A stretch of 64,000 nucleotides of DNA from an uncultured Candidatus Saccharibacteria bacterium (GTDB lineage Bacteria; Patescibacteriota; Minisyncoccia; Phycocordibacterales; UBA9973). Every line of letters begins with the position of its first letter. Positions within the stretch are counted from its first letter, which is position 1. Made by a program: the position numbers and the translations under genes. The stretch is from NCBI GenBank assembly GCA_964645245.1, contig CAZYBS010000003.1, positions 9,366 to 73,365 of the forward strand, read 5' to 3'. The notes beneath the pieces are model-generated. The model was not told where the DNA came from, did not search any database, and worked only from the letters and a program-made list of their open reading frames with translations. Shown here in pieces: positions 1 through 64,000 of the stretch.

Positions 1-933
1 GAAAACAAACTTCTCGGCCATAAACTCACTCAAATTTGCGATGATCTCCAGGCGGGAGTTTCTATTTCCGGAGCGCTTTCTAAGCATCCAGACATATTTT
101 CAGATTTTTACATCAATATGGTTAAGGTAGGTGAAGAAACTGGCAAGCTCAATCAGACATTTTCACATTTGGCGGAATATTTAGATCGTCAATATTCTCT
201 TACTTCTAAGGCTAGAAACGCGCTCATTTATCCGGCTTTTGTTATTTTTACTTTTTTGGTAGTGATGAGTCTGATGTTTGTAGTTGTGATTCCAAAGCTT
301 TCCGCAATTATTCTGGACTCTGGCCAAGCAGTGCCCATTTATACTAAAATAGTCATTGCGCTTTCTAATTTTTTTGTTCACTATGGTTTTCTGGTTCTAA
401 TTTTTTTGGTACTTTTAGCTATTTGGGTTTGGCGATTATCTTCCACCGAGAAAGGGAAAGCCTATTTAGATAAAATGCGTCTCGCTACACCGCTCATCGG
501 CAATCTATATAAAAAGCTTTATCTTTCCAGAATAACGGACAATCTGAATACGATGCTTTCCTCCGGTGTTCCGATCGTCCGGGCGATAGATATTACCGCT
601 GATGTCGTCGGTAGCCGCGTATATAAAGAAATCTTAGGAGAAGTAGCGGATGGAGTAAAATCGGGCTTGGCTCTCTCGGCTGCATTTGAAAAACATGGAG
701 AAGAAATACCCGGTATTATGGTGCAGATGGTGACAGTCGGAGAAGAGACAGGTTCTTTGGGACCTATTTTAAAAACCTTAACTGATTTTTACAGGCGTGA
801 AGTAGATGACGCGGTTGATACATTGGTCGGTTTAGTAGAACCGATAATGATTGTGATTTTAGGTTTAGGGGTGGGAATACTTTTGGTCTCCGTTTTGATG
901 CCGATTTACAATCTGGCGGGGGGGATTAGCTAG
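1..933 (+). CDS. pilC: Type IV pilus assembly protein PilC / GspF-family inner membrane platform protein, C-terminal part (gene starts upstream of window)
   Basis: Frame 1 is open from nt 1 to the stop at 931-933. Translation ENKLLGHKLTQICDDLQAGVSISGALSKHPDIFSDFYINMVKVGEETGKL plus a second GspF repeat (MVQMVTVGEETGSLGPILKTLTDFY) and TM helices are typical of T2SS-F/PilC. Confidence 0.85.
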   Translation, partial: ENKLLGHKLTQICDDLQAGVSISGALSKHPDIFSDFYINMVKVGEETGKLNQTFSHLAEYLDRQYSLTSKARNALIYPAFVIFTFLVVMSLMFVVVIPKLSAIILDSGQAVPIYTKIVIALSNFFVHYGFLVLIFLVLLAIWVWRLSSTEKGKAYLDKMRLATPLIGNLYKKLYLSRITDNLNTMLSSGVPIVRAIDITADVVGSRVYKEILGEVADGVKSGLALSAAFEKHGEEIPGIMVQMVTVGEETGSLGPILKTLTDFYRREVDDAVDTLVGLVEPIMIVILGLGVGILLVSVLMPIYNLAGGIS

Positions 934-935
934 AA

Positions 936-1020
936 TCACCACCCCTTGCCCCTCCTCAATAAGGAGGGGAGGAATCCTCTCCTCCTTTGGTAAGGAGGAG
1001 CGCCCGAAGGGCGAGGTGGT
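936..1020. repeat. GC-rich multi-hairpin element (family A), intergenic copy. Hairpins CCCCTCCTcaataaGGAGGGG and CTCCTCCTttggtaaGGAGGAG, outer CACCAC...GTGGTG
   Basis: About 60% GC in an AT-rich context. Roughly 90% identical over the first ~50 nt to the in-frame insert in ligA at 7578-7660. The hairpin stems are visible by eye. Confidence 0.7.
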
Positions 1021-1114
1021 ATCTGTGGATAACTTTTTTGCGCATATGTTATAATTAGAAGATTAAAAATAAGTCGAAATTATTCCGCTATAGGCGGATA
1101 AAATTACAAATTTT

Positions 1115-1600
1115 ATGAAGAAAATGAATCTCAAAAAAGGTCTCGCCCATAGGTCTACGACCGAGGGATTTACATTAATTGAACTTTTAGTTGTTGTGGC
1201 GATCATTGGAATTTTGGCTTCAGTTGTGCTTGCGTCACTTAACACTGCGCGCGCCAAAGGCGCTAATGCGGCCATCAAAGCAAACTTGGCAAACATTAGA
1301 GCGCAGGCTGAACTTGTATACGACCAGACATCGCCTAATGGATATGGCCTTAATGCCAACACTGCCGGTGCTTGTCCGGCGGCAACAGCCGGCTCTCTTT
1401 TTGCTAATACAGTTATTACCAACGCAATTAATGCGGCGCTGACTGCATCCGGCGGAACAAGTTTATGCGCCTCCACCACATCCGCCTGGGTAGCCTCTGT
1501 TCAACTGAAAGTCGCGGAAGGAACAAACACCCACTGGTGTGTTGATTCAACTGGCGTTTCAACAGCCAAAGGAACAATTGCTGATGGCACAGATTGCTAG
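1115..1600 (+). CDS. Type IV pilin / pseudopilin (class III signal peptide, G|FTLIELLVVVAIIGILA)
   Basis: N-terminal prepilin motif KGLAHRSTTEG-FTLIELLVVVAIIGILASVVLASL with Glu at +5. Small secreted Ala/Thr-rich C-terminus with two Cys pairs. Confidence 0.8.
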   Translation: MKKMNLKKGLAHRSTTEGFTLIELLVVVAIIGILASVVLASLNTARAKGANAAIKANLANIRAQAELVYDQTSPNGYGLNANTAGACPAATAGSLFANTVITNAINAALTASGGTSLCASTTSAWVASVQLKVAEGTNTHWCVDSTGVSTAKGTIADGTDC

Positions 1601-1626
1601 TCTTTTTGGATTTTTTGAAACAAAAA

Positions 1627-1657
1627 ACCACCCCTACAGAGGTGGTTTTTTGTTTTT
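1627..1657 (+). terminator. Rho-independent terminator after pilin gene (CCACCCCTacagAGGTGG + T-run)
   Basis: Perfect stem ccacccct/aggggtgg followed by ttttttgttttt. Confidence 0.6.
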
Positions 1658-1737
1658 GTGGATGTGGTATAATACAGGTGTTTCTTATTATAATAATTTC
1701 CGCCAGAGGCGGATCAGCCTTTGGCTGAAACTTTTAT

Positions 1738-2229
1738 TTGACTATGAATATATTTAAAAAAGAGGCAGGTTTTACGTTGATTGAACTTTTGGTTGTCGTG
1801 GCGATTGTTGGTGTTTTGGCCAGTATTACTCTTGGGTACTTAGGCAGTGCTAAATTAAAAGGTTCCGATACAGGTGTAAAGAGTAATTTAGCCACCATGA
1901 GATCTGTCGCTGAGATTTTTTTTCTTGACAATTTTAATTCTTATTTACCTGTCGGAGGTTCAACTTTTAGCATTGCCCCTTGCCCGACTTATAATGCGTC
2001 CGGGACTAATATGTTGTCTAAAGATAAAGTTATAGCTAATGCCATAGCTGAAGCAACCTTTAGAGGCAATGGCAACTCTTGTTATAATTCCGATACTACT
2101 TGGGCTGTGGCTGTAGGCTTAAAACTAATACCGAACACTTCTTGGTGCGTAGATGTTACAGGCATAGCCAGAATGGTCAATTCTGATCCTTCGGGAGCTA
2201 TAAATGGCACCAGTTTTACTTGCAATTAG
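1738..2229 (+). CDS. Type IV pilin (second paralog, EAG|FTLIELLVVVAIVGVLA)
   Basis: Prepilin N-terminal methylation motif GFTLIELLVVVAIVGVLASITL. Size and Cys content fit a pilin. Confidence 0.8.
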   Translation: MTMNIFKKEAGFTLIELLVVVAIVGVLASITLGYLGSAKLKGSDTGVKSNLATMRSVAEIFFLDNFNSYLPVGGSTFSIAPCPTYNASGTNMLSKDKVIANAIAEATFRGNGNSCYNSDTTWAVAVGLKLIPNTSWCVDVTGIARMVNSDPSGAINGTSFTCN

Positions 2230-2240
2230 CGTAAGCTTAG

Positions 2241-3065
2241 ATGATAGCTATTCTTACAACCATCTTATTTATTTTGGGTCTGATTATCGGGAGTTTTTTA
2301 AATGTTGTAATTTGCCGACTCAATACAGCCAGATCTTTTGGCGGGAGAAGCGCGTGTATGTCTTGCCAAAACAAACTCCGTTGGTATGAGCTTATACCGC
2401 TAATTAGTTTTTTTGTACTTCGAGGCAGGTGTGGAACTTGTAGTACAAGAATTTCAACTACTTATCCGTTAGTTGAATTCATAACTGGCTTAATATTTGC
2501 CTTGCTTTTTTTGAAGTTGCAAGACGTTTTATTTTTTTCTGCATTAGTATTCACTATTACTTATGCATATTATGCAGTGATGTTTTCATTGCTCGTAGTT
2601 ATCGCAGTTTATGATTTAAGGCATAAAATAATTCCAGACATGCTTTCTTTTGTTTTTGGCGTTCTGGCATTCGTCGGCCTATTTTTCTTCCCCGCCACGG
2701 CGGGGCAAGCAAGCAATAATTTTTTTATTTTTCCTGTTTTTTCTTGGCATATTCCGTCAGTTTTGGAGTTTTTGTCGGGTGTATTTATAGGTTTACCTTT
2801 TGCTTTGTTTTGGCTGGTATCACGTGGTACTTGGATGGGATTGGGAGATGCCAAACTTGCCCTAGGCCTGGGATGGTTCCTGGGGACCTCCCTGGCATTC
2901 TCGGCTGTGGTGGTCGCTTTCTGGACTGGAGCTATAATAGGACTATGTTTTATTATTTTTAGGAAGGGCTATGGGATGAAAAGCGAAATTCCTTTTGCCT
3001 TGTATTTAGTTTTTGGCGCATTTTTAGTATTTATTTTTGACTTGAATCTTTTTGCTTATGTTTAA
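2241..3065 (+). CDS. pilD: Prepilin peptidase PilD (peptidase A24, N-terminal Cys-x2-Cys..Cys-x2-Cys zinc motif)
   Basis: LGLIIGSFLNVVICRL...CMSCQNKLRWYELIPLISFFVLRGRCGTCSTRIS and polytopic TM topology. Has an in-frame GC hairpin CCCCGCCacgGCGGGG at 2690-2705. Confidence 0.85.
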   Translation: MIAILTTILFILGLIIGSFLNVVICRLNTARSFGGRSACMSCQNKLRWYELIPLISFFVLRGRCGTCSTRISTTYPLVEFITGLIFALLFLKLQDVLFFSALVFTITYAYYAVMFSLLVVIAVYDLRHKIIPDMLSFVFGVLAFVGLFFFPATAGQASNNFFIFPVFSWHIPSVLEFLSGVFIGLPFALFWLVSRGTWMGLGDAKLALGLGWFLGTSLAFSAVVVAFWTGAIIGLCFIIFRKGYGMKSEIPFALYLVFGAFLVFIFDLNLFAYV

Positions 3066-4647
3066 ATTAATAAAAATACAAAATAATAAGAGGCCCGCCT
3101 GCTGGCAGGCAGGCATGAGCCTCACAGAACTGATTGTTGTTTTGGGTATTTTTTCTGTAATGACTTCTGTGGTTCTTTTCAATTACGGGGAATTTCAAGC
3201 AAAGGTGGATATTAAAAATTTGGCCAGTGATATTGCTCTAAAAGTTGTTGAAGCGCAAAAGTTATCTCTATCAGGTAAATTACCACCACCCGCGCAACAG
3301 GCTCTTATCACCTCTCCTTCAACCTGGAAGCCGTCTTATGGAGTTTACTTTAATCTAAATCCTATTTCTGAAAATAAGAACTTTATTTATTTTACTGATG
3401 TAGATCAGAATAAAGATTTTAATGACCCTGGCTGCGCCGGGAACGGTGAATGCCTGGAAAAAATTATTATTACAAAAGGAAACAGTATCTCTAGTTTGGA
3501 TGTTTTTTATCAAGGCGATATTACCCCTCATAATTTAAATGACTTGACTATAACTTTTACAAGGCCTAATTCAGGCGCAATTATAAAATCTTCGCAAATT
3601 ATTTTACCCCTAGCAACCCCCATCTCTTATGTTCAAGTATCTATAGTTTCACCCAAATCATCTACTGCTGCAATAAAAGTGTACTCTTCAGGCAGGATCC
3701 AAATAGAAAGTAATCCTCTCCCCCACGCCACGCCCTATACCACTCCTTATGCAACGCCCTATACCACTCCTTATGCAACGCCCTATACCACTCCATACGC
3801 TTATCAATATCAATATCAATATCAATATCAATATCAATACCAATACCAGTATCAATATCAAACTCCTTATGCATATCCGTATCCCACTCCTCCGCCTACG
3901 CCCACCATTACCTATAGCGGACCCACTTCCGGCACACATATAATTGGTTCCGGGCCTTTAAATCTAACCACCCCCGGCGCTTATACCATAACTGTTAATG
4001 TTAGTGCTTCAGTAATAGTAAAAGGTGTGGCTGGTGGTGGCGGTGGCCAGTCCGGCGGAAACGGCGGCGGCGGCGGTGCGTCTCATACCTCGGGTGTGGG
4101 CGTGACTCTTAATCCTGGGACAACTTATACGGCAAGGGTTGGAGCTGGTGGCGGCGTCAATGCCGATGGTGGGACGACGGAGTTTCTTCCGGGAGGATTT
4201 CAGCTTACCGGCGGTGGTAGTGGTGTTAATGGAGGTGCCGGGGGCATCGCCTCTGGCAGTGGTGAAAACGGGGGTAATGGCGGTGGCGGTGGTAGAACTA
4301 CTGATGGCGGTCAGGGTACTAGTGGCAAGAGCGGTGGGAGCGGCGGTCCTGGTGGTGGTGGTGGTGGTGGTGGCAACGATGAGCGTGGTCAAGAAGGCGG
4401 CGGTGGCGGTAGCGGGGGATCTGGCGGTGATCAGGGTGGCGCCGGCGGAGGTTCGAGTGGCGGACCCGGTGGTAGTGCATCCGGCAACGGCGGCGGCGGC
4501 GGTTGCTATACGTGCGGTAGTGGCGGTGGCGGTGGCGGTGGTAAGTCGCTTGCGGGAGGTTTTCGCGGCGGCGGCGGCGGCGGCGGTAGCGTCGGTGGTG
4601 GTGGTACTGGTGGTACTGGCGGTCAGGGTGCGTTAGTCATTCAATAA
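3058..4647 (+). CDS. Pseudopilin-like protein with Tyr/Pro tandem repeats and a ~200-aa Gly-rich C-terminal tail
   Basis: The leader MFKLIKIQNNKRPACWQAG|MSLTELIVVLGIF fits a class III signal. The track ORF begins at TTG 3052; ATG at 3058 is preferred. The body has (TPYTTPYATPY)x2.5 plus (YQ)x10, then GGGGGQSGGNGGGGG... to the end. Confidence 0.65.
   Translation: MFKLIKIQNNKRPACWQAGMSLTELIVVLGIFSVMTSVVLFNYGEFQAKVDIKNLASDIALKVVEAQKLSLSGKLPPPAQQALITSPSTWKPSYGVYFNLNPISENKNFIYFTDVDQNKDFNDPGCAGNGECLEKIIITKGNSISSLDVFYQGDITPHNLNDLTITFTRPNSGAIIKSSQIILPLATPISYVQVSIVSPKSSTAAIKVYSSGRIQIESNPLPHATPYTTPYATPYTTPYATPYTTPYAYQYQYQYQYQYQYQYQYQYQTPYAYPYPTPPPTPTITYSGPTSGTHIIGSGPLNLTTPGAYTITVNVSASVIVKGVAGGGGGQSGGNGGGGGASHTSGVGVTLNPGTTYTARVGAGGGVNADGGTTEFLPGGFQLTGGGSGVNGGAGGIASGSGENGGNGGGGGRTTDGGQGTSGKSGGSGGPGGGGGGGGNDERGQEGGGGGSGGSGGDQGGAGGGSSGGPGGSASGNGGGGGCYTCGSGGGGGGGKSLAGGFRGGGGGGGSVGGGGTGGTGGQGALVIQ
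3721..3870 (+). repeat. Coding tandem repeats: ~30-bp unit (acgccctataccactccttatgca) x ~2.5 followed by (tatcaa)n hexamer array of about 10 units
   Basis: Direct reading of 3721-3870. Encodes TPYTTPYATPY... and YQYQYQ. Potentially slippage-prone. Confidence 0.8.
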
Positions 4648-4649
4648 AC

Positions 4650-5255
4650 ATGGAAAAAGAATTTTTTCAAAAGATTAATAAGCGAAGAGGTTATACAATG
4701 GTAGAAACAATGATTGCTGTTTCTCTTTTTCTAGTTATTATTATGGCCGGCATGGGTGCTCTTTTAAATGCCAATTTACTTCACCAAAAATCGCAAAGTA
4801 TGCGCTCAATTATAGATAATTTGAGTTTCATTATGGAAGACATGTCCAGAAATTTAAGAACAGGCTATCGCTATCATTGCCTCGCGGGGAGTGATAATTT
4901 ATCCAATGTATCTACTCCCTTGTCCTGCGCCAATGGATGGGGAATAGCTTTTGAGTCTGCCAATGGCGCCCCTAGCAACAATAATGATCAGTGGGTTTAC
5001 TATATAGACAATACCGGTAAAATTTTTAAATCTACCCTGGGTCCTTATGTTGCGTCTAGTTTTGTCCAACTGACTCCGGATGAAGTTATGATTGATCAAA
5101 TGTCTTCTTTTTCAGTCTTGGGCGCCGAGCCGGTTTTAGGAAATCAACAACAGCCCTTTGTTAGTATTAGATTAATTGGCAAGATAACTTTTAAAAATGT
5201 TGTCACGCCTTTTTTCTTACAAACTTCAGTCTCTCAAAGATTGATAGATATATAA
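4650..5255 (+). CDS. Pseudopilin (prepilin-type N-terminus RRG|YTMVETMIAVSLFLVII)
   Basis: Class III signal with Glu at +5, in the pilus cluster. Confidence 0.65.
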   Translation: MEKEFFQKINKRRGYTMVETMIAVSLFLVIIMAGMGALLNANLLHQKSQSMRSIIDNLSFIMEDMSRNLRTGYRYHCLAGSDNLSNVSTPLSCANGWGIAFESANGAPSNNNDQWVYYIDNTGKIFKSTLGPYVASSFVQLTPDEVMIDQMSSFSVLGAEPVLGNQQQPFVSIRLIGKITFKNVVTPFFLQTSVSQRLIDI

Positions 5256-5256
5256 A

Positions 5257-5819
5257 ATGAAAAAAATTTATCAACAAAAGAATAAAGGTTTTACTCTTGT
5301 AGAAACGCTTGTTGCTATTTCAATTTTTACTATGTCAATTTTGGCTTTACTGGTAGTTCTGACTCAGGGTATTGCTAATACTAATTATGCCAAAACGAAA
5401 ATAATAGCCTCCTACTTAGCGCAGGAGGGCATTGAATATATCAGAAATATGCGTGACACTTTTGTGCTTTATGATGCAACTGACAGTCAGACTGGCTGGA
5501 ATAGTTTTAATAGTAAGCTTATAAACAGTTCATGCCAAATAGGCAACGGTTGCTACTTTGATGATCAAAATTTAAATTACGCAAATCCTGTACAGCCAAT
5601 GGCGGGAATCACCGTCAGTCCTTGTGGCGCATCTTGTCCTCCACTTTTATATGATGAAATAACAGGGAAATATGGTTACACGACGGGTGTAAACTCCGGT
5701 TTTACTCGGAAGGTTAAAATAACTGTTATTAGTCCTAATGAAATAAAAGTTTTTTCCACTCTCTATTGGACACAAAGTTCCGGGAGTTATAATATAGTTT
5801 TCTCCGAGAGTTTATTTAA

Positions 5820-5832
<13 letters not shown>
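5257..5832 (+). CDS. Minor pilin / pseudopilin (KG|FTLVETLVAISIFTMSILALL)
   Basis: Prepilin motif GFTLVE, Cys-containing C-terminal domain. Confidence 0.7.
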
Positions 5833-8393
<2,561 letters not shown>

Positions 8394-8394
<1 letters not shown>

Positions 8395-8681
8395 TGAGTA
8401 AGGAAAACCTAAAACATTTGACGGTTAAAATCTATGGCCGGGTGCAGGGAATTAATTTTCGCTCTTCGGCTAGGGAAGAAGCTGAAAACTTGAATATCAA
8501 AGGTTTTGTAAGGAATGAAAGAGATGACAGTGTACTTATTGAAGCCGAAGGCACGAAAGAAAATTTAGAAGAGCTTCTAGCCTGGTGTAAAAAGGGACCT
8601 CTGCGGGCCGAAGTTGAGAGAGTGGAAATTGAGGAAAAAGATATAGTGGGTTATAAAAATTTCGAGATTCAGTATAGCTAG
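8394..8681 (+). CDS. acyP: Acylphosphatase
   Basis: VKIYGRVQGINFRSSAREEAENLNIKGFVRNERDDSVLIEAEG has the VxGxVQGVxFR-type motif; ~95 aa. Confidence 0.8.
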
Positions 8682-8690
8682 CTCTCATTT

Positions 8691-8780
8691 TGGCGGAGGC
8701 GGTGAGATTTGAACTCACGAGACCCTTTCGAGCCTGCCACCTTTCCAAGGTGGTGCACTAGACCGCTATGCGACGCCTCC
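8691..8780 (-). tRNA. tRNA-Ser (anticodon GGA), class II with long variable arm; 3' CCA encoded
   Basis: Reverse complement reads GGAGGCG..CCACC-TTGGAAA-GGTGG..long arm..GTGAG-TTCAAAT-CTCAC-CGCCTCC-G-CCA. The acceptor stem is a perfect 7 bp. Confidence 0.85.
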
Positions 8781-8839
8781 AGTATCTCTTAATTTACACT
8801 ATTTTTCCCAAAAGGAAAGTTTTATGTTAAAATAAATTT

Positions 8840-9025
8840 ATGAACATATTTAAATCATTTACTTTAAAGTGGTGGCAAGGGAGTTTGTTTAAGATCGCAA
8901 TGATATCTCTTGGTGTCGCCATTGGTGCAACATGGTCGGAACTTTTTATGAGTTGGACTCCTATTCTGTGGTTACTTTCCATACTGCTAGCGATTTACAT
9001 TAGCTATATTTGGCTAAAACAATAA
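8840..9025 (+). CDS. Small hypothetical membrane protein (61 aa, 2 TM)
   Basis: ORF only; hydrophobic composition. Confidence 0.3.
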   Translation: MNIFKSFTLKWWQGSLFKIAMISLGVAIGATWSELFMSWTPILWLLSILLAIYISYIWLKQ

Positions 9026-9034
9026 AAATATTTT

Positions 9035-9547
9035 ATGAATCAAACAAATTTTGCTGAAAGTATGCTCAAGGGCCGGATGGCCGAAACTTTATTTGAGGAA
9101 TTAATGCACCAGTCTGGCAATATTATCTATCGTTTTGGCTATGAAGCAATTGTCCAAAACCTTGCCCAACTTGATAACAAGTTTGACCGTTACAGCGAAG
9201 TGGGAGAAAAAATCCGGGCAATCCCCGATTTTATTGTAGTTGATAAAAAAGGCAAGCCTGCTTTCGTGGAAGTAAAATTTCGGTGGAAACCAGAACTCCA
9301 CGAAAGCGACTATAAGATGCTTGAAAAAATAGATAAGTTTTGGAGCGCGAAGATTGTTTTTTTGAATTGCTGGGAGCAACCCTATTTCAGAGTTTGCGAC
9401 CCGCCGTACCTGGATAAGGCAAAGAAATTATTATTGAGACCACTATTGGATGAAGTCGATTGGAAGATTGATAAAAAAATCTACACCGAGTATGAAAATT
9501 TAGTTCATCGTTATCTAACTCCCACTCTCGTCCCGCCCAAGAAATAA
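9035..9547 (+). CDS. Hypothetical protein with PD-(D/E)XK nuclease-like motif (IPDFIVVDKKGKPAFVEVKFR)
   Basis: The spacing PD...(D)...E-V-K matches the restriction-endonuclease-like fold core. No further homology recognised. Confidence 0.45.
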   Translation: MNQTNFAESMLKGRMAETLFEELMHQSGNIIYRFGYEAIVQNLAQLDNKFDRYSEVGEKIRAIPDFIVVDKKGKPAFVEVKFRWKPELHESDYKMLEKIDKFWSAKIVFLNCWEQPYFRVCDPPYLDKAKKLLLRPLLDEVDWKIDKKIYTEYENLVHRYLTPTLVPPKK

Positions 9548-9585
9548 AAGTAGCCATTCGGTATAGATACAAGTATAATATCAAA

Positions 9586-9900
9586 ATGATAGAGAAAAAA
9601 AGTGGCAGTGGGGGGCCTGAATATTTGACACAAAAAATACCACCGGATGATTTTCGTTCCAGAATTCGGGAGATTGCAACAAACAACAAAAGCCCGCATC
9701 TAAGAGATATTGAGCTTTTATGCTTAGGTTATATGGACGAAGTATTATTCCAACGCTTTGAGAAAGGCAGGCTTACTCTGGCGGATATTGAAGTGCAGGA
9801 ACGCGTGCTTGCTGGATTATATGATGAACAAAGAATAAAGGCCTCTAAAAAGCTTTTGGCTTATATGCGCTCCGAACTCCTAAAAAAGGGAGGAATATAA
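9586..9900 (+). CDS. Hypothetical protein (104 aa)
   Basis: ORF with normal local codon usage; no motif recognised. Confidence 0.35.
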   Translation: MIEKKSGSGGPEYLTQKIPPDDFRSRIREIATNNKSPHLRDIELLCLGYMDEVLFQRFEKGRLTLADIEVQERVLAGLYDEQRIKASKKLLAYMRSELLKKGGI

Positions 9901-9919
9901 AATCCATAAGAAAATAACT

Positions 9920-10546
9920 ATGGCTATGTTTACTGACAGAAAAGATGCTGGAAGTCGCCTGGCGGAAAAGCTCTCGCAGTATCGCGGGAAAAATGCCGTG
10001 ATCCTGGCGCTTCCGCGGGGCGGGGTGATAATTGGATATGAAATCGCGCGAGCATTAAATCTTCCGCTGGATATTGTCGTCGTGCGCAAGATTGGGCATC
10101 CGACTAATCCCGAATACGCAATTTGCGCAGTAGACGAGAGAGGCTCGCTTTTATGCAATGAAGAAGAGGTTAAATCCGTTGATCCGGATTGGCTCAAAGA
10201 AGAAAGTCTGCACCAGAAAAATGAAGCATTGCGGCGCGTTACAGTGTACCGAGGTGGACGAATCCCAAAAGAGATTAGCAGGAAGACAGCCATATTGGTA
10301 GACGATGGCATTGCGACCGGTCTTACTATTCGTGCGGCAATAAAGTCAATTCGGAAAGAGAATCCCGAGGAGCTGGTCGTAGCGATTCCGGTTGCGCCTC
10401 ATGAAGTAATAATAGAGTTGCGTCAAGAGGCAGATGCGGTGATCGTTCTTGACGATGCTCGAGATTATCTTGGAGCCGTTGGAGCGTATTATTATAATTT
10501 TCCACAAGTGTCTGACCAAGAAGTGATTGAATTGTTAAAACAATAG
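9920..10546 (+). CDS. Putative phosphoribosyltransferase (COG1926-like stand-alone PRTase)
   Basis: RKDAGSRLAEKL...LALPRGGVIIGYEIARALNLPLDIVVVRKIG...ILVDDGIATGLTIRAAI...VVAIPVAP includes the PRPP-binding loop. Confidence 0.75.
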   Translation: MAMFTDRKDAGSRLAEKLSQYRGKNAVILALPRGGVIIGYEIARALNLPLDIVVVRKIGHPTNPEYAICAVDERGSLLCNEEEVKSVDPDWLKEESLHQKNEALRRVTVYRGGRIPKEISRKTAILVDDGIATGLTIRAAIKSIRKENPEELVVAIPVAPHEVIIELRQEADAVIVLDDARDYLGAVGAYYYNFPQVSDQEVIELLKQ

Positions 10547-10744
10547 GACTATCTATTATTTACATAACATACGCTATAGCGTAGGTAAGGTAAATGTGAT
10601 AAAAATATTTTGGAAAGATTTGTCTTTACTCCTCATTTGTTAATATAATCCTCGTATACTAGAGTTTTTGAATAAATATCTTTATGAATCTTGAAATAAT
10701 ATGACATCCTGCAAAATTTTAGTTTTTTGTAGTATAATGTTTAC

Positions 10745-11194
10745 ATGTCCATCCGCAATATAGATCTTGAGCTAATACATTTTTTTAGGCGGATTTCGGT
10801 TCCCGTCGCGCGTCTTGGTTTATTTGTGATTTTTTTCTATTTTGGTATTCTGAAAGTTATTGGCCTGTCTCCCGCCAGTGAATTAGTCCAGCAACTTTTT
10901 GAACAGATGATTCTTTTGATGGATTTTTCCACGTTCATTATTTTATTTGGTTTGCTGGAGATGCTGATTGGAATTCTTTTTCTTATTCGCGGTTTTGAAC
11001 GCATCGTCATTCCGCTTTTATTTATTCATATGATTACAACTTTTATGCCATTATTTATCTTACCCCAAGAAACCTGGAGTGGATTTTTGATACCCACACT
11101 GGAAGGGCAGTACATTATAAAGAATCTGGTTATTGTTGCGGCCGCCATCGGTATTGCCGCGCATTTACATCCTTTTCCAAGACAGAAATTATAA
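10745..11194 (+). CDS. Hypothetical integral membrane protein (4 TM)
   Basis: Hydrophobic ORF; preceded by TGn-TATAAT-like promoters. Confidence 0.45.
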   Translation: MSIRNIDLELIHFFRRISVPVARLGLFVIFFYFGILKVIGLSPASELVQQLFEQMILLMDFSTFIILFGLLEMLIGILFLIRGFERIVIPLLFIHMITTFMPLFILPQETWSGFLIPTLEGQYIIKNLVIVAAAIGIAAHLHPFPRQKL

Positions 11195-11235
11195 TTTTGT
11201 GTGATATGATAAATTAAAAATGCTAGAATGCATTC

Positions 11236-14200
11236 ATGGCAAAAGTGAGTACATTTGACCAGGAATATAAAAAGCTTAATAAAGCTCAAAAGGAAGCGGT
11301 GAACTCTATCGAGGGGCCAGTCATGGTGGTGGCCGGTCCGGGGACGGGCAAAACGCAGATATTGGCTCTGCGGATAGGAAATATACTTCTAAGAACAGAT
11401 ACCAAAGCTGACGGTATTTTATGCCTGACTTTTACGAATTCCGGTGTAAGAGCCATGAAAGAGCGCCTTCGCAAATACATTGGTTCAACCGGGAATAAGG
11501 TCAATGTTTTTACCTTTCACAGCTTTGGAATGAAAATCATTGAAGAATATTATGCCGTTCTTGACCTAGAAACAGTTCCAAAGTTGATGGATGAGACAGA
11601 TGCCCTAACGCTTTCTGATCAAGTTTTACACGACAATGACTGGGAATATATCCGTCCGCGTTCCGACGCTTCCAGATATTTCGGGGATTTAAAATCCTTG
11701 ATTTCATTGCTGAAGCGCGAGCGCCTGAGTCCGGAAGAATTTTTAATTGAAATTGAAAAAGATATCAGTGGTTTAAAAGAGAATCCGGAAAATATTTCTT
11801 CCCGAGGGGAAAGTAAAGGGCAAATCAGAAAAGAAATCTTAAAAAACATAGAAGGATTAAACCGCACGCGCGAAGTCGCTAAATTTTTCAAGCTCTACGA
11901 GGAAACAAAAAAAGAAAAGAATGTTTTTGATTATGATGATGTCTTGGAGAATTTAGTAAAAATTGTAGAAAATAGCGACCAGGCGCGGGATGAAATTCGG
12001 GAAAAGTATTTATATATTTTAATAGACGAGCATCAAGATTCCAGCGGAGTACAAAATGAATTTTTAGCTAGGGTTTGGGGAGAAGTTGAAAAACCAAATA
12101 TTTTCGTCGTCGGGGATGATCGCCAGCTGATCTACAGCTTTGGCGGGGCATCACTGGCGTATTTTGAGGGTTTTAAACATTCTTTTGGCAAGGCTAGCCT
12201 CATCACGCTAATTGATAATTATCGTTCTACCCAGGTCATTCTAGACTCTGCGCATGCGCTTTTGCAAAGCTCCATCACTAAGGAAAAACTCGTCAGTAAT
12301 CACCAGGAATCTCATCCATTGCGTCTGGTTGAAGCCGATTATCCCCGTGATGAGATTATCGCCTGTGCCTTGGATATAAAAGAGAAAATCAAGAAAGGCG
12401 TGGCTGCGAATGACTGCGCCATTTTAGTACCCAAAAATAAGCAAGTGCGCAGCACTATCACGATCTTAAAAGATATGAATATGCCGGTGGCCGGAGGTGA
12501 AATGATGGACCTTTTTGATTCGTCTGAAGCCGTGTCTTTCCTGCGAGTTCTGAAAATTGTCGCCAACCCGAATGATAGTGTGGCTTTGGCGGACTCTTTT
12601 TTTGATAAATATTCCCTCATTTCTCCACTCAAGGCTCATGAATCTATAAAAAGTAACAATATGCGTGAGTTTTCACTATTGAATATTAAAGAAGAAAAAA
12701 ATAATTTATCTGATGGTAATAATGAAATAAATATCTGGATTGGTAAATTGAAAATGTGGTTGGCGTCTTCTAATGAGCCTCTTTATTCTTTTATCCAAAA
12801 AGTCGGGACGGAGTTTTTGCTTGATACTGCAAAAAATCACGGCGAGCTGGTGGTGCGCATAGAAGTCTTAAGAACTTTACTGCACCTAGTTTTACTGCAA
12901 ATAGAAAAACCTGCCCGACCGGACGGTCGTTCGGGCGGGAATCCAAAGTTGAGCCTCAACGACTTTTTGAATTTTTTAGAGAGAGTAGAAAACTATGGAG
13001 AAAATATCCCCCTGGCCATATTTTCTGCTGATGACGGTGTGAAAGTGCTTACCCTGCATAGTTCCAAAGGACTTGAATTTGATTACGTCTGGATTGCGCA
13101 TATGGATGAAAAATCTTTTTCGGGCGGGAAAATCGGGAGCTTTTCTTTACCGGAATCCATCAAAGAAAAAGTTGATAAAAGAGATGCAGAAGTTTTAAAA
13201 CGGCAATTATATGTGGCGCTCACGCGCGCCAAAAGGTTCTGCACTGTTTCTTATGCCTTGCATTCGTATACAGGCAGAGACCAGGAATCGGCTCATATTG
13301 TGGCTGACCTGGAAGATAATTTTGAAAAACAAAATGCTACTCAGACGGAGAAAATTATTTTAAGCCGTGATCAGAGGGCTTATGTGGAAACAAAATCAAA
13401 AAAAGAAAAACATGCTAATTTGAATGACTTGGTAAAACTGGTCACTCGAGATTATGAAAGCCGGAAAGTATCCGTATCCCTCCTCAATAATTTTTTTGAG
13501 TGTCCGTGGAAATGGTATTTCAGGAATTTACTTCAATTGCCGGAGCCGAAGTCCGAGAGCCTAGAATTCGGAAATATTGTCCATGGCTCTATTGATGCAG
13601 TTTTGAAATTCATAAAAAAGCCGAACAGACGAGATTTGAAAAACATAATTTTACATCAAGTGAGAAAATCAGGTTTTGGCGACGAAAGAAAACAAAAAGA
13701 ATTAGCGGTTTTAGCTTTTAATATTGTTTTCCAATGGGTGAAGAATCGCCTTCCGGAAATAGAACTAAATCGGGAGAACGAAAAAAGTGTTTCCGTGAAA
13801 GACGATAGATTTCCGCATTTAAATATTTACGGAAAGATAGACTTGATAGAACATTTGGATGCCAAAAATGTTCGGGTGACGGATTTCAAGACCGGCAGTG
13901 TAAGAAAAAAAGGAGACATAGAAAAACTAAATGAAGACCCGGCCTTCGCTAAAAGCTTCGGCGAGGCAAGAGACAGAATGAGCGCCTATTTGCGCCAGCT
14001 CGCGATGTATTCATACTTAATAAAAGAAAGTTCTAAAAATAAATTGGATGCCCGAGAAAGCCGGCTTGAATTTTTAGAAGCCAAAGATAAAAAAGAGATT
14101 TTTTATGATAGAGTAATCACTCCAGAAGAAATTGAGCTACTAATAAAAGATATTTCTGATTATGATAATTTGGTCAAAAAAGGAGAGTGGACTGTGCGCC

Positions 14201-14271
14201 CTTGCCATTATAATTCTTATGGCAAAGATACCCCGTGCGAATACTGCAAAATGGCGGAGATCTATAAATAA
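11236..14271 (+). CDS. UvrD/PcrA/AddA-like superfamily-1 helicase fused to a C-terminal RecB/Cas4-like nuclease with a Cys cluster
   Basis: N-terminal AQKEAVNSIEGPVMVVAGPGTGKT (Walker A), DEHQDS (motif II), VLTLHSSKGLEFDYVWI (motif V/VI). C-terminal IDLIEHLD...VTDFKTG (RecB nuclease D..E.K) and C...CHYNSYGKDTPCEYC. Confidence 0.85.
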   Translation: MAKVSTFDQEYKKLNKAQKEAVNSIEGPVMVVAGPGTGKTQILALRIGNILLRTDTKADGILCLTFTNSGVRAMKERLRKYIGSTGNKVNVFTFHSFGMKIIEEYYAVLDLETVPKLMDETDALTLSDQVLHDNDWEYIRPRSDASRYFGDLKSLISLLKRERLSPEEFLIEIEKDISGLKENPENISSRGESKGQIRKEILKNIEGLNRTREVAKFFKLYEETKKEKNVFDYDDVLENLVKIVENSDQARDEIREKYLYILIDEHQDSSGVQNEFLARVWGEVEKPNIFVVGDDRQLIYSFGGASLAYFEGFKHSFGKASLITLIDNYRSTQVILDSAHALLQSSITKEKLVSNHQESHPLRLVEADYPRDEIIACALDIKEKIKKGVAANDCAILVPKNKQVRSTITILKDMNMPVAGGEMMDLFDSSEAVSFLRVLKIVANPNDSVALADSFFDKYSLISPLKAHESIKSNNMREFSLLNIKEEKNNLSDGNNEINIWIGKLKMWLASSNEPLYSFIQKVGTEFLLDTAKNHGELVVRIEVLRTLLHLVLLQIEKPARPDGRSGGNPKLSLNDFLNFLERVENYGENIPLAIFSADDGVKVLTLHSSKGLEFDYVWIAHMDEKSFSGGKIGSFSLPESIKEKVDKRDAEVLKRQLYVALTRAKRFCTVSYALHSYTGRDQESAHIVADLEDNFEKQNATQTEKIILSRDQRAYVETKSKKEKHANLNDLVKLVTRDYESRKVSVSLLNNFFECPWKWYFRNLLQLPEPKSESLEFGNIVHGSIDAVLKFIKKPNRRDLKNIILHQVRKSGFGDERKQKELAVLAFNIVFQWVKNRLPEIELNRENEKSVSVKDDRFPHLNIYGKIDLIEHLDAKNVRVTDFKTGSVRKKGDIEKLNEDPAFAKSFGEARDRMSAYLRQLAMYSYLIKESSKNKLDARESRLEFLEAKDKKEIFYDRVITPEEIELLIKDISDYDNLVKKGEWTVRPCHYNSYGKDTPCEYCKMAEIYK
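12910..12940. repeat. Family B GC-rich hairpin element, inverted copy, in-frame in the helicase gene (encodes PARPDGRSGGN)
   Basis: cctgcccgaccggacggtcgttcgggcggga. This equals the reverse complement of the mreC copy (54636-54671) minus a 6-nt indel. Confidence 0.7.
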
Positions 14272-14273
14272 TT

Positions 14274-15101
14274 ATGAAAAAGATTGCTATTATTGGGTCC
14301 GAAGGAGGTATATCTTGTGCTTATTTTGTCGGTGTTATTTTTGCTCTGGTAGAAAAATTCAATCTCACGAATCCATATATTGTTATAGGGAGTTCTGGAA
14401 GCACCGGGACACTTGCATACTATGTAGCAGGCCAGTATGCATCCATCAAAAATATATGGGAGAACCTTCTTCCTTCTAAGAAATTCATATCTTTTTGGAG
14501 GTTAAATAAGATTATGGATATTGACTATCTCATAGATGATATTTTTAAAAAACAGGATATTCTGGATGTTGGAAAAATCAAACTATCTAAAATAAAACTT
14601 CTTATTTCTGCCACCAATATTGAAACTGGGGGTCTTGAGTATTTCAGCAATCAAGGCGGTGTTGATATTTTTGAAGCCTTGCGAGCATCATGTGCCACCC
14701 CAATTACCTATAATAAGTCAGTAAAGATAGACGGACATAAATATATTGACGGTGCTATCGGGGCACCCCTTAGTGTCAATATTGAAAAAGCAAAACAGGA
14801 AGGAGCTGAAGTTGTCATTGCAATTGATAGTTCAAATCAAAGTATTATTTCTGATATATTATTAAAATTTTGTTCTTTATTTAAAAATAAAGCTTTTCGC
14901 CAGCAATTAAAGCACTACTATAAACGAGCAAAGTATGAGAATAATGATAAACAAGTTTTCATTTTAAAACCCAGCGTCAAATTACCCATAAGCGCATTTG
15001 ATAATAATCGTGACCACATTATCAAAACGATTCAAATTGGTTATAATGATGTAATAAATAAATCCGCTCTTATTCAAGAGCTTTTGTTTGAAGGGGTTTG
15101 A
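14274..15101 (+). CDS. Patatin-like phospholipase
   Basis: Oxyanion/Gly-rich N-terminus, GxSxG nucleophile (GSSGS) and the catalytic-Asp motif (YIDGAIGAPLS). The start is 3 nt after the helicase stop, suggesting translational coupling. Confidence 0.8.
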   Translation: MKKIAIIGSEGGISCAYFVGVIFALVEKFNLTNPYIVIGSSGSTGTLAYYVAGQYASIKNIWENLLPSKKFISFWRLNKIMDIDYLIDDIFKKQDILDVGKIKLSKIKLLISATNIETGGLEYFSNQGGVDIFEALRASCATPITYNKSVKIDGHKYIDGAIGAPLSVNIEKAKQEGAEVVIAIDSSNQSIISDILLKFCSLFKNKAFRQQLKHYYKRAKYENNDKQVFILKPSVKLPISAFDNNRDHIIKTIQIGYNDVINKSALIQELLFEGV

Positions 15102-15153
15102 CAAGTTAGACTTTTATTTGATAAAGTTTTACTGAAGGGAGGTACAAAGTACG

Positions 15154-15351
15154 ATGAACGCTATTGTGGCGAATACAGCTGGCGAGCGCAATCCCGCGTC
15201 GCCCAGCAACAACCTGGACGTCGATCAGTCCGATGGCTCGGCAAAGACCAGTTTTGCCACATCGGAACTACGTTCAGGGACCCACCGTCCGCTCGTGCGT
15301 TCAACGCACACTTCGGGTATTTCGATGAATAACCCGAATTCGGTATTCTGA
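15154..15351 (+). CDS. Small hydrophilic ORF (65 aa) inside a ~60% GC islet, preceded by AAGGGAGG
   Basis: Shine-Dalgarno GGGAGG about 10 nt upstream of the ATG, followed by a strong terminator. Composition is foreign to the surrounding genome. Coding status is uncertain and it could be a structured RNA. Confidence 0.3.
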   Translation: MNAIVANTAGERNPASPSNNLDVDQSDGSAKTSFATSELRSGTHRPLVRSTHTSGISMNNPNSVF

Positions 15352-15375
15352 CGTACGACGGATCCCGCGCCCCGG

Positions 15376-15415
15376 CCACGCAGAACCCTTACGGGATCTG
15401 CGTGGCTATCTTTTT
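15376..15415 (+). terminator. Strong rho-independent terminator (CCACGCAGAACCC-ttac-GGGATCTGCGTGG + ctatcttttt)
   Basis: 13-bp stem with one mismatch and a T-tract. Confidence 0.7.
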
Positions 15416-15455
15416 AATATTGTAATTTGAGTTTTTTGCCTATAATATAAATAAT

Positions 15456-16364
15456 ATGAAATATGTTATTATCCTTTTCTATAAATATGTCCATATAGAT
15501 GACCCGGAGGCTGTGAAGAAGCAGGAAATGGAAGTGTGCGAGAGGCTTGGACTTAGAGGCAGGTGCATCATTGCAAGTGAAGGCATAAACGCCACTTTTG
15601 AGGGGACAAGAGAAAGTATTGGAGAATATATAAAAGAACTAGAGAAAGATAAAAGATTTTTGGGTACTCACTTTAAGTTGAGTTTTGGCACAGGAAATTC
15701 TTTTCCAAGGTTATCAATAAGAGTACGCAAAGAAATTGTCTCATTGGGCCTTGGCAACTGTAATTTGGACCCGAATAAAATAAGTGGGAAAAGAGTATCT
15801 CCCGAGGAATTGCATGGATGGATAAAAAACAGACGAGAATTCTATATAGTTGATATGCGTAATGTCTATGAGCATAAAGTCGGGCATTTTGAAAATTCTA
15901 TTCTTCCGCTGATTGAAAATTTCAGAGACTTGCCGAAGATTGTGAAACAAATTGCTCATTTGAAAAATAAAACAGTGCTCACGGTTTGCACTGGAGGCGT
16001 GCGTTGTGAAAAGGCATCAGGTTTTTTAGTCACGCAGGGATTCACAGATGTGTATCAGCTAGACGGGGGAATCGTGAGCTATATGAAAAAATATCCTAAT
16101 GAGGATTTTCGGGGCAAGCTTTATGTTTTTGATGGGCGAGTTACGATGGGATTTTACACAGGCGATGTCAAACATAAAGTAATAGGCAGGTGTGATGCAT
16201 GTAGTGAGCAATCTGAAAATTATGTCAATTGCGCCAATCCCGTCTGCCACAGGCATTTTATTAATTGTAAAAACTGCCTTGCGAAAAATAATGGAGAAGC
16301 ATTCTGTCCCGGTGGATGCGTTCTTTCCCGACATGGGCGGAAAATTAGCCCGGTTCAGATTTAG
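15456..16364 (+). CDS. trhO: Rhodanese-domain tRNA uridine(34) hydroxylase TrhO / UPF0176 family
   Basis: N-terminal ILFYKYVHIDDPE...ASEGINATFEG and the rhodanese active-site loop CTGGVRCEKASGFL. C-terminal Cys-rich tail. Confidence 0.7.
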   Translation: MKYVIILFYKYVHIDDPEAVKKQEMEVCERLGLRGRCIIASEGINATFEGTRESIGEYIKELEKDKRFLGTHFKLSFGTGNSFPRLSIRVRKEIVSLGLGNCNLDPNKISGKRVSPEELHGWIKNRREFYIVDMRNVYEHKVGHFENSILPLIENFRDLPKIVKQIAHLKNKTVLTVCTGGVRCEKASGFLVTQGFTDVYQLDGGIVSYMKKYPNEDFRGKLYVFDGRVTMGFYTGDVKHKVIGRCDACSEQSENYVNCANPVCHRHFINCKNCLAKNNGEAFCPGGCVLSRHGRKISPVQI

Positions 16365-17491
16365 CGGACTTCTGAATCAAAGTTTGCGGTTGTGTCCGAT
16401 TCAATTTTATTATGCACTCTATCTATTTCTTCATTAGTTAAAGTGTGATCCAGCGATCTATAAGTAATTCTGTATGCATAACTTACTTTTTCTTCACCAA
16501 ATTTTGCTACATTTTCGTATTTATCTATAAGCGACACTTCTTCAACAAGGCCTGGGGCGTCTTCTCTTACGAAATCAAAGTAGTCATTTGGCACGAAATC
16601 ATTTTTTACCACAAAAGAAATATCTCTCACTATTGGCGGATACTTACTGACTTCCATAAATTTATGTCCAAGCTTAAGTTGCTTTTTTATCCTCTCATCG
16701 TCGGACCAAAGCAGTCGTATATCTGGTAACTGCATACTGGCAATAGCGAGGCGCTCTAATCCGAAGCCAAACGCCCAGCCATGGTAGCCGGTTAACCCTA
16801 AATTGGCAAGGACACTTTTTCTTACCATTCCAGAACCTAACATTTCAGTCCATTGGCCGTCAATTTCTGCTTCCATTTCAAAACTCGGATCAGTATATGG
16901 AAAATTATGATCATAAAAACGAAAATTAATATTGCCAAAGATGCTCGTCGCTATTTCTGTTAGGGCATTTTTTAAGTCTTCCGGTGTAATTTTTTTTTTA
17001 TCGTCCGGTGCTATTAACCACCCACCAAATTGATGGAAAACATTCATGTGACGACGGTCAATTTCATCCTTACGGTAAACCTTACCATAACAAATTGCTC
17101 CAAGAGTTTCCTTATTTTTAATCCGCTTTTTGATTTCCGGATGATTTAAATAATAATACCAGAATACTGTGTCGTGGGTTCTTAAAACATTGTCCTCATC
17201 GATATAATAAGTGTCAGATTTGCTCCGCGCTGGATGTCCCGGGGGCATGTTAAATAAATCGAAGAGAATTTTTGTCGGGACGATTTCTGGGATTTTTATA
17301 TCATCAAAATTTTTAAGCGACGAAACTTCTTTAGCCTTTTTCACGATTTCTTCTAGCGGACTGCCAGGGGTTCGGGATAAATCAGGCATTGAAAGATAAC
17401 GTTTGATACGCAGGTTTTTGACATCATTTTTTGACTCCAAATCCTTTTTTATATTCCTTTCTTCGAGGGAGGTTATTTCATAATTTGCCAC
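16361..17491 (-). CDS. pheS: Phenylalanyl-tRNA synthetase alpha subunit
   Basis: VLRTHDT (LRTHTS-like), class II motif 2 region, motif 3 GWAFGFGLERLAIA. Confidence 0.8.
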   Translation of the reverse strand: MANYEITSLEERNIKKDLESKNDVKNLRIKRYLSMPDLSRTPGSPLEEIVKKAKEVSSLKNFDDIKIPEIVPTKILFDLFNMPPGHPARSKSDTYYIDEDNVLRTHDTVFWYYYLNHPEIKKRIKNKETLGAICYGKVYRKDEIDRRHMNVFHQFGGWLIAPDDKKKITPEDLKNALTEIATSIFGNINFRFYDHNFPYTDPSFEMEAEIDGQWTEMLGSGMVRKSVLANLGLTGYHGWAFGFGLERLAIASMQLPDIRLLWSDDERIKKQLKLGHKFMEVSKYPPIVRDISFVVKNDFVPNDYFDFVREDAPGLVEEVSLIDKYENVAKFGEEKVSYAYRITYRSLDHTLTNEEIDRVHNKIESDTTANFDSEVR

Positions 17492-17548
17492 TTCTTTAGT
17501 ATACTTAAAAGTGACCGTAAAGTAAAGGTTTTTTGAGGAAAAAAGAGC

Positions 17549-19647
<2,099 letters not shown>

Positions 19648-19648
19648 T

Positions 19649-20896
19649 TTATTTCTTATTCTTTATTTCTTCTAAAAGTTTTTTCACTAATTCTTCTTTT
19701 GACATTTGGCCGAGCTGGCCGAGGTCGCGAGATTCTAGTGTTATTTTTTCAGCCTCTATTTCTTTATCACCGACGACGATCCAATAGGGCAACTTATTGG
19801 TCTTTGCATCGCGGACTTTGGTGCCGAGGTTTGCGTCAGCGTCATCCAACTCTGCCCGGATGTTATTTTCTTTTAACATTTCAAAAATTTCTTTGGCGTA
19901 TTCATTATGATTCGTGCGAACTGGGATGACTTTGACTTGCACCGGCGAGAGCCACAAAGGAAAGTTTCCTTTATAATATTCTATCAGAAATGCCGCGCCT
20001 CTTTCTAATGAACCATTAATCGCTGAATGAATCATAACAATGCGTTCCTTTTCACCTTTTTCGTTTACACAGTTAAGGTCAAATCGCTCCGGCAAGTTCA
20101 TGTCTAGTTGAATTGTTGCCACTTGCCATTCACGGCCGGCAGAACTTTTTGCCATGAAATCCAATTTTGGTCCATAAAGAGCCGCTTCACCAGGTCCCTC
20201 AAAATAATCAGTCTTATGTTTTCTCTTGCGTTCCTCAGCGATGGATCTCAGTTCATTCTCGGCCGTATCCCAGATTTCTTTTGTGCCAAGATATTTTTTC
20301 GGTTCTTTTGGATTACGGAATGACAAGCGGACACGAAGCGCAAGCCCAAACGCTTTATAGAATGTATCAGCAATATCCCAAATTTTTAAAAATTCCTCTT
20401 TTATTTGATTGGTCCGGCAAAAAACATGTGAATCGTCTTGGGTGATGGAAAGAACTCGTGTCAAACCTCCAAGCTCACCGGACTGTTCATCTCGATAAAC
20501 CATAGTTGTTTCTGCATATCTCTGCGGCATCTCTCTATACGAATGCGGCCTACGGGCGAAAATTTGAATATGATGCGGGCAGTTCATCGGTTTTAGTGCA
20601 TATTCCTTATCTTCTCTACTTTTCATACGAAAAAGCTCATCGGAGAATTTGTCCCAATGCCCGGATGTTTCGTATAATTCACGCTTGGTTATATGGGGGA
20701 TAGTCACGCGATTATAGCTATACTTTGCTCGCAGTTCCCATACGAATTTGTCCAATTCTTCGCGCAAGACAGTACCCTTGGGCGTCCATAACGGTAGCCC
20801 AGGTCCGACAAGTTCAGAGAATGTAAATAGGTCAAGTTCTTTACCTAGAATCCGATGGTCATTTTTATCCATTAGATTTTCTTTGTCATTTTCCAT
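19649..20896 (-). CDS. thrS: Threonyl-tRNA synthetase, truncated form lacking the N-terminal TGS/editing domains
   Basis: DHRILGKELDLFTFSE...TPKGTVLR...SGHWDKF...LKPMNCPHHIQIF align with E. coli ThrRS from about residue 240 onward. C-terminal anticodon-binding domain present. 415 aa. Confidence 0.8.
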   Translation of the reverse strand: MENDKENLMDKNDHRILGKELDLFTFSELVGPGLPLWTPKGTVLREELDKFVWELRAKYSYNRVTIPHITKRELYETSGHWDKFSDELFRMKSREDKEYALKPMNCPHHIQIFARRPHSYREMPQRYAETTMVYRDEQSGELGGLTRVLSITQDDSHVFCRTNQIKEEFLKIWDIADTFYKAFGLALRVRLSFRNPKEPKKYLGTKEIWDTAENELRSIAEERKRKHKTDYFEGPGEAALYGPKLDFMAKSSAGREWQVATIQLDMNLPERFDLNCVNEKGEKERIVMIHSAINGSLERGAAFLIEYYKGNFPLWLSPVQVKVIPVRTNHNEYAKEIFEMLKENNIRAELDDADANLGTKVRDAKTNKLPYWIVVGDKEIEAEKITLESRDLGQLGQMSKEELVKKLLEEIKNKK

Positions 20897-20979
20897 AGAC
20901 TATTATAATAACATATTTTATTTTTTCTCCAAATTTACCTGATTGCTTTTCACTCATAGTGTGCTAATATAGACACATT

Positions 20980-21207
20980 ATGGTAGTCCGGATGAGGAGC
21001 ACAAAATCACATACGAAAAACAGACGTTCTCATCATGCCTTAGTAAGTACCAGTTTTGCCAAGTGTGAAAATTGCAAAGCCCTGAAAAGGCGTCACACAG
21101 TATGCTCATCATGCGGATTTTATCGAGGGAAAAAAGTTTTAGATTTAGTTAAAAAGACAGAAAAGAAGCAGAAAAAAGCTAAAGCGAAAGAAAAAGCAGC
21201 GAAATAG
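20980..21207 (+). CDS. rpmF: 50S ribosomal protein L32 with Lys-rich C-terminal extension
   Basis: [16 protein letters not shown]...C..C...[11 protein letters not shown] is the bL32 Zn-ribbon. True start may be the second Met. Confidence 0.75.
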
Positions 21208-21218
21208 TTAGTAAAGTT

Positions 21219-22163
21219 ATGGCAAATAGGCACCTTTCCAGATCAATAGTGCTCCAGACGCTTTTTGAGTGGGATTTCTTATCTGCGGGAAAAAAGAACA
21301 TCATTTCTACTAATGACGAGATTAAAAAGATACTGAATAGAAATTTAAAAGAATTTGCTCCCGGGCTGGAAGATGATAATTTTGTGTTTTCGCTGATAGA
21401 TGAAGTATTAAAAAAGCAAACCAAAATTGATGAAATTATAGAAGCCTCTGCGCCGGACTGGCCGATAGATAAAATTTCTATTGTTGATAGAAATATCTTG
21501 AGAATCGGATTGACGGAACTTCTTTTCGGCGATAGGAAGCAAGTACCTCCGAAGGTGGCAATCAATGAAGCCATAGAATTAGCAAAAACTTTTGGCGGAG
21601 AGAATTCCGGTAAATTTGTAAATGGCGTCTTGGGCGCGGTTTATAAAGAGATGGGCGAGCCCGGCAAAGAACAGACGAGTAAAAAGAGAAATTCTGTTGA
21701 GCCCAAAGAGCCAGTGGATGTTGCCCAATTGCCGGTTGAAAACTTGGGGGGCGCGCTAGTGTATACGAAAAAGAACGGTAATATTTTATTTGCGCTGGTA
21801 CACGATGTTTTCGGCTATTGGACCCTGTCTAAAGGCAAAGTTGAAGCCAATGAAAATATAGAGAAAGGTACAATCAGGGAGATTAAGGAAGAAATCGGAC
21901 TAAATATTACTATAGAAAAAAAACTTGGAGAGAATGAATATGTTGCAACCCATCCGGAAAAAGGGAAAAGTCTGAAAAAGGTTGTGTACTTTCTGGCCTA
22001 TAGTGAATATAAAGAGCTTGTTTTGGAAAATTCTGGGGGACTGGATGGGGCTCGGTGGTTCGAGCTTTCCGAAGTGCCGGAGCTTCGTATTTATAATGAC
22101 ATTATTCCACTTATTACCAAGGCGATTGAAATACTAAGTAGTAAAAAGCCAGAAAAAAATTAG
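21219..22163 (+). CDS. nusB: NusB-like antitermination domain fused to a C-terminal NUDIX hydrolase domain
   Basis: N-terminal [17 protein letters not shown]...[11 protein letters not shown]...[26 protein letters not shown] is NusB. The C-terminus carries the Nudix box [23 protein letters not shown]. Confidence 0.7.
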
Positions 22164-22190
22164 CAAGTTTATAAAGTAGAAAGTAAAAAC

Positions 22191-22886
22191 ATGATTAATT
22201 TTTCAAATTTTGAGAAAAAAACAAAAGTGATTTTTAAGGATAAGGCTTTGCTTAAACAGGCTTTTGTGCATCGTTCTTACATAAATGAAAACCCAAGTGT
22301 CGGACTCTCGCACAATGAGCGTTTGGAATTCTTGGGCGATGCCGTGCTGGAGCTCATCGTCACAGATTTTCTTTATAAAAAATATCCTAATTATACAGAG
22401 GGGGAATTGACCGCCTTGCGCTCAGCCTTGGTTAATGCTGTTATTATATCTCTAGTGGCTGAAAAAATAGGCATGAATGATTATTTGCTTTTGTCCAAAG
22501 GCGAAGCCAAAGATAACGGCAAGGCCCGGCAATATATTTTGGCCAATACCTATGAGGCATACATTGGGGCTCTGTATTTGGATCAAGGAATGGACGTCGT
22601 AAATGAATTTGTGAATAAGACCCTCTTACCTAAAACAGAAGAAATAGTAAATAAAAAGCTTTGGCGCGACGCGAAATCTGTGGTGCAGGAGAAAGCGCAG
22701 GAATTTGTAAATTTTACGCCCGCCTACAGGGTTCTGAGCGAGTCAGGTCCCGACCATGATAAACATTTCACCGTGGGTATTTATTTTGGGTCTATTTTGA
22801 TTGCTGAAGGCAAAGGCAAATCAAAACAGGAGGCGGAACAAAAAGCAGCCGAAGCCGCATTAAAAGTAAAAAATTGGCTAGATTAA
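22191..22886 (+). CDS. rnc: Ribonuclease III
   Basis: Signature ERLEFLGDAVLELIV, C-terminal dsRBD. Confidence 0.9.
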   Translation: MINFSNFEKKTKVIFKDKALLKQAFVHRSYINENPSVGLSHNERLEFLGDAVLELIVTDFLYKKYPNYTEGELTALRSALVNAVIISLVAEKIGMNDYLLLSKGEAKDNGKARQYILANTYEAYIGALYLDQGMDVVNEFVNKTLLPKTEEIVNKKLWRDAKSVVQEKAQEFVNFTPAYRVLSESGPDHDKHFTVGIYFGSILIAEGKGKSKQEAEQKAAEAALKVKNWLD

Positions 22887-22926
22887 AAAAAGAAAAACAT
22901 ATTTTGTTATTTTGCAAAATGTTTAA

Positions 22927-24588
22927 ATGAAAAATCAAACCCAAAATCAAATATGCCAAAATTGCAAAAAAGGCTTTAACATCGAGCCGGATGATTTCGG
23001 TTTTTACGAGCAGATGAAAATTCCCCCTCCAGCGTGGTGCCCGTTTTGCCGGTTAGTCCGCCGTTTGGCTTGGCAGGGATATCGCTTTTTGTATAAAAGA
23101 GAGTGTAACTTTTCCGGAGAGAAGGTACTATCAACTATTCCTCCAGATTCACCGCATAAAGTATATAAGCAAGATATTTGGTGGTCTGATAAATGGGACC
23201 CAAAAAGTTATGGACGGGATTATAATTTCAGCCGTCCCTTTTTTGAACAATGGAAAGAATTAATTAGGGATGTTCCACTACCTTCACTCATGACAGAATA
23301 CTCAACCATGATTGGGAGCGATTACTGCAACGCTGCGGCGACACTTAAGAACTGCTACCTTTGTTTTAAATTTGACGAAAGTGAGGAGTGTGCTTACTGT
23401 AATACCGGAACTACCCTAAAAAACAGCTTTGATGTTTCATTCTCCAACTTTTGCGAACTTTGCTACGAATCAACCAATCTTAATAAGTGCTACCAGATAT
23501 TTTTCTCTCAAGATTGCGAAGATTCTCACAATATTTGGTTTTCCAGAGATCTAGTGGGATGCAATGATTGTATTGGATGTGTCAACTTACGAAACAAAAG
23601 CTATCATATTTTTAATAAGCCATATTCGAGAGAAGACTATCAAGCGCTTGTTAAAAAATATGATTTTAACACTCCTGAAGGTATAAATTTATTTAAAAAA
23701 GAAGCCCAGGAATTTATGTTGACACACCCCCGAAGACAATTTCACGGATACCAAAACCAAAACGTCTCAGGTGATTATATTTATAAAAGTAGAAATATAA
23801 AAAACTCTTATATGGTTCGCAATAGCGAAAATCTGAGATATTGCCAATTACTTAAGGCGGGAAATGTTTATAATGCAATGGACTATACCACTTTTGGTTT
23901 AAAGGCAGAATGGATTTACGAATGTGGCTGGGTTGGTATCCAAGTAAGTAATGTTAAGTTCAGCATTTGGTGTTATAAATCTCATGATCTTGAGTATTGC
24001 TTCGGTTGCATGGGATCAGGTAATTTGTTTGGATGTATAGGAGTTAGAACGGGAGAATATTGTATTTTGAACAAACAGTACACAAAAGAAGAATATATTA
24101 ATCTCGTGAGTAAAATAAAAAAAGAAATGAAAGAATACGGTGAGATGCTTCCAGTTAGTTTATGTCCATGGCCATACAATGAATCAAATGCAAATGAGTG
24201 GTTTCCGCTTACCAGAGGCGAAGCTCTAGCTAAAGGTTTCAGTTGGCGCGATCCTGACCCACGAGAGTATGTGGATGCGACCATTATCCTACCGGACAAT
24301 ATCAAAGACGTTGCTGACGACATTTTGAAGGCGATTTTAAAATGTGTTGATTGTGGAAAGAACTACCAGATTATTCACAAAGAACTACAATTTTTGAGAC
24401 GTTTTAATTTACCAATTTCAAGGCAATGTCCTCTTTGTCGCGACCGTGCACGAGTTAAACAAATGAATCCGCTCCAGATTTTTAATCGTGAGTGCAATAA
24501 ATGTGATGTGTCAATTGAAACTTCATATGCTCCCGAACGACCGGAAATAGTTTATTGTGAAAAATGTTATCAGCAGGAAGTTTATTAA
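22927..24588 (+). CDS. Cysteine-rich repeat protein of unknown function (553 aa, many CxxC/CxC pairs)
   Basis: N-terminal CQNCKK...CPFC, then repeated NCYLCF/CAYCN/CELCY/CNDCIGC segments, and C-terminal CVDCGKNYQ...CPLCRDR...CNKCD...CEKC. No family recognised. Confidence 0.5.
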   Translation: MKNQTQNQICQNCKKGFNIEPDDFGFYEQMKIPPPAWCPFCRLVRRLAWQGYRFLYKRECNFSGEKVLSTIPPDSPHKVYKQDIWWSDKWDPKSYGRDYNFSRPFFEQWKELIRDVPLPSLMTEYSTMIGSDYCNAAATLKNCYLCFKFDESEECAYCNTGTTLKNSFDVSFSNFCELCYESTNLNKCYQIFFSQDCEDSHNIWFSRDLVGCNDCIGCVNLRNKSYHIFNKPYSREDYQALVKKYDFNTPEGINLFKKEAQEFMLTHPRRQFHGYQNQNVSGDYIYKSRNIKNSYMVRNSENLRYCQLLKAGNVYNAMDYTTFGLKAEWIYECGWVGIQVSNVKFSIWCYKSHDLEYCFGCMGSGNLFGCIGVRTGEYCILNKQYTKEEYINLVSKIKKEMKEYGEMLPVSLCPWPYNESNANEWFPLTRGEALAKGFSWRDPDPREYVDATIILPDNIKDVADDILKAILKCVDCGKNYQIIHKELQFLRRFNLPISRQCPLCRDRARVKQMNPLQIFNRECNKCDVSIETSYAPERPEIVYCEKCYQQEVY

Positions 24589-24626
24589 TATTCTAATATT
24601 TTGCAAAATTACAAAATAACAAAATT

Positions 24627-26777
24627 ATGCGGCTCAAAACTCTTGAATTAAATGGCTTTAAATCTTTTTCTCAAAAAAGCCTTTTAGAGTTCAATAATAA
24701 TATCGTTTGCATCGTAGGTCCGAATGGCTCCGGTAAATCCAATGTGGTGGAGGCTGTCCGCTACGTCTTGGGTGAACAATCAATGAAATCAATGCGCGGC
24801 AAGACTGGCTTGGATCTTATTTTTAAAGGATCAAAGAATTTACCCAAAAGTTCTCGAGGAGTTGTTTCAATATATTTTAATAATTCCGATAAAGTTTTTA
24901 AACTAACGAACGATGGGGGAGACAGTATAAATTTGAATTATGACACGATTAGCATTTCTCGGCAGGTTTTTCCAGATGGATTGAATAAATATATTTTAAA
25001 TGGCACAGAGGTTAGATTAAAAGATATTCACAATCTTTTGGCATCAGTTAATATCGGTTCTTCCGGGCATCATATTATTTCGCAGGGTGAAACTGATAGG
25101 ATTTTGAATGCAAATTGGAAAGAGAGGCGCGCCATAGTGGAAGACGCATTGGGGCTTAAGATCTACCAGTATAAAATAAAAGAAAGTGAGAGAAAACTGG
25201 AACGCACGAATGAAAATATGAAAGAAGTGACGCTGATGCGGCGTGAGAATGCCCCGCATCTTAACTTTTTAAGAAAACAGGTGGAAAAATTTGAAAAAGG
25301 GAAAGAAATGCAGGGCGAGCTCCTCTCTCTTTATCAGGAGTACCTAAAGAAAGAAAGTGTTTATTTAGATACGGAAAAAAAGAACTTATATTCTGAAAGA
25401 AATAAAATTTCAAGCGAACTCCAAGATATTGCCGGTAAGATTTCCGATGTTGAAGACGGAAATTCTACGCACGGGAACAAAAAGATAGAGGAGTTAAAAA
25501 TAATTGAGCAAAAACTAAATGAAAATCGCCGATTAAAAAGCGAAATGGAGCGCAAATTAGGCAGGATTGAAGGAATGCTAGAATCAAAAGAAAATAAGGT
25601 TAAGCTTTCCGGCAAGTGTCCGCTGTGTGGAAGCGAAATTAAAGAAATGGGAGCAGAGCAGATAGAGAAAAGGCAAAATGACGAAAAAGAGTTGACGGAA
25701 TTGAAAAATTCACAAGCTGATATTCTGACTGAAATACAGAAAATGGAAGAAAAAGAGGCAAAGATGTCAGAGTCGGCTGAAATCTTAAAACAGGAAATAA
25801 ATAAGGAAATGGAGGCTTTGCGCGATAAAGAAAGAGAAAAATTCAAGTTTAAAGTCAGGCATCAGGAATTATCTTCTACTTTGGAATTTATTGCTATAAG
25901 GGAAGAGAATTTAAGAAATAGAGTAGAGGCTTTTGAAAATGAGATAAAGGAGGGCGTCGCTTTAATTGGGGAACAGATTTTGTCTTATAAAGATTTTGAA
26001 ATTGAGGGACTTAGTGAAACTGCTTCTCAAGAAGAACAAAAAAGAAAAATTGAACGTGTAAAAATAAAATTAGAAGATACAGGTCTTGGTAATGGAGCTG
26101 AAATCATGAAAGAATTTAGAGAAGTCTCGGAGAGAGACAGTTTTTTGGCGAAAGAAATGGAAGATTTGACTAAAAGTATTGAATCTTTGCAAAAGCTTAT
26201 AGTCGACCTGAAAGAAAAAATAGATATAGAATTTAAAGAGGGTATTAAAAAGATAAATTTGGAGTTTCAAGAATTTTTCTCGCTTATGTTTGGAGGAGGA
26301 AACGCTTCGCTGGCTATCGTCGTTGAAAATAAGAAAGGTAGGCGGGAAAAGGTCGAACCTTTAGAGAGTTCAAGGTTCGACCTTGAGGAGCCGGAAGAAC
26401 AAGAAGAAGAAACTGTGCCGGAACAAGGAATAGAAATAAATGTCTCACTTCCTCACAAAAAAGTCAAAGAGCTTCAGGCGCTCTCGGGCGGAGAGAGGTC
26501 GCTCACGTCTATTGCTCTTCTTTTCGCTATGTCACAAGTCAACCCACCGCCTTTTCTGGTATTAGATGAAACCGATGCCGCCCTGGATGAAGCCAATTCT
26601 AGAAAATTCGGAGATATGCTAGAAAAACTCTCCAAGCATTCCCAACTCATTGTCGTGACTCACAATCGCGAGACGATGTCTCGCGCCGGGGTGCTCTACG
26701 GCGTGACTATAGGTAGTAATGGCGCTTCCAAACTTCTCTCGGTAAAGTTCGAAGAAGCCACCCAAATTGCGCAATAA
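24627..26777 (+). CDS. SMC-family chromosome segregation ATPase, short form (716 aa) with central CPLC motif
   Basis: N-terminal LELNGFKSF...IVGPNGSGKSNVVEAVRYVLGEQS. C-terminal signature LSGGERSLTSIALLFAM and Walker B FLVLDETDAALD. The coiled-coil middle contains GKCPLCGSE, which is Rad50 zinc-hook-like. Confidence 0.75.
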   Translation: MRLKTLELNGFKSFSQKSLLEFNNNIVCIVGPNGSGKSNVVEAVRYVLGEQSMKSMRGKTGLDLIFKGSKNLPKSSRGVVSIYFNNSDKVFKLTNDGGDSINLNYDTISISRQVFPDGLNKYILNGTEVRLKDIHNLLASVNIGSSGHHIISQGETDRILNANWKERRAIVEDALGLKIYQYKIKESERKLERTNENMKEVTLMRRENAPHLNFLRKQVEKFEKGKEMQGELLSLYQEYLKKESVYLDTEKKNLYSERNKISSELQDIAGKISDVEDGNSTHGNKKIEELKIIEQKLNENRRLKSEMERKLGRIEGMLESKENKVKLSGKCPLCGSEIKEMGAEQIEKRQNDEKELTELKNSQADILTEIQKMEEKEAKMSESAEILKQEINKEMEALRDKEREKFKFKVRHQELSSTLEFIAIREENLRNRVEAFENEIKEGVALIGEQILSYKDFEIEGLSETASQEEQKRKIERVKIKLEDTGLGNGAEIMKEFREVSERDSFLAKEMEDLTKSIESLQKLIVDLKEKIDIEFKEGIKKINLEFQEFFSLMFGGGNASLAIVVENKKGRREKVEPLESSRFDLEEPEEQEEETVPEQGIEINVSLPHKKVKELQALSGGERSLTSIALLFAMSQVNPPPFLVLDETDAALDEANSRKFGDMLEKLSKHSQLIVVTHNRETMSRAGVLYGVTIGSNGASKLLSVKFEEATQIAQ

Positions 26778-26779
26778 AA

Positions 26780-28579
26780 TTAATTAATTTTTATTTTCTG
26801 GAATTTTATTTTTTCTTCTCTGCCTTTGATTATTTTATCCGGTTGAAAAACTTTATTTAATTTTACGATATCTTTTCTGGCGGTCATGCTTCCGTCTCTG
26901 CTTAATTTTATATTAAGTAGCAAACCCTGCATCGTTTTCTGGCTAAATGCCTGGTCAAAAATGAAATTGCCGAGCGAGTAGGCGACATAGCTTTCTTTAT
27001 AAACTTCGAAATCTTCTACGACATGCGGATGCGAGCCGATTATGAGTTTTGCGCCGTTATCAATTGCTTTATGGGCTAGATATTCTTGTCTGGCATTATG
27101 TTTTGCCTGATATTCTTCACCGAAATGAAAATAAACTACCAGGTAATCAACCTGCTTGGACGCATTTTTTATTATTTCATCAAAACGCAGATTGTTTGTC
27201 AGCAACAAGCCGGCTTTATCTTCTCTTGCTTCCATAGAGTCCGGCCCATTGTCTCCGAATCCTAAAAAGCCTATTTTTATTCCGTATTTTTCAATGACAG
27301 TTGGTCGTTCGGCCTCCTGAAGGTCGTTTCCTCCCCCGGTGTAGAGTATTTCATTTTCTTTTAAGCGTGAGAGCGTGTCAATATAGGCAACACGGCCCCA
27401 ATCCCCGACGTGATTGTTGGCCACGGATAAAATGCTTATGCCCGCGCCGGCCAGGGCGGGGACTACAGCCGGATCCATTCTAAAAGAATATAAACTTCCT
27501 CCGTCCTGGCCTTTGTCTGATGCCGTGCCTTCCAGATTGGCAAAGACAATATCAGATTCTTTTAGAATTTTTAATTTTTCAAAAAGCGCTGAGTAATCAT
27601 TGTTGAAATTTTTTATTACTGAATTTTTTACTCCGCGGTCAAGCATTATATCTCCAGCGAAAGTAAATGTTACAAAATCCGGATCTTTAATGTCCGGTGT
27701 TCCTACTTTTTTCTGGACCCAATCAGTATTGGCATCAGCTTCTCCGCCGTAATATATGTTTTTCTTTAAATATTTCAAAATATTTCCTACATCTTTATAG
27801 CGATCTTGGCTGGAGAGAAGTACTATGGCAATAGGGCGAGAACCTGATTTCCCCAGAGGGAGAGAAAAAAGTGAAACGACTGTTTGCTTGGCCTCGTCGG
27901 TGTATCCGCTTTTTCCGCCAAGATAGCCGTCTTGATGCAGAAATTTACTGATATTTGACCAAGTCTGTTTTTTGTTTGAGAAAGAGCGTTTAATTGTGAT
28001 TTGCAATAAATCTTGTTTTTGTTGATTTAAATATCCTACCAGCTTGAATATATCGGAAACAGTCGATTGATTTTTAGGGGAGAGTCCACTGGGGTCTTCA
28101 TAGGAGGTGGAGGACATTTTCAAAATAAATGCTTCTTGATTCATCTTTTTTATAAAAATATCTCGCCCGAAATGTTCCGCGATTACTTCCGCCGCATCAT
28201 TGCTTGATTCTAAAAGCAGGGAATAGACAAGGTCCATAATTTTTATTTTCCCCCCTATTGTTAAGTTCCCGTTTTTACCGGGAGTATTTATAGCCTTTTT
28301 ACTTATTTTTGCAAGATCATCCGATTTTGTTATCTCGCTCGCGACCAATGCGGTCATAAGTTTAGAAATTGAAGCTATGGGAAATTTTTGGTCTTGGTTT
28401 TTTGACAAGATAATTTCGCCGGTGTTCAGGTCGCCAACCAAGTAAGCTTGGGCCGAGACCTGCAGTTGCCTGTTTACGTCTTTATTTGAATAGAAATACT
28501 GAGGTTTTTCTGCAAAGGACACAGAAAAAAATCCTGTAAATACGATAAATATAACCCAAAATACTAATCTAAGCTTCAT
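26780..28579 (-). CDS. Fusion protein: N-terminal D-alanyl-D-alanine carboxypeptidase (PBP5/S11) + C-terminal CapA/PgsA-like metallophosphoesterase
   Basis: Signal/TM, SxxK (SISKLMT), SxN (ESSND), KSG (GGKSGYT); then GDIMLDRG...VANNHVGDWG...GSHPHV typical of the CapA family. Confidence 0.7.
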   Translation of the reverse strand: MKLRLVFWVIFIVFTGFFSVSFAEKPQYFYSNKDVNRQLQVSAQAYLVGDLNTGEIILSKNQDQKFPIASISKLMTALVASEITKSDDLAKISKKAINTPGKNGNLTIGGKIKIMDLVYSLLLESSNDAAEVIAEHFGRDIFIKKMNQEAFILKMSSTSYEDPSGLSPKNQSTVSDIFKLVGYLNQQKQDLLQITIKRSFSNKKQTWSNISKFLHQDGYLGGKSGYTDEAKQTVVSLFSLPLGKSGSRPIAIVLLSSQDRYKDVGNILKYLKKNIYYGGEADANTDWVQKKVGTPDIKDPDFVTFTFAGDIMLDRGVKNSVIKNFNNDYSALFEKLKILKESDIVFANLEGTASDKGQDGGSLYSFRMDPAVVPALAGAGISILSVANNHVGDWGRVAYIDTLSRLKENEILYTGGGNDLQEAERPTVIEKYGIKIGFLGFGDNGPDSMEAREDKAGLLLTNNLRFDEIIKNASKQVDYLVVYFHFGEEYQAKHNARQEYLAHKAIDNGAKLIIGSHPHVVEDFEVYKESYVAYSLGNFIFDQAFSQKTMQGLLLNIKLSRDGSMTARKDIVKLNKVFQPDKIIKGREEKIKFQKIKIN

Positions 28580-30477
28580 ATCAAAATATAATCTATTGTT
28601 TTTCGTTCCAAATCGGCTCCTTTTACTTTTATTTTAACTTTATCTCCCAATCTATATCTTTTTTTTCTTTTCTGTCCGACGAGTTCCAATTTCTTTTCAT
28701 TAAAAACATAAAAATCGTCGTTCATGTCTCTGACTCGCACTAGGCCTTCGCATTTTGTTTCTATTTCTTCCACATAAATGCCCCACTCTGTTATTCCGCT
28801 TATAATTCCCTCAAACTTTTCTCCCTGGCGTTTGGACATATACTCAACTTGTTTGTATTTAATAGAGGCTCGTTCAGCCTCGGCGGCGCGCTTTTCCTGT
28901 TCAGATGATTTTCTGGAAATTTCTTCATATTCGCGCAGATTTTCTTTGCCTACTTTTTTCCCAGAAAGATAATTTGCCAAAAGTCTATGGACTATTATAT
29001 CCGGGTAGCGTCTGATTGGGGAAGTAAAGTGCGTGTAATGTTCGAAGGCCAGGCCGTAATGCCCGATATTTTTAGTAGAATAAATTGCTTTAGCCATGGA
29101 ACGGATAACTGCGCGATGCACCGTGTCTGCCTCGTTTTTACCTTGTAGATTTTTAAGAAGGTTGTTGATTTCATAATTTGAAATAACCCCATTTTGGAGA
29201 GTTATTTTGTGTCCTAAACTTCGCAGAAAGAATGTTAGATCAGTCATTTTTTCTTTGCTGGGCAAGTCATGCACGCGATAGATAAAAGTATTCTTTGAAA
29301 GAACCTTCGCCACTTTTTTATTTGCCAAGAGCATAAATTCTTCAATCAATCTATTTGAATCGCCGCGCTCTTTTTTTATTACTTTTATTGGGATTCCGGA
29401 GGAGTCCAGCACAAATTTCACTTCTTCTTGGTCCAGCGATATAGCGCCCTGCGCAAATCTTTCTTTGGTTAATTTCTTGGCTAAGTTATTTAGAATAGAT
29501 AGCTCTCTATGCAGAGGGGCATTAGCTTTTTTGATTGATTCTTCCGCTTCCTCATAGGTGAATCTTTTTTGGGAATGTATTATCGTGCGTCCGAACCATT
29601 CCTGCTTTACTTTGGCATTCTTATCTATAATAAAAACCGCGCTCGTCGTCAGCCGGTCCTTGTGGGGCACCAAACTGCATAAATCATTGGAAAGTATTTC
29701 CGGCAGCATGGGTATTGTTCTGTCCACTAAATACACCGAAGTTCCTCGCTGGCGCGCTTCTTCGTCCAACCCGCTGCCAACTTTTACATAATGCGAAACG
29801 TCAGCTATATGTACACCTATTTCATACTCTTCCCTACCAATTTCCTTAAATGATATAGCATCGTCAAAATCTTTTGCGTCCTCTGGGTCAATAGTGAATG
29901 TCAGAATTTTTCTGAAATCACGACGCCCTCCATAATCACTCTCTTTGATGCCACTTTTTTTTATTTCTCTTGCTTCCTCGTAAACTTTTTTAGGGAGCTC
30001 TGAATCAAAACCTTTTTCCATTGCGATTGCCTGCATTTCTGCGTCATTGTCTCCCGGTCGGCCTAAAATTTTGACTACTTTCCCCTCCGGCGCTTTGCGA
30101 GCGTCTTTCCATAAAACTATTTCCACAAAAACTTTTTGGCCGGCTTTTGCGCTACATAACGATTTTTCCGGAATCAAAATATCCGTATACATTTTCGTAT
30201 CATCTGGCTTTAAGAAAAATACTGATTTTTCTTTCTCCAAAACTCCGGCAAAACTCATTTTGGCGCGCGAAAGTATTTTTAATACTTCGCCTGTTTGACG
30301 CCTTTTACCTTTTGGATGAAGAATTATTTCTACCCTGTCTCCATGCAATGCAGTATTTAAGTGCCTAAAATCAATTTCCGGGTCTTCTTTTAATTCTGGA
30401 ATATCTACATACCCAATGCCTTTTGAGGATATGGATATGATACCTTGTAGTTTATTTTTAGTTTCTTTCATCTTCAT
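28576..30477 (-). CDS. rnr: Ribonuclease R / RNase II family exoribonuclease
   Basis: OB-fold N-terminus, RNB catalytic motif FTIDPEDAKDFDDAIS, C-terminal S1 domain. Confidence 0.85.
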   Translation of the reverse strand: MKMKETKNKLQGIISISSKGIGYVDIPELKEDPEIDFRHLNTALHGDRVEIILHPKGKRRQTGEVLKILSRAKMSFAGVLEKEKSVFFLKPDDTKMYTDILIPEKSLCSAKAGQKVFVEIVLWKDARKAPEGKVVKILGRPGDNDAEMQAIAMEKGFDSELPKKVYEEAREIKKSGIKESDYGGRRDFRKILTFTIDPEDAKDFDDAISFKEIGREEYEIGVHIADVSHYVKVGSGLDEEARQRGTSVYLVDRTIPMLPEILSNDLCSLVPHKDRLTTSAVFIIDKNAKVKQEWFGRTIIHSQKRFTYEEAEESIKKANAPLHRELSILNNLAKKLTKERFAQGAISLDQEEVKFVLDSSGIPIKVIKKERGDSNRLIEEFMLLANKKVAKVLSKNTFIYRVHDLPSKEKMTDLTFFLRSLGHKITLQNGVISNYEINNLLKNLQGKNEADTVHRAVIRSMAKAIYSTKNIGHYGLAFEHYTHFTSPIRRYPDIIVHRLLANYLSGKKVGKENLREYEEISRKSSEQEKRAAEAERASIKYKQVEYMSKRQGEKFEGIISGITEWGIYVEEIETKCEGLVRVRDMNDDFYVFNEKKLELVGQKRKKRYRLGDKVKIKVKGADLERKTIDYILI

Positions 30478-30536
30478 AAGAATAACATAAAACGATTATG
30501 TTTGCCTTTTTTGCAAATTATGTTAAGCTGTCTTTA

Positions 30537-30857
30537 ATGTTAAAAGTTAGACTGCAGAGAATAGGCAGAAAAAATAACCCGGCGTTTCGGGTTGTTTTGA
30601 CTGATTCAAAAAACAGCACCAAGAGCGGAAGATTTTTAGAAATACTCGGCACTTACAATCCAAAGGCCAAAGAGGATAATTTGAAGAGGAGTTTAATTGC
30701 AGATAGGATAAAATATTGGATTAGTAAAGGCGCAAAATGCTCGGATACAATGCACAATTTTTTAGTGCATGATAAAGTTATAGAAGGCAAGAAAGTGAAT
30801 GTATTGCCAAAGAAAAAACCAACGTTAAAAAGAAAGGAGTTGAAAGCTAAAAAATAA
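30537..30857 (+). CDS. rpsP: 30S ribosomal protein S16
   Basis: MLKVRLQRIGRKNNPAFRVVLTDSKNSTKSGRFLEILGTYNP. The track ORF starts earlier; the ATG at 30537 matches the bS16 N-terminus. Confidence 0.85.
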   Translation: MLKVRLQRIGRKNNPAFRVVLTDSKNSTKSGRFLEILGTYNPKAKEDNLKRSLIADRIKYWISKGAKCSDTMHNFLVHDKVIEGKKVNVLPKKKPTLKRKELKAKK

Positions 30858-30957
30858 CTTGCCCCGCCATGGCGGGGTGAAGTATAATTGGTTAAGCAGT
30901 ATCGGGTCGTAACACTGCAAAGTTAGTTAAAGATTAATAATATTTATCTGAAACACT

Positions 30958-31311
30958 ATGGAAGACGCTGACAAGATATTTCTGGAATATGTAGTCAAAG
31001 CTCTGGTTGACAATCCGAACGATATAAAGATTGACCGTACGGTGGATGAAATGGGAGTGCTCATCTCGCTTACCGTGAATCCTGCCGATATGGGTAAGAT
31101 TATCGGAAGAATGGGCAACACCGCCAAAGCTATTCGCACTCTTCTGCGAATTATCGGGATGAAAAATAATGCCCGCGTGAACTTGAAGATCAACGAACCG
31201 GAGGGAAGCACCAGGCCCCAGCCAGACTCTATGGGACGTACGGCCTCTCAAAGTGCTCCGAGTTCAATGAAGACAGTAGACCAAGCGATGGAAGACTTGA
31301 AGGGGATTTAA
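30958..31311 (+). CDS. KH-domain RNA-binding protein (YlqC/UPF0109-like) of the rpsP-trmD operon
   Basis: VDEMGVLISLTVNPADMGKIIGRMGNTAKAIRTLL carries the KH GxxG loop. Confidence 0.7.
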   Translation: MEDADKIFLEYVVKALVDNPNDIKIDRTVDEMGVLISLTVNPADMGKIIGRMGNTAKAIRTLLRIIGMKNNARVNLKINEPEGSTRPQPDSMGRTASQSAPSSMKTVDQAMEDLKGI

Positions 31312-31991
31312 TGCGTTTTCATGTAATTACAATTTTTCCGGAGATGTTTGACTCTTATTTAAAAGAGTCCATTATTGGGCGGGCCCTAAACCAGAGCAAG
31401 CTCGGTTCAGGGCAGGCGAAAAAGAAAAAGAGTTTAATTGAAGTTCGTTTCTACAATCCGATGGATTTTTGTGAGCCGAAAAAAAGGGTAGACAGCAGGC
31501 CATATGGGGGAGGACCCGGAATGGTATTACGACCAGAACTTTTTCTTAAGGCATTTTCTAAAATTAAAATAAAAAATAAAAAGAAAACTAAGATAATTTT
31601 ATTTTCCACTTCTGGCAAAAAATTTGATACAGCTTATGCAAAAAAATTAGTTAAACAAAAATATACTGATATCATTCTAATTTCCGGCCGTTATGAAGGC
31701 ATAGATGCTCGGGTGCAAAAAATTCTGAAAGCAGAAGAAATTTCAATAGGGGATTATATATTAACCGGCGGAGAGCTTCCGGCGATGGTTTTAATTGATT
31801 CCATTTCCCGCCAAATTCCGGGAGTTTTGGGCAAATATGAATCATTGGAAGAAGAACGAGTTTCAACCAGCGAAGTTTACACCCGTCCGGAAGTCTTGAA
31901 ATACAAAGGTAAAAGTTACAAAGTCCCGAAAGTCCTACTATTGGGCAATCACAAAAAAATAGAAGAATGGAAAAAACGTGCTTCTTTATAA
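31311..31991 (+). CDS. trmD: tRNA (guanine37-N1)-methyltransferase
   Basis: MRFHVITIFPEMFDSYL...IGRAL, SPOUT knot region ISGRYEGIDARV, DYILTGGELPAMVLIDSISRQIPGVLG. Confidence 0.85.
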   Translation: MRFHVITIFPEMFDSYLKESIIGRALNQSKLGSGQAKKKKSLIEVRFYNPMDFCEPKKRVDSRPYGGGPGMVLRPELFLKAFSKIKIKNKKKTKIILFSTSGKKFDTAYAKKLVKQKYTDIILISGRYEGIDARVQKILKAEEISIGDYILTGGELPAMVLIDSISRQIPGVLGKYESLEEERVSTSEVYTRPEVLKYKGKSYKVPKVLLLGNHKKIEEWKKRASL

Positions 31992-32011
31992 TATTTATCT
32001 TTATGTACTTT

Positions 32012-32046
32012 GTGAATAAATTATGCATATGCTAAAATTACTCACA
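32012..32046. repeat. 35-bp direct repeat (copy 1) containing palindrome GCATATGC and TAAAAT; lies upstream of the PaaX-like gene
   Basis: gtgaataaattatgcatatgctaaaattactcaca versus copy 2 at 32689-32723 (gtgaataaaatctgcatatgctaaaattactcaca), 32/35 identical. Confidence 0.7.
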
Positions 32047-32057
32047 ACACAAACAAT

Positions 32058-32663
32058 ATGAAGAATAAATATTTTGATAAATTTAGAGAGTTTCTGAATT
32101 CCGGAACACCGAATGCCAAAATAGTGGAGATTACCCTGTGTTTACTTGCTATTGCGTCAATACCAGCGCTTGTTCTCATCGCCGCTTCTATGGGTAATGC
32201 TGTGCAATTGTTTGGGCAATTCAAAACTTCTAAACGCTTTAGTAAAAAACAGATTACTGATTCATTTATCTATCTTCAGCGCCAGAAATTAATAGAGTAT
32301 ATAGCTGATAAAAATGGGAAAACAATAGTAGGAATTACCAAGAAAGGAGAGACGAGACTGAGAGCTTTTGATATTGATCTTATTAAAATCAAGAAACCCA
32401 AAAAATGGGATGGGAAATGGAGATTGGTAATGTTTGATATTCCGATAAGATTTACAAAGGGCAGAGAAGCTCTACGATATCACCTGAAAGAACTAGATTT
32501 TTTTCAATTCCAGAAATCTGCGTGGATTTATCCTTATCCTTGTGAAGATGAAATAATATTTATCGCCGATTTCTTCGGGGTAGGGAAGTATGTGGAAGTT
32601 TTAACCGCCGAAAGTATTTTAAGAGACGAAAAAATTAAGAGACATTTTGGGTTCATGAAATGA
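32058..32663 (+). CDS. PaaX-like / Cas2-fold regulator candidate (wHTH-like N-terminus + VMFDIP...SVWIYP C-terminal domain)
   Basis: KWDGKWRLVMFDIPIRFTKGREALRYHLKELDFFQFQKSAWIYPYP resembles the Cas2-like C-terminal domain of PaaX-family repressors. Weak call. Confidence 0.4.
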   Translation: MKNKYFDKFREFLNSGTPNAKIVEITLCLLAIASIPALVLIAASMGNAVQLFGQFKTSKRFSKKQITDSFIYLQRQKLIEYIADKNGKTIVGITKKGETRLRAFDIDLIKIKKPKKWDGKWRLVMFDIPIRFTKGREALRYHLKELDFFQFQKSAWIYPYPCEDEIIFIADFFGVGKYVEVLTAESILRDEKIKRHFGFMK

Positions 32664-32688
32664 AGTTATTTTTATTTTTAATAATGTG

Positions 32689-32723
32689 TGAATAAAATCT
32701 GCATATGCTAAAATTACTCACAT
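32689..32723. repeat. 35-bp direct repeat (copy 2)
   Basis: See copy 1. A third partial match (tagcatatgcggaaaag) is at about 32800. Confidence 0.7.
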
Positions 32724-32900
32724 GTAGGTTGAGGATGTCTAAATTTATATTTGTTGAAAAATTAAAGAAATTTTTTGTTTGTGATGTTGTATAAGATTCT
32801 AGCATATGCGGAAAAGTTGTACATTAACAGAACTGGAAAAATTTAGAGGTTGATTTTTATTGGTGTTTTTGCTTTAATTTTAAAAAGGAGGGGTTGTACC

Positions 32901-33152
32901 ATGGGATTACCACCAAAAGCTAGACTGTCCGTCGTGTTGGAGATACTAGCAGTACTATTGGCCTTGGTTACTGCTGGTGTTGTGGTAGAACACCAACACC
33001 AAGTACTGTTTTGGTGCTTGATAGGACTGAGTGTTGTACTCTTGGCGTTGGCGATCATTCTCATAGATCGGGATTGTCCTGCCGCTGAACGTGCTTCTCG
33101 GATCATGTCGAGTGATCCCGATTGCTACGATGACCATGGCCGACCAGTTTGA
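32901..33152 (+). CDS. Small 2-TM membrane protein (84 aa) in a ~52% GC islet, strong SD AAAAGGAGGGG
   Basis: AGGAGG 7 nt upstream of ATG 32901; hydrophobic helices LSVVLEILAVLLALVTAGVVV and LFWCLIGLSVVLLALAIILI; terminator downstream. Confidence 0.45.
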   Translation: MGLPPKARLSVVLEILAVLLALVTAGVVVEHQHQVLFWCLIGLSVVLLALAIILIDRDCPAAERASRIMSSDPDCYDDHGRPV

Positions 33153-33186
33153 AATAATGAGGCCAATCGAACGGCCGGGAGAGACG

Positions 33187-33216
33187 CGGAAGCGATCTTC
33201 CGGCTGTTTCTCTTTT
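33187..33216 (+). terminator. Terminator hairpin CGGAAGcgatCTTCCG + T-rich tract
   Basis: Stem-loop followed by gctgtttctctttt. Confidence 0.45.
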
Positions 33217-33327
33217 ATCCCTAAGTGTGCTTGACAAAATAAAGTAAAAAGAGTAGGCTGTTTGAGATTCATTGATTGAGTACTGGATGCAATCTTATTT
33301 GTATTACAAGGATTAAACTCAATCAAT

Positions 33328-36300
33328 ATGCATATAGAAAAAGCTCGGCCGAAGAAATATTTTTCAAGATATAAAAAGCCTCTAGTAGAATTTCCCAATT
33401 TGATTGAAGCTCAAGTCAAAAGTTTCAAGTGGCTGATGGAGCAGGGTATCGGCGAAGTTTTTAAGGAATTTTCTCCAATCTCCGATTACTCCGGAAAAAA
33501 ATTTCAATTGGATTTTACCTCGTTTTCACTAAGTGAGTGCAAGTACGACGAGAATAATGCTAAAATAAATAAACTTTCATATCAAGGGCTTTTGAAGGCT
33601 CGGGTAAAATTGACAAATAAAATTCTGGGCACCGCGAAAGAACAGGAGATTTTCATGTCGGAGTTTCCCTTGATGACCTCGCATGGGACTTTTATTATCA
33701 ACGGCGTAGAGCGCGTTATCGTGCCGCAGCTGGCTAGGAGTTTCGGAGTTTTCTTTACCGAGTCTGAAAATAAGGGTAATAGATATTTTGGAGCTAAAAT
33801 TATTCCAGCCCGTGGAGTTTGGATTGAAATAGAGTCAGAAGCGGATGGAGCGATTTACATCAGAATAGACAAAAAAAGAAAATTCCCCGCGACCGCGCTG
33901 CTTCGGGCTATGGGTTATGAAAATAATGAGGCTATCTTGAAAGCTTTTTCCGCCAAAGGCGCCACGCCTGCCGGCGGGCAGGGACCAGCCTCCCCGGCCT
34001 CGCCAAGCGAAGCGGGGCGGGCGGGCTGGGAAGAAACAATAAAAACTTGTTTGGCCAAAGATGGAGTCAAGAGTTTAAATGACTCGTATATTGAAATTTA
34101 CAAACGCCTCCGAGATGGTGATATGGCGACAGCTGATAATGCCAAAGAGTTCATCAACTCTTTGTTTACCGCGGAGCGCTACGATCTTTCTCCAGTCGGT
34201 CGCTTTAGGTTTAATCAGAGATTTAACAATGCCATGGACGAAGCGGCGCTCGCCCGCAGAACTATTTTCAAAGAAGATTTAGTGACGGTGATTATGAATA
34301 TCATTATTTTAAATAATACTCCGGGAGCCAAGTCTGATGACATAGATCATTTGGGTCAGAGGCGCGTGCGATTCGTCGGCGAAATACTTCAGCAGAAAGT
34401 GCGCACTGGCATGATGCAAATCAAGAGAAATATCCAAGACCGCATGTCTATTATTGACGTTGATACCGCCATGCCTATCGCTATTATCAATCAACGTCCG
34501 CTGCAAGCTCGCATCAAAGAATTTTTCACTACCAACCAACTTTCACAATTTATGGCGCAAGAAAATGTGCTTTACGAAATAGAGCATTTACGTACTCTCT
34601 CCGCTTTGGGACCTGGAGGACTGACCCGCGAGCGCGCGGGGCTGGAAGTTCGCGATGTGCATCCTTCCCACTATGGGAGAGTTTGCCCGATTCATACTCC
34701 GGAAGGCCCGAACATCGGACTTATTTTACACCTTTCCACCTATGCGAAAATAAATGAATTTGGAATTATTGAAACTCCGTATATGAAAGTTAAAAATGGC
34801 AAGCTGACTGGCGAAGTAGTTTACTTAAATGCACTGGAGGAGGAAAAATATAACATTGCCCATGCCGGAATTCCTTATGATGGAAATGGAAAAATAAATG
34901 AAGAAAAAGTGGAGGCTAGGATTAAAACAGAACCGGGCACTATTTCTCGAAATGAAGTTGATTTTATTGATGTTGCCGCCAACCAAGGTTTTTCTATAGC
35001 AACTTCTATGATTCCTTTCCTAGAACACAATGATGCCAATAGGGCCTTGATGGGAAGCAATATGCAAAAACAAGCCGTGCCTTGCGTACTGCCGGAAGCG
35101 CCATTGGTGGCAACCGGTATTGAAGAACTAGCATCACGAGATTCAGGCAGACTGGTCATAGCGCAAGAGGATGGCATTGTTTCATATTTAGATGCAAAAA
35201 AAATAATCGTTAAGGGAAAATCACCTGCCCGCAATGCTTCGCATAGCGATGCAGGCGGGGAGAAAACTTACCCACTCATAAACTTTATGAGGAATAACAA
35301 CTTTGCCGTATTTCATCAGCGTCCAGCCGTCAATGTTGGCCAAAAGATAAAGAAGGGTGAGGTGTTGGCAGATACTAGTAGTACGGTGGCTGGGCAGATT
35401 TCACTGGGGCAGAATATTTTTGTGGCTTTTTTATCTTGGTCCGGATCAAACTATGAGGATGCGATAATTATTTCTGAGCGTCTGGTGAAAAAGAGCAAAT
35501 TTACCAGTGTTTATGTTGAGGAATTTGTTTGTGTAGTTCGTGATACTAAACTCGGGCCGGAAATTACTACTCGTGATATACCGAATGTTGGAGAACTCAA
35601 GCTTAAAGACTTGGATGAAGATGGTATCGTTCGGATTGGGGCGGAAGTCAGGGAAAATGATATTTTAGTCGGTAAAATTACTCCAAAGGGCGAAACTGAA
35701 TTAACTCCGGAAGAGCGGCTATTGCGTTCAATTTTTGCCGAAAAAGCGCGTGATGTGAAAGATACATCACTTAGAATGGAACACGGCAAGCGCGGGCGCA
35801 TCATTGGTATAAAGATTTTCTCCCGTGACCTTGGACACTCACTGGAAGCGGGAATTATTAAAAAAATTGTGATTGAAGTCGCGCAAATCCGCAATATTTC
35901 AGTTGGAGACAAACTTTCCGGACGACATGGGAATAAGGGCGTTATTTCAACAATTCTGCCGGAAGAAGATATGCCTTATACCGCAGATGGTACACCAGTT
36001 GATATTATACTCTCGCCCTTGGGCATTCCTTCTCGTATGAACTTAGGACAAATTTTGGAAATGCATCTTGGTATGGCAGCTAACAGTCTTGGTTATCAAG
36101 CCATTGTTCCGCCATTTTTAGGAGCTAAGCATGAAGAAATTAAAGAAGAGTTGGAAAAAGCCGGACTTCCAGAAAATGGCAAGTTAAAACTTTTTGATGG
36201 ACGCACCGGGGAAGCCTTTCAGCAAGATGTCGCTGTCGGCTACATGTATATGTTGAAGCTTCATCACATGGTAGAAGACAAAATTCATATGCGTTCAATC

Positions 36301-36591
36301 GGGCCTTATTCGCTGATTACTCAGCAGCCTCTTGGTGGAAAAGCTCAAGGGGGGGGTCAGCGATTCGGAGAAATGGAAGTCTGGGCATTGGAAGGCTATG
36401 GCGCGGCTTATACCTTGCGGGAAATGCTGACCATCAAGTCTGATGACATATTAGGCCGGTCTCAAACCTTTGATTCCATTATTAAAAATGAAACGATTAG
36501 ACCGCCCAATTCTCCAGCCTCGTTTAATGTCTTGCTCAATTATTTAAGAGGACTGGCACTGGATGTGAATTTGAAAAAAGAAAAAATATGA
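33328..36591 (+). CDS. rpoB: DNA-directed RNA polymerase beta subunit (carries an in-frame family C GC-rich insert)
   Basis: Conserved rpoB blocks throughout (FGEMEVWALEGYGAAYTLREMLTIKSDD, GRHGNKGVIS, LGPGGLTRERAG). Confidence 0.92.
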   Translation: MHIEKARPKKYFSRYKKPLVEFPNLIEAQVKSFKWLMEQGIGEVFKEFSPISDYSGKKFQLDFTSFSLSECKYDENNAKINKLSYQGLLKARVKLTNKILGTAKEQEIFMSEFPLMTSHGTFIINGVERVIVPQLARSFGVFFTESENKGNRYFGAKIIPARGVWIEIESEADGAIYIRIDKKRKFPATALLRAMGYENNEAILKAFSAKGATPAGGQGPASPASPSEAGRAGWEETIKTCLAKDGVKSLNDSYIEIYKRLRDGDMATADNAKEFINSLFTAERYDLSPVGRFRFNQRFNNAMDEAALARRTIFKEDLVTVIMNIIILNNTPGAKSDDIDHLGQRRVRFVGEILQQKVRTGMMQIKRNIQDRMSIIDVDTAMPIAIINQRPLQARIKEFFTTNQLSQFMAQENVLYEIEHLRTLSALGPGGLTRERAGLEVRDVHPSHYGRVCPIHTPEGPNIGLILHLSTYAKINEFGIIETPYMKVKNGKLTGEVVYLNALEEEKYNIAHAGIPYDGNGKINEEKVEARIKTEPGTISRNEVDFIDVAANQGFSIATSMIPFLEHNDANRALMGSNMQKQAVPCVLPEAPLVATGIEELASRDSGRLVIAQEDGIVSYLDAKKIIVKGKSPARNASHSDAGGEKTYPLINFMRNNNFAVFHQRPAVNVGQKIKKGEVLADTSSTVAGQISLGQNIFVAFLSWSGSNYEDAIIISERLVKKSKFTSVYVEEFVCVVRDTKLGPEITTRDIPNVGELKLKDLDEDGIVRIGAEVRENDILVGKITPKGETELTPEERLLRSIFAEKARDVKDTSLRMEHGKRGRIIGIKIFSRDLGHSLEAGIIKKIVIEVAQIRNISVGDKLSGRHGNKGVISTILPEEDMPYTADGTPVDIILSPLGIPSRMNLGQILEMHLGMAANSLGYQAIVPPFLGAKHEEIKEELEKAGLPENGKLKLFDGRTGEAFQQDVAVGYMYMLKLHHMVEDKIHMRSIGPYSLITQQPLGGKAQGGGQRFGEMEVWALEGYGAAYTLREMLTIKSDDILGRSQTFDSIIKNETIRPPNSPASFNVLLNYLRGLALDVNLKKEKI
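33964..34030. repeat. Family C GC-rich element in-frame in rpoB (encodes TPAGGQGPASPASPSEAGRAGW). Hairpin CCTGCCggcgGGCAGG + 35-mer gcctccccggcctcgccaagcgaagcggggcgggc
   Basis: The 35-mer is identical to the one in dnaG (40878-40912). About 75% GC. Confidence 0.8.
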
Positions 36592-39500
36592 AAACTTTAA
36601 ACACAACTGAATTTGATCACATCGCGCTTCGGCTGGCTTCACCGGAGCAGATAAAAGAATGGTCTTTTGGAGAAGTTACTAAGCCGGAGACGATAAATTA
36701 CCGTACTGGCCGGTCCGAGCGTGGAGGTCTTTTTGATGAAAAAATATTCGGACCGGAAAAAGATTACGAATGTTATTGCGGGAAGTATCGCCGAATCCGT
36801 TATAAAGATATTATTTGCGAGAAATGCGGAGTGGAAGTCACTCGCTCTATCGTGCGCCGGGAGCGAATGGGGCACATTGAGCTTTCTACCCCGGTGTCGC
36901 ATATTTGGTTCTTGCGCGGGGTACCTTCTCGAATGAGCATCTTGCTTAATATATCTGTTTCGGATTTGGAAAAGGTAATATATTTTGCCGGCTATATAAT
37001 TACCAAGGTTCACGTCGATGAGAAAGAAAAACTTGTTGCCAATTTAGACAAAGAATATAAAGCTAAATTAAAAAATGCGGCTGATGACGATACCCGGGAG
37101 AAATTGAAAAACTTACTTTCTGTCACTAAAAAAGAAATTGGAGAAATTTATGAGGGAAAAGTCTTGAATGAAATTTCTTTTCACCATTATTCCTTGAAAT
37201 ACGGAACTTGTTTTGAAGCCAACATTGGCGCCGAAGCTATCTACTCTATCTTTAAAAATTTAGACTTAAATAAATTAAAAGTGCATACCGAGAAAATGAT
37301 CGAAAAGACTAGTATGGCTGAAAAAGAGAAGTTACAAAAAAGACTCTCTCTGATTCGCGCTATGACTTATGCCGGAATTCGACCGGAATGGATGTTTTTA
37401 ACTGTTATTCCGGTTATTCCGCCAGTGCTCCGTCCGATGGTGGCTCTGGATGGAGGCCGGCATGCGACCAGCGACTTAAATGATCTTTATCGCCGAGTTA
37501 TCAATAGAAATAACCGATTGAAGAAGCTGAAAGAAATTAATGCTCCAGACGTAATCTTGCGAAATGAGAAAAGAATTATTCAGGAAGCAGTCGATGCGCT
37601 GATTGATAACTCAATTGCCAAACAAAATGACAGCGCCGCGATGAGTCAGTCTCAGAAGCGTCCGCTTAAATCACTCTCCGATAATCTAAAATCTAAACAG
37701 GGCCTTTTCCGCCAGAATTTGCTCGGCAAGCGCGTGGATTACTCAGGTCGCTCGGTTATTGTTGTCGGGCCAGAGCTGAAGCTTAATCAATGCGGATTGC
37801 CAAAACATATGGCGCTGGAACTTTTCCGGCCGTTTGTGATTTCCAGAATTTTACAGGCCGAACTGGCCTTCAATATTCGCGGAGCCAACAAGCTTATAGA
37901 AGAACGTACTGGAGAAGTCTGGGCGATACTGGAAGAGGTTATTGCCGGGAAATATGTTCTTTTGAACCGCGCGCCGACTCTGCACCGCTTGGGTATTCAA
38001 GCTTTTAATCCGATTTTAATTGAAGGAAATGCCATTCAGGTCCACCCTCTTGTTTGTCAGGCTTTCAATGCCGACTTTGACGGAGACCAAATGGCGGTCT
38101 ATGTTCCTCTGCTAGAGGAAGCGCAATGGGAAGCGAAGGAATTGATGGCCGCCAATAAAAATTTGCTCAAACCGCAAAATGGAGATCCAATAGTAAATCC
38201 TAGCCGGGATATAGTGCTGGGGAGCTATTGGATGACTAAATCAATTAATGGAGAAGAAGGCGAAGGCAAATATTTTCCCAATCCCAATACTGCTATTCTG
38301 GCTCATGAATATGGAATTGTGTCTCTGCGCGCTAAAATAAAAGTTCTGGCAACAGACTCGCATAAATATGAAAAATTTAATGGAGGAATTTTTGAAACCT
38401 CGGTTGGTCGGCTTCTCTTTAACAGTATTTTGCCGAATGATTTCTCTTATGTGAATGATGAAATGACTCAAAAAAGACTGTCTTCACTTTTTGATGAGCT
38501 TATTTTACACTGTGGTGTGGACAATACCCCTCCTATCTTGGATAAGATCAAAGCTTTCGGCTTCAAGTACTCTACTGTCTCTGGTATCACTTGGGGACTG
38601 GACAATGTGAAGGTGCCTGCCGAGAAAGTAAAAATCATCGCCGAGAGCAGAAAATTGGAAGAAGAAACTATAGCTCAATGGAGCGAGGGTTTACTTTCGG
38701 AAGAAGAGAGATATCAGAAAATTATTGAAATTTGGACGCACGCCAAGAAGGATTTGGAAAAAGTTCTACCTAATACACTAGACAAAAATGGTTCTACTTA
38801 CGATATATTTACGTCAAGTGCTAGAGGCTCAATCGGTCAGCTTATTCAGATGGCTGGCATGAAAGGCTTGATCCAAAACAACCAGGGTAAGACTCTGGAA
38901 TTTCCTATTATTCCTTCTTACCAGGAAGGACTTTCTCCAATTGAATATTTCGTTACCACTCATGGTGCCCGTAAGGGTGCGTCAGATACTGCGCTCAACA
39001 CCGCTAAAGCCGGATATCTAACCCGAAGATTGGTTGATGTTGCGCAGGATGTAGTTATTACCGAAGAGGATTGCGGCACTAAGGAAGGTAAAATGGTTAC
39101 CAGAGAAAATATTTCTGGAATTGAAATTCCGCTTTCAAAAAATGTTCGCGGGCGGGTGCTGGCTGGTGATCTTAAAGTAAATGGCAAGGTGGTTTATAAG
39201 AAAGGATTTTTAGTTACCAAAGAGGAAGCTTACAATATTGAGGGAGCAGGTTTTACCGAAGTATTCGTTCGTTCTCCTCTTACCTGTCACACTGTTCATG
39301 GCCTTTGCGTCAACTGTTATGGACTGGACTTAGGGAGAAATCATTTAGTAGAGCTGGGTGAGGCCGTTGGTATTATTGCGGCTCAGGCCATCGGAGAGCC
39401 GGGCACTCAGCTTACGCTCCGCACCTTTCATGCTGGAGGGGTGGCTGGTACTGATATTACCACCGGGCTGCCACGTGTTGAAGAGATATTTGAAAGAAGA

Positions 39501-40208
39501 ATTCCGAAAAATCCGGCAATTATTTCTGAGACTGACGGGGAAATAATTTCTATCACAGCTAAAGATGGAAAGCCCGCCCGCAATGCTTTCAGCATAGCTG
39601 ATGCAGGCAGGGAAAAAATAATTAAAGTGCTCTCTGATACTAAAATTGACAGTAAGCCAAACGAAATAGAATATCTTATGGCTTTTCGCAGAATGCCGAT
39701 AGTTAAAGTAGGCGACCGTGTTAAGAAAGGGGACCTTTTAACTGATGGGTCTGCCGACATCGCTGAAATCTTTAAACTTGGGAATAAAGAATTAGTTGAA
39801 GAATATATAATTCGAGAAATAAACAAAGTTTACGAGCTGCAGAGCGCTTCAATTTCCAGAAAGCATACAGAAATAATTATTCGTCAGATGTTTTCGCGCA
39901 GAAAAATAAAAGACGCGGGCGAGACCAATTTTTCTATCAGTGATATCGTAGAAAATACCGCATTTATTGAAGAAAACTCCAGGATTGGACAATTAAGTGG
40001 AAAAGAGGCAAAAGCGGAGACAGTGGTGCTAGGTATTACAGAAGTGTCGCTGCGCACTAAAAGTTGGCTCTCGGCTGCATCGTTCCAAAATACTAACCGC
40101 GTTCTGATTGAAAACGCCATCAAGGGCGGAGTGGACTCTCTCCGAGGACTTAAAGAAAATGTTATAATTGGACGATTAATCCCAGCCGGGACCGGATTTA
40201 AAAAATAA
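36588..40208 (+). CDS. rpoC: DNA-directed RNA polymerase beta' subunit
   Basis: Zn-binding [23 protein letters not shown], catalytic [11 protein letters not shown], trigger loop and bridge helix regions. Confidence 0.92.
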
Positions 40209-40214
40209 ATTTTT

Positions 40215-41987
40215 ATGAACTCTCCCGTTGATAAAATTAAGGAGAGGCTTTCAATCGAAGAAATAGTCTCTTCTTACATAAAACTAGATCGGGCAGGCAC
40301 GAACTTGAAAGCCAAGTGTCCATTTCACAATGAAAAGACACCGTCTTTTTTCGTCTCGCCTAACCGCGGGAGTTATTATTGCTTCGGCTGTGGAGCCAGT
40401 GGTGATATTTTCACTTTCATAGAAGAATTTGAAGGACTTGATTTTAAGGGCGCGCTTAAATTTCTAGCAAATAAGGCAGGAGTTCCGCTTGATTATTACA
40501 ATAAAGAGGAAGAGAGTGAAAAAGAGAGATTATACAGGGCAATAGAAGAGTCAACTGTTTATTTTTCTAATAATTTACTGCAAAATGTTGAAGTACTAGA
40601 ATATTTAAAATCTCGCGGATTAACCGATAGGAGCATAAAGGATTTCAGAATCGGATATGCCCTGCCAGATTGGCGTAAACTCTATGATTACTTAAAGTTT
40701 AAAAATTTTACTGACAATGAAATGGAGCATGCCGGTCTCGTCAAAAAGCCAGATGATACAAATAAATCAATGTACGACAGATTTCGTGGACGCATCATAT
40801 TTCCGATTTCTGATTCCAGCGGTCGCATCATAGCTTTCACAGGGCGAATTTTCCCTGCCTCCGCCGAAGGCGGATCCGCCTCCCCGGCCTCGCCAAGCGA
40901 AGCGGGGCGGGCTGGCGGAAAATATCTAAACAGTCCAGATACTATAATTTTCAGCAAGTCCGCGGTGCTTTATGGATTAGATAAGGCTAAAGAATCAATT
41001 CGCAAGAATAATTTTTCTATTTTAGTTGAAGGTCAGATGGATTTGGTATTATCACATCAAGCGGGATATAAAAATACGGTTGCAACATCTGGCACGGCTT
41101 TGTCCGACTCGACGGTTTCGAAAGAAAATGTTATTTCCAACTTAGGACTTATTCGTCGTCTTTCTCCAAATATTGTGTTAGCATTTGACGCAGATAAAGC
41201 AGGATTTAATGCCTCAAATAGAGCCGGCAGGATTGCTTTATCTCTGGGCATGGATGTGAAAGTAGCATTTATGCCCGAGGGCATGGATCCGGCTGACTTG
41301 ATTTCTCAAAATGGTTCTCTTGCTGGTCCGGATGCCTGGCGTCTTGCCATTAGAAATTCCAAACATATAATAGAATTTCTTTTAGAAAAAGTCTTAAAGG
41401 ATTCTGGAGGCGATACGCGCAAGGCCGGAAGGGGAATAAAAGAAAAAATATTGCCTTATGTAGACGCGCTTGAGAGTTCAATAGAAAAAATGCATTTTAT
41501 AAAAAAAATAAGCGATGCTTCGGGAATTCCGGAAAGTGCTCTTAAAGATGATTTAAAGACAATTGAACAAGAATTGAAATATGAAACAGAAGAAACAGAA
41601 ACTGCTAAAGAAAATGTGGAGAAAAAATTTAGAAAAGACCCAATTGAACGCAGGCTTTTAGGAATAGCTTTTTGGCAAGAGAGTATGCAAAATAGAACCA
41701 TAGACCCAGAACTTATTTTTAAAAAATTAGATAAAGTAAAAAAAGTTTACGAAGATATAAAAGAAGATCTAATTTACGAGGCAGAAGTATTTTATTCTAA
41801 TAGTGAAAATTTACAAAAAGACGTAAATGAGATGTTGCTGAATATTGAAGAAGAGTATTTAAATGAAGAACTTGTTAAAAAAATGATAGAACTTAAGAAT
41901 CTAAAAGATAAAAAAGAAGAAATAGAAATTTTAAAAAAGATAAACGAAATAAATAAAAGAAAAGAAGAAATTAAAAATAATCGTTAA
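40215..41987 (+). CDS. dnaG: DNA primase DnaG (carries an in-frame family C insert)
   Basis: Zn-ribbon CPFHNEKTPSFFVSPNRGSYYCFGCGASGD, Toprim EGQMDLVLSHQAGYKNTVATSGTAL...AFDADKAG. Confidence 0.88.
   Translation: MNSPVDKIKERLSIEEIVSSYIKLDRAGTNLKAKCPFHNEKTPSFFVSPNRGSYYCFGCGASGDIFTFIEEFEGLDFKGALKFLANKAGVPLDYYNKEEESEKERLYRAIEESTVYFSNNLLQNVEVLEYLKSRGLTDRSIKDFRIGYALPDWRKLYDYLKFKNFTDNEMEHAGLVKKPDDTNKSMYDRFRGRIIFPISDSSGRIIAFTGRIFPASAEGGSASPASPSEAGRAGGKYLNSPDTIIFSKSAVLYGLDKAKESIRKNNFSILVEGQMDLVLSHQAGYKNTVATSGTALSDSTVSKENVISNLGLIRRLSPNIVLAFDADKAGFNASNRAGRIALSLGMDVKVAFMPEGMDPADLISQNGSLAGPDAWRLAIRNSKHIIEFLLEKVLKDSGGDTRKAGRGIKEKILPYVDALESSIEKMHFIKKISDASGIPESALKDDLKTIEQELKYETEETETAKENVEKKFRKDPIERRLLGIAFWQESMQNRTIDPELIFKKLDKVKKVYEDIKEDLIYEAEVFYSNSENLQKDVNEMLLNIEEEYLNEELVKKMIELKNLKDKKEEIEILKKINEINKRKEEIKNNR
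40857..40918. repeat. Family C GC-rich element in-frame in dnaG (encodes PASAEGGSASPASPSEAGRAGG). Hairpin CCGCCgaaGGCGG + the same 35-mer
   Basis: Identical 35-mer to the rpoB copy. The flanking hairpin differs in sequence but keeps its pairing. Confidence 0.8.
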
Positions 41988-41997
41988 TTAAAAAAGT

Positions 41998-43194
41998 ATG
42001 AAAAAGAAAAACAAAAAATTAAATAGAAAAAGAAAAAAGCTTAAAATCAAAAAAATAAAGAGAATTAAGAAAAAAATTTTAAAGAAAAAAGCTGTCAAAA
42101 AAATAAAAAAATTATCTTCAATTGGGAAAAAAGCGGAAAGTTTAGCTCGCATTTCCAGTGAGCTTATAGAAAAAGGACGCAAAAGGGGATTTATTACTTA
42201 TGATGAAATATTAAAAACTTTCCCTGACATTGAAAATAATATTCTATTTTTAGACGAACTTTATGAGAAATTTGGAATTGCCGGGATTGATGTGCTAGAA
42301 GGCGGAAATTTGCTTAATCTTGATATTGATTTGACTGATAAAGATTTAAATAAATCGAGCATGCATGATTCTATCCAAATGTATCTTAAGGAAATAGGTC
42401 AGTATCCGCTGATTCATGCGGGTGATGAAAAGGAACTTGCCAAACGCATTGAGCATGGCGATTTAGAAGCGAAAAATTTGCTGGCGCGCGCCAACTTGCG
42501 TCTGGTCGTTTCAATTGCTAAAAAATATGTGGGCAGGTCCGCCAATTTGACTCTGTTGGATTTAATTCAGGAAGGTAATTTAGGATTATTCAAGGCAGTT
42601 GAAAAATTTGATTGGACTAAAGGATATAAATTCTCTACTTATGCGACTTGGTGGATTCGCCAGTCTATTACTCGCGCGCTGGCTGACCAGTCCAGAACTA
42701 TTCGCATACCAGTGCATATGGTGGAGACAATTTCTAAATATAAACAAACGCATCGCAGACTTAGCCAGGATTTAGGCCGAGAGCCATTGGCCGAAGAAAT
42801 TGCCACGGAAATGGGTATTCCGGTGGAAAAAATCCATGTAATTGAAAACATTTCGCAAGAGACAGTTTCGTTGGAACAGCCCGTCGGGGACGATGATGAT
42901 AAGTCAACCCTGGAAAACTTTATTCCAGATGATAAAATTTTACGTCCAGACCAAGAGTCTTCCCGCCGAATTCTCTCAGATCAAATTCGCGAAGTTTTGA
43001 ATGAGCTCAATCCCAAGGAGCGCAAAATACTGGAGATGCGTTATGGATTACTAGATGGTATTCAACACACCCTGGAGCGAGTAGGCGAAGAATTTGGCGT
43101 GACTCGTGAGCGTATTCGTCAAATCGAAGCGAAAGTGCACGAAAAACTCCGCCAGCACGAAAAAATCTCCCGCTTAAAGAGCCACTTTGACTAG
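41998..43194 (+). CDS. rpoD: RNA polymerase primary sigma factor (sigma-70 family) with Lys-rich N-terminus
   Basis: Region 1.2/2 ([15 protein letters not shown]...[37 protein letters not shown]...[13 protein letters not shown]), region 4 ([20 protein letters not shown]). Confidence 0.9.
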
Positions 43195-43937
43195 TTTTCA
43201 ACAAACCCAGCAAATCCAGCAAGAAATCCAGCAAGGGTAGTCCTTGCTGGACTATAGTGTTGACGAAATATTTCTTCTTGTGTTTTGAAATCTAATTTCA
43301 CGTTTTTTATATATTCTGGGATAAAAGAAAAGTCAATAATGCTTGATTCTGGCCGATTATTTTTTAGAAAATCTGGATAACTTGATAATTGATATTTTTT
43401 TAAAAATTCTTCGGCTTCTTTTTTATTTTTTATACCTGTTTCTTTCCATTTTCCATCTAAGATTGAAAGAGGATTAAGATGCAAGTATGAAAATATATAC
43501 ATATATTGCGCTTCATTGTTTAAGTGCTCGGATCGAAATGGATGTGTAAATAGAGGACCGCTACGCTCGTATTTTGTGTTGAAATACATTGAATATGCAG
43601 TCAGAAGTTTACCCATAAATTTACTTATACCGCCCTCGGTATGCTCATATAAAATCAAATGAAAATGATTTGGCATTAGACAATAACCTAAAATTGAAAC
43701 CAAGGCTTTCTCTCTTTCTTCTTTAAAAATTTCTCTAAGCTGATTTTTATTTTTTTGTAAAAAATTATCCATTCTAAACGATACGTCTTGATTCATAATA
43801 TACAAAAGAGCCACGAAACGACTATAGTCCCTTGCGTTCAAAAATATCTTGCGTTTTTCTACGCCGCGAGAATAAATGTGGTAATGTTCATTTTCCGCAA
43901 ATGGGGTTTTTCGATACATTCCTAGATTGTATAACAA
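43191..43937 (-). CDS. Y1 HuH transposase (IS200-like / REP-associated tyrosine transposase family), 248 aa
   Basis: [15 protein letters not shown]...[16 protein letters not shown] (HuH motif)...[12 protein letters not shown]. The C-terminal [11 protein letters not shown] is encoded by the terminal hairpin repeats. Confidence 0.7.
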
Positions 43938-43975
43938 AATCGAAACTCCAGCAAGGACTACCCTTGCTGAATTGC
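43191..43975 (-). mobile_element. Compact IS200/IS605-like or RAYT-like element: Y1 (HuH) transposase gene flanked by inverted hairpin repeats CCAGCAAGG-n5-CCTTGCTGG
   Basis: Hairpin at 43237-43259 (loop gtagt) and its reverse complement at 43951-43972 (loop actac) bracket the ORF. The element abuts the rpoD stop. Confidence 0.65.
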
Positions 43976-43980
43976 TTTAA

Positions 43981-44338
43981 TTACAACAAATGACCTCCTT
44001 TAGGAAATAGTCTGTCAAACTCTGTCTCAATTTGTTCAATCTCTACTGGCGTTAAAACTCTATTTTTGTAATCAAATGATTCGATATATGAAATTAGTTC
44101 TTGAATCGTTTCTTCATTTATCCCACTGGAAGTATGGAATATACTATCTTTAAGCCCAGTGATTAGTTCCTGAAGCTTTCCCAGTAAACGAGCAATTTGC
44201 CCTCTAGAAGACTCAACAGTAACCTCTACCGCGGGCTGTCGCTGGATCTTTATAAAAATCCAACCTCAAGGGCGTCATCGTAGTGGTAAACCAATGCCTT
44301 AAATATGAATTTGGAGATTGTTTAAATTCTTCAACCAT
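43981..44338 (-). pseudogene. Possible frameshifted gene remnant next to the IS (41-codon ATG ORF + overlapping ~90-codon start-less ORF)
   Basis: MVEEFKQSPNSYLRHWFTTTMTPLRLDFYKDPATA... in one frame, continuing as ...VEVTVESSRGQIARLLGKLQELITGLKDSIFHTSSGINEETIQELISYIESFDYKNRVLTPVEIEQIETEFDRLFPKGGHLL in the +1 frame. Read by eye; not in the ORF track. Confidence 0.25.
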
Positions 44339-44342
44339 AAAA

Positions 44343-45026
44343 TTATTTTATCTGACTTAACTGTTGCATTACCGCTTCGTATGGTTGAGCGCCTCGGATG
44401 TTGTCGATAACTTTACCGTTTACCAAAATGAAAGAAGCTGGGGTTCCGTTTACGCCGGCTTTGTTTCCATCATCAATATCAGCCTGAACTTTGTCTTTAA
44501 ATTTTCCGCTATTAAGACAAGTATTAAAGGAAGCTACATCAAGTCCGACATATTCTGCAATCTTAGGGAGTTCTGCCGCATTAAGACCATCATTGGATGG
44601 AGTAATTTCAAAAAGTCTGTCGGTATATTTCCAGAAAGCATCATTTCCACCTTGTTCCCATGCGCATTCTGTCGCTTCCGCTTCATGGAAGGCTTTTGGA
44701 TGAAGCTGGGCAATTGGGTAATGTCTGTATACCCAAGCCACTTTATTGTTGTTGGCCACCACTTTGTGCATTGTGTTATGGAATATTTTACAAAACGGAC
44801 ATTCAAGGTCCGAGTATTCTACGATAACTATTTTGGCATTCATATTTCCTATAATATGATCATTTAATGAAATGGCTCTGCCTTGCGAAGTTGTGTTTTT
44901 AGCATTATTGGCAATTGGCGCATAACCTGCCGGCGGCTTGCTTCCTTTGAGCAGGATCGCTCCAGCGATCAGAACTCCCACCACAAGTATTGCTCCAACT
45001 ATTGGTCTTTGGTCGTTATTTTGCAT
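44343..45026 (-). CDS. DsbA-family thiol:disulfide oxidoreductase (membrane-anchored, CPFC active site)
   Basis: N-terminal TM anchor, thioredoxin-fold CxxC motif ECPFCKIFH. Confidence 0.75.
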   Translation of the reverse strand: MQNNDQRPIVGAILVVGVLIAGAILLKGSKPPAGYAPIANNAKNTTSQGRAISLNDHIIGNMNAKIVIVEYSDLECPFCKIFHNTMHKVVANNNKVAWVYRHYPIAQLHPKAFHEAEATECAWEQGGNDAFWKYTDRLFEITPSNDGLNAAELPKIAEYVGLDVASFNTCLNSGKFKDKVQADIDDGNKAGVNGTPASFILVNGKVIDNIRGAQPYEAVMQQLSQIK

Positions 45027-45171
45027 TTTTATATGTTATTATAATAATGTGTTATATTGTACACATTATATTTTGACTTGCAACAAGCGTAGAGGTATAA
45101 TTGTAGCATTAATATCAACCTGCTTGACTTGTCGTTTCGGGCGGGACTTATAAGCTAATATTAAAAAATAT

Positions 45172-45459
45172 ATGTGTGGTTCAAAATGTGGTAGCGGGGG
45201 ATGTAATATGTCTATGGTCGTTAGAGTTTTGGTAATTGTTGGAGGCGTAAATTGGGGTTTGGTAGGGCTCGGAATGCTTTTGGGCAGCGATTTGAATGTT
45301 GTTCATATGGTTCTAGGTTCTGTGCCGACTCCGGAGGCAGTCGTTTACTTACTAGTAGGTGTTGCGGCAGTTATGAAGATTTTTGGCTGCAAGTGCAAGA
45401 AGTGCATGGCGGCATGTGCTACTTGTGGCACCGATAGTAAAATGGGAGGCAGTATGTAG
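45172..45459 (+). CDS. DUF378-like small membrane protein with Cys-rich termini
   Basis: Core VNWGLVGLGMLLGSDLNVVHMVLGS...AVVYLLVGVAAV. CKCKKCMAACATCG at the C-terminus. Start uncertain (alternative Met at 45208). Confidence 0.45.
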   Translation: MCGSKCGSGGCNMSMVVRVLVIVGGVNWGLVGLGMLLGSDLNVVHMVLGSVPTPEAVVYLLVGVAAVMKIFGCKCKKCMAACATCGTDSKMGGSM

Positions 45460-45476
45460 TCTTACTCATAAACAAT

Positions 45477-46721
45477 ATGGCTTTGATTCCGAATGTAGTA
45501 TTTTATATATTAATTTTTTTGTCTGTTTACGTGCAGGTGTTTTTTCTCATTACCTTTCTGGAGAATAGAAAAAAAATAATTGTTAGAAACGGTAAAATGA
45601 AACTCTCTAATTATCCGGCAGTGACGATTGTGGTGCCTTGCTGGAATGAAGAAAAAACGGTTTACCAAACTGTCCGCTCTCTGCTTGATTTGAATTATCC
45701 AAAAGATAAAGTTAAAATTTTCCTGGTTGATGATGGATCCACCGATAGTACCTGGAATATTATTCGTAAGTTTGAAAAATATCCAAATATAAAAATTTTT
45801 CGTAAAGAAAACGGGGGAAAATACACTGCGCTTAATCTGGGACTGGAACATTTTAAGACTGATTTTTTTGGTGGCCTGGACGCTGATTCATTCGTGGATT
45901 CGGAGTCCCTTATTCGCATTATGAGTTATTTTGAAAAAGACCCGAGTGTTATGGCTGTCGCTCCCTCGGTGACTGTGCATAATCCAAAAAACTTCATTCA
46001 AAATGCCCAGAAAGCTGAATATCATATGAGTGTTTATCTTAAAAAAATGCTTGGTTTTTTGGGAGCTATCAACGTGACTCCGGGACCCCTGACGATTTTT
46101 CGCAAGAAAGTTTTTGACGATTTAGGGCCTTATCGACATGGACACAATACGGAAGATATGGAGATTGCTTATCGGATGCAGAAAAATCATTATAAAATAG
46201 AACACTGCAACGACGCGTATGTTTACACCAATACACCAACGACGACGAAGAAGCTTTACCGACAGAGGTTGCGCTGGATCTATGGTTTTATTAATAACAC
46301 TCTTGATTACAAGAGCATTTTATTTAGAAAAGAATACGGGAATTTTTCTGTTTTTACTTTACCCATGGGTATCGTCTCTATTCTGACTGTCAGTTATCTT
46401 TTCGGCAGAATAGTTTATAATTTAGGTGATTTTTTATATTCAAAAATTTTAGTTTTTAAAACTGTAGGGTGGCATTTCACTACTCAAGCTTATAATTTTG
46501 ATTCATTCTTCCTAAATGCGCGGTCTTTTTTATTCCTGGTTATCCTGATCTATTTTTTGGTGATTTTTTCAATGATTTTTGGGCGAAAAATGGCGGAAGG
46601 AAAATGGAGGCTCTCTTTGAGTATGATATATTTCTTTCCTATTTTTAGCATTATTGCTCCATTTTGGCTTATGAAGGCAGTTTACAATACTCTTTTAAAG
46701 AGAAAACCGGCTTGGAGATAA
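45477..46721 (+). CDS. Family 2 glycosyltransferase (membrane-embedded processive GT, cellulose/PNAG-synthase-like)
   Basis: VTIVVPCWNEEKTV...KIFLVDDGSTDST...GGKYTALNLGL...GLDADS, QxxRW-like QRLRW, flanking TM helices. Confidence 0.8.
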   Translation: MALIPNVVFYILIFLSVYVQVFFLITFLENRKKIIVRNGKMKLSNYPAVTIVVPCWNEEKTVYQTVRSLLDLNYPKDKVKIFLVDDGSTDSTWNIIRKFEKYPNIKIFRKENGGKYTALNLGLEHFKTDFFGGLDADSFVDSESLIRIMSYFEKDPSVMAVAPSVTVHNPKNFIQNAQKAEYHMSVYLKKMLGFLGAINVTPGPLTIFRKKVFDDLGPYRHGHNTEDMEIAYRMQKNHYKIEHCNDAYVYTNTPTTTKKLYRQRLRWIYGFINNTLDYKSILFRKEYGNFSVFTLPMGIVSILTVSYLFGRIVYNLGDFLYSKILVFKTVGWHFTTQAYNFDSFFLNARSFLFLVILIYFLVIFSMIFGRKMAEGKWRLSLSMIYFFPIFSIIAPFWLMKAVYNTLLKRKPAWR

Positions 46722-46725
46722 ACAT

Positions 46726-47424
46726 ATGAATGATAATATTGATTGGAAAAAATACTTAATTGTGTTTTTGATTACCGTGGGTCTTTTTTTAACTGCTGGT
46801 TATTTGAGTAATTATTTTGGCAATAAGAAAATTAATCAGATAAAATCAATTCAAGATAAAATTGCCATTAATATCCTATCTTCGGAGACGCAGTTTTCTC
46901 TACTTCAAGAGCTTTCTTGCAAGAATGTTTCCGGATCCCTTTTATCAGCCGAGCTGGATGAGCTTGGACGTAAGCTGGAATGGGGGCAGAAAAACTTGGG
47001 TTCTACTGATGAAGTTTCTTACCTGAAGAAACATTATTCCCTTCTTCAAATTAAAGATTATCTTTTAGCAAAGAAAATTTCTGCGCGTTGTGGAGTTAAA
47101 TCCGCGTTTATTCTTTTTTTCTACACGACAGCAGAAAATTGCGGTGAATGTGAAAAGGAAGGATTTGTGCTCACAGACCTTCGTGATCGATATCCAGAAC
47201 TGCGTGTTTATTCCTTTGACTACAGTATAGATCTTTCAGCTGTAAAAGCGATGCTTCAAATTTACAAAATAAAAGACACCGAACTGCCGGCGCTCATTCT
47301 GGATGATGAGTTATTAACCGGCTTTCATAGCATTGAAGAGCTTGAGTCTCGCATCAAAGAATCTTTCAAGCTTCAAGAAATGAAACCGGCAGGTAATACT
47401 AAGGATACAAAAAAAAGTTCTTAA
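46726..47424 (+). CDS. Hypothetical membrane-anchored protein with CGEC motif (possible thioredoxin-like fold)
   Basis: N-terminal TM, then AENCGECEKEGF. No firm family. Confidence 0.4.
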   Translation: MNDNIDWKKYLIVFLITVGLFLTAGYLSNYFGNKKINQIKSIQDKIAINILSSETQFSLLQELSCKNVSGSLLSAELDELGRKLEWGQKNLGSTDEVSYLKKHYSLLQIKDYLLAKKISARCGVKSAFILFFYTTAENCGECEKEGFVLTDLRDRYPELRVYSFDYSIDLSAVKAMLQIYKIKDTELPALILDDELLTGFHSIEELESRIKESFKLQEMKPAGNTKDTKKSS

Positions 47425-47579
47425 CCGGAGTATCTTTATGACTGCGCTCGAACCTACTTTATCAAAAACGGCTGAAAAAAGACAGCCACTCCGCCGCCCG
47501 CCGAAAAATCAGTTCGGCTCGGCGACTTTGAGTTTGTAGACCGCTTTGGCGCCCTCTTTGTTTTTTAAGATTCTGCAGA

Positions 47580-48110
47580 TTACGAACCCGGAATGTAGCA
47601 AACAGGAAAGGCAGCAACTCCCACTACCCACTCTCCTTCTGCTCCACACAGAAGATCCCCGCTCGGTCCCCCTTCAAGAGAGCAGCATTGCGGCAGGTTT
47701 GTTTCTTGGATAAAAGAAATATCTCCGCAGGCGCCAGAATGTACCTCTTCCTTGGAAACCTTTATACAGCTTGGGGCTATTCCGCAGCTTGCAAGGATCT
47801 CCTCTGGGCTGAGTGGAAAGCCAGCAAGTTCATTCATCATAAGGCACTGTTGGGATTTCGCTGCTATCTTTTCCTGCTGGCGGATATAGTTTTTAGAGTC
47901 TGGATTCATTTCCAGCCAGCCAGCCAGCATATCACTGCACGAGAGCATACATCCAGCCACGCTTTCTGCATCGGCGCTTTTTCGGTGCTGGATATTCTTG
48001 TCAAATCCAAAGCCTTGAGCCAGGACTCCTTGTCCAAATAAAACTCCAAGGGCGAGAATTATTCCCGCAACCACGATACTAATTGGAAGAAAATTCTTTG
48101 GCATATTCAT
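47580..48110 (-). CDS. Secreted cysteine-rich hypothetical protein (signal peptide, about 14 Cys)
   Basis: MNMPKNFLPISIVVAGIILALGVLFGQGVLAQG signal-like N-terminus. Confidence 0.45.
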   Translation of the reverse strand: MNMPKNFLPISIVVAGIILALGVLFGQGVLAQGFGFDKNIQHRKSADAESVAGCMLSCSDMLAGWLEMNPDSKNYIRQQEKIAAKSQQCLMMNELAGFPLSPEEILASCGIAPSCIKVSKEEVHSGACGDISFIQETNLPQCCSLEGGPSGDLLCGAEGEWVVGVAAFPVCYIPGS

Positions 48111-48220
48111 AATTTAGCTATTATTAAGTGCTTGACGCTTTTTCACGTGGATTCGACTATTGTCCACAACGTCGAGTTGATACTTTAACTTTATCATGCG
48201 AGGTGGGTCAAGTCAAATTC

Positions 48221-48296
48221 TGGAGCCGCCTCTCGGACTCGAACCGAGGACCGACTGTTTACAAAACAGTTGCTCTACCAACTGAGCTAAGGCGGC
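48221..48296 (-). tRNA. tRNA-Thr (anticodon UGU); CCA encoded
   Basis: Reverse complement GCCGCCT-TA-GCTC-AGTTGGTA-GAGC-A-ACTGT-TTTGTAA-ACAGT-CGGTC-CTCGG-TTCGAGT-CCGAG-AGGCGGC-T-CCA with all stems perfect. Confidence 0.9.
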
Positions 48297-48526
48297 AATA
48301 CTTTCTTTAAAAATCTTCTTCCTGCTGCTGACTTTAAATATAATTCTCTTTTTCTTGCCTCTTCAAATGTAGCATATCGTTCTTTATAAACAAGTATTAA
48401 CTCTTTCATGTGGTTCGTAGTTATTGTGTGCCCAGAATGGTGTTCAGCCAGTCTTCTTTTCAGATTATTTGTCATTCCCTTATATACTTTTCCTTTATTA
48501 TCTTTTAGTACATAAACTGTAAACAT
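48287..48526 (-). CDS. Small GIY-YIG nuclease-domain protein (79 aa) ending inside the 5' end of tRNA-Thr
   Basis: FTVYVLKDNKGKVYKGMTNNLKRRLAEHHSG is the GIY-YIG core. The last codons (CCG CCT TAG) are tRNA nucleotides 3-10. Confidence 0.7.
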   Translation of the reverse strand: MFTVYVLKDNKGKVYKGMTNNLKRRLAEHHSGHTITTNHMKELILVYKERYATFEEARKRELYLKSAAGRRFLKKVLPP

Positions 48527-48554
48527 ATTTTTACAAAACAGTTACTCCTACCAA

Positions 48555-48598
48555 CTCCCGCCCGAACGTGCCGAAAGCAGTTCGGTACGGGCGGGGAG
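48555..48598. repeat. Family B GC-rich hairpin, intergenic copy (CTCCCGCCCGAACG..GTTCGGTACGGGCGGGGAG)
   Basis: Shares the 12-mer cccgcccgaacg with the mreC in-frame copy. Also 10-bp outer stem plus inner GCCGAAagcagTTCGG. Confidence 0.65.
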
Positions 48599-48625
48599 CT
48601 TTATTCCGGCGAATTATTTACTACT

Positions 48626-49060
48626 CTACAAATTCCTTTCCTCTTCATGTATTTTATGCTTAATTTCTCTGATTTTGTTTTTATAGTCTGAAATCATTTT
48701 TAGGAACTTATTTACTTCGGCTTTTTCTGGTAAGTCACCATTTAAACCATTTTTATTTTTACCACTTACATTTTTTATTTTGATTTTTACTTCTTCGTAT
48801 TGATATTTTAAAAAATTAGAAGAGCGGATATAAAATCGCAATGTTATGACCAGACCCATATGTCCGTATTTTTTTATATTTTTAGTAACGAAATGCCTAA
48901 TTTCTTCCAAGTGTGGAACTTCAAATAAAACTTCTTCTCTATTCGGGGTTTGTCCATTTTTAAATAAAACTAATTTTTTCCCGAGCATAATAATAATCCC
49001 TAGGAGTGATATGAAAAATAAAATTAAAAGTATATACATATTATTTCTTTGAAAGCTCAA
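48626..49060 (-). CDS. Hypothetical membrane protein (N-terminal TM, Lys-rich C-terminus)
   Basis: ORF overlaps the tsf 3' end by 20 nt; true start may be the Met at about 49039. Confidence 0.4.
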   Translation of the reverse strand: MSFQRNNMYILLILFFISLLGIIIMLGKKLVLFKNGQTPNREEVLFEVPHLEEIRHFVTKNIKKYGHMGLVITLRFYIRSSNFLKYQYEEVKIKIKNVSGKNKNGLNGDLPEKAEVNKFLKMISDYKNKIREIKHKIHEEERNL

Positions 49061-49508
49061 ATCGCGCGAAGCGCCCGATCTCTATTCTTTCACCAGTTTT
49101 TTGGACAGCTTCTTCAACGAGCGAGACGACCTTTGTCTCTGGATTTTTTATAAAAGGTTCCTGCAAGAGAGCCTGGATATCCTTGGGCCCCGTGGCCGCT
49201 ATTTGCATGGCTATCTCTTTGGCTAAAGTTTTGAAAACTTCGTTTTTAGCCACAAAGTCCGTTTCGCACAAAAGCTCAACCATGGCGCCAATTTTGCCTT
49301 CACCGTGAACATAGGTATGTACATAGCCTGAACCAAGCAATCGGTCAAGCTTTTTCAAGGCGATATCAGAGCCCGTCTTTTTTAGAATAGCCAGCGCTTT
49401 TTTCATATCACCTTCGGCCTCTGTGAGCGCGCGCTTGCACTGCATCACGGAAATTCCCGTAGCACCTCTTAATTCTTTTACAAGTTCAGTTGTTATTTTT
49501 GTAGGCAT
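49041..49508 (-). CDS. tsf: Elongation factor Ts, short form (155 aa)
   Basis: ITTELVKELRGATGISVMQCKRALTEAEGDMKKALAILKKTG is the UBA-like N-terminal domain. Downstream of rpsB as in the canonical operon. Confidence 0.8.
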   Translation of the reverse strand: MPTKITTELVKELRGATGISVMQCKRALTEAEGDMKKALAILKKTGSDIALKKLDRLLGSGYVHTYVHGEGKIGAMVELLCETDFVAKNEVFKTLAKEIAMQIAATGPKDIQALLQEPFIKNPETKVVSLVEEAVQKTGERIEIGRFARFELSKK

Positions 49509-49547
49509 ATTTGCTTGCCCCGTACCGAGCTTTGCTCTATATGGGGT

Positions 49548-50309
49548 TTAAGATGCTTTAGGAAGCGCAGCCATTTGGCCTTCTTTATAAGCATCAGCAA
49601 TTGATACGGTGAAAAACTTAATAGATGGTATACCAGAATCATTACCAACTATAGGGTAATCAACACCTTTGATATCCGAGTCGGAATTTACTAAAGAAAT
49701 TATAGGCACGTTCGATTTTTTAGCCTCGGTCGCAGCGATATGTTCTGTTCTTGCGTCTACAATAAATAATGCGTCAGGAGTCTTTTTTAAACCGATAAGC
49801 CCGGAGTAATATCTTGAAAGTTTCTCCATTTTTTTTGCCAAAACCACCCGTTCTTTTTTGGTGTATTTATCAAGTCTGCCTTCGGTGCTGTCTTTGCGAT
49901 AATTTTCAAGTTCGTTGATTCTCTTTTTTATTTCTGTGAAATTAGAGAGCGTTCCCCCAATCCATCTCTCCACCACGTACGGCATATTCAGAGATTCTGC
50001 TATGTTTTTAGTTATTTCTTTTGCTTCCGGCTTTGTGCCGACAAAAAGAATAACTTTGCCGGCGGCTCCCAGACTTTTTACAAATTCCAAAGCGCGTTCC
50101 AGTATAACAGCCGTTTTTTCAAGGTCTATTATATCATTTTTGTTTTTTGTGGCATATATATAGGGAGATACGGAAGGGTGCCTTCTGGTCCTTCCATAGC
50201 CGTAATGCGCTCCGGCCTTGAACATTTTTTCTATTATATTATCAGCTTCTTTCTTGTTTTCCGCTTTTTGCATATGGATTAATATAGCAGAAGGGCTCCT
50301 TTTTTGCAA
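49548..50309 (-). CDS. rpsB: 30S ribosomal protein S2
   Basis: MFKAGAHYGYGRTRRHP...IIDLEKT...KVILFVGTKPEA...VVERWIGGTLSNF. Start uncertain (Met at 50309, 50273 or 50225). Confidence 0.85.
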   Translation of the reverse strand: MQKRSPSAILIHMQKAENKKEADNIIEKMFKAGAHYGYGRTRRHPSVSPYIYATKNKNDIIDLEKTAVILERALEFVKSLGAAGKVILFVGTKPEAKEITKNIAESLNMPYVVERWIGGTLSNFTEIKKRINELENYRKDSTEGRLDKYTKKERVVLAKKMEKLSRYYSGLIGLKKTPDALFIVDARTEHIAATEAKKSNVPIISLVNSDSDIKGVDYPIVGNDSGIPSIKFFTVSIADAYKEGQMAALPKAS

Positions 50310-50520
50310 GATCTAAATTTTGTATAACAGTGTGGATAAAGCAAGGATTTCCTACAAGTAAATATAGTAAAAGAATGGTGCTTATTTAAAGATTTACAGA
50401 CCTTGCTTTATTTATTAGGTAGTAGTAAATTATAAGCATAAAGGTACAATAACATTTATTAACTAATATTAATTTCTTGAAGTTGACCGATTGGGTCATA
50501 TAAGGGAAAGGAGAAAAAAT

Positions 50521-50889
50521 ATGGACGAAAGAAAATTTGGAAGTGTGCCTCCACAGGAGGGTATGAAGACTGAGGCTGAGAAAGCAAAGGATGTAAGAGA
50601 TCGGATAGGCGCGAGCCCTGGACACGGTTCGCATTATGAATGGGATAACGGAATTGATAGAGTGCCTAATGTTAGTGAGGCAGCAGCATTGCTTGATGAG
50701 ATGCGTCGGTTGATTCGCGCACAAATGAATGAGCGCTTGCATTTTGCAGACCGTAGCTTTACAGAGAACACCGTTCAATCATTGGCTAATCGTGCCGCAA
50801 AACGATTAGGTGTTACGGTCGAAGAAATTATGGCCGAGTGCAAAGAAAAAGATACTACTGCCGATATTGAAGCTTACCGAAAAAAGTAA
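50521..50889 (+). CDS. Small hydrophilic hypothetical protein (about 122 aa), higher GC than its surroundings, immediately upstream of an IS200/RAYT-like element
   Basis: RBS GGAGAAAAAAT before ATG 50521. The track ORF starts earlier at 50491. Confidence 0.35.
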   Translation: MDERKFGSVPPQEGMKTEAEKAKDVRDRIGASPGHGSHYEWDNGIDRVPNVSEAAALLDEMRRLIRAQMNERLHFADRSFTENTVQSLANRAAKRLGVTVEEIMAECKEKDTTADIEAYRKK

Positions 50890-50894
50890 CACCT

Positions 50895-51665
50895 TCTTTA
50901 TAGACGTCCGACATCTACAGTGATATATTATAGGCATGAGAAAACATCCTTTTATCACTGGTTCATATTTTCATATTTACAACAGAGGCGTTGATAAACG
51001 TGATATTTTCATGGACGGAAAAGATGTGGAAAGATTTTTATTGTGCATGAAGTTGTTTGCATATAAAGATCCCGTAGGAAGTTTAGAATTAGCGCTTCGT
51101 GAACAAGAATCATTTGTAGACGTTCGACATCTCCAAATTCCGGCAGATAGAAAACGATTGGTTTCCATTGTTGAATATTGTCTTAACCCAAATCATTTTC
51201 ATTTTATACTGAAACAGGAACTTGGTGGTGGTATTAGTGAATTTATGAAGCGATTACAGGGTGGTTACACAAGGTATTTTAATGATAAAAATAACCGTAG
51301 CGGAGCGTTACTTCAAGGTAAATTTAAATCAAGCTACGCAGAGAAAGAAAATTATTTTGAAATGCTTTTTGCATATGTGATGTGGAATTATAAGGTCCAC
51401 AATATCTCTAAAAATAAATTAAAATTAACACGTAGTAGTGAAGAAGAATATAAAACAGCCAATTTTTATATAATAAATCCAAAAGAAGGAAAAAAGTTTT
51501 TAGAATGGTTCGGTGATTATAAAAGTTTCCTTAAACATGGAAAGGAAATAATTGATCTGGTGCGGGAAAGTAGGGGTAAGAAACCCTGGAAAGCCGACAG
51601 TAAAGAGGAAGTAAGTTTTGATTATAATGATGATTAAATGTAGACGTCCGACGTCTACAAAGGTG
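50895..51665 (+). mobile_element. Second IS200/RAYT-like element: Y1 transposase gene flanked by near-palindromic hairpins TAGACGTCCGAC(A/G)TCTACA
   Basis: Hairpin at 50902-50920 upstream and 51642-51660 downstream (TGTAGACGTC-C-GACGTCTACA). A degenerate copy lies inside the ORF at about 51105. Confidence 0.65.
50936..51637 (+). CDS. Y1 HuH transposase (IS200-like / RAYT family), 233 aa
   Basis: SYFHIYNRGVDKRDIF...VEYCLNPNHFHFILKQ (HuH)...YVMWNY. Paralogous to 43191-43937 at roughly 35% identity by eye. Confidence 0.7.
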   Translation: MRKHPFITGSYFHIYNRGVDKRDIFMDGKDVERFLLCMKLFAYKDPVGSLELALREQESFVDVRHLQIPADRKRLVSIVEYCLNPNHFHFILKQELGGGISEFMKRLQGGYTRYFNDKNNRSGALLQGKFKSSYAEKENYFEMLFAYVMWNYKVHNISKNKLKLTRSSEEEYKTANFYIINPKEGKKFLEWFGDYKSFLKHGKEIIDLVRESRGKKPWKADSKEEVSFDYNDD

Positions 51666-51736
51666 TCTATAGACGAAAGGTAAGAATTACATTTTTCTGC
51701 TTTGACCAAAAGACTTTTTTCGGTTAAGATGAGTTA

Positions 51737-53020
51737 ATGAAACAATCAAAACTTTTTACTAAAACTAGGAAAGAAATACCGGCGGACGAAGTGTCTAAAA
51801 ACGCCGAATTACTTATTCGCGGGGGCTTTATTCACAAGGAAATGGCTGGAGTTTACAGCTATTTGCCCCTGGGACTTCGGGTGCTGAAGAAAATTGAAAA
51901 TATAATTAGAGAAGAAATGAATAAAGTTGGCGGGCAGGAAGTCCTGATGTCTTCTTTTCAACCAAAAGAAAATTGGGAAAAAACCGGCCGATGGGAGGTA
52001 ATGGATGATTTGTATAAAGTGAGTGATGCGTCCGGCCGGGAAGTTGCCTTGGGTCCCACTCATGAAGAGATTGTTGTCCCTATTTTAAAAAATTATGTTT
52101 CCTCGCACAAAGATTTTCCTATATATATTTATCAGATTCAAAACAAATTTAGAATGGAACTTCGCGCGAAATCCGGGATGCTTCGGGGCAGAGAATTTGT
52201 CATGAAAGATATGTATTCTTTTCACGCGAGAGCGGAAGATTTTGAAAAATTTTATAATAAAATGAAAGATGTTTATAAGACTATTTTTCAAAGAGTCGGT
52301 ATTGGCCACTTGACTTATATAACTTTCGCTTCGGGCGGAACTTTCTCCAAATATTCACACGAATTTCAGACCATTACTCCCATCGGTGAAGATATTATTT
52401 ATGTTGACGAAGCAAGCGGTACGGCCATCAATCAAGAAGTTTTTAATGATGAAGTTTTAAGCCAGCTAAATTTGACCAAAGAAAAATTAATTGAGCATAA
52501 GGCTATTGAAATCGGTAATATTTTTGACTTAAAGACAAAATATTCACAGCCATTTGACTTATCGTACACGGACGAAAAAGGAGAAAAACACATTGTTTTG
52601 ATGGGTTGTTATGGCATAGGATTAGGACGTCTTTTAGGCACGGTAGTAGAGGTTCTTTCCGATGATAAGGGCATCATTTGGCCGGAATCAATAGCGCCGT
52701 TTCAAGTGCATTTATTGGCTCTGGGAGATGATGAGGAAATTTCAATGGAAGCTGATAAAGTTTACCAGAGTTTATTGAAAGCTAATATTGAAGTTTTATT
52801 TGACGATAGGAGAGATGTGTCGGCCGGAGAAAAGTTTGCTGATTCGGATTTACTGGGTATTCCTTGGCGCGCAGTTATTTCTACTCGAAGTTTAAAAGAG
52901 GGAGGGATAGAATTAAAAAAACGTACGGAACCCGCCTCCGCTAAAGCTTCGGACGGGCAAGGAAAAAGTAAAATTGTTTCACTAAAAGAATTAATCAAAT
53001 TACTAGCACCTAGAACCTAG
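51737..53020 (+). CDS. proS: Prolyl-tRNA synthetase, bacterial-type core lacking the editing (INS) domain
   Basis: Aligns with E. coli ProRS N-terminus and class II motifs (LRAKSGMLRGREFVMKDMYSFH; GCYGIGLGRLLG), anticodon-binding C-terminus. The C-terminal PASAKASDGQGKS is encoded by a GC-rich family B-like hairpin. Confidence 0.85.
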   Translation: MKQSKLFTKTRKEIPADEVSKNAELLIRGGFIHKEMAGVYSYLPLGLRVLKKIENIIREEMNKVGGQEVLMSSFQPKENWEKTGRWEVMDDLYKVSDASGREVALGPTHEEIVVPILKNYVSSHKDFPIYIYQIQNKFRMELRAKSGMLRGREFVMKDMYSFHARAEDFEKFYNKMKDVYKTIFQRVGIGHLTYITFASGGTFSKYSHEFQTITPIGEDIIYVDEASGTAINQEVFNDEVLSQLNLTKEKLIEHKAIEIGNIFDLKTKYSQPFDLSYTDEKGEKHIVLMGCYGIGLGRLLGTVVEVLSDDKGIIWPESIAPFQVHLLALGDDEEISMEADKVYQSLLKANIEVLFDDRRDVSAGEKFADSDLLGIPWRAVISTRSLKEGGIELKKRTEPASAKASDGQGKSKIVSLKELIKLLAPRT

Positions 53021-53040
53021 CACCTAAAACCTAATTCAAA

Positions 53041-54087
53041 ATGTTTGAAAAACTTTACAAATTAATTTCCAATGACATCGGTATAGATTTAGGCACATCC
53101 AATACCTTGGTTTATTTAAAAGGCCATGGCATCGTTATCAATGAGCCCTCCGTGGTGGCCGTCAATATCAAGACCAATCAGATTCTAGCTGTCGGCGCGA
53201 AAGCCAAAGAAATGCTGGGCCGCACTCCGGGGCACATTAAAGCTATTCGTCCTCTGGTGGAGGGCGTCATATCGGACTTTGAAATCACCGAAGAGATGCT
53301 TTCATATTTGATAAATAAAGCGAATAAAATATCGAAAAAATTGGCGCGGCCGAGAGTTTTAGTTGGCGTGCCGTCCGGTACAACCAATGTGGAAACGCGC
53401 GCCGTCTATGATGCGGCGCGTTCGGCCGGCGCGCGGGAAGTTTTCTTGGTGGAAGAACCGATGGCCGCCGCTATTGGCATCCGGCTGCCTATTAAAGACC
53501 CGGTCGGCTCGATGATTATAGATATTGGTGGCGGAACGACGGATATTGCGGTAATTTCTTTAGGCGGAGTCGTAAAGTCCAAAAACTTAAAAATAGCCGG
53601 TGATAGATTAAATAATGACATCATCACCTATATGCGTGATGAGTTTAAAATACTGATTGGCGAGAGAACTGCCGAGATGGTGAAGATTGCCATCGGTTCT
53701 GTTATTCCCGGAGAATACATGGAAACAGAAGTTCATGGGCGTGATCTTCTGACCGGACTGCCCCGTGCCGTGACGGTGACCGATGCCGATATCCGTGAGG
53801 CGCTTTTATTGTCAATTAAAGGATTGGTAGAGGGTGTGAAAGATATGCTGGAAACGACACCGCCGGAAATTTTATCTGACATAATGCATCGGGGGATTAC
53901 TCTCTCCGGCGGTGGGGCGCTCTTGCCCGGACTGGACCAGCTTTTACAGCGCGTTCTCAAAATTCCGGTTTACGTGGTAGAAGACCCGCTTTCGTCTGTC
54001 GCTCGCGGGACCGGAGTAATTTTAGATGATATTCCATTTTATCAAGAAGTTTTGATTGGGAATCAAAATGAGTTACCTCCTAGATAG
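53041..54087 (+). CDS. mreB: Rod shape-determining protein MreB
   Basis: IGIDLGTSNTLVY...VINEPSVVA...MIIDIGGGTTDIAV actin-fold phosphate motifs. Confidence 0.9.
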   Translation: MFEKLYKLISNDIGIDLGTSNTLVYLKGHGIVINEPSVVAVNIKTNQILAVGAKAKEMLGRTPGHIKAIRPLVEGVISDFEITEEMLSYLINKANKISKKLARPRVLVGVPSGTTNVETRAVYDAARSAGAREVFLVEEPMAAAIGIRLPIKDPVGSMIIDIGGGTTDIAVISLGGVVKSKNLKIAGDRLNNDIITYMRDEFKILIGERTAEMVKIAIGSVIPGEYMETEVHGRDLLTGLPRAVTVTDADIREALLLSIKGLVEGVKDMLETTPPEILSDIMHRGITLSGGGALLPGLDQLLQRVLKIPVYVVEDPLSSVARGTGVILDDIPFYQEVLIGNQNELPPR

Positions 54088-54901
54088 AAAAATAAAGAGA
54101 AAAAAGTTTCTGTATGTTGTGTTTTTTGCCATTATTTTACTTATCTTGTTTTATTTTAGATTAGGTATTTTCAGCGGTCTGGCTTATGCTAGTCATAAAA
54201 TTTTTCGTCCTGTTTTAATTTTAGGGAATAATATTGGTGAAAAAGTTTCCAATCTTGGTTCATTTTTTGTTTCCAAAAATTCTCTTTATAAACAAAATGA
54301 AAATCTTAAATCTCAATTAAATGAAAATAAAGCAATGATGATAAATTATAATTCTGTCCTGGCTGAGAATATTAACCTTAAAGAAATCCTGGGCAGGAAA
54401 AAAGAGCAAACTAATTTTATTTTGTCCGCTATATTGTCCAAACCGAACCAAAGTCTTTATGACACGCTGATTATTGACGTAGGCACAAATGGGGGAGTAA
54501 AAATAGGAAACATAATTTTTGCCCTCGGTAATGTGCCTATCGGGCGTGTGTCGGATGTCTACCAAAGTTCTTCAAAAATTATATTGTTCTCAAATGCAGG
54601 TGAAAAGACACAAGTAGTAATTGCTCCTAAGGATACCCGCCCGAACGACCGGAGTCGTCCGGTCGGGCAGGTTTTTATAGAGATAGTCGGGCGAGGGGGA
54701 GGGAATTTTGAAATGGCTTTACCAAGAGATTTCACGCTCTCCAAAGGAGATCAGATAGTTTTGCCTGGTATTAATCCTTATGTTTTAGGCACTGTTCAGA
54801 CGATAATTTCCGATCCGCGTGATCCTTTTGTCAAGGCTTTGCTGGTCAGTCCGGTGAATATACAAGAGCTTAAATTTGTGGAAGTAGAGTTGCAAAAGTA
54901 A
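54068..54901 (+). CDS. mreC: Rod shape-determining protein MreC (with in-frame family B GC-rich insert)
   Basis: Follows mreB; N-terminal TM, coiled coil (NENLKSQLNENK), C-terminal beta domain (GDQIVLPGINPYVLG). The track starts at TTG 54056. Confidence 0.75.
   Translation: MSYLLDRKIKRKKFLYVVFFAIILLILFYFRLGIFSGLAYASHKIFRPVLILGNNIGEKVSNLGSFFVSKNSLYKQNENLKSQLNENKAMMINYNSVLAENINLKEILGRKKEQTNFILSAILSKPNQSLYDTLIIDVGTNGGVKIGNIIFALGNVPIGRVSDVYQSSSKIILFSNAGEKTQVVIAPKDTRPNDRSRPVGQVFIEIVGRGGGNFEMALPRDFTLSKGDQIVLPGINPYVLGTVQTIISDPRDPFVKALLVSPVNIQELKFVEVELQK
54636..54671. repeat. Family B GC-rich hairpin in-frame in mreC (encodes TRPNDRSRPVGQ)
   Basis: cccgcccgaacgaccggagtcgtccggtcgggcagg: inner stem GACCGGA/TCCGGTC, outer imperfect stem. 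Confidence 0.75.
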
Positions 54902-55014
54902 TTTTGCTTTTGATAAATGCACCAGTCCGAAAGCCGGAAATTGCCCAAAATTCATTGCATTTTATAGACAGCTTGATATACTAACCTTATTCTACTTTAA
55001 TTCAAAAGAAAGAG

Positions 55015-56412
55015 GTGAAGAAAAAAATAAAAAAACCGGGGAAAAATTGGAAGAAATTTTGGAAGCTGGGAAATGAAGAATTCAACACCCAGTATTTTGA
55101 CGTCACTAAAGACGGGGAGCTGGTAGTACAAGAAGGGAATTATGTTTACAACCTAAATGAGATTGTAAAAAAATACGGCACGCCCACCGAAATCGTTTTT
55201 CCTTTTATCCTGGAGGAACGTTTGGAAGATTTACAGGACTACTTCCGCGCTTATATGAAAATAGGGGGATATCACGGAAAGTTTTATTATCATTACCCCA
55301 TGAAGGTTAACCAAAATAAGGAGTTTATCCTGCCGCTCATTTCCGAAGGAGCGCATATGGAGGTTGGCTCAGTTAATGAATTATGGCTGGTGAAAAAGAT
55401 GTGGGAAGGCGAGAAGTTTCATTCCAAAATTCGAGTATTTTGCAATGGGCCAAAAACAGAAGCCTACATAAAACTGATAGAGGAATTGCGGTCTAAAAAT
55501 CTGTCAATTATGCCGATTATAGAAGATGAACATGAGCTGGAGAGGTTTGCCAAATATAAAGGGGACGTAGGTATTCGGGTTAATTTGGATACCAAAGCGG
55601 ATACTCACTGGGATAAAAGAGTTGACCGTTTTGGTTTTTCCAACAAGGAGCTTTTAGACCTACCGAAGATGAAAAATTTAAAAGTCCTTCATTATCACAT
55701 CGGCTCACAGGTCAATAGCGCTACGAGCATAATGAAGCCTATTGAAGAAGCGATGAATTTGTATATAAAATTGGTGAAAAATCATCCTAATTTAGATACT
55801 CTGGACGTGGGCGGAGGCTTTGGTGTCCCTTATGAGAAAAAATCTTTTTATGGGGCCAAAAAAGTTTCTGAGAAAATAGTTCGCCTGCTAAAAAAGATGA
55901 GCGATGATACCGATATTCGGCATCCGAATTTAGCTGTAGAATGGGGTAGATATATTGTCGCACCGGCCCAAATCACTATTTACAATATTATTGCGGAAAA
56001 ACCGATTCCGAAAGCGAATGCGAAGTCCTGGTATGTGATTGACGGAAGTTTTATGAATGACCTTTTAGACACTTGGGCCATTCATCAAAAATGGCATATC
56101 GTTCCGGTGAACCACGCCAATACTTCTGCTTTTAAGAGTGTCTGGCTGGCCGGGAGCTCTTGCGACTCGGATGATAAATATACATCCGGTGGTAGCTATA
56201 TATTGATGCCAAAGTTGAAAGAAGGCGAAGCTCAATACTTGGCAATTTTTGATACTGGCGCTTATCAGGACGCTCTGGCTTCGCATCATTGCTTGCTTTC
56301 TTCACCCGCTAAATTGATTGCTCAAGACGGCACCATAAAAATTGCCCGCAAGCGCGAGACTCCCGACTCCATCGGCAAGCTCTTCGGCTGGAACAATGGG
56401 GACCACAAATGA
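55015..56412 (+). CDS. PLP-dependent Orn/DAP/Arg decarboxylase family enzyme (probable arginine or ornithine decarboxylase for polyamine synthesis)
   Basis: PLP-Lys region HYPMKVN, LHYHIGSQ, Gly-rich DVGGGFGVPY, C-terminal beta-barrel with SSCDSDD. Confidence 0.7.
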   Translation: MKKKIKKPGKNWKKFWKLGNEEFNTQYFDVTKDGELVVQEGNYVYNLNEIVKKYGTPTEIVFPFILEERLEDLQDYFRAYMKIGGYHGKFYYHYPMKVNQNKEFILPLISEGAHMEVGSVNELWLVKKMWEGEKFHSKIRVFCNGPKTEAYIKLIEELRSKNLSIMPIIEDEHELERFAKYKGDVGIRVNLDTKADTHWDKRVDRFGFSNKELLDLPKMKNLKVLHYHIGSQVNSATSIMKPIEEAMNLYIKLVKNHPNLDTLDVGGGFGVPYEKKSFYGAKKVSEKIVRLLKKMSDDTDIRHPNLAVEWGRYIVAPAQITIYNIIAEKPIPKANAKSWYVIDGSFMNDLLDTWAIHQKWHIVPVNHANTSAFKSVWLAGSSCDSDDKYTSGGSYILMPKLKEGEAQYLAIFDTGAYQDALASHHCLLSSPAKLIAQDGTIKIARKRETPDSIGKLFGWNNGDHK

Positions 56413-56452
56413 ATCAGGTTCTAGTAGTTAAATTCTAGGTTTTAGAATATAT

Positions 56453-56923
56453 ATGAAAAATTATTTTATTGGTTTTGCTGTATTAGTTATTTTTTTTGTA
56501 TCTTATCACTCTTGGACGGCCGTCAATTTTGATAATATAAAATATGTTCGGATAGCCGGGCAGAATATTAAAGTTGAACTTGCTTTGACCGAAAGGGAGC
56601 AAGAAAAAGGGCTTTCCGGAAGAAGCGGACTCGAAGAAGATAAAGGCATGTTGTTTGTTTTTTCCGCCCAAGGCGGATTCGCCTCTGGCGGAGATAAAGC
56701 TAACCACCCTAGATTTTGGATGAAGGATATGAATTTCGCAATAGATATAATTTGGATTGGGGAGGATTTACGAATAGTTTACATAAAAAAAGATGCTCGG
56801 CCCGAATCTTATCCGGAAACTTTCGGCTCTGACCAAAATTCCAAATATGTTTTGGAAGTTATTGCCGGTTTCGCGGATAAAAATAATTTGAAAAAAGGGG
56901 ATAGGGTGAAGCTCGTTTACTAA
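56453..56923 (+). CDS. DUF192 (COG1430) family protein with signal/TM N-terminus
   Basis: IKVELALTEREQEKGLSGRSGLEEDKGMLFVF...MKDMNFAIDIIWIGED is the DUF192 core. Confidence 0.65.
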   Translation: MKNYFIGFAVLVIFFVSYHSWTAVNFDNIKYVRIAGQNIKVELALTEREQEKGLSGRSGLEEDKGMLFVFSAQGGFASGGDKANHPRFWMKDMNFAIDIIWIGEDLRIVYIKKDARPESYPETFGSDQNSKYVLEVIAGFADKNNLKKGDRVKLVY

Positions 56924-57017
56924 CAAAAGTAAAAAATTCTACTATAAAACCGATCGGAATTGTGGTAGAATTAAGAAAATTACAAAAGAAAACTCCGCCT
57001 TATGGGCGGAGTCTCCA

Positions 57018-57330
57018 TTTTTTGTTGCAGGCATCTATAAGCCGAATTCTGTATTCCCGACGCAAGGTCGGGATGATAGCAATTTGTCTAGGTCCGGCAT
57101 TACTGCGGGACTCAAGCGATTCTTCCCTCGATTTCTCTCGGGGCACGATCTTGCACAGGAGTAAGTATTTAGCCGTTTCAGCCGGACTTAACCGGGTCGT
57201 TTCTGTTCGCAACTCCGTATCACTACGGAAGGGTATTACCCTCTACTTTTTCCCGCTAAGCGGGATCTGTGTTCGGACTTTCCTCCCCTCACCTCTAGAG
57301 GTGAGGGGTAGCTATCCAATACCTGCTCAG
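57018..57330 (-). ncRNA. rnpB: RNase P RNA, reduced bacterial form (about 310 nt)
   Basis: On the minus strand: P4 5' strand GGAGGAAAGTCCGAACACAG and P4 3' strand ATACAGAATTCGGCTTATAGATG (consensus GGAAAGUCCGG...ACAGAAnnCGGCUUA). P1 pairing GAGCAGGTA/GATGCCTGC. Terminator CTCCGCCcataaGGCGGAG+TTTT at the 3' end. Putative promoter TTGCGA-17-TGTAAACT at 57333-57361. Confidence 0.8.
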
Positions 57331-57494
57331 AAAGTTTACAATACTTGCATTCTTTTCGCAAGTATGCTATACTCATTTTGTGAGTGTGAGGTAAGACTCA
57401 CATTTATCGTAAACAACATAAGTGCCACAAAAGTCCGCTGATGAGGCGGACTTTTGTTTGCAAGTAAGTTTAAAATATACTATTCTAAATTAAA

Positions 57495-58397
57495 ATGATA
57501 GACTCAATTTTTAGCGCGAAAAATATGGATGAAGCTGATGCAGTTATCGTTTCTGCCCCATATGAGAAGACAGCTTCCAGCAGAAAGGGTACAGCCAAAG
57601 GCCCGAAGGCCATCATCCATATGCTTGATTCAAAGCTGGAGCTTTTTGATCGCAATTACAAAATACAACCTTGCGATAAAATAAAAATCGCCGTTAAGGA
57701 TTTAGGAAATATTAATTCATTTTCACCAAGGAAAGCACTCCTGAAGATTGCGACTGAATGTGGGAAAATTTTAGATAAGAATAAATTTGTATTTTTACTT
57801 GGTGGCGAGCACTCAGTCTCGCTCGGACTCTTTCAGGCGCTGGCTAGAAAAGTAAACCCAAAAGATGTGACCATTTTACACATAGACGCGCACTGCGACT
57901 TGCGCAACGATGACTCAGACTTCAGTTTGAAGCCAACCGAATTTTCACATGGATGTGTATTGCGTCGCGCTCATGAACTCGGATATAATCTAGTCCAAGT
58001 TGGTATCCGCACATATTACAAAGGTGAATATAAATATTTTATTAAACACAAAAATACCATAAAAGTGTTTGAATGGGGTAATGGCAAGAAAATCCCAAGC
58101 ACTGCGGAAATATTAAAATCAATTAAAACTAAAAAAGTTTATATTACAATAGACGCGGATGGTTTTGACCCGGCTTATATGCCCGGTACTGGTACAGCTG
58201 TGCAGGGAGGATTAGAATGGTGGTATGGGGTAGAACTCATTGAGCGCGTCATAGACCAAAAAGAATTAATTGGAGCTGACATCGTGGAAGTTTCTCCGAT
58301 GCGCGATTCTATTCTCACCGAATACGGCGCCGCCCAGCTTTGCTACACGATGATAGCGCATAAGTTCAGGGGAAAATTAAAACCTAAACTAATTTAG
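57495..58397 (+). CDS. Ureohydrolase (arginase/agmatinase family)
   Basis: Metal-binding motifs GGEHSVSLG, ILHIDAHCDLRND, ITIDADGFDPAYMPGTGT. Confidence 0.8.
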   Translation: MIDSIFSAKNMDEADAVIVSAPYEKTASSRKGTAKGPKAIIHMLDSKLELFDRNYKIQPCDKIKIAVKDLGNINSFSPRKALLKIATECGKILDKNKFVFLLGGEHSVSLGLFQALARKVNPKDVTILHIDAHCDLRNDDSDFSLKPTEFSHGCVLRRAHELGYNLVQVGIRTYYKGEYKYFIKHKNTIKVFEWGNGKKIPSTAEILKSIKTKKVYITIDADGFDPAYMPGTGTAVQGGLEWWYGVELIERVIDQKELIGADIVEVSPMRDSILTEYGAAQLCYTMIAHKFRGKLKPKLI

Positions 58398-58400
58398 ATT

Positions 58401-59447
58401 TTAATTTAAACCACATTCTTCTATCAATTTATTTGCTTCTGCAGGATTTGCTTTGCATTCCAGAAGCGCGGAGAGGATCAGGGGAGCCACGATCGTGGCA
58501 TCAGATTCTATGATGAACATCGGGGTGTCTTTGGTCAGTTTGTCCCAGGTGATTTTTTCATTCGGGGTTGCGCCGGAATATGAGCCATAGGAAGTGGTAG
58601 AATCGGAAATCTGGCAGAAGTACGCCCAGGGCCTGGCTTTAACTTTCATGTCGTATTTGAGCGATGGCACGACGCATATCGGAAAATCCCCGGCGATGCC
58701 TCCGCCGATCTGGAAAAAGCCTATTCCTTGCCCCCGGGAGAGCTTTTGGTATTGGTCGTAGAATGCCGTCATGTATTCTATGCCGCTCTTGGCGATAGAT
58801 GCATTTGCATCACCGAGCTTCACATGCGAGGCGAAGATATTGCCGAAGGTTGAGTCTTCATAGCCGGGCACAACCATGGGAAGATTATTCTCGGCGGCGG
58901 CCAAGAGCCAGCATTCTTCCATTTTGCCTTCGTGCTTTTTCTTATCAATCGCTTGAATCAAATCATAAAAATATTCGTGCCAGAATTTGCGGGTGCCTTC
59001 TTTGGTGGCCTTTTCCCAAACAGGTACGATAAGTCCCTCCACGGCGCGGAAAGCTTCATCTTCGGGAATGCTGGTATCCGTCACTCGGCGCATCCGGTTC
59101 TTCAATATCTTCGCGTCGTCTTCTTTGGTAAAATAGCGATAATTAGGGAAATCTTTGTAGCTATCATGCGCTACCAGACGGAAGAGTGATTCTTCCAGGT
59201 TCGCGCCGGTGACAGACAGGCCGTGGATTAGTCCGTGGCGGATTGCTGGTGCCAGGGTGATGCCAAGCTGGGCGGAAGACATCGCTCCGGCCACGGTCCA
59301 GAACATTTTGCCGCCTTTTTCCAAATGCTTCCAATAGGCAACCAGCGCGTCACGCGTCACGCGCGAGTTGAAGTTTTTGTAATTTTTGAGAATGAATTCT
59401 AATGTTGGAAGATTTGTGTTCATAATATAATAATAATTGTAGAGCAA
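58401..59447 (-). CDS. Deoxyhypusine synthase-like protein (homospermidine synthase candidate)
   Basis: DHS-family length and Gly-rich NAD loop QIGGGIAGDFP, VTGANLEE. Adjacent to the decarboxylase and agmatinase genes. Confidence 0.65.
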   Translation of the reverse strand: MLYNYYYIMNTNLPTLEFILKNYKNFNSRVTRDALVAYWKHLEKGGKMFWTVAGAMSSAQLGITLAPAIRHGLIHGLSVTGANLEESLFRLVAHDSYKDFPNYRYFTKEDDAKILKNRMRRVTDTSIPEDEAFRAVEGLIVPVWEKATKEGTRKFWHEYFYDLIQAIDKKKHEGKMEECWLLAAAENNLPMVVPGYEDSTFGNIFASHVKLGDANASIAKSGIEYMTAFYDQYQKLSRGQGIGFFQIGGGIAGDFPICVVPSLKYDMKVKARPWAYFCQISDSTTSYGSYSGATPNEKITWDKLTKDTPMFIIESDATIVAPLILSALLECKANPAEANKLIEECGLN

Positions 59448-59565
59448 CTAGAAATGCTGTCAAGCAAAACTGCTTTAAATGAGAAGAGCGCTTGCGGTGT
59501 TGGGAAACACGTTGGGCGCTCTTGGTGGGAACGACAATAGAACATGGACGGCTCCTCTGATGAAG

Positions 59566-59988
59566 TTAGTTTACCCGGGTAGAGGAAACTTTCTCCTTCC
59601 GTTCGAGTCCTTCCTCGACAACCTCAACGAGGTCGTCGACTACCTGCTCAAGCTCAAGGATGAGGGGAACGGCCTCATCGGAACCGCTTTCACGAAGTTG
59701 CCTGGCGTTCTGAATCAGCAACTGGAGCGTCGACAGCCAGGCAAGCGTTTTTTCGGCGAGAGCGTCGGCTTTCACCGCGCGCTCTGCAAGAGACATCCGC
59801 ACCCGAGAATCGAAGGTGTTTGAGAGTTCTTCCTTCAATTCCCGCAGGTGCTTCTTCACGCAGGCGACCCGGGCCCGAAATGTCCGGAGGTTAATTTTCT
59901 TGCTCCGAATCACCCTGGCCATGACCGCGAAATCCATCAGAATACATTTCCGGGGATTTTCGGCCGCTTCGAGTGTGTCCGCAGCCAT
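59566..59988 (-). CDS. Hypothetical protein (140 aa) in a ~58% GC islet with strong SD (AAGGAAGGAGCAG-N6-ATG)
   Basis: Helical, charged sequence (LRELKEELSNTFDSRVRMSLAERAVKADALAEKTLAWL). Preferred over the shorter opposite-strand ORF on RBS and length; no family recognised. Confidence 0.4.
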   Translation of the reverse strand: MAADTLEAAENPRKCILMDFAVMARVIRSKKINLRTFRARVACVKKHLRELKEELSNTFDSRVRMSLAERAVKADALAEKTLAWLSTLQLLIQNARQLRESGSDEAVPLILELEQVVDDLVEVVEEGLERKEKVSSTRVN

Positions 59989-60083
59989 AATTACTGCTCC
60001 TTCCTTAAATCAACGAAAAATCGATGAACAGCCTACTGATTCTTTGTATCAAAAAATTGAGTAGCTGTCAAACCTTAACCCTT

Positions 60084-60335
60084 TTATTCAGCTTCGGCTT
60101 TAGAAACAGTCACCCCTTCTTTTACCTTCTTAGTAACTTGCAAGCCAACCACCTCACCTTTCTTTGCCTGCTTAACCTCTTGGTGTTCAACTTGCATCGA
60201 GCTGACTGTTTGCTCAAAATCTGAGCCGTGGCCCTCGAATTTAACTTTGTCGCCCACTTTAAGACCGGTGGCCAATTCAACTATAGCCACGCCTATCTTG
60301 TCATAATAATGGGTAACTTTTCCGACCAGTTTCAT
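60084..60335 (-). CDS. Small hypothetical beta-rich protein (about 84 aa; MKLVGKVTHYYDKIGVAIVELATGLKVGDKVKFEG...)
   Basis: The track ORF extends to 60422 and would overlap tRNA-Ala; the internal Met at 60335 is preferred. Confidence 0.4.
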   Translation of the reverse strand: MKLVGKVTHYYDKIGVAIVELATGLKVGDKVKFEGHGSDFEQTVSSMQVEHQEVKQAKKGEVVGLQVTKKVKEGVTVSKAEAE

Positions 60336-60394
60336 ATGGAATAATTGTACAAAAAGAGACTGCACAATGCAAGTTGCCTTGATGTATCTTTTTG

Positions 60395-60467
60395 TGGACC
60401 CTAGCGGTCTCGAACCGCTCACCTCCTCATTGCAAATGAGGCGCTCTACCAGATGAGCTAAGGGCCC
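60395..60467 (-). tRNA. tRNA-Ala (anticodon UGC) with G3:U70; CCA not encoded
   Basis: Reverse complement GGGCCCT-TA-GCTC-ATCTGGTA-GAGC-G-CCTCA-TTTGCAA-TGAGG-AGGTG-AGCGG-TTCGAGA-CCGCT-AGGGTCC-A. Confidence 0.88.
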
Positions 60468-60488
60468 CTCTGCTCGCGAGCAGAGGGG

Positions 60489-60761
60489 CTAAGGGCCCTC
60501 CACTTGCAAGCCAGACGAATTCTTTATTCTCTTTTTCAACTCTTTATATCCAGCGGAAAAACGTTTCAACATGTCTTCGCGATGTTTGGCGTCAGCTTGT
60601 GCTTTATATGCTTCATAATAAACAAGCTGAAAAGGTGCTTTGTGTTTTGTTGAAACATTTTTACCGCTATTATGTTCCACCAAACGCCTTTTCAAATCAT
60701 TTGTGTATCCAATGTATAACTCCTTTAATCTAGCACTCTTTAATACGTAAACATAATACAT
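60489..60761 (-). CDS. Small GIY-YIG nuclease-domain protein (90 aa) immediately upstream of tRNA-Ala
   Basis: YYVYVLKSARLKELYIGYTNDLKRRLVEHNSG is the GIY-YIG core. Stop lies 21 nt from the tRNA 5' end. The gap holds the palindrome CCTCTGCTCGCGAGCAGAGG flanked by a duplicated GCTAAGGGCCC. Confidence 0.7.
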   Translation of the reverse strand: MYYVYVLKSARLKELYIGYTNDLKRRLVEHNSGKNVSTKHKAPFQLVYYEAYKAQADAKHREDMLKRFSAGYKELKKRIKNSSGLQVEGP

Positions 60762-61003
60762 GTTTTTGTATTCTACATTCTATCTTATTTTCTCAATAAT
60801 GCAAATTTTGTTGTTGTTTTTTCCGTCATTTCTGGTACTATGGTAAAAGTTCTTTTTAAAATAAATAAATTCCGGGGTAGTTGAAATACGATAGTATTTC
60901 AAAGGCGGAGGCACGAAAGGTGCCGAGTCGGGGTCGCGAGATTTTTCAGTAGAAAAATACTTGTGACCAGCGGTGTCCGCTGACCTATCTCGAATGAATA
61001 AAT

Positions 61004-61323
61004 TCCGGGGTAGCTCAGCGGTAGAGCGATCGCCTGTAGAGAGATGCAGCTTCCTAAAGAAACTTAGGAATGAAAACAAGGTGAATTCGGGGAAGCCCTT
61101 CGAGATAAACTCTCAGGGTAATCCCGAGCCAAGCTCTGGTAAGCCAGAGAAGGTGTAGAGACTATCCATTTATGGAGTACATCAACACTAAATGTTGATG
61201 GAAGCGCCTTGCTCCTAAACTTATAGCGCAGGCTATGAATATGGAGATGATATAGTCCACACTTCTAGTAATAGGAGATAAAGTGTAAGCGATTGGTCGT
61301 AGGTTCGATCCCTACCCCCGGAG
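61004..61323 (+). tRNA. tRNA-Asn (anticodon GUU) interrupted by a 248-nt group I intron in the anticodon loop (exons 61004-61037 and 61286-61323)
   Basis: Exons: TCCGGGG-TA-GCTC-AGCGGTA-GAGC-G-ATCGC-CTGT|TAA-GCGAT-TGGTC-GTAGG-TTCGATC-CCTAC-CCCCGGA-G. The spliced loop CUGUUAA and discriminator G73 match bacterial tRNA-Asn. Confidence 0.75.
61038..61285 (+). ncRNA. Group I self-splicing intron (IC3-like, as in bacterial tRNA introns)
   Basis: P7 strands GTAGAGACTATCC and GATGATATAGTCC. P4/P6 conserved ACTCTCAGGGTAATCCCGAGCCAAGC (compare cyanobacterial tRNA-Leu intron CUCAGGGAAACC...AAUCCUGAGCCAAGCC). IGS GCAG pairs with exon CUGU with U.G at the 5' splice site. Terminal omega-G at 61285. Confidence 0.75.
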
Positions 61324-61534
61324 CTCGTAAAAATCTTAGGTCGCTAGAAATGGCGGCCTTTGATTTTTTGAGCTACGGGGAGAAAGCAAAATGTTTTGCT
61401 TTCGTGTAGGGAGCGAAAAGCTTTTGTGTCTTTTTAGAAACTTGTTTAAAAAAAGTACAAAAGGTATACTGCCCCTGTAAGGGGAGATAACCTACCCCCG
61501 GAGCCAAATTAGATAAATGTAACAATCTAAAATT

Positions 61535-62116
61535 ATGTTCGATAATACCTGGTATTATACTTTAAGTACGATTTCGCAAACCCTAGCCGCTATATTAGCG
61601 TTAGTAGCGGTGTTTATAGTGCTACGTTTAGAAGGTTTGGGCAGAAGTATTAACGACTATCGTAGTCGAGCACTTAAAATATTAGAAATAAAGGATTTAA
61701 GTTCAAATTCTAGGGAGAAAAAAAGAAATACTATAAAAATAATCTTGGATGATCTATGTGAATTTACTCAAAATTACACAGAGTATAGAACCAAACCAGG
61801 AGTTAATGAAGATATAGGCCAATTGGCAAGCAAATACCAAAAAAATTGGCGTAGTAGCGATGACGACTTTGTTCAAGATACTCTTAACCAGCTTAATTTT
61901 TTTGTTAGCCAGAGGGATGGAGCAATCAAGTTAATTAAATGGCCAGGAATAATTATCTCGACGACCATTTGTTTATCAATTATTTTACTTAGTTTAACCT
62001 TATGGGTTATTAATAATTTATCGATAATCTTACTTGCATTGCTTGCAACCTTTTCTATATGGTCAGTTATAAGAGCTTGTTGGAAGATTTTAACGGCCAT
62101 ACAAACATTGGAATAA
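61535..62116 (+). CDS. Hypothetical membrane protein (2 N-terminal + 2 C-terminal TM helices)
   Basis: ORF with hydrophobic ends and a charged middle; no motif recognised. Confidence 0.4.
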   Translation: MFDNTWYYTLSTISQTLAAILALVAVFIVLRLEGLGRSINDYRSRALKILEIKDLSSNSREKKRNTIKIILDDLCEFTQNYTEYRTKPGVNEDIGQLASKYQKNWRSSDDDFVQDTLNQLNFFVSQRDGAIKLIKWPGIIISTTICLSIILLSLTLWVINNLSIILLALLATFSIWSVIRACWKILTAIQTLE

Positions 62117-62243
62117 GTTTCTAACTTTTTGTTAGCTAGTGGGGCAATGAAAAGTTTATATAACAATCGAAAATTTATATGCCCTGAATGTAGTTCAGGT
62201 AATTTAACTAAAACCAGACAGAGTAATTTTAGATAATGTAGTT

Positions 62244-62690
62244 ATGGTTTCCGAAACGAGGAGAAAGGAATTAGGCAACGCTTTTGTGAATGAGGGCGAC
62301 CTGCTAATTTCAAGAAGCGGAAGCGTTGGCATAGTTTCTGTTGTGCCAAAGGAGGCGGAGAGATTTGCGTTCGGCTCTTTTATGATTAAGTTCTGCTTAA
62401 ATGATAAAATAGATAGGGATTTTGTTTCTATGTGGCTTAATAATAAAATATCCCAGTTATTCATTAAACGAGAGAAAATCGGTGCTATACAAGGCAATAT
62501 AACGATAGAGACCATTGAAAATTTACAGATACCAACTCCGCCGTTGGCAACTCAAAAGAAATTAGCGGGAGAGGTTAAAGAACGATTAGCCCAAGTAAAG
62601 AAAATAAGTGCGGAAGCCCAAGAGGAAGTTGAGAAAGCAAAAGATTCTGTTGAAAATTTGATTAAAAATCAAAATAGTTATAAAATTTAG
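62244..62690 (+). pseudogene. hsdS: Type I restriction-modification specificity subunit (HsdS) fragment: partial target-recognition domain + conserved spacer
   Basis: GDLLISRSGSVGIVSVV...IPTPPLATQKKLAGEV (the canonical IPxPPLxEQxxI HsdS motif). Only 148 aa. No hsdM or hsdR in the window. Confidence 0.6.
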
Positions 62691-62692
62691 CA

Positions 62693-63127
62693 ATGAAACA
62701 CCCCAAGAAACATAGAAAAAGAGTAATAAGGCACGCTGAAAAAGGTTCTTTGGTGAAGGGGTATCTTGAGAAAAAAGATAGAAAGGGGTTTGAACTTCTT
62801 TTACCACGATATAGAGAAGTTATAGGGGACAGCTCTGGAATTTATGCTCTGTATAAAAGAAAAAAACTTTACTATGTCGGCATTGCTCAAAATTTGTTGG
62901 GTAGAGTTGAGCATCACACTAGAGGCAAACATAAAAATCGCTGGGACAAAGTTAGTTTTTTCGTAATAGATAAACACCGATATAGCAAAGACATAGAAAC
63001 CATTATTTTGAGAATAGCCGAACCGAGAGGCAACGGCACGAGGGGCAAGTTTGAGAAACACTACGAACTTCAGGACAAATTACATAAGATACAGAGAGAG
63101 ATGAAAGATTTGATTAAAAGAATATAA
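62693..63127 (+). CDS. GIY-YIG-domain protein (144 aa)
   Basis: SSGIYALYKRKKLYYVGIAQNLLGRVEHH is GIY...YVG...N..R..EH. Basic N-terminus. Confidence 0.55.
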   Translation: MKHPKKHRKRVIRHAEKGSLVKGYLEKKDRKGFELLLPRYREVIGDSSGIYALYKRKKLYYVGIAQNLLGRVEHHTRGKHKNRWDKVSFFVIDKHRYSKDIETIILRIAEPRGNGTRGKFEKHYELQDKLHKIQREMKDLIKRI

Positions 63128-63219
63128 AGAACCATACAAAGAACTTCCAATATGGGAGTTTTTTGTTTTCAAACAATAGTGAGTAGCGTGGTGGGTGGAA
63201 AAACGATATAATCGTAAAT

Positions 63220-63801
63220 ATGAAAATAGTAAGACCTTCCTCCAAACAACCTCTCCCAGAAAATGCCAAGTTAGTTTTCAAGGGCATTATTTTTGATACT
63301 TATCAATGGGAAGTGGACGGCTATGATGGCAGTAGAAAGATTTTTGAGAAATTAAAGCGTCCCGATACCGCGATGATTATTCCAATTACCGAAGATGGCA
63401 AAATTATTCTTGCTCTGCAAGAACAGCCGCACAAACCGCCATTCATAGGGACTGTAGGAGGCAGGGTTGATGAGGGTGAAGATGTTTTAGAAGCCGCCAA
63501 ACGGGAGCTTTTGGAAGAAACGGGTTATATTGCAAAAGAGTGGTTGCTTTTTGATGCCGTCCAGCCCGTTAGTAAAATTGAATGGGCAGTTTATACTTTT
63601 ATTGCCAAAGGTTGTAAGAAAGTTGCAGAACAGAACCTAGACGGTGCTGAAAAAATTGAGTTAAAATTTATCAGCTTTGAGGAATTTATTAACCTAGCCA
63701 TAAATGACGATAAGTTTGGGGATGAGTTCAAGATAAAGATTTTAGAGGCGAAACTTAATCCAAACAAAATGGCTGAAATTAAAAAGCTAATTTTAGGATA
63801 A
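63220..63801 (+). CDS. NUDIX hydrolase (ADP-ribose pyrophosphatase-like)
   Basis: Nudix box GGRVDEGEDVLEAAKRELLEETGY. Confidence 0.8.
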   Translation: MKIVRPSSKQPLPENAKLVFKGIIFDTYQWEVDGYDGSRKIFEKLKRPDTAMIIPITEDGKIILALQEQPHKPPFIGTVGGRVDEGEDVLEAAKRELLEETGYIAKEWLLFDAVQPVSKIEWAVYTFIAKGCKKVAEQNLDGAEKIELKFISFEEFINLAINDDKFGDEFKIKILEAKLNPNKMAEIKKLILG

Positions 63802-63805
63802 AAAT

Positions 63806-64000
63806 ATGAAAACAATTTTAGTAGATGCCATAGACGGTTTTGTGATAGAGGGAAAAGGTGTTTTCAAAGAAATGTATGACCTACTTGAAACCTTCCCGAA
63901 CAGAAAAATTATTTTAACTGGTGCAAAGTATGGAAAATTCAAAGAGTTGGGGTTAGCCAATATGCCCTATGCAGTTTTTACATTGGAACACAGCCCTGAA
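63806..64000 (+). CDS. Hypothetical protein, 5' part only (possible HAD-like hydrolase); runs off the window
   Basis: ATG at 63806, open to the window end; MKTILVDAIDGFVIEG resembles a HAD motif-I-like start. Weak. Confidence 0.3.
   Translation, partial: MKTILVDAIDGFVIEGKGVFKEMYDLLETFPNRKIILTGAKYGKFKELGLANMPYAVFTLEHSPE

Follow-up and report, generated by a model that had tools for sequence, protein, structure and literature searches.

A tRNA-Asn(GUU) gene split between positions 35 and 36 by a further group I intron of the Asn.4Ug class, and the structured elements that flank it

Introduction

Which tRNA is encoded by a gene whose anticodon loop is interrupted by 248 nt, between which positions is it spliced, and is the arrangement new? 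These questions are raised by positions 61004-61323 of a 64-kb stretch of DNA, the whole of which is referred to as the window in this work. A sequence-only reading of the window had proposed a tRNA-Asn(GUU) gene that is split by a group I intron and had described the Asn host and the splice site between positions 35 and 36 as unusual.

Each testable structural element of that reading was borne out; only its framing is outdated. Williams (2020; bioRxiv 10.1101/2020.01.27.920355) raised the bacterial tRNA settings of group I introns from four classical settings to 21. The seed alignment of that work includes the classes 'Asn.4Ug', 'Asp.4Ug', and 'Tyr.4Ug', where position 4 denotes the site between tRNA positions 35 and 36 (35/36). 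The work of Nakagawa et al. (preprint July 2025, 10.1101/2025.07.03.662931; mSystems January 2026, PMC13011429) likewise deals mainly with the Asn host and the 35/36 site. Among 95 complete Patescibacteria genomes, 15 tRNA-Asn(GUU) genes and 3 tRNA-Asp genes were reported to carry group I introns at 35/36 (PMC13011429). According to the same paper, 25 of 28 introns at this site belonged to subgroup IA, and most lacked homing endonuclease genes. Precise GTP-dependent self-splicing at 35/36 was demonstrated in vitro for two Patescibacteria introns, one from tRNA-Asn and one from tRNA-Asp, and mutation of the terminal G to C stopped exon ligation (PMC13011429). The class Asn.4Ug was thus catalogued in 2020 and its in vitro splicing was shown in 2025-26, so the arrangement was already known. 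The intron described here is a further member of this catalogued and experimentally validated class and, in biological terms, one more instance of it.

We assign a probability of about 0.93 to the reading that the locus is a functional tRNA-Asn(GUU) gene that is split at 35/36 by a 248-nt, ORF-less, IA-like group I intron of the class Asn.4Ug. The evidence for this reading, the rival explanations, and the elements that flank the gene are presented below.

Identification and fold of the group I intron

A search with the Rfam group I covariance model, which the sequence-only reading had suggested as a check, returned a match to RF00028 at 61028-61278 (+) that spans model positions 1-253 of 253. 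The match scored 58.0 bits, where the gathering score is 50, and its E-value of 4e-12 over the whole window and 6e-14 in a local search lies well outside chance expectation. The RF00028 model contains no bacterial seed sequences. The intron itself occupies 61038-61285 (+), which is the extent of 248 nt that had been proposed, and it ends in G; its identification rests on the RF00028 match and on covariation over 30 homologues. An ORF check detected no homing endonuclease gene inside the intron, where the longest stop-free stretch is 66 codons. The strings that had been quoted as evidence of a group I core are all present, namely GAGACTATCC (61158-67), GATATAGTCC (61249-58), and CTCAGGGTAATCCCGAGCCAAGC (61112-34).

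The fold from P1 to P9, including the P3/P7 pseudoknot, was drawn by hand on the window sequence and was then tested on homologues. All of its helices lie on the + strand. P1 (61034-61049) pairs the exon end CUGU and the first intron nucleotide A (61034-38) with UGCAG (61045-49) around a GAGAGA loop, as supported by the RF00028 alignment and by counts over 30 sequences. The guide sequence inside P1, GCAG (61046-49), is paired to CUGU and places the wobble pair U35 (61037)·G61046 at the 5' splice site, as had been claimed. P2 (61051-57/61064-70) is followed by the 5' strand of P3 (61077-83), P4 (61087-92/61122-27), P5 (61095-99/61115-19), P6 (61128-30/61152-54), and P6a (61134-39/61144-49). The 5' strand of P7 reads G-A-GACUA (61158-61164) with A61159 bulged and pairs with 61253-58; these strands correspond to the R and S elements of RF00028, and the conserved G·C pairs that characterise the guanosine-binding helix are found in it.

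Two helices, P7.1 (61165-68/61173-76) and P7.2 (61180-87/61193-61200), stand out as an insertion when aligned to the RF00028 consensus and are peripheral helices that are typical of subgroup IA introns. The region 61205-61258 then comprises the 3' strand of P3 (61205-11), P8 (61212-15/61243-46, with an inner stem at 61221-27/61232-38), J8/7, and the 3' strand of P7 (UAGUCC, 61253-58). P9.0 is formed by 61259-60 with 61283-84, and P9 (61262-67/61272-77) is a hairpin with a GUAA loop. The terminal guanosine (omega G, 61285) lies directly 3' of P9.0. A P10 that convincingly pairs the guide region with the 3' exon could not be drawn; the exons around tRNA introns are generally taken to be kept together by the anticodon stem.

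Covariation among homologous introns

Homologues were identified by scanning one genome per species (GTDB representatives) with the pattern CTGTA...GTGAATTCRRGGAA...CCYGAKCCAAG, and 101 loci were found. The alignment A1 was built from the window intron and its 29 closest introns (30 sequences). In A1, standard pairs fill 89.7% of the cells of the drawn fold, compared with 73.5% after shuffling and 35-44% when the partners are slid by 1-3 columns. Double-sided changes were observed in 42 of the 69 pairs. The covariation score of the fold is 0.438 against 0.145 for the control, and none of 500 shuffles reached it. The sequence-only reading had held that a failure to fold into a P1-P9 core with the guanosine-binding site would speak against an intron; the core folds, and the controls fall far lower.

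Compensatory changes were seen in P2, P3 (four pairs), P4, P5, P6a, P7.1, P7.2, P8 (three pairs), P9.0, and P9. All four pairs of P7.1 and all eight pairs of P7.2 have changed on both sides among the homologues. P9.0 also covaries, with one pair as AU in 28 sequences and GC in 2, and the other as UA in 15, CG in 7, and AU in 6. This covariation assigns the role of terminal G to 61285 rather than to 61283, and the G is invariant (30/30), in agreement with the terminal G that had been claimed. P6, P7, and four of the five P1 pairs do not vary in A1, as given by the per-pair counts. The six P7 pairs are invariant: five are kept in 30/30 sequences, and the sixth is kept in 28/28 because two sequences are gapped. 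The proposed P7 and P4-P6 core is upheld. Parts of P3, P4, and P6 are uninformative where they are invariant because the search pattern fixed them. Although the search pattern did not contain the guide GCAG, its pairing with CUGU, with the U·G wobble among the pairs, is retained in 30/30 sequences (CG, UA, GC, and UG, each 30/30).

The host tRNA and the splice site

The gene (61004-61323, +) was read from the sequence as two exons. The 5' exon (61004-61037), which carries tRNA positions 1-35, reads TCCGGGG-TA-GCTC-AGCGGTA-GAGC-G-ATCGC-CUGU. It comprises the acceptor strand TCCGGGG (61004-10), which pairs with CCCCGGA (61316-22), the D arm (61013-27), one strand of the anticodon stem (ATCGC, 61029-33), and C32 U33 G34 U35 (61034-37) at its end. 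The 3' exon (61286-61323), which carries positions 36-73, reads U-AA-GCGAT-TGGTC-GTAGG-TTCGATC-CCTAC-CCCCGGA-G. It starts with U36 A37 A38 and contains the other anticodon strand (GCGAT, 61289-93), a variable loop followed by the T arm (61299-61315), and the discriminator G73 (61323). The trinucleotide that follows G73 is CTC, and no CCA is encoded. A hairpin with a T run that resembles an intrinsic terminator (61338-61369, +) begins 15 nt past the tRNA.

Both exons are supported by ARAGORN on the spliced product, which is called tRNA-Asn(gtt), and by identity to intron-less genes. Eleven intron-less tRNA-Asn(GUU) genes from metagenomes, five of which were confirmed as tRNA-Asn by ARAGORN, are identical to the product at 64-69 of 72 positions, and all eleven read CCTGTTAAGCG at the junction. 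The canonical tRNA-Asn(GUU) with the loop CUGUUAA and G73 that the sequence-only reading had assembled is therefore borne out by the sequence, by ARAGORN, and by the intron-less homologues.

The same reading had predicted that standard scanners would miss the gene, and this is the case. Neither default ARAGORN nor the Rfam tRNA model detected the tRNA-Asn gene in the genomic sequence of the 64-kb window, where they returned only tRNA-Ser(GGA), tRNA-Thr(UGU), and tRNA-Ala(UGC). The gene is therefore missed by routine scanning and is also easily mis-called as tRNA-Thr(UGU). A genome of this type would appear to be without tRNA-Asn, which would affect completeness estimates, a point that is already in the literature.

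The ambiguity with tRNA-Thr arises because two pairs of boundaries have a U before the intron and a G at its end, namely 35/36 (anticodon GUU, Asn) and 33/34 (UGU, Thr). If the same intron were placed two bases upstream, the 5' exon would end at U33 (61035), the intron would end at G61283, and the product would be a tRNA-Thr(UGU), which ARAGORN indeed folds as tRNA-Thr(tgt); ARAGORN and tFind frequently give this label to 35/36 genes (Table 1 of PMC13011429). The choice of 35/36 is based on four observations that are independent of each other. The P1 wobble sits at U35, whereas U33 is in a Watson-Crick U-A pair; the covariation of P9.0 sets the terminal G at 61285; all intron-less homologues have CTGTTAA and not CTTGTAA; and the window has a separate tRNA-Thr(UGU) gene at 48221-48296, which is identical to the alternative product at only 47 of 76 positions. 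The 35/36 junction alone reproduces the CUGUUAA loop of the intron-less genes, and no other shift gives the same product. In addition, G73 and the U1-A72 pair suit tRNA-Asn, and the sequenced in vitro products of homologues give the 35/36 junction (PMC13011429). We therefore regard the placement at 33/34 as extremely improbable, and the splice site between 35 and 36 that had been proposed stands. A tRNA-Tyr(GUA) spliced at 36/37 was also considered and rejected, as it would require an intron that ends in U and a long variable arm.

The locus could instead be a tRNA pseudogene with a decayed, splicing-dead intron, where Asn codons are decoded by a copy that lies outside the window. Partial duplications of the tRNA ends around the locus indicate a history of rearrangement, CCA is unencoded in the gene while the distal copy of its 3' end has CCA, and the RF00028 score of 58 bits, 8 above the cut-off, is below the 68-75 bits of the homologous introns. 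Against decay, all core helices pair here and every column that is invariant in the 30 homologues is retained. The exons adopt the canonical tRNA fold and share 96% identity with intact intron-less genes, and the gene has its own terminator. Intron-bearing and intron-less copies of one anticodon also rarely share a genome (Nakagawa et al., 2026; PMC13011429). We consider such a relic very unlikely and retain the reading of a functional tRNA-Asn(GUU) gene.

Proposed splicing pathway

The following pathway for this gene is based on the group I pathway and on the published assays of homologues. The gene would be transcribed with a long structured leader, and the intron would fold from P1 to P9 about the P3/P7 pseudoknot. 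Free guanosine bound at P7 would attack the bond after U35 (61037), which would be presented by the U·G pair of P1 with the guide GCAG. The terminal G61285, set by P9.0, would then exchange into the guanosine site, and the freed 3'-OH of U35 would attack after G61285, so that U35 and U36 would be ligated to give the GUU anticodon. RNase P would trim the 5' leader; an RNase P RNA gene was identified with Rfam in the same window (57022-57327), 4 kb from the tRNA-Asn gene. Trimming of the 3' end and addition of CCA would probably follow, the latter because CCA is not encoded and CTC follows the gene.

Distribution of related introns

Among the 101 loci, in-silico splicing and ARAGORN resolved a further 70 tRNA-Asn(GUU) and 14 tRNA-Tyr(GUA) genes, all of which have introns at 35/36 that end in G. 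The 70 tRNA-Asn introns are 196-352 nt long with a median of 252 nt. Besides Patescibacteria, over 10 groups of phylum level have introns at 35/36 that are related to that of the window. The labels of the records with Asn cases include Patescibacteria (18), Aminicenantes (12), Elusimicrobia (9), Deltaproteobacteria-type groups (7), 'Eubacteriales' (5), WOR-3/Stahlbacteria (5), Planctomycetota (4), and Chloroflexota (3). The Tyr cases are labelled Omnitrophota in 12 of 14 records.

The closest intron (locus L006) is from a record labelled 'Patescibacteria group bacterium', and near-identical exons were found in MAGs labelled Patescibacteria or Paceibacterota. By this similarity the genome of the window most likely belongs to Patescibacteria, in which the class is reported to be enriched although its members need not come from that phylum. 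One 5' exon sequence precedes the intron at L114 and is part of intron-less genes at L112 and L128, and the intron has therefore been gained or lost among close relatives.

Structured elements that flank the tRNA-Asn gene

Both flanks of the gene carry ORF-less elements that lie outside the intron. The upstream element, U (60860-61003, +), was recognised by its repeat and its fold and consists of a structured insert of about 112 nt between repeats. A 21-nt direct repeat, made up of 10 nt of leader and tRNA nucleotides 1-11, brackets the insert at 60860-80 and 60993-61013, and the RNA fold of U has a z-score of -6.9. Upstream elements that are homologous to U were identified at four other loci (L030, L031, L062, and L084).

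The downstream element, D (61372-61506, +), is an imperfect palindrome that was recognised by its repeats, its fold, and family members elsewhere. The left arm of D copies the 3' end of tRNA-Asn in inverted orientation and is split by a hairpin. The right arm repeats that end exactly and in direct orientation as CCTACCCCCGGAGC (61491-61504), a 14-nt sequence that is also found at 61311-24, and it is followed by CA and so reads ...GGAGCCA. The fold of D has a z-score of -3.95. Relatives of D adjoin tRNA-Asn in other Patescibacteria MAGs, and a metagenome scan identified about 26 more D elements. They are found downstream of intron-bearing and intron-less tRNA-Asn genes alike, at times in tandem arrays. 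RNAalifold on 15 copies of one D subtype gave 54 pairs, 39 of which have compensatory changes. ARAGORN and Rfam detected neither a tRNA nor a group I intron at eight D-bearing metagenome loci, and a strict association of D with tRNA-Asn therefore does not hold. E-value scans of Rfam with U and D matched no family, and two scans of viral contigs for D-element motifs gave 0 matches each.

Other identities were considered for these flanks and set aside. The outer copies of the tRNA ends are not parts of a tmRNA, as none was found by ARAGORN or Rfam. A split tRNA, or an outer tRNA with a giant intron, was rejected as the copies are 11 and 14 nt long and form arms of separate elements. A T-box reading of a GGTGTAC motif was dropped because the element shows no specifier or terminator logic and no tRNA synthetase gene lies downstream of it.

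GIY-YIG genes and copies of tRNA ends

The position that U occupies in the window is taken in other genomes by a co-oriented GIY-YIG gene of about 90 aa that lies upstream of intron-bearing tRNA-Asn or tRNA-Tyr. Small ORFs that consist of the GIY-YIG domain only were found 12 times in 140 loci, and 11 of the 12 lie within 304 nt (<=304 nt) of an intron-bearing tRNA, co-oriented with it, in very different phyla. At loci L100 and L072, the GIY-YIG ORF has a partial copy of the tRNA 5' end on one side and the intact gene on the other. The window has a 90-aa GIY-YIG ORF (60489-60761) that ends inside an 11-nt copy of the 5' end of tRNA-Ala; this copy is followed by a perfect 13-bp palindrome and then by the intact tRNA-Ala gene. 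The partial 5' copies of tRNA-Asn and tRNA-Ala both break at tRNA position 10/11. Partial copies of tRNA ends thus bracket inserts on both sides of tRNA-Asn and upstream of tRNA-Ala, and the genes themselves are intact.

Taken together, these features raise the tentative and, in our view, unlikely reading that the locus records miniature mobile or structured elements that target tRNA ends. The GIY-YIG genes might encode homing endonucleases of the free-standing kind, for which the D arm of tRNA genes would be the cleavage site, and the ORF-less U and D elements might be their non-autonomous or RNA-level derivatives. Repair of breaks in the D arm could then co-convert the anticodon-loop intron that lies 25 nt away. 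Such co-conversion would explain why an intron without endonuclease is present in some tRNA-Asn genes and absent from others whose exons are identical. As an alternative, D may be a new family of structured small RNA that mimics the acceptor/T-arm helix of tRNA-Asn. The flanks may be relevant to the spread of tRNA introns that lack an endonuclease, given a covarying D family that is absent from Rfam and the recurrent GIY-YIG genes at tRNA 5' ends. They are more interesting than the intron and might repay further work.

The window also has an agmatinase-like ORF. A deoxyhypusine-synthase-like ORF gave no match when it was looked up from a TTG start; its start is probably further downstream because a 340-aa product has been called at locus L141.

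Comparison with known systems

The intron shares its host tRNA, its insertion site, and the rule of U(-1) and terminal G with the class Asn.4Ug and with the introns that Nakagawa et al. described in tRNA-Asn and in tRNA-Asp. Its length of 248 nt is comparable to the reported mean of 257 nt over all 333 bacterial tRNA introns and to the median of the 70 Asn cases found here. It is also ORF-less like most members, has P7.1 and P7.2 of the IA type, and presents the same ambiguity with a tRNA-Thr(UGU) annotation. The host genome, judged by its similarity to labelled MAGs, is Patescibacteria-like. Nothing of substance distinguishes the intron from the class, and its sequence is 80% identical to that of the nearest relative found.

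The classical bacterial cases are IC3 introns that are found in tRNA-Leu(UAA) of cyanobacteria (34/35), tRNA-fMet (33/34), tRNA-Ile(CAU) of Azoarcus, and tRNA-Arg(CCU) (36/37). Like them, the intron is small and ORF-less, is located in the anticodon loop, and would be self-splicing. We take these introns, in line with the Williams seed alignment, to share a very similar P3-P4-P6-J6/7-P7 core (AAUUCGGGGAA..AAUCCCGAGCCAAG..GGUGUAGAGACUA). The host tRNA and the insertion position are different, and only the intron described here has P7.1 and P7.2 between P7 and the 3' strand of P3. The comparison with classical cases that the sequence-only reading had drawn needs a small correction, as P7.1 and P7.2, which are present and covary here, fit an IA assignment and not IC3; formal subgroup assignment in the literature is made with subgroup covariance models.

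The 14 introns at 35/36 of tRNA-Tyr(GUA), mainly from Omnitrophota, share the core motifs, the CUGU|A 5' junction, and the insertion position. They differ in that their host is a tRNA-Tyr with a long variable arm and their 3' exon begins with A, whereas it begins with U here. One such Tyr case at 35/36 is listed in Table 1 of PMC13011429.

The flanks resemble two other known systems. As with SegB of phage T4, a free-standing GIY-YIG endonuclease in tRNA clusters, small GIY-YIG ORFs adjoin tRNA genes in the same orientation, whereas the genomes here are cellular and not those of phages. Integrative elements that duplicate a tRNA end differ in that the inserts of the window are 110-190 nt long and ORF-less, have no integrase nearby, and are bracketed by inverted as well as direct copies. 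As in such elements, direct repeats of the tRNA end bracket the insert and the tRNA gene is left intact.

An imperfect palindrome with tRNA-Asn 3'-end copies as arms

The D element (61372-61506, forward strand), which lies 3' of the intron-bearing tRNA-Asn gene, is an imperfect palindrome. Both of its arms are copied from the tRNA-Asn 3' end, in inverted orientation on the left and in direct orientation on the right. The copied part consists of the T stem, the acceptor strand and the discriminator base G73, and at times CCA. Modular hairpins are found between the arms.

D elements are 130-190 nt long and were also identified at other loci, that is, in species-representative genomes or metagenome contigs (here denoted by L numbers). 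These include L030:2726-2875 with a second copy in tandem, L084:1856-1994, L097:377-531 and L104:414-567, together with copies in L112, L117, L122, L124, L127, L128 and others. Tandem arrangement was seen at some loci. The D elements are located mostly directly past the terminator of a tRNA-Asn gene, and that gene is either intron-bearing or intron-less. Compensatory changes were found in 39 of the 54 base pairs across 15 copies of one subtype. No matching family was found in Rfam and no match was found in viral contigs.

No CCA is encoded at the end of the intron-bearing tRNA-Asn gene, where CTC directly follows G73 (61323-61326). With the CA that comes next to it, the distal 14-nt copy of the tRNA-Asn 3' end reads G73-CCA (61503-61506). 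Displacement of the original tRNA-Asn 3' end by an insertion would be expected to leave CCA at the distal copy and not at the gene.

Two further RNA observations were made near D elements on metagenome contigs. A match to LOOT RNA (RF03000; 73 bits) is located at L121:2521-2642 on the forward strand, and a D element lies about 1.5 kb away. A non-coding stretch of about 300 nt is conserved in two contigs (L104:100-400 and L134 600-900 on the reverse strand) with a D element directly downstream. ARAGORN and Rfam identified no tRNA, tmRNA or other family in this stretch, which may be another unclassified RNA.

Partial 5' copies of tRNA-Asn and tRNA-Ala

The U element (60860-61003, forward strand) lies 5' of tRNA-Asn and consists of a copy of the tRNA-Asn 5' end and a structured insert. 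The order is promoter, tRNA-Asn 5'-end copy, insert and intact tRNA-Asn gene. The copy comprises the first 11 nt of the tRNA, and 24 nt in other genomes. The insert of about 110-170 nt is ORF-less and highly structured (fold z = -6.9), and its inner part is similar to one module type of the D element. The 21-nt direct repeat of the U element in the window includes 10 nt of the leader. U elements were also identified 90-195 nt upstream of tRNA-Asn in L030, L031, L062 and L084, and as a short remnant in L006.

A copy of the tRNA-Ala 5' end with a palindrome is located at 60464-60498 and is read on the reverse strand. The stop codon of a GIY-YIG ORF falls within this 11-nt copy (GGGCCCTTAGC). Beyond the copy come first a perfect 13-bp palindrome (GCCCCTCTGCTCG/CGAGCAGAGGGGC) and next the intact tRNA-Ala(UGC) gene (60394-60467). 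The partial copies of tRNA-Ala and tRNA-Asn share a break at tRNA position 10/11. The tRNA-Ser and tRNA-Thr genes of the window do not have such 5'-end copies.

Distribution of related introns

More than 10 phylum-level groups contain related group I introns inserted between anticodon positions 35 and 36. In this motif-biased scan, a Patescibacteria label is attached to only 18 of the 70 tRNA-Asn cases. The 14 tRNA-Tyr(GUA) cases (L016, L017, L029, L034, L040, L058, L066, L068, L069, L085, L095, L098, L099 and L101) are hosted mainly by Omnitrophota MAGs. An identical 35-nt tRNA-Asn 5' exon is found with the intron in L114 and without it in L112 and L128, all of which are metagenome contigs. 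This is an intron presence/absence polymorphism among close relatives.

Other features of the window

An RNase P RNA of bacterial class A is encoded at 57022-57327 on the reverse strand and scores 113 bits (cut-off 100). It is only about 306 nt long, with strong shortening of two model regions (from 43 to 3 nt and from 44 to 25 nt), which is consistent with a reduced-genome lineage. Genes of the arginase/agmatinase family (57495-58397) and the deoxyhypusine-synthase family (58401-59447, reverse strand) form a cluster at 55015-59447 together with a DUF192 gene and an arginine/ornithine decarboxylase-like gene (55015-56412). This cluster looks like a polyamine or homospermidine-type module.

GIY-YIG ORFs beside tRNA genes

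The small GIY-YIG ORF of the window is located at 60489-60761 on the reverse strand. Similar ORFs were identified in L013, L016, L027, L039, L048, L070, L072 (two), L082 and L100 (two). These ORFs encode about 85-110 aa and consist of the GIY-YIG domain alone. Among 140 loci, 11 of the 12 GIY-YIG ORFs lie at most 304 nt from an intron-bearing tRNA-Asn or tRNA-Tyr gene and are co-oriented with that gene, and their hosts are spread over very different phyla. The ORF is flanked by a partial 5' tRNA copy and an intact tRNA gene in L100 and L072. These small ORFs may be analogous to SegB of phage T4, a free-standing type of homing endonuclease.
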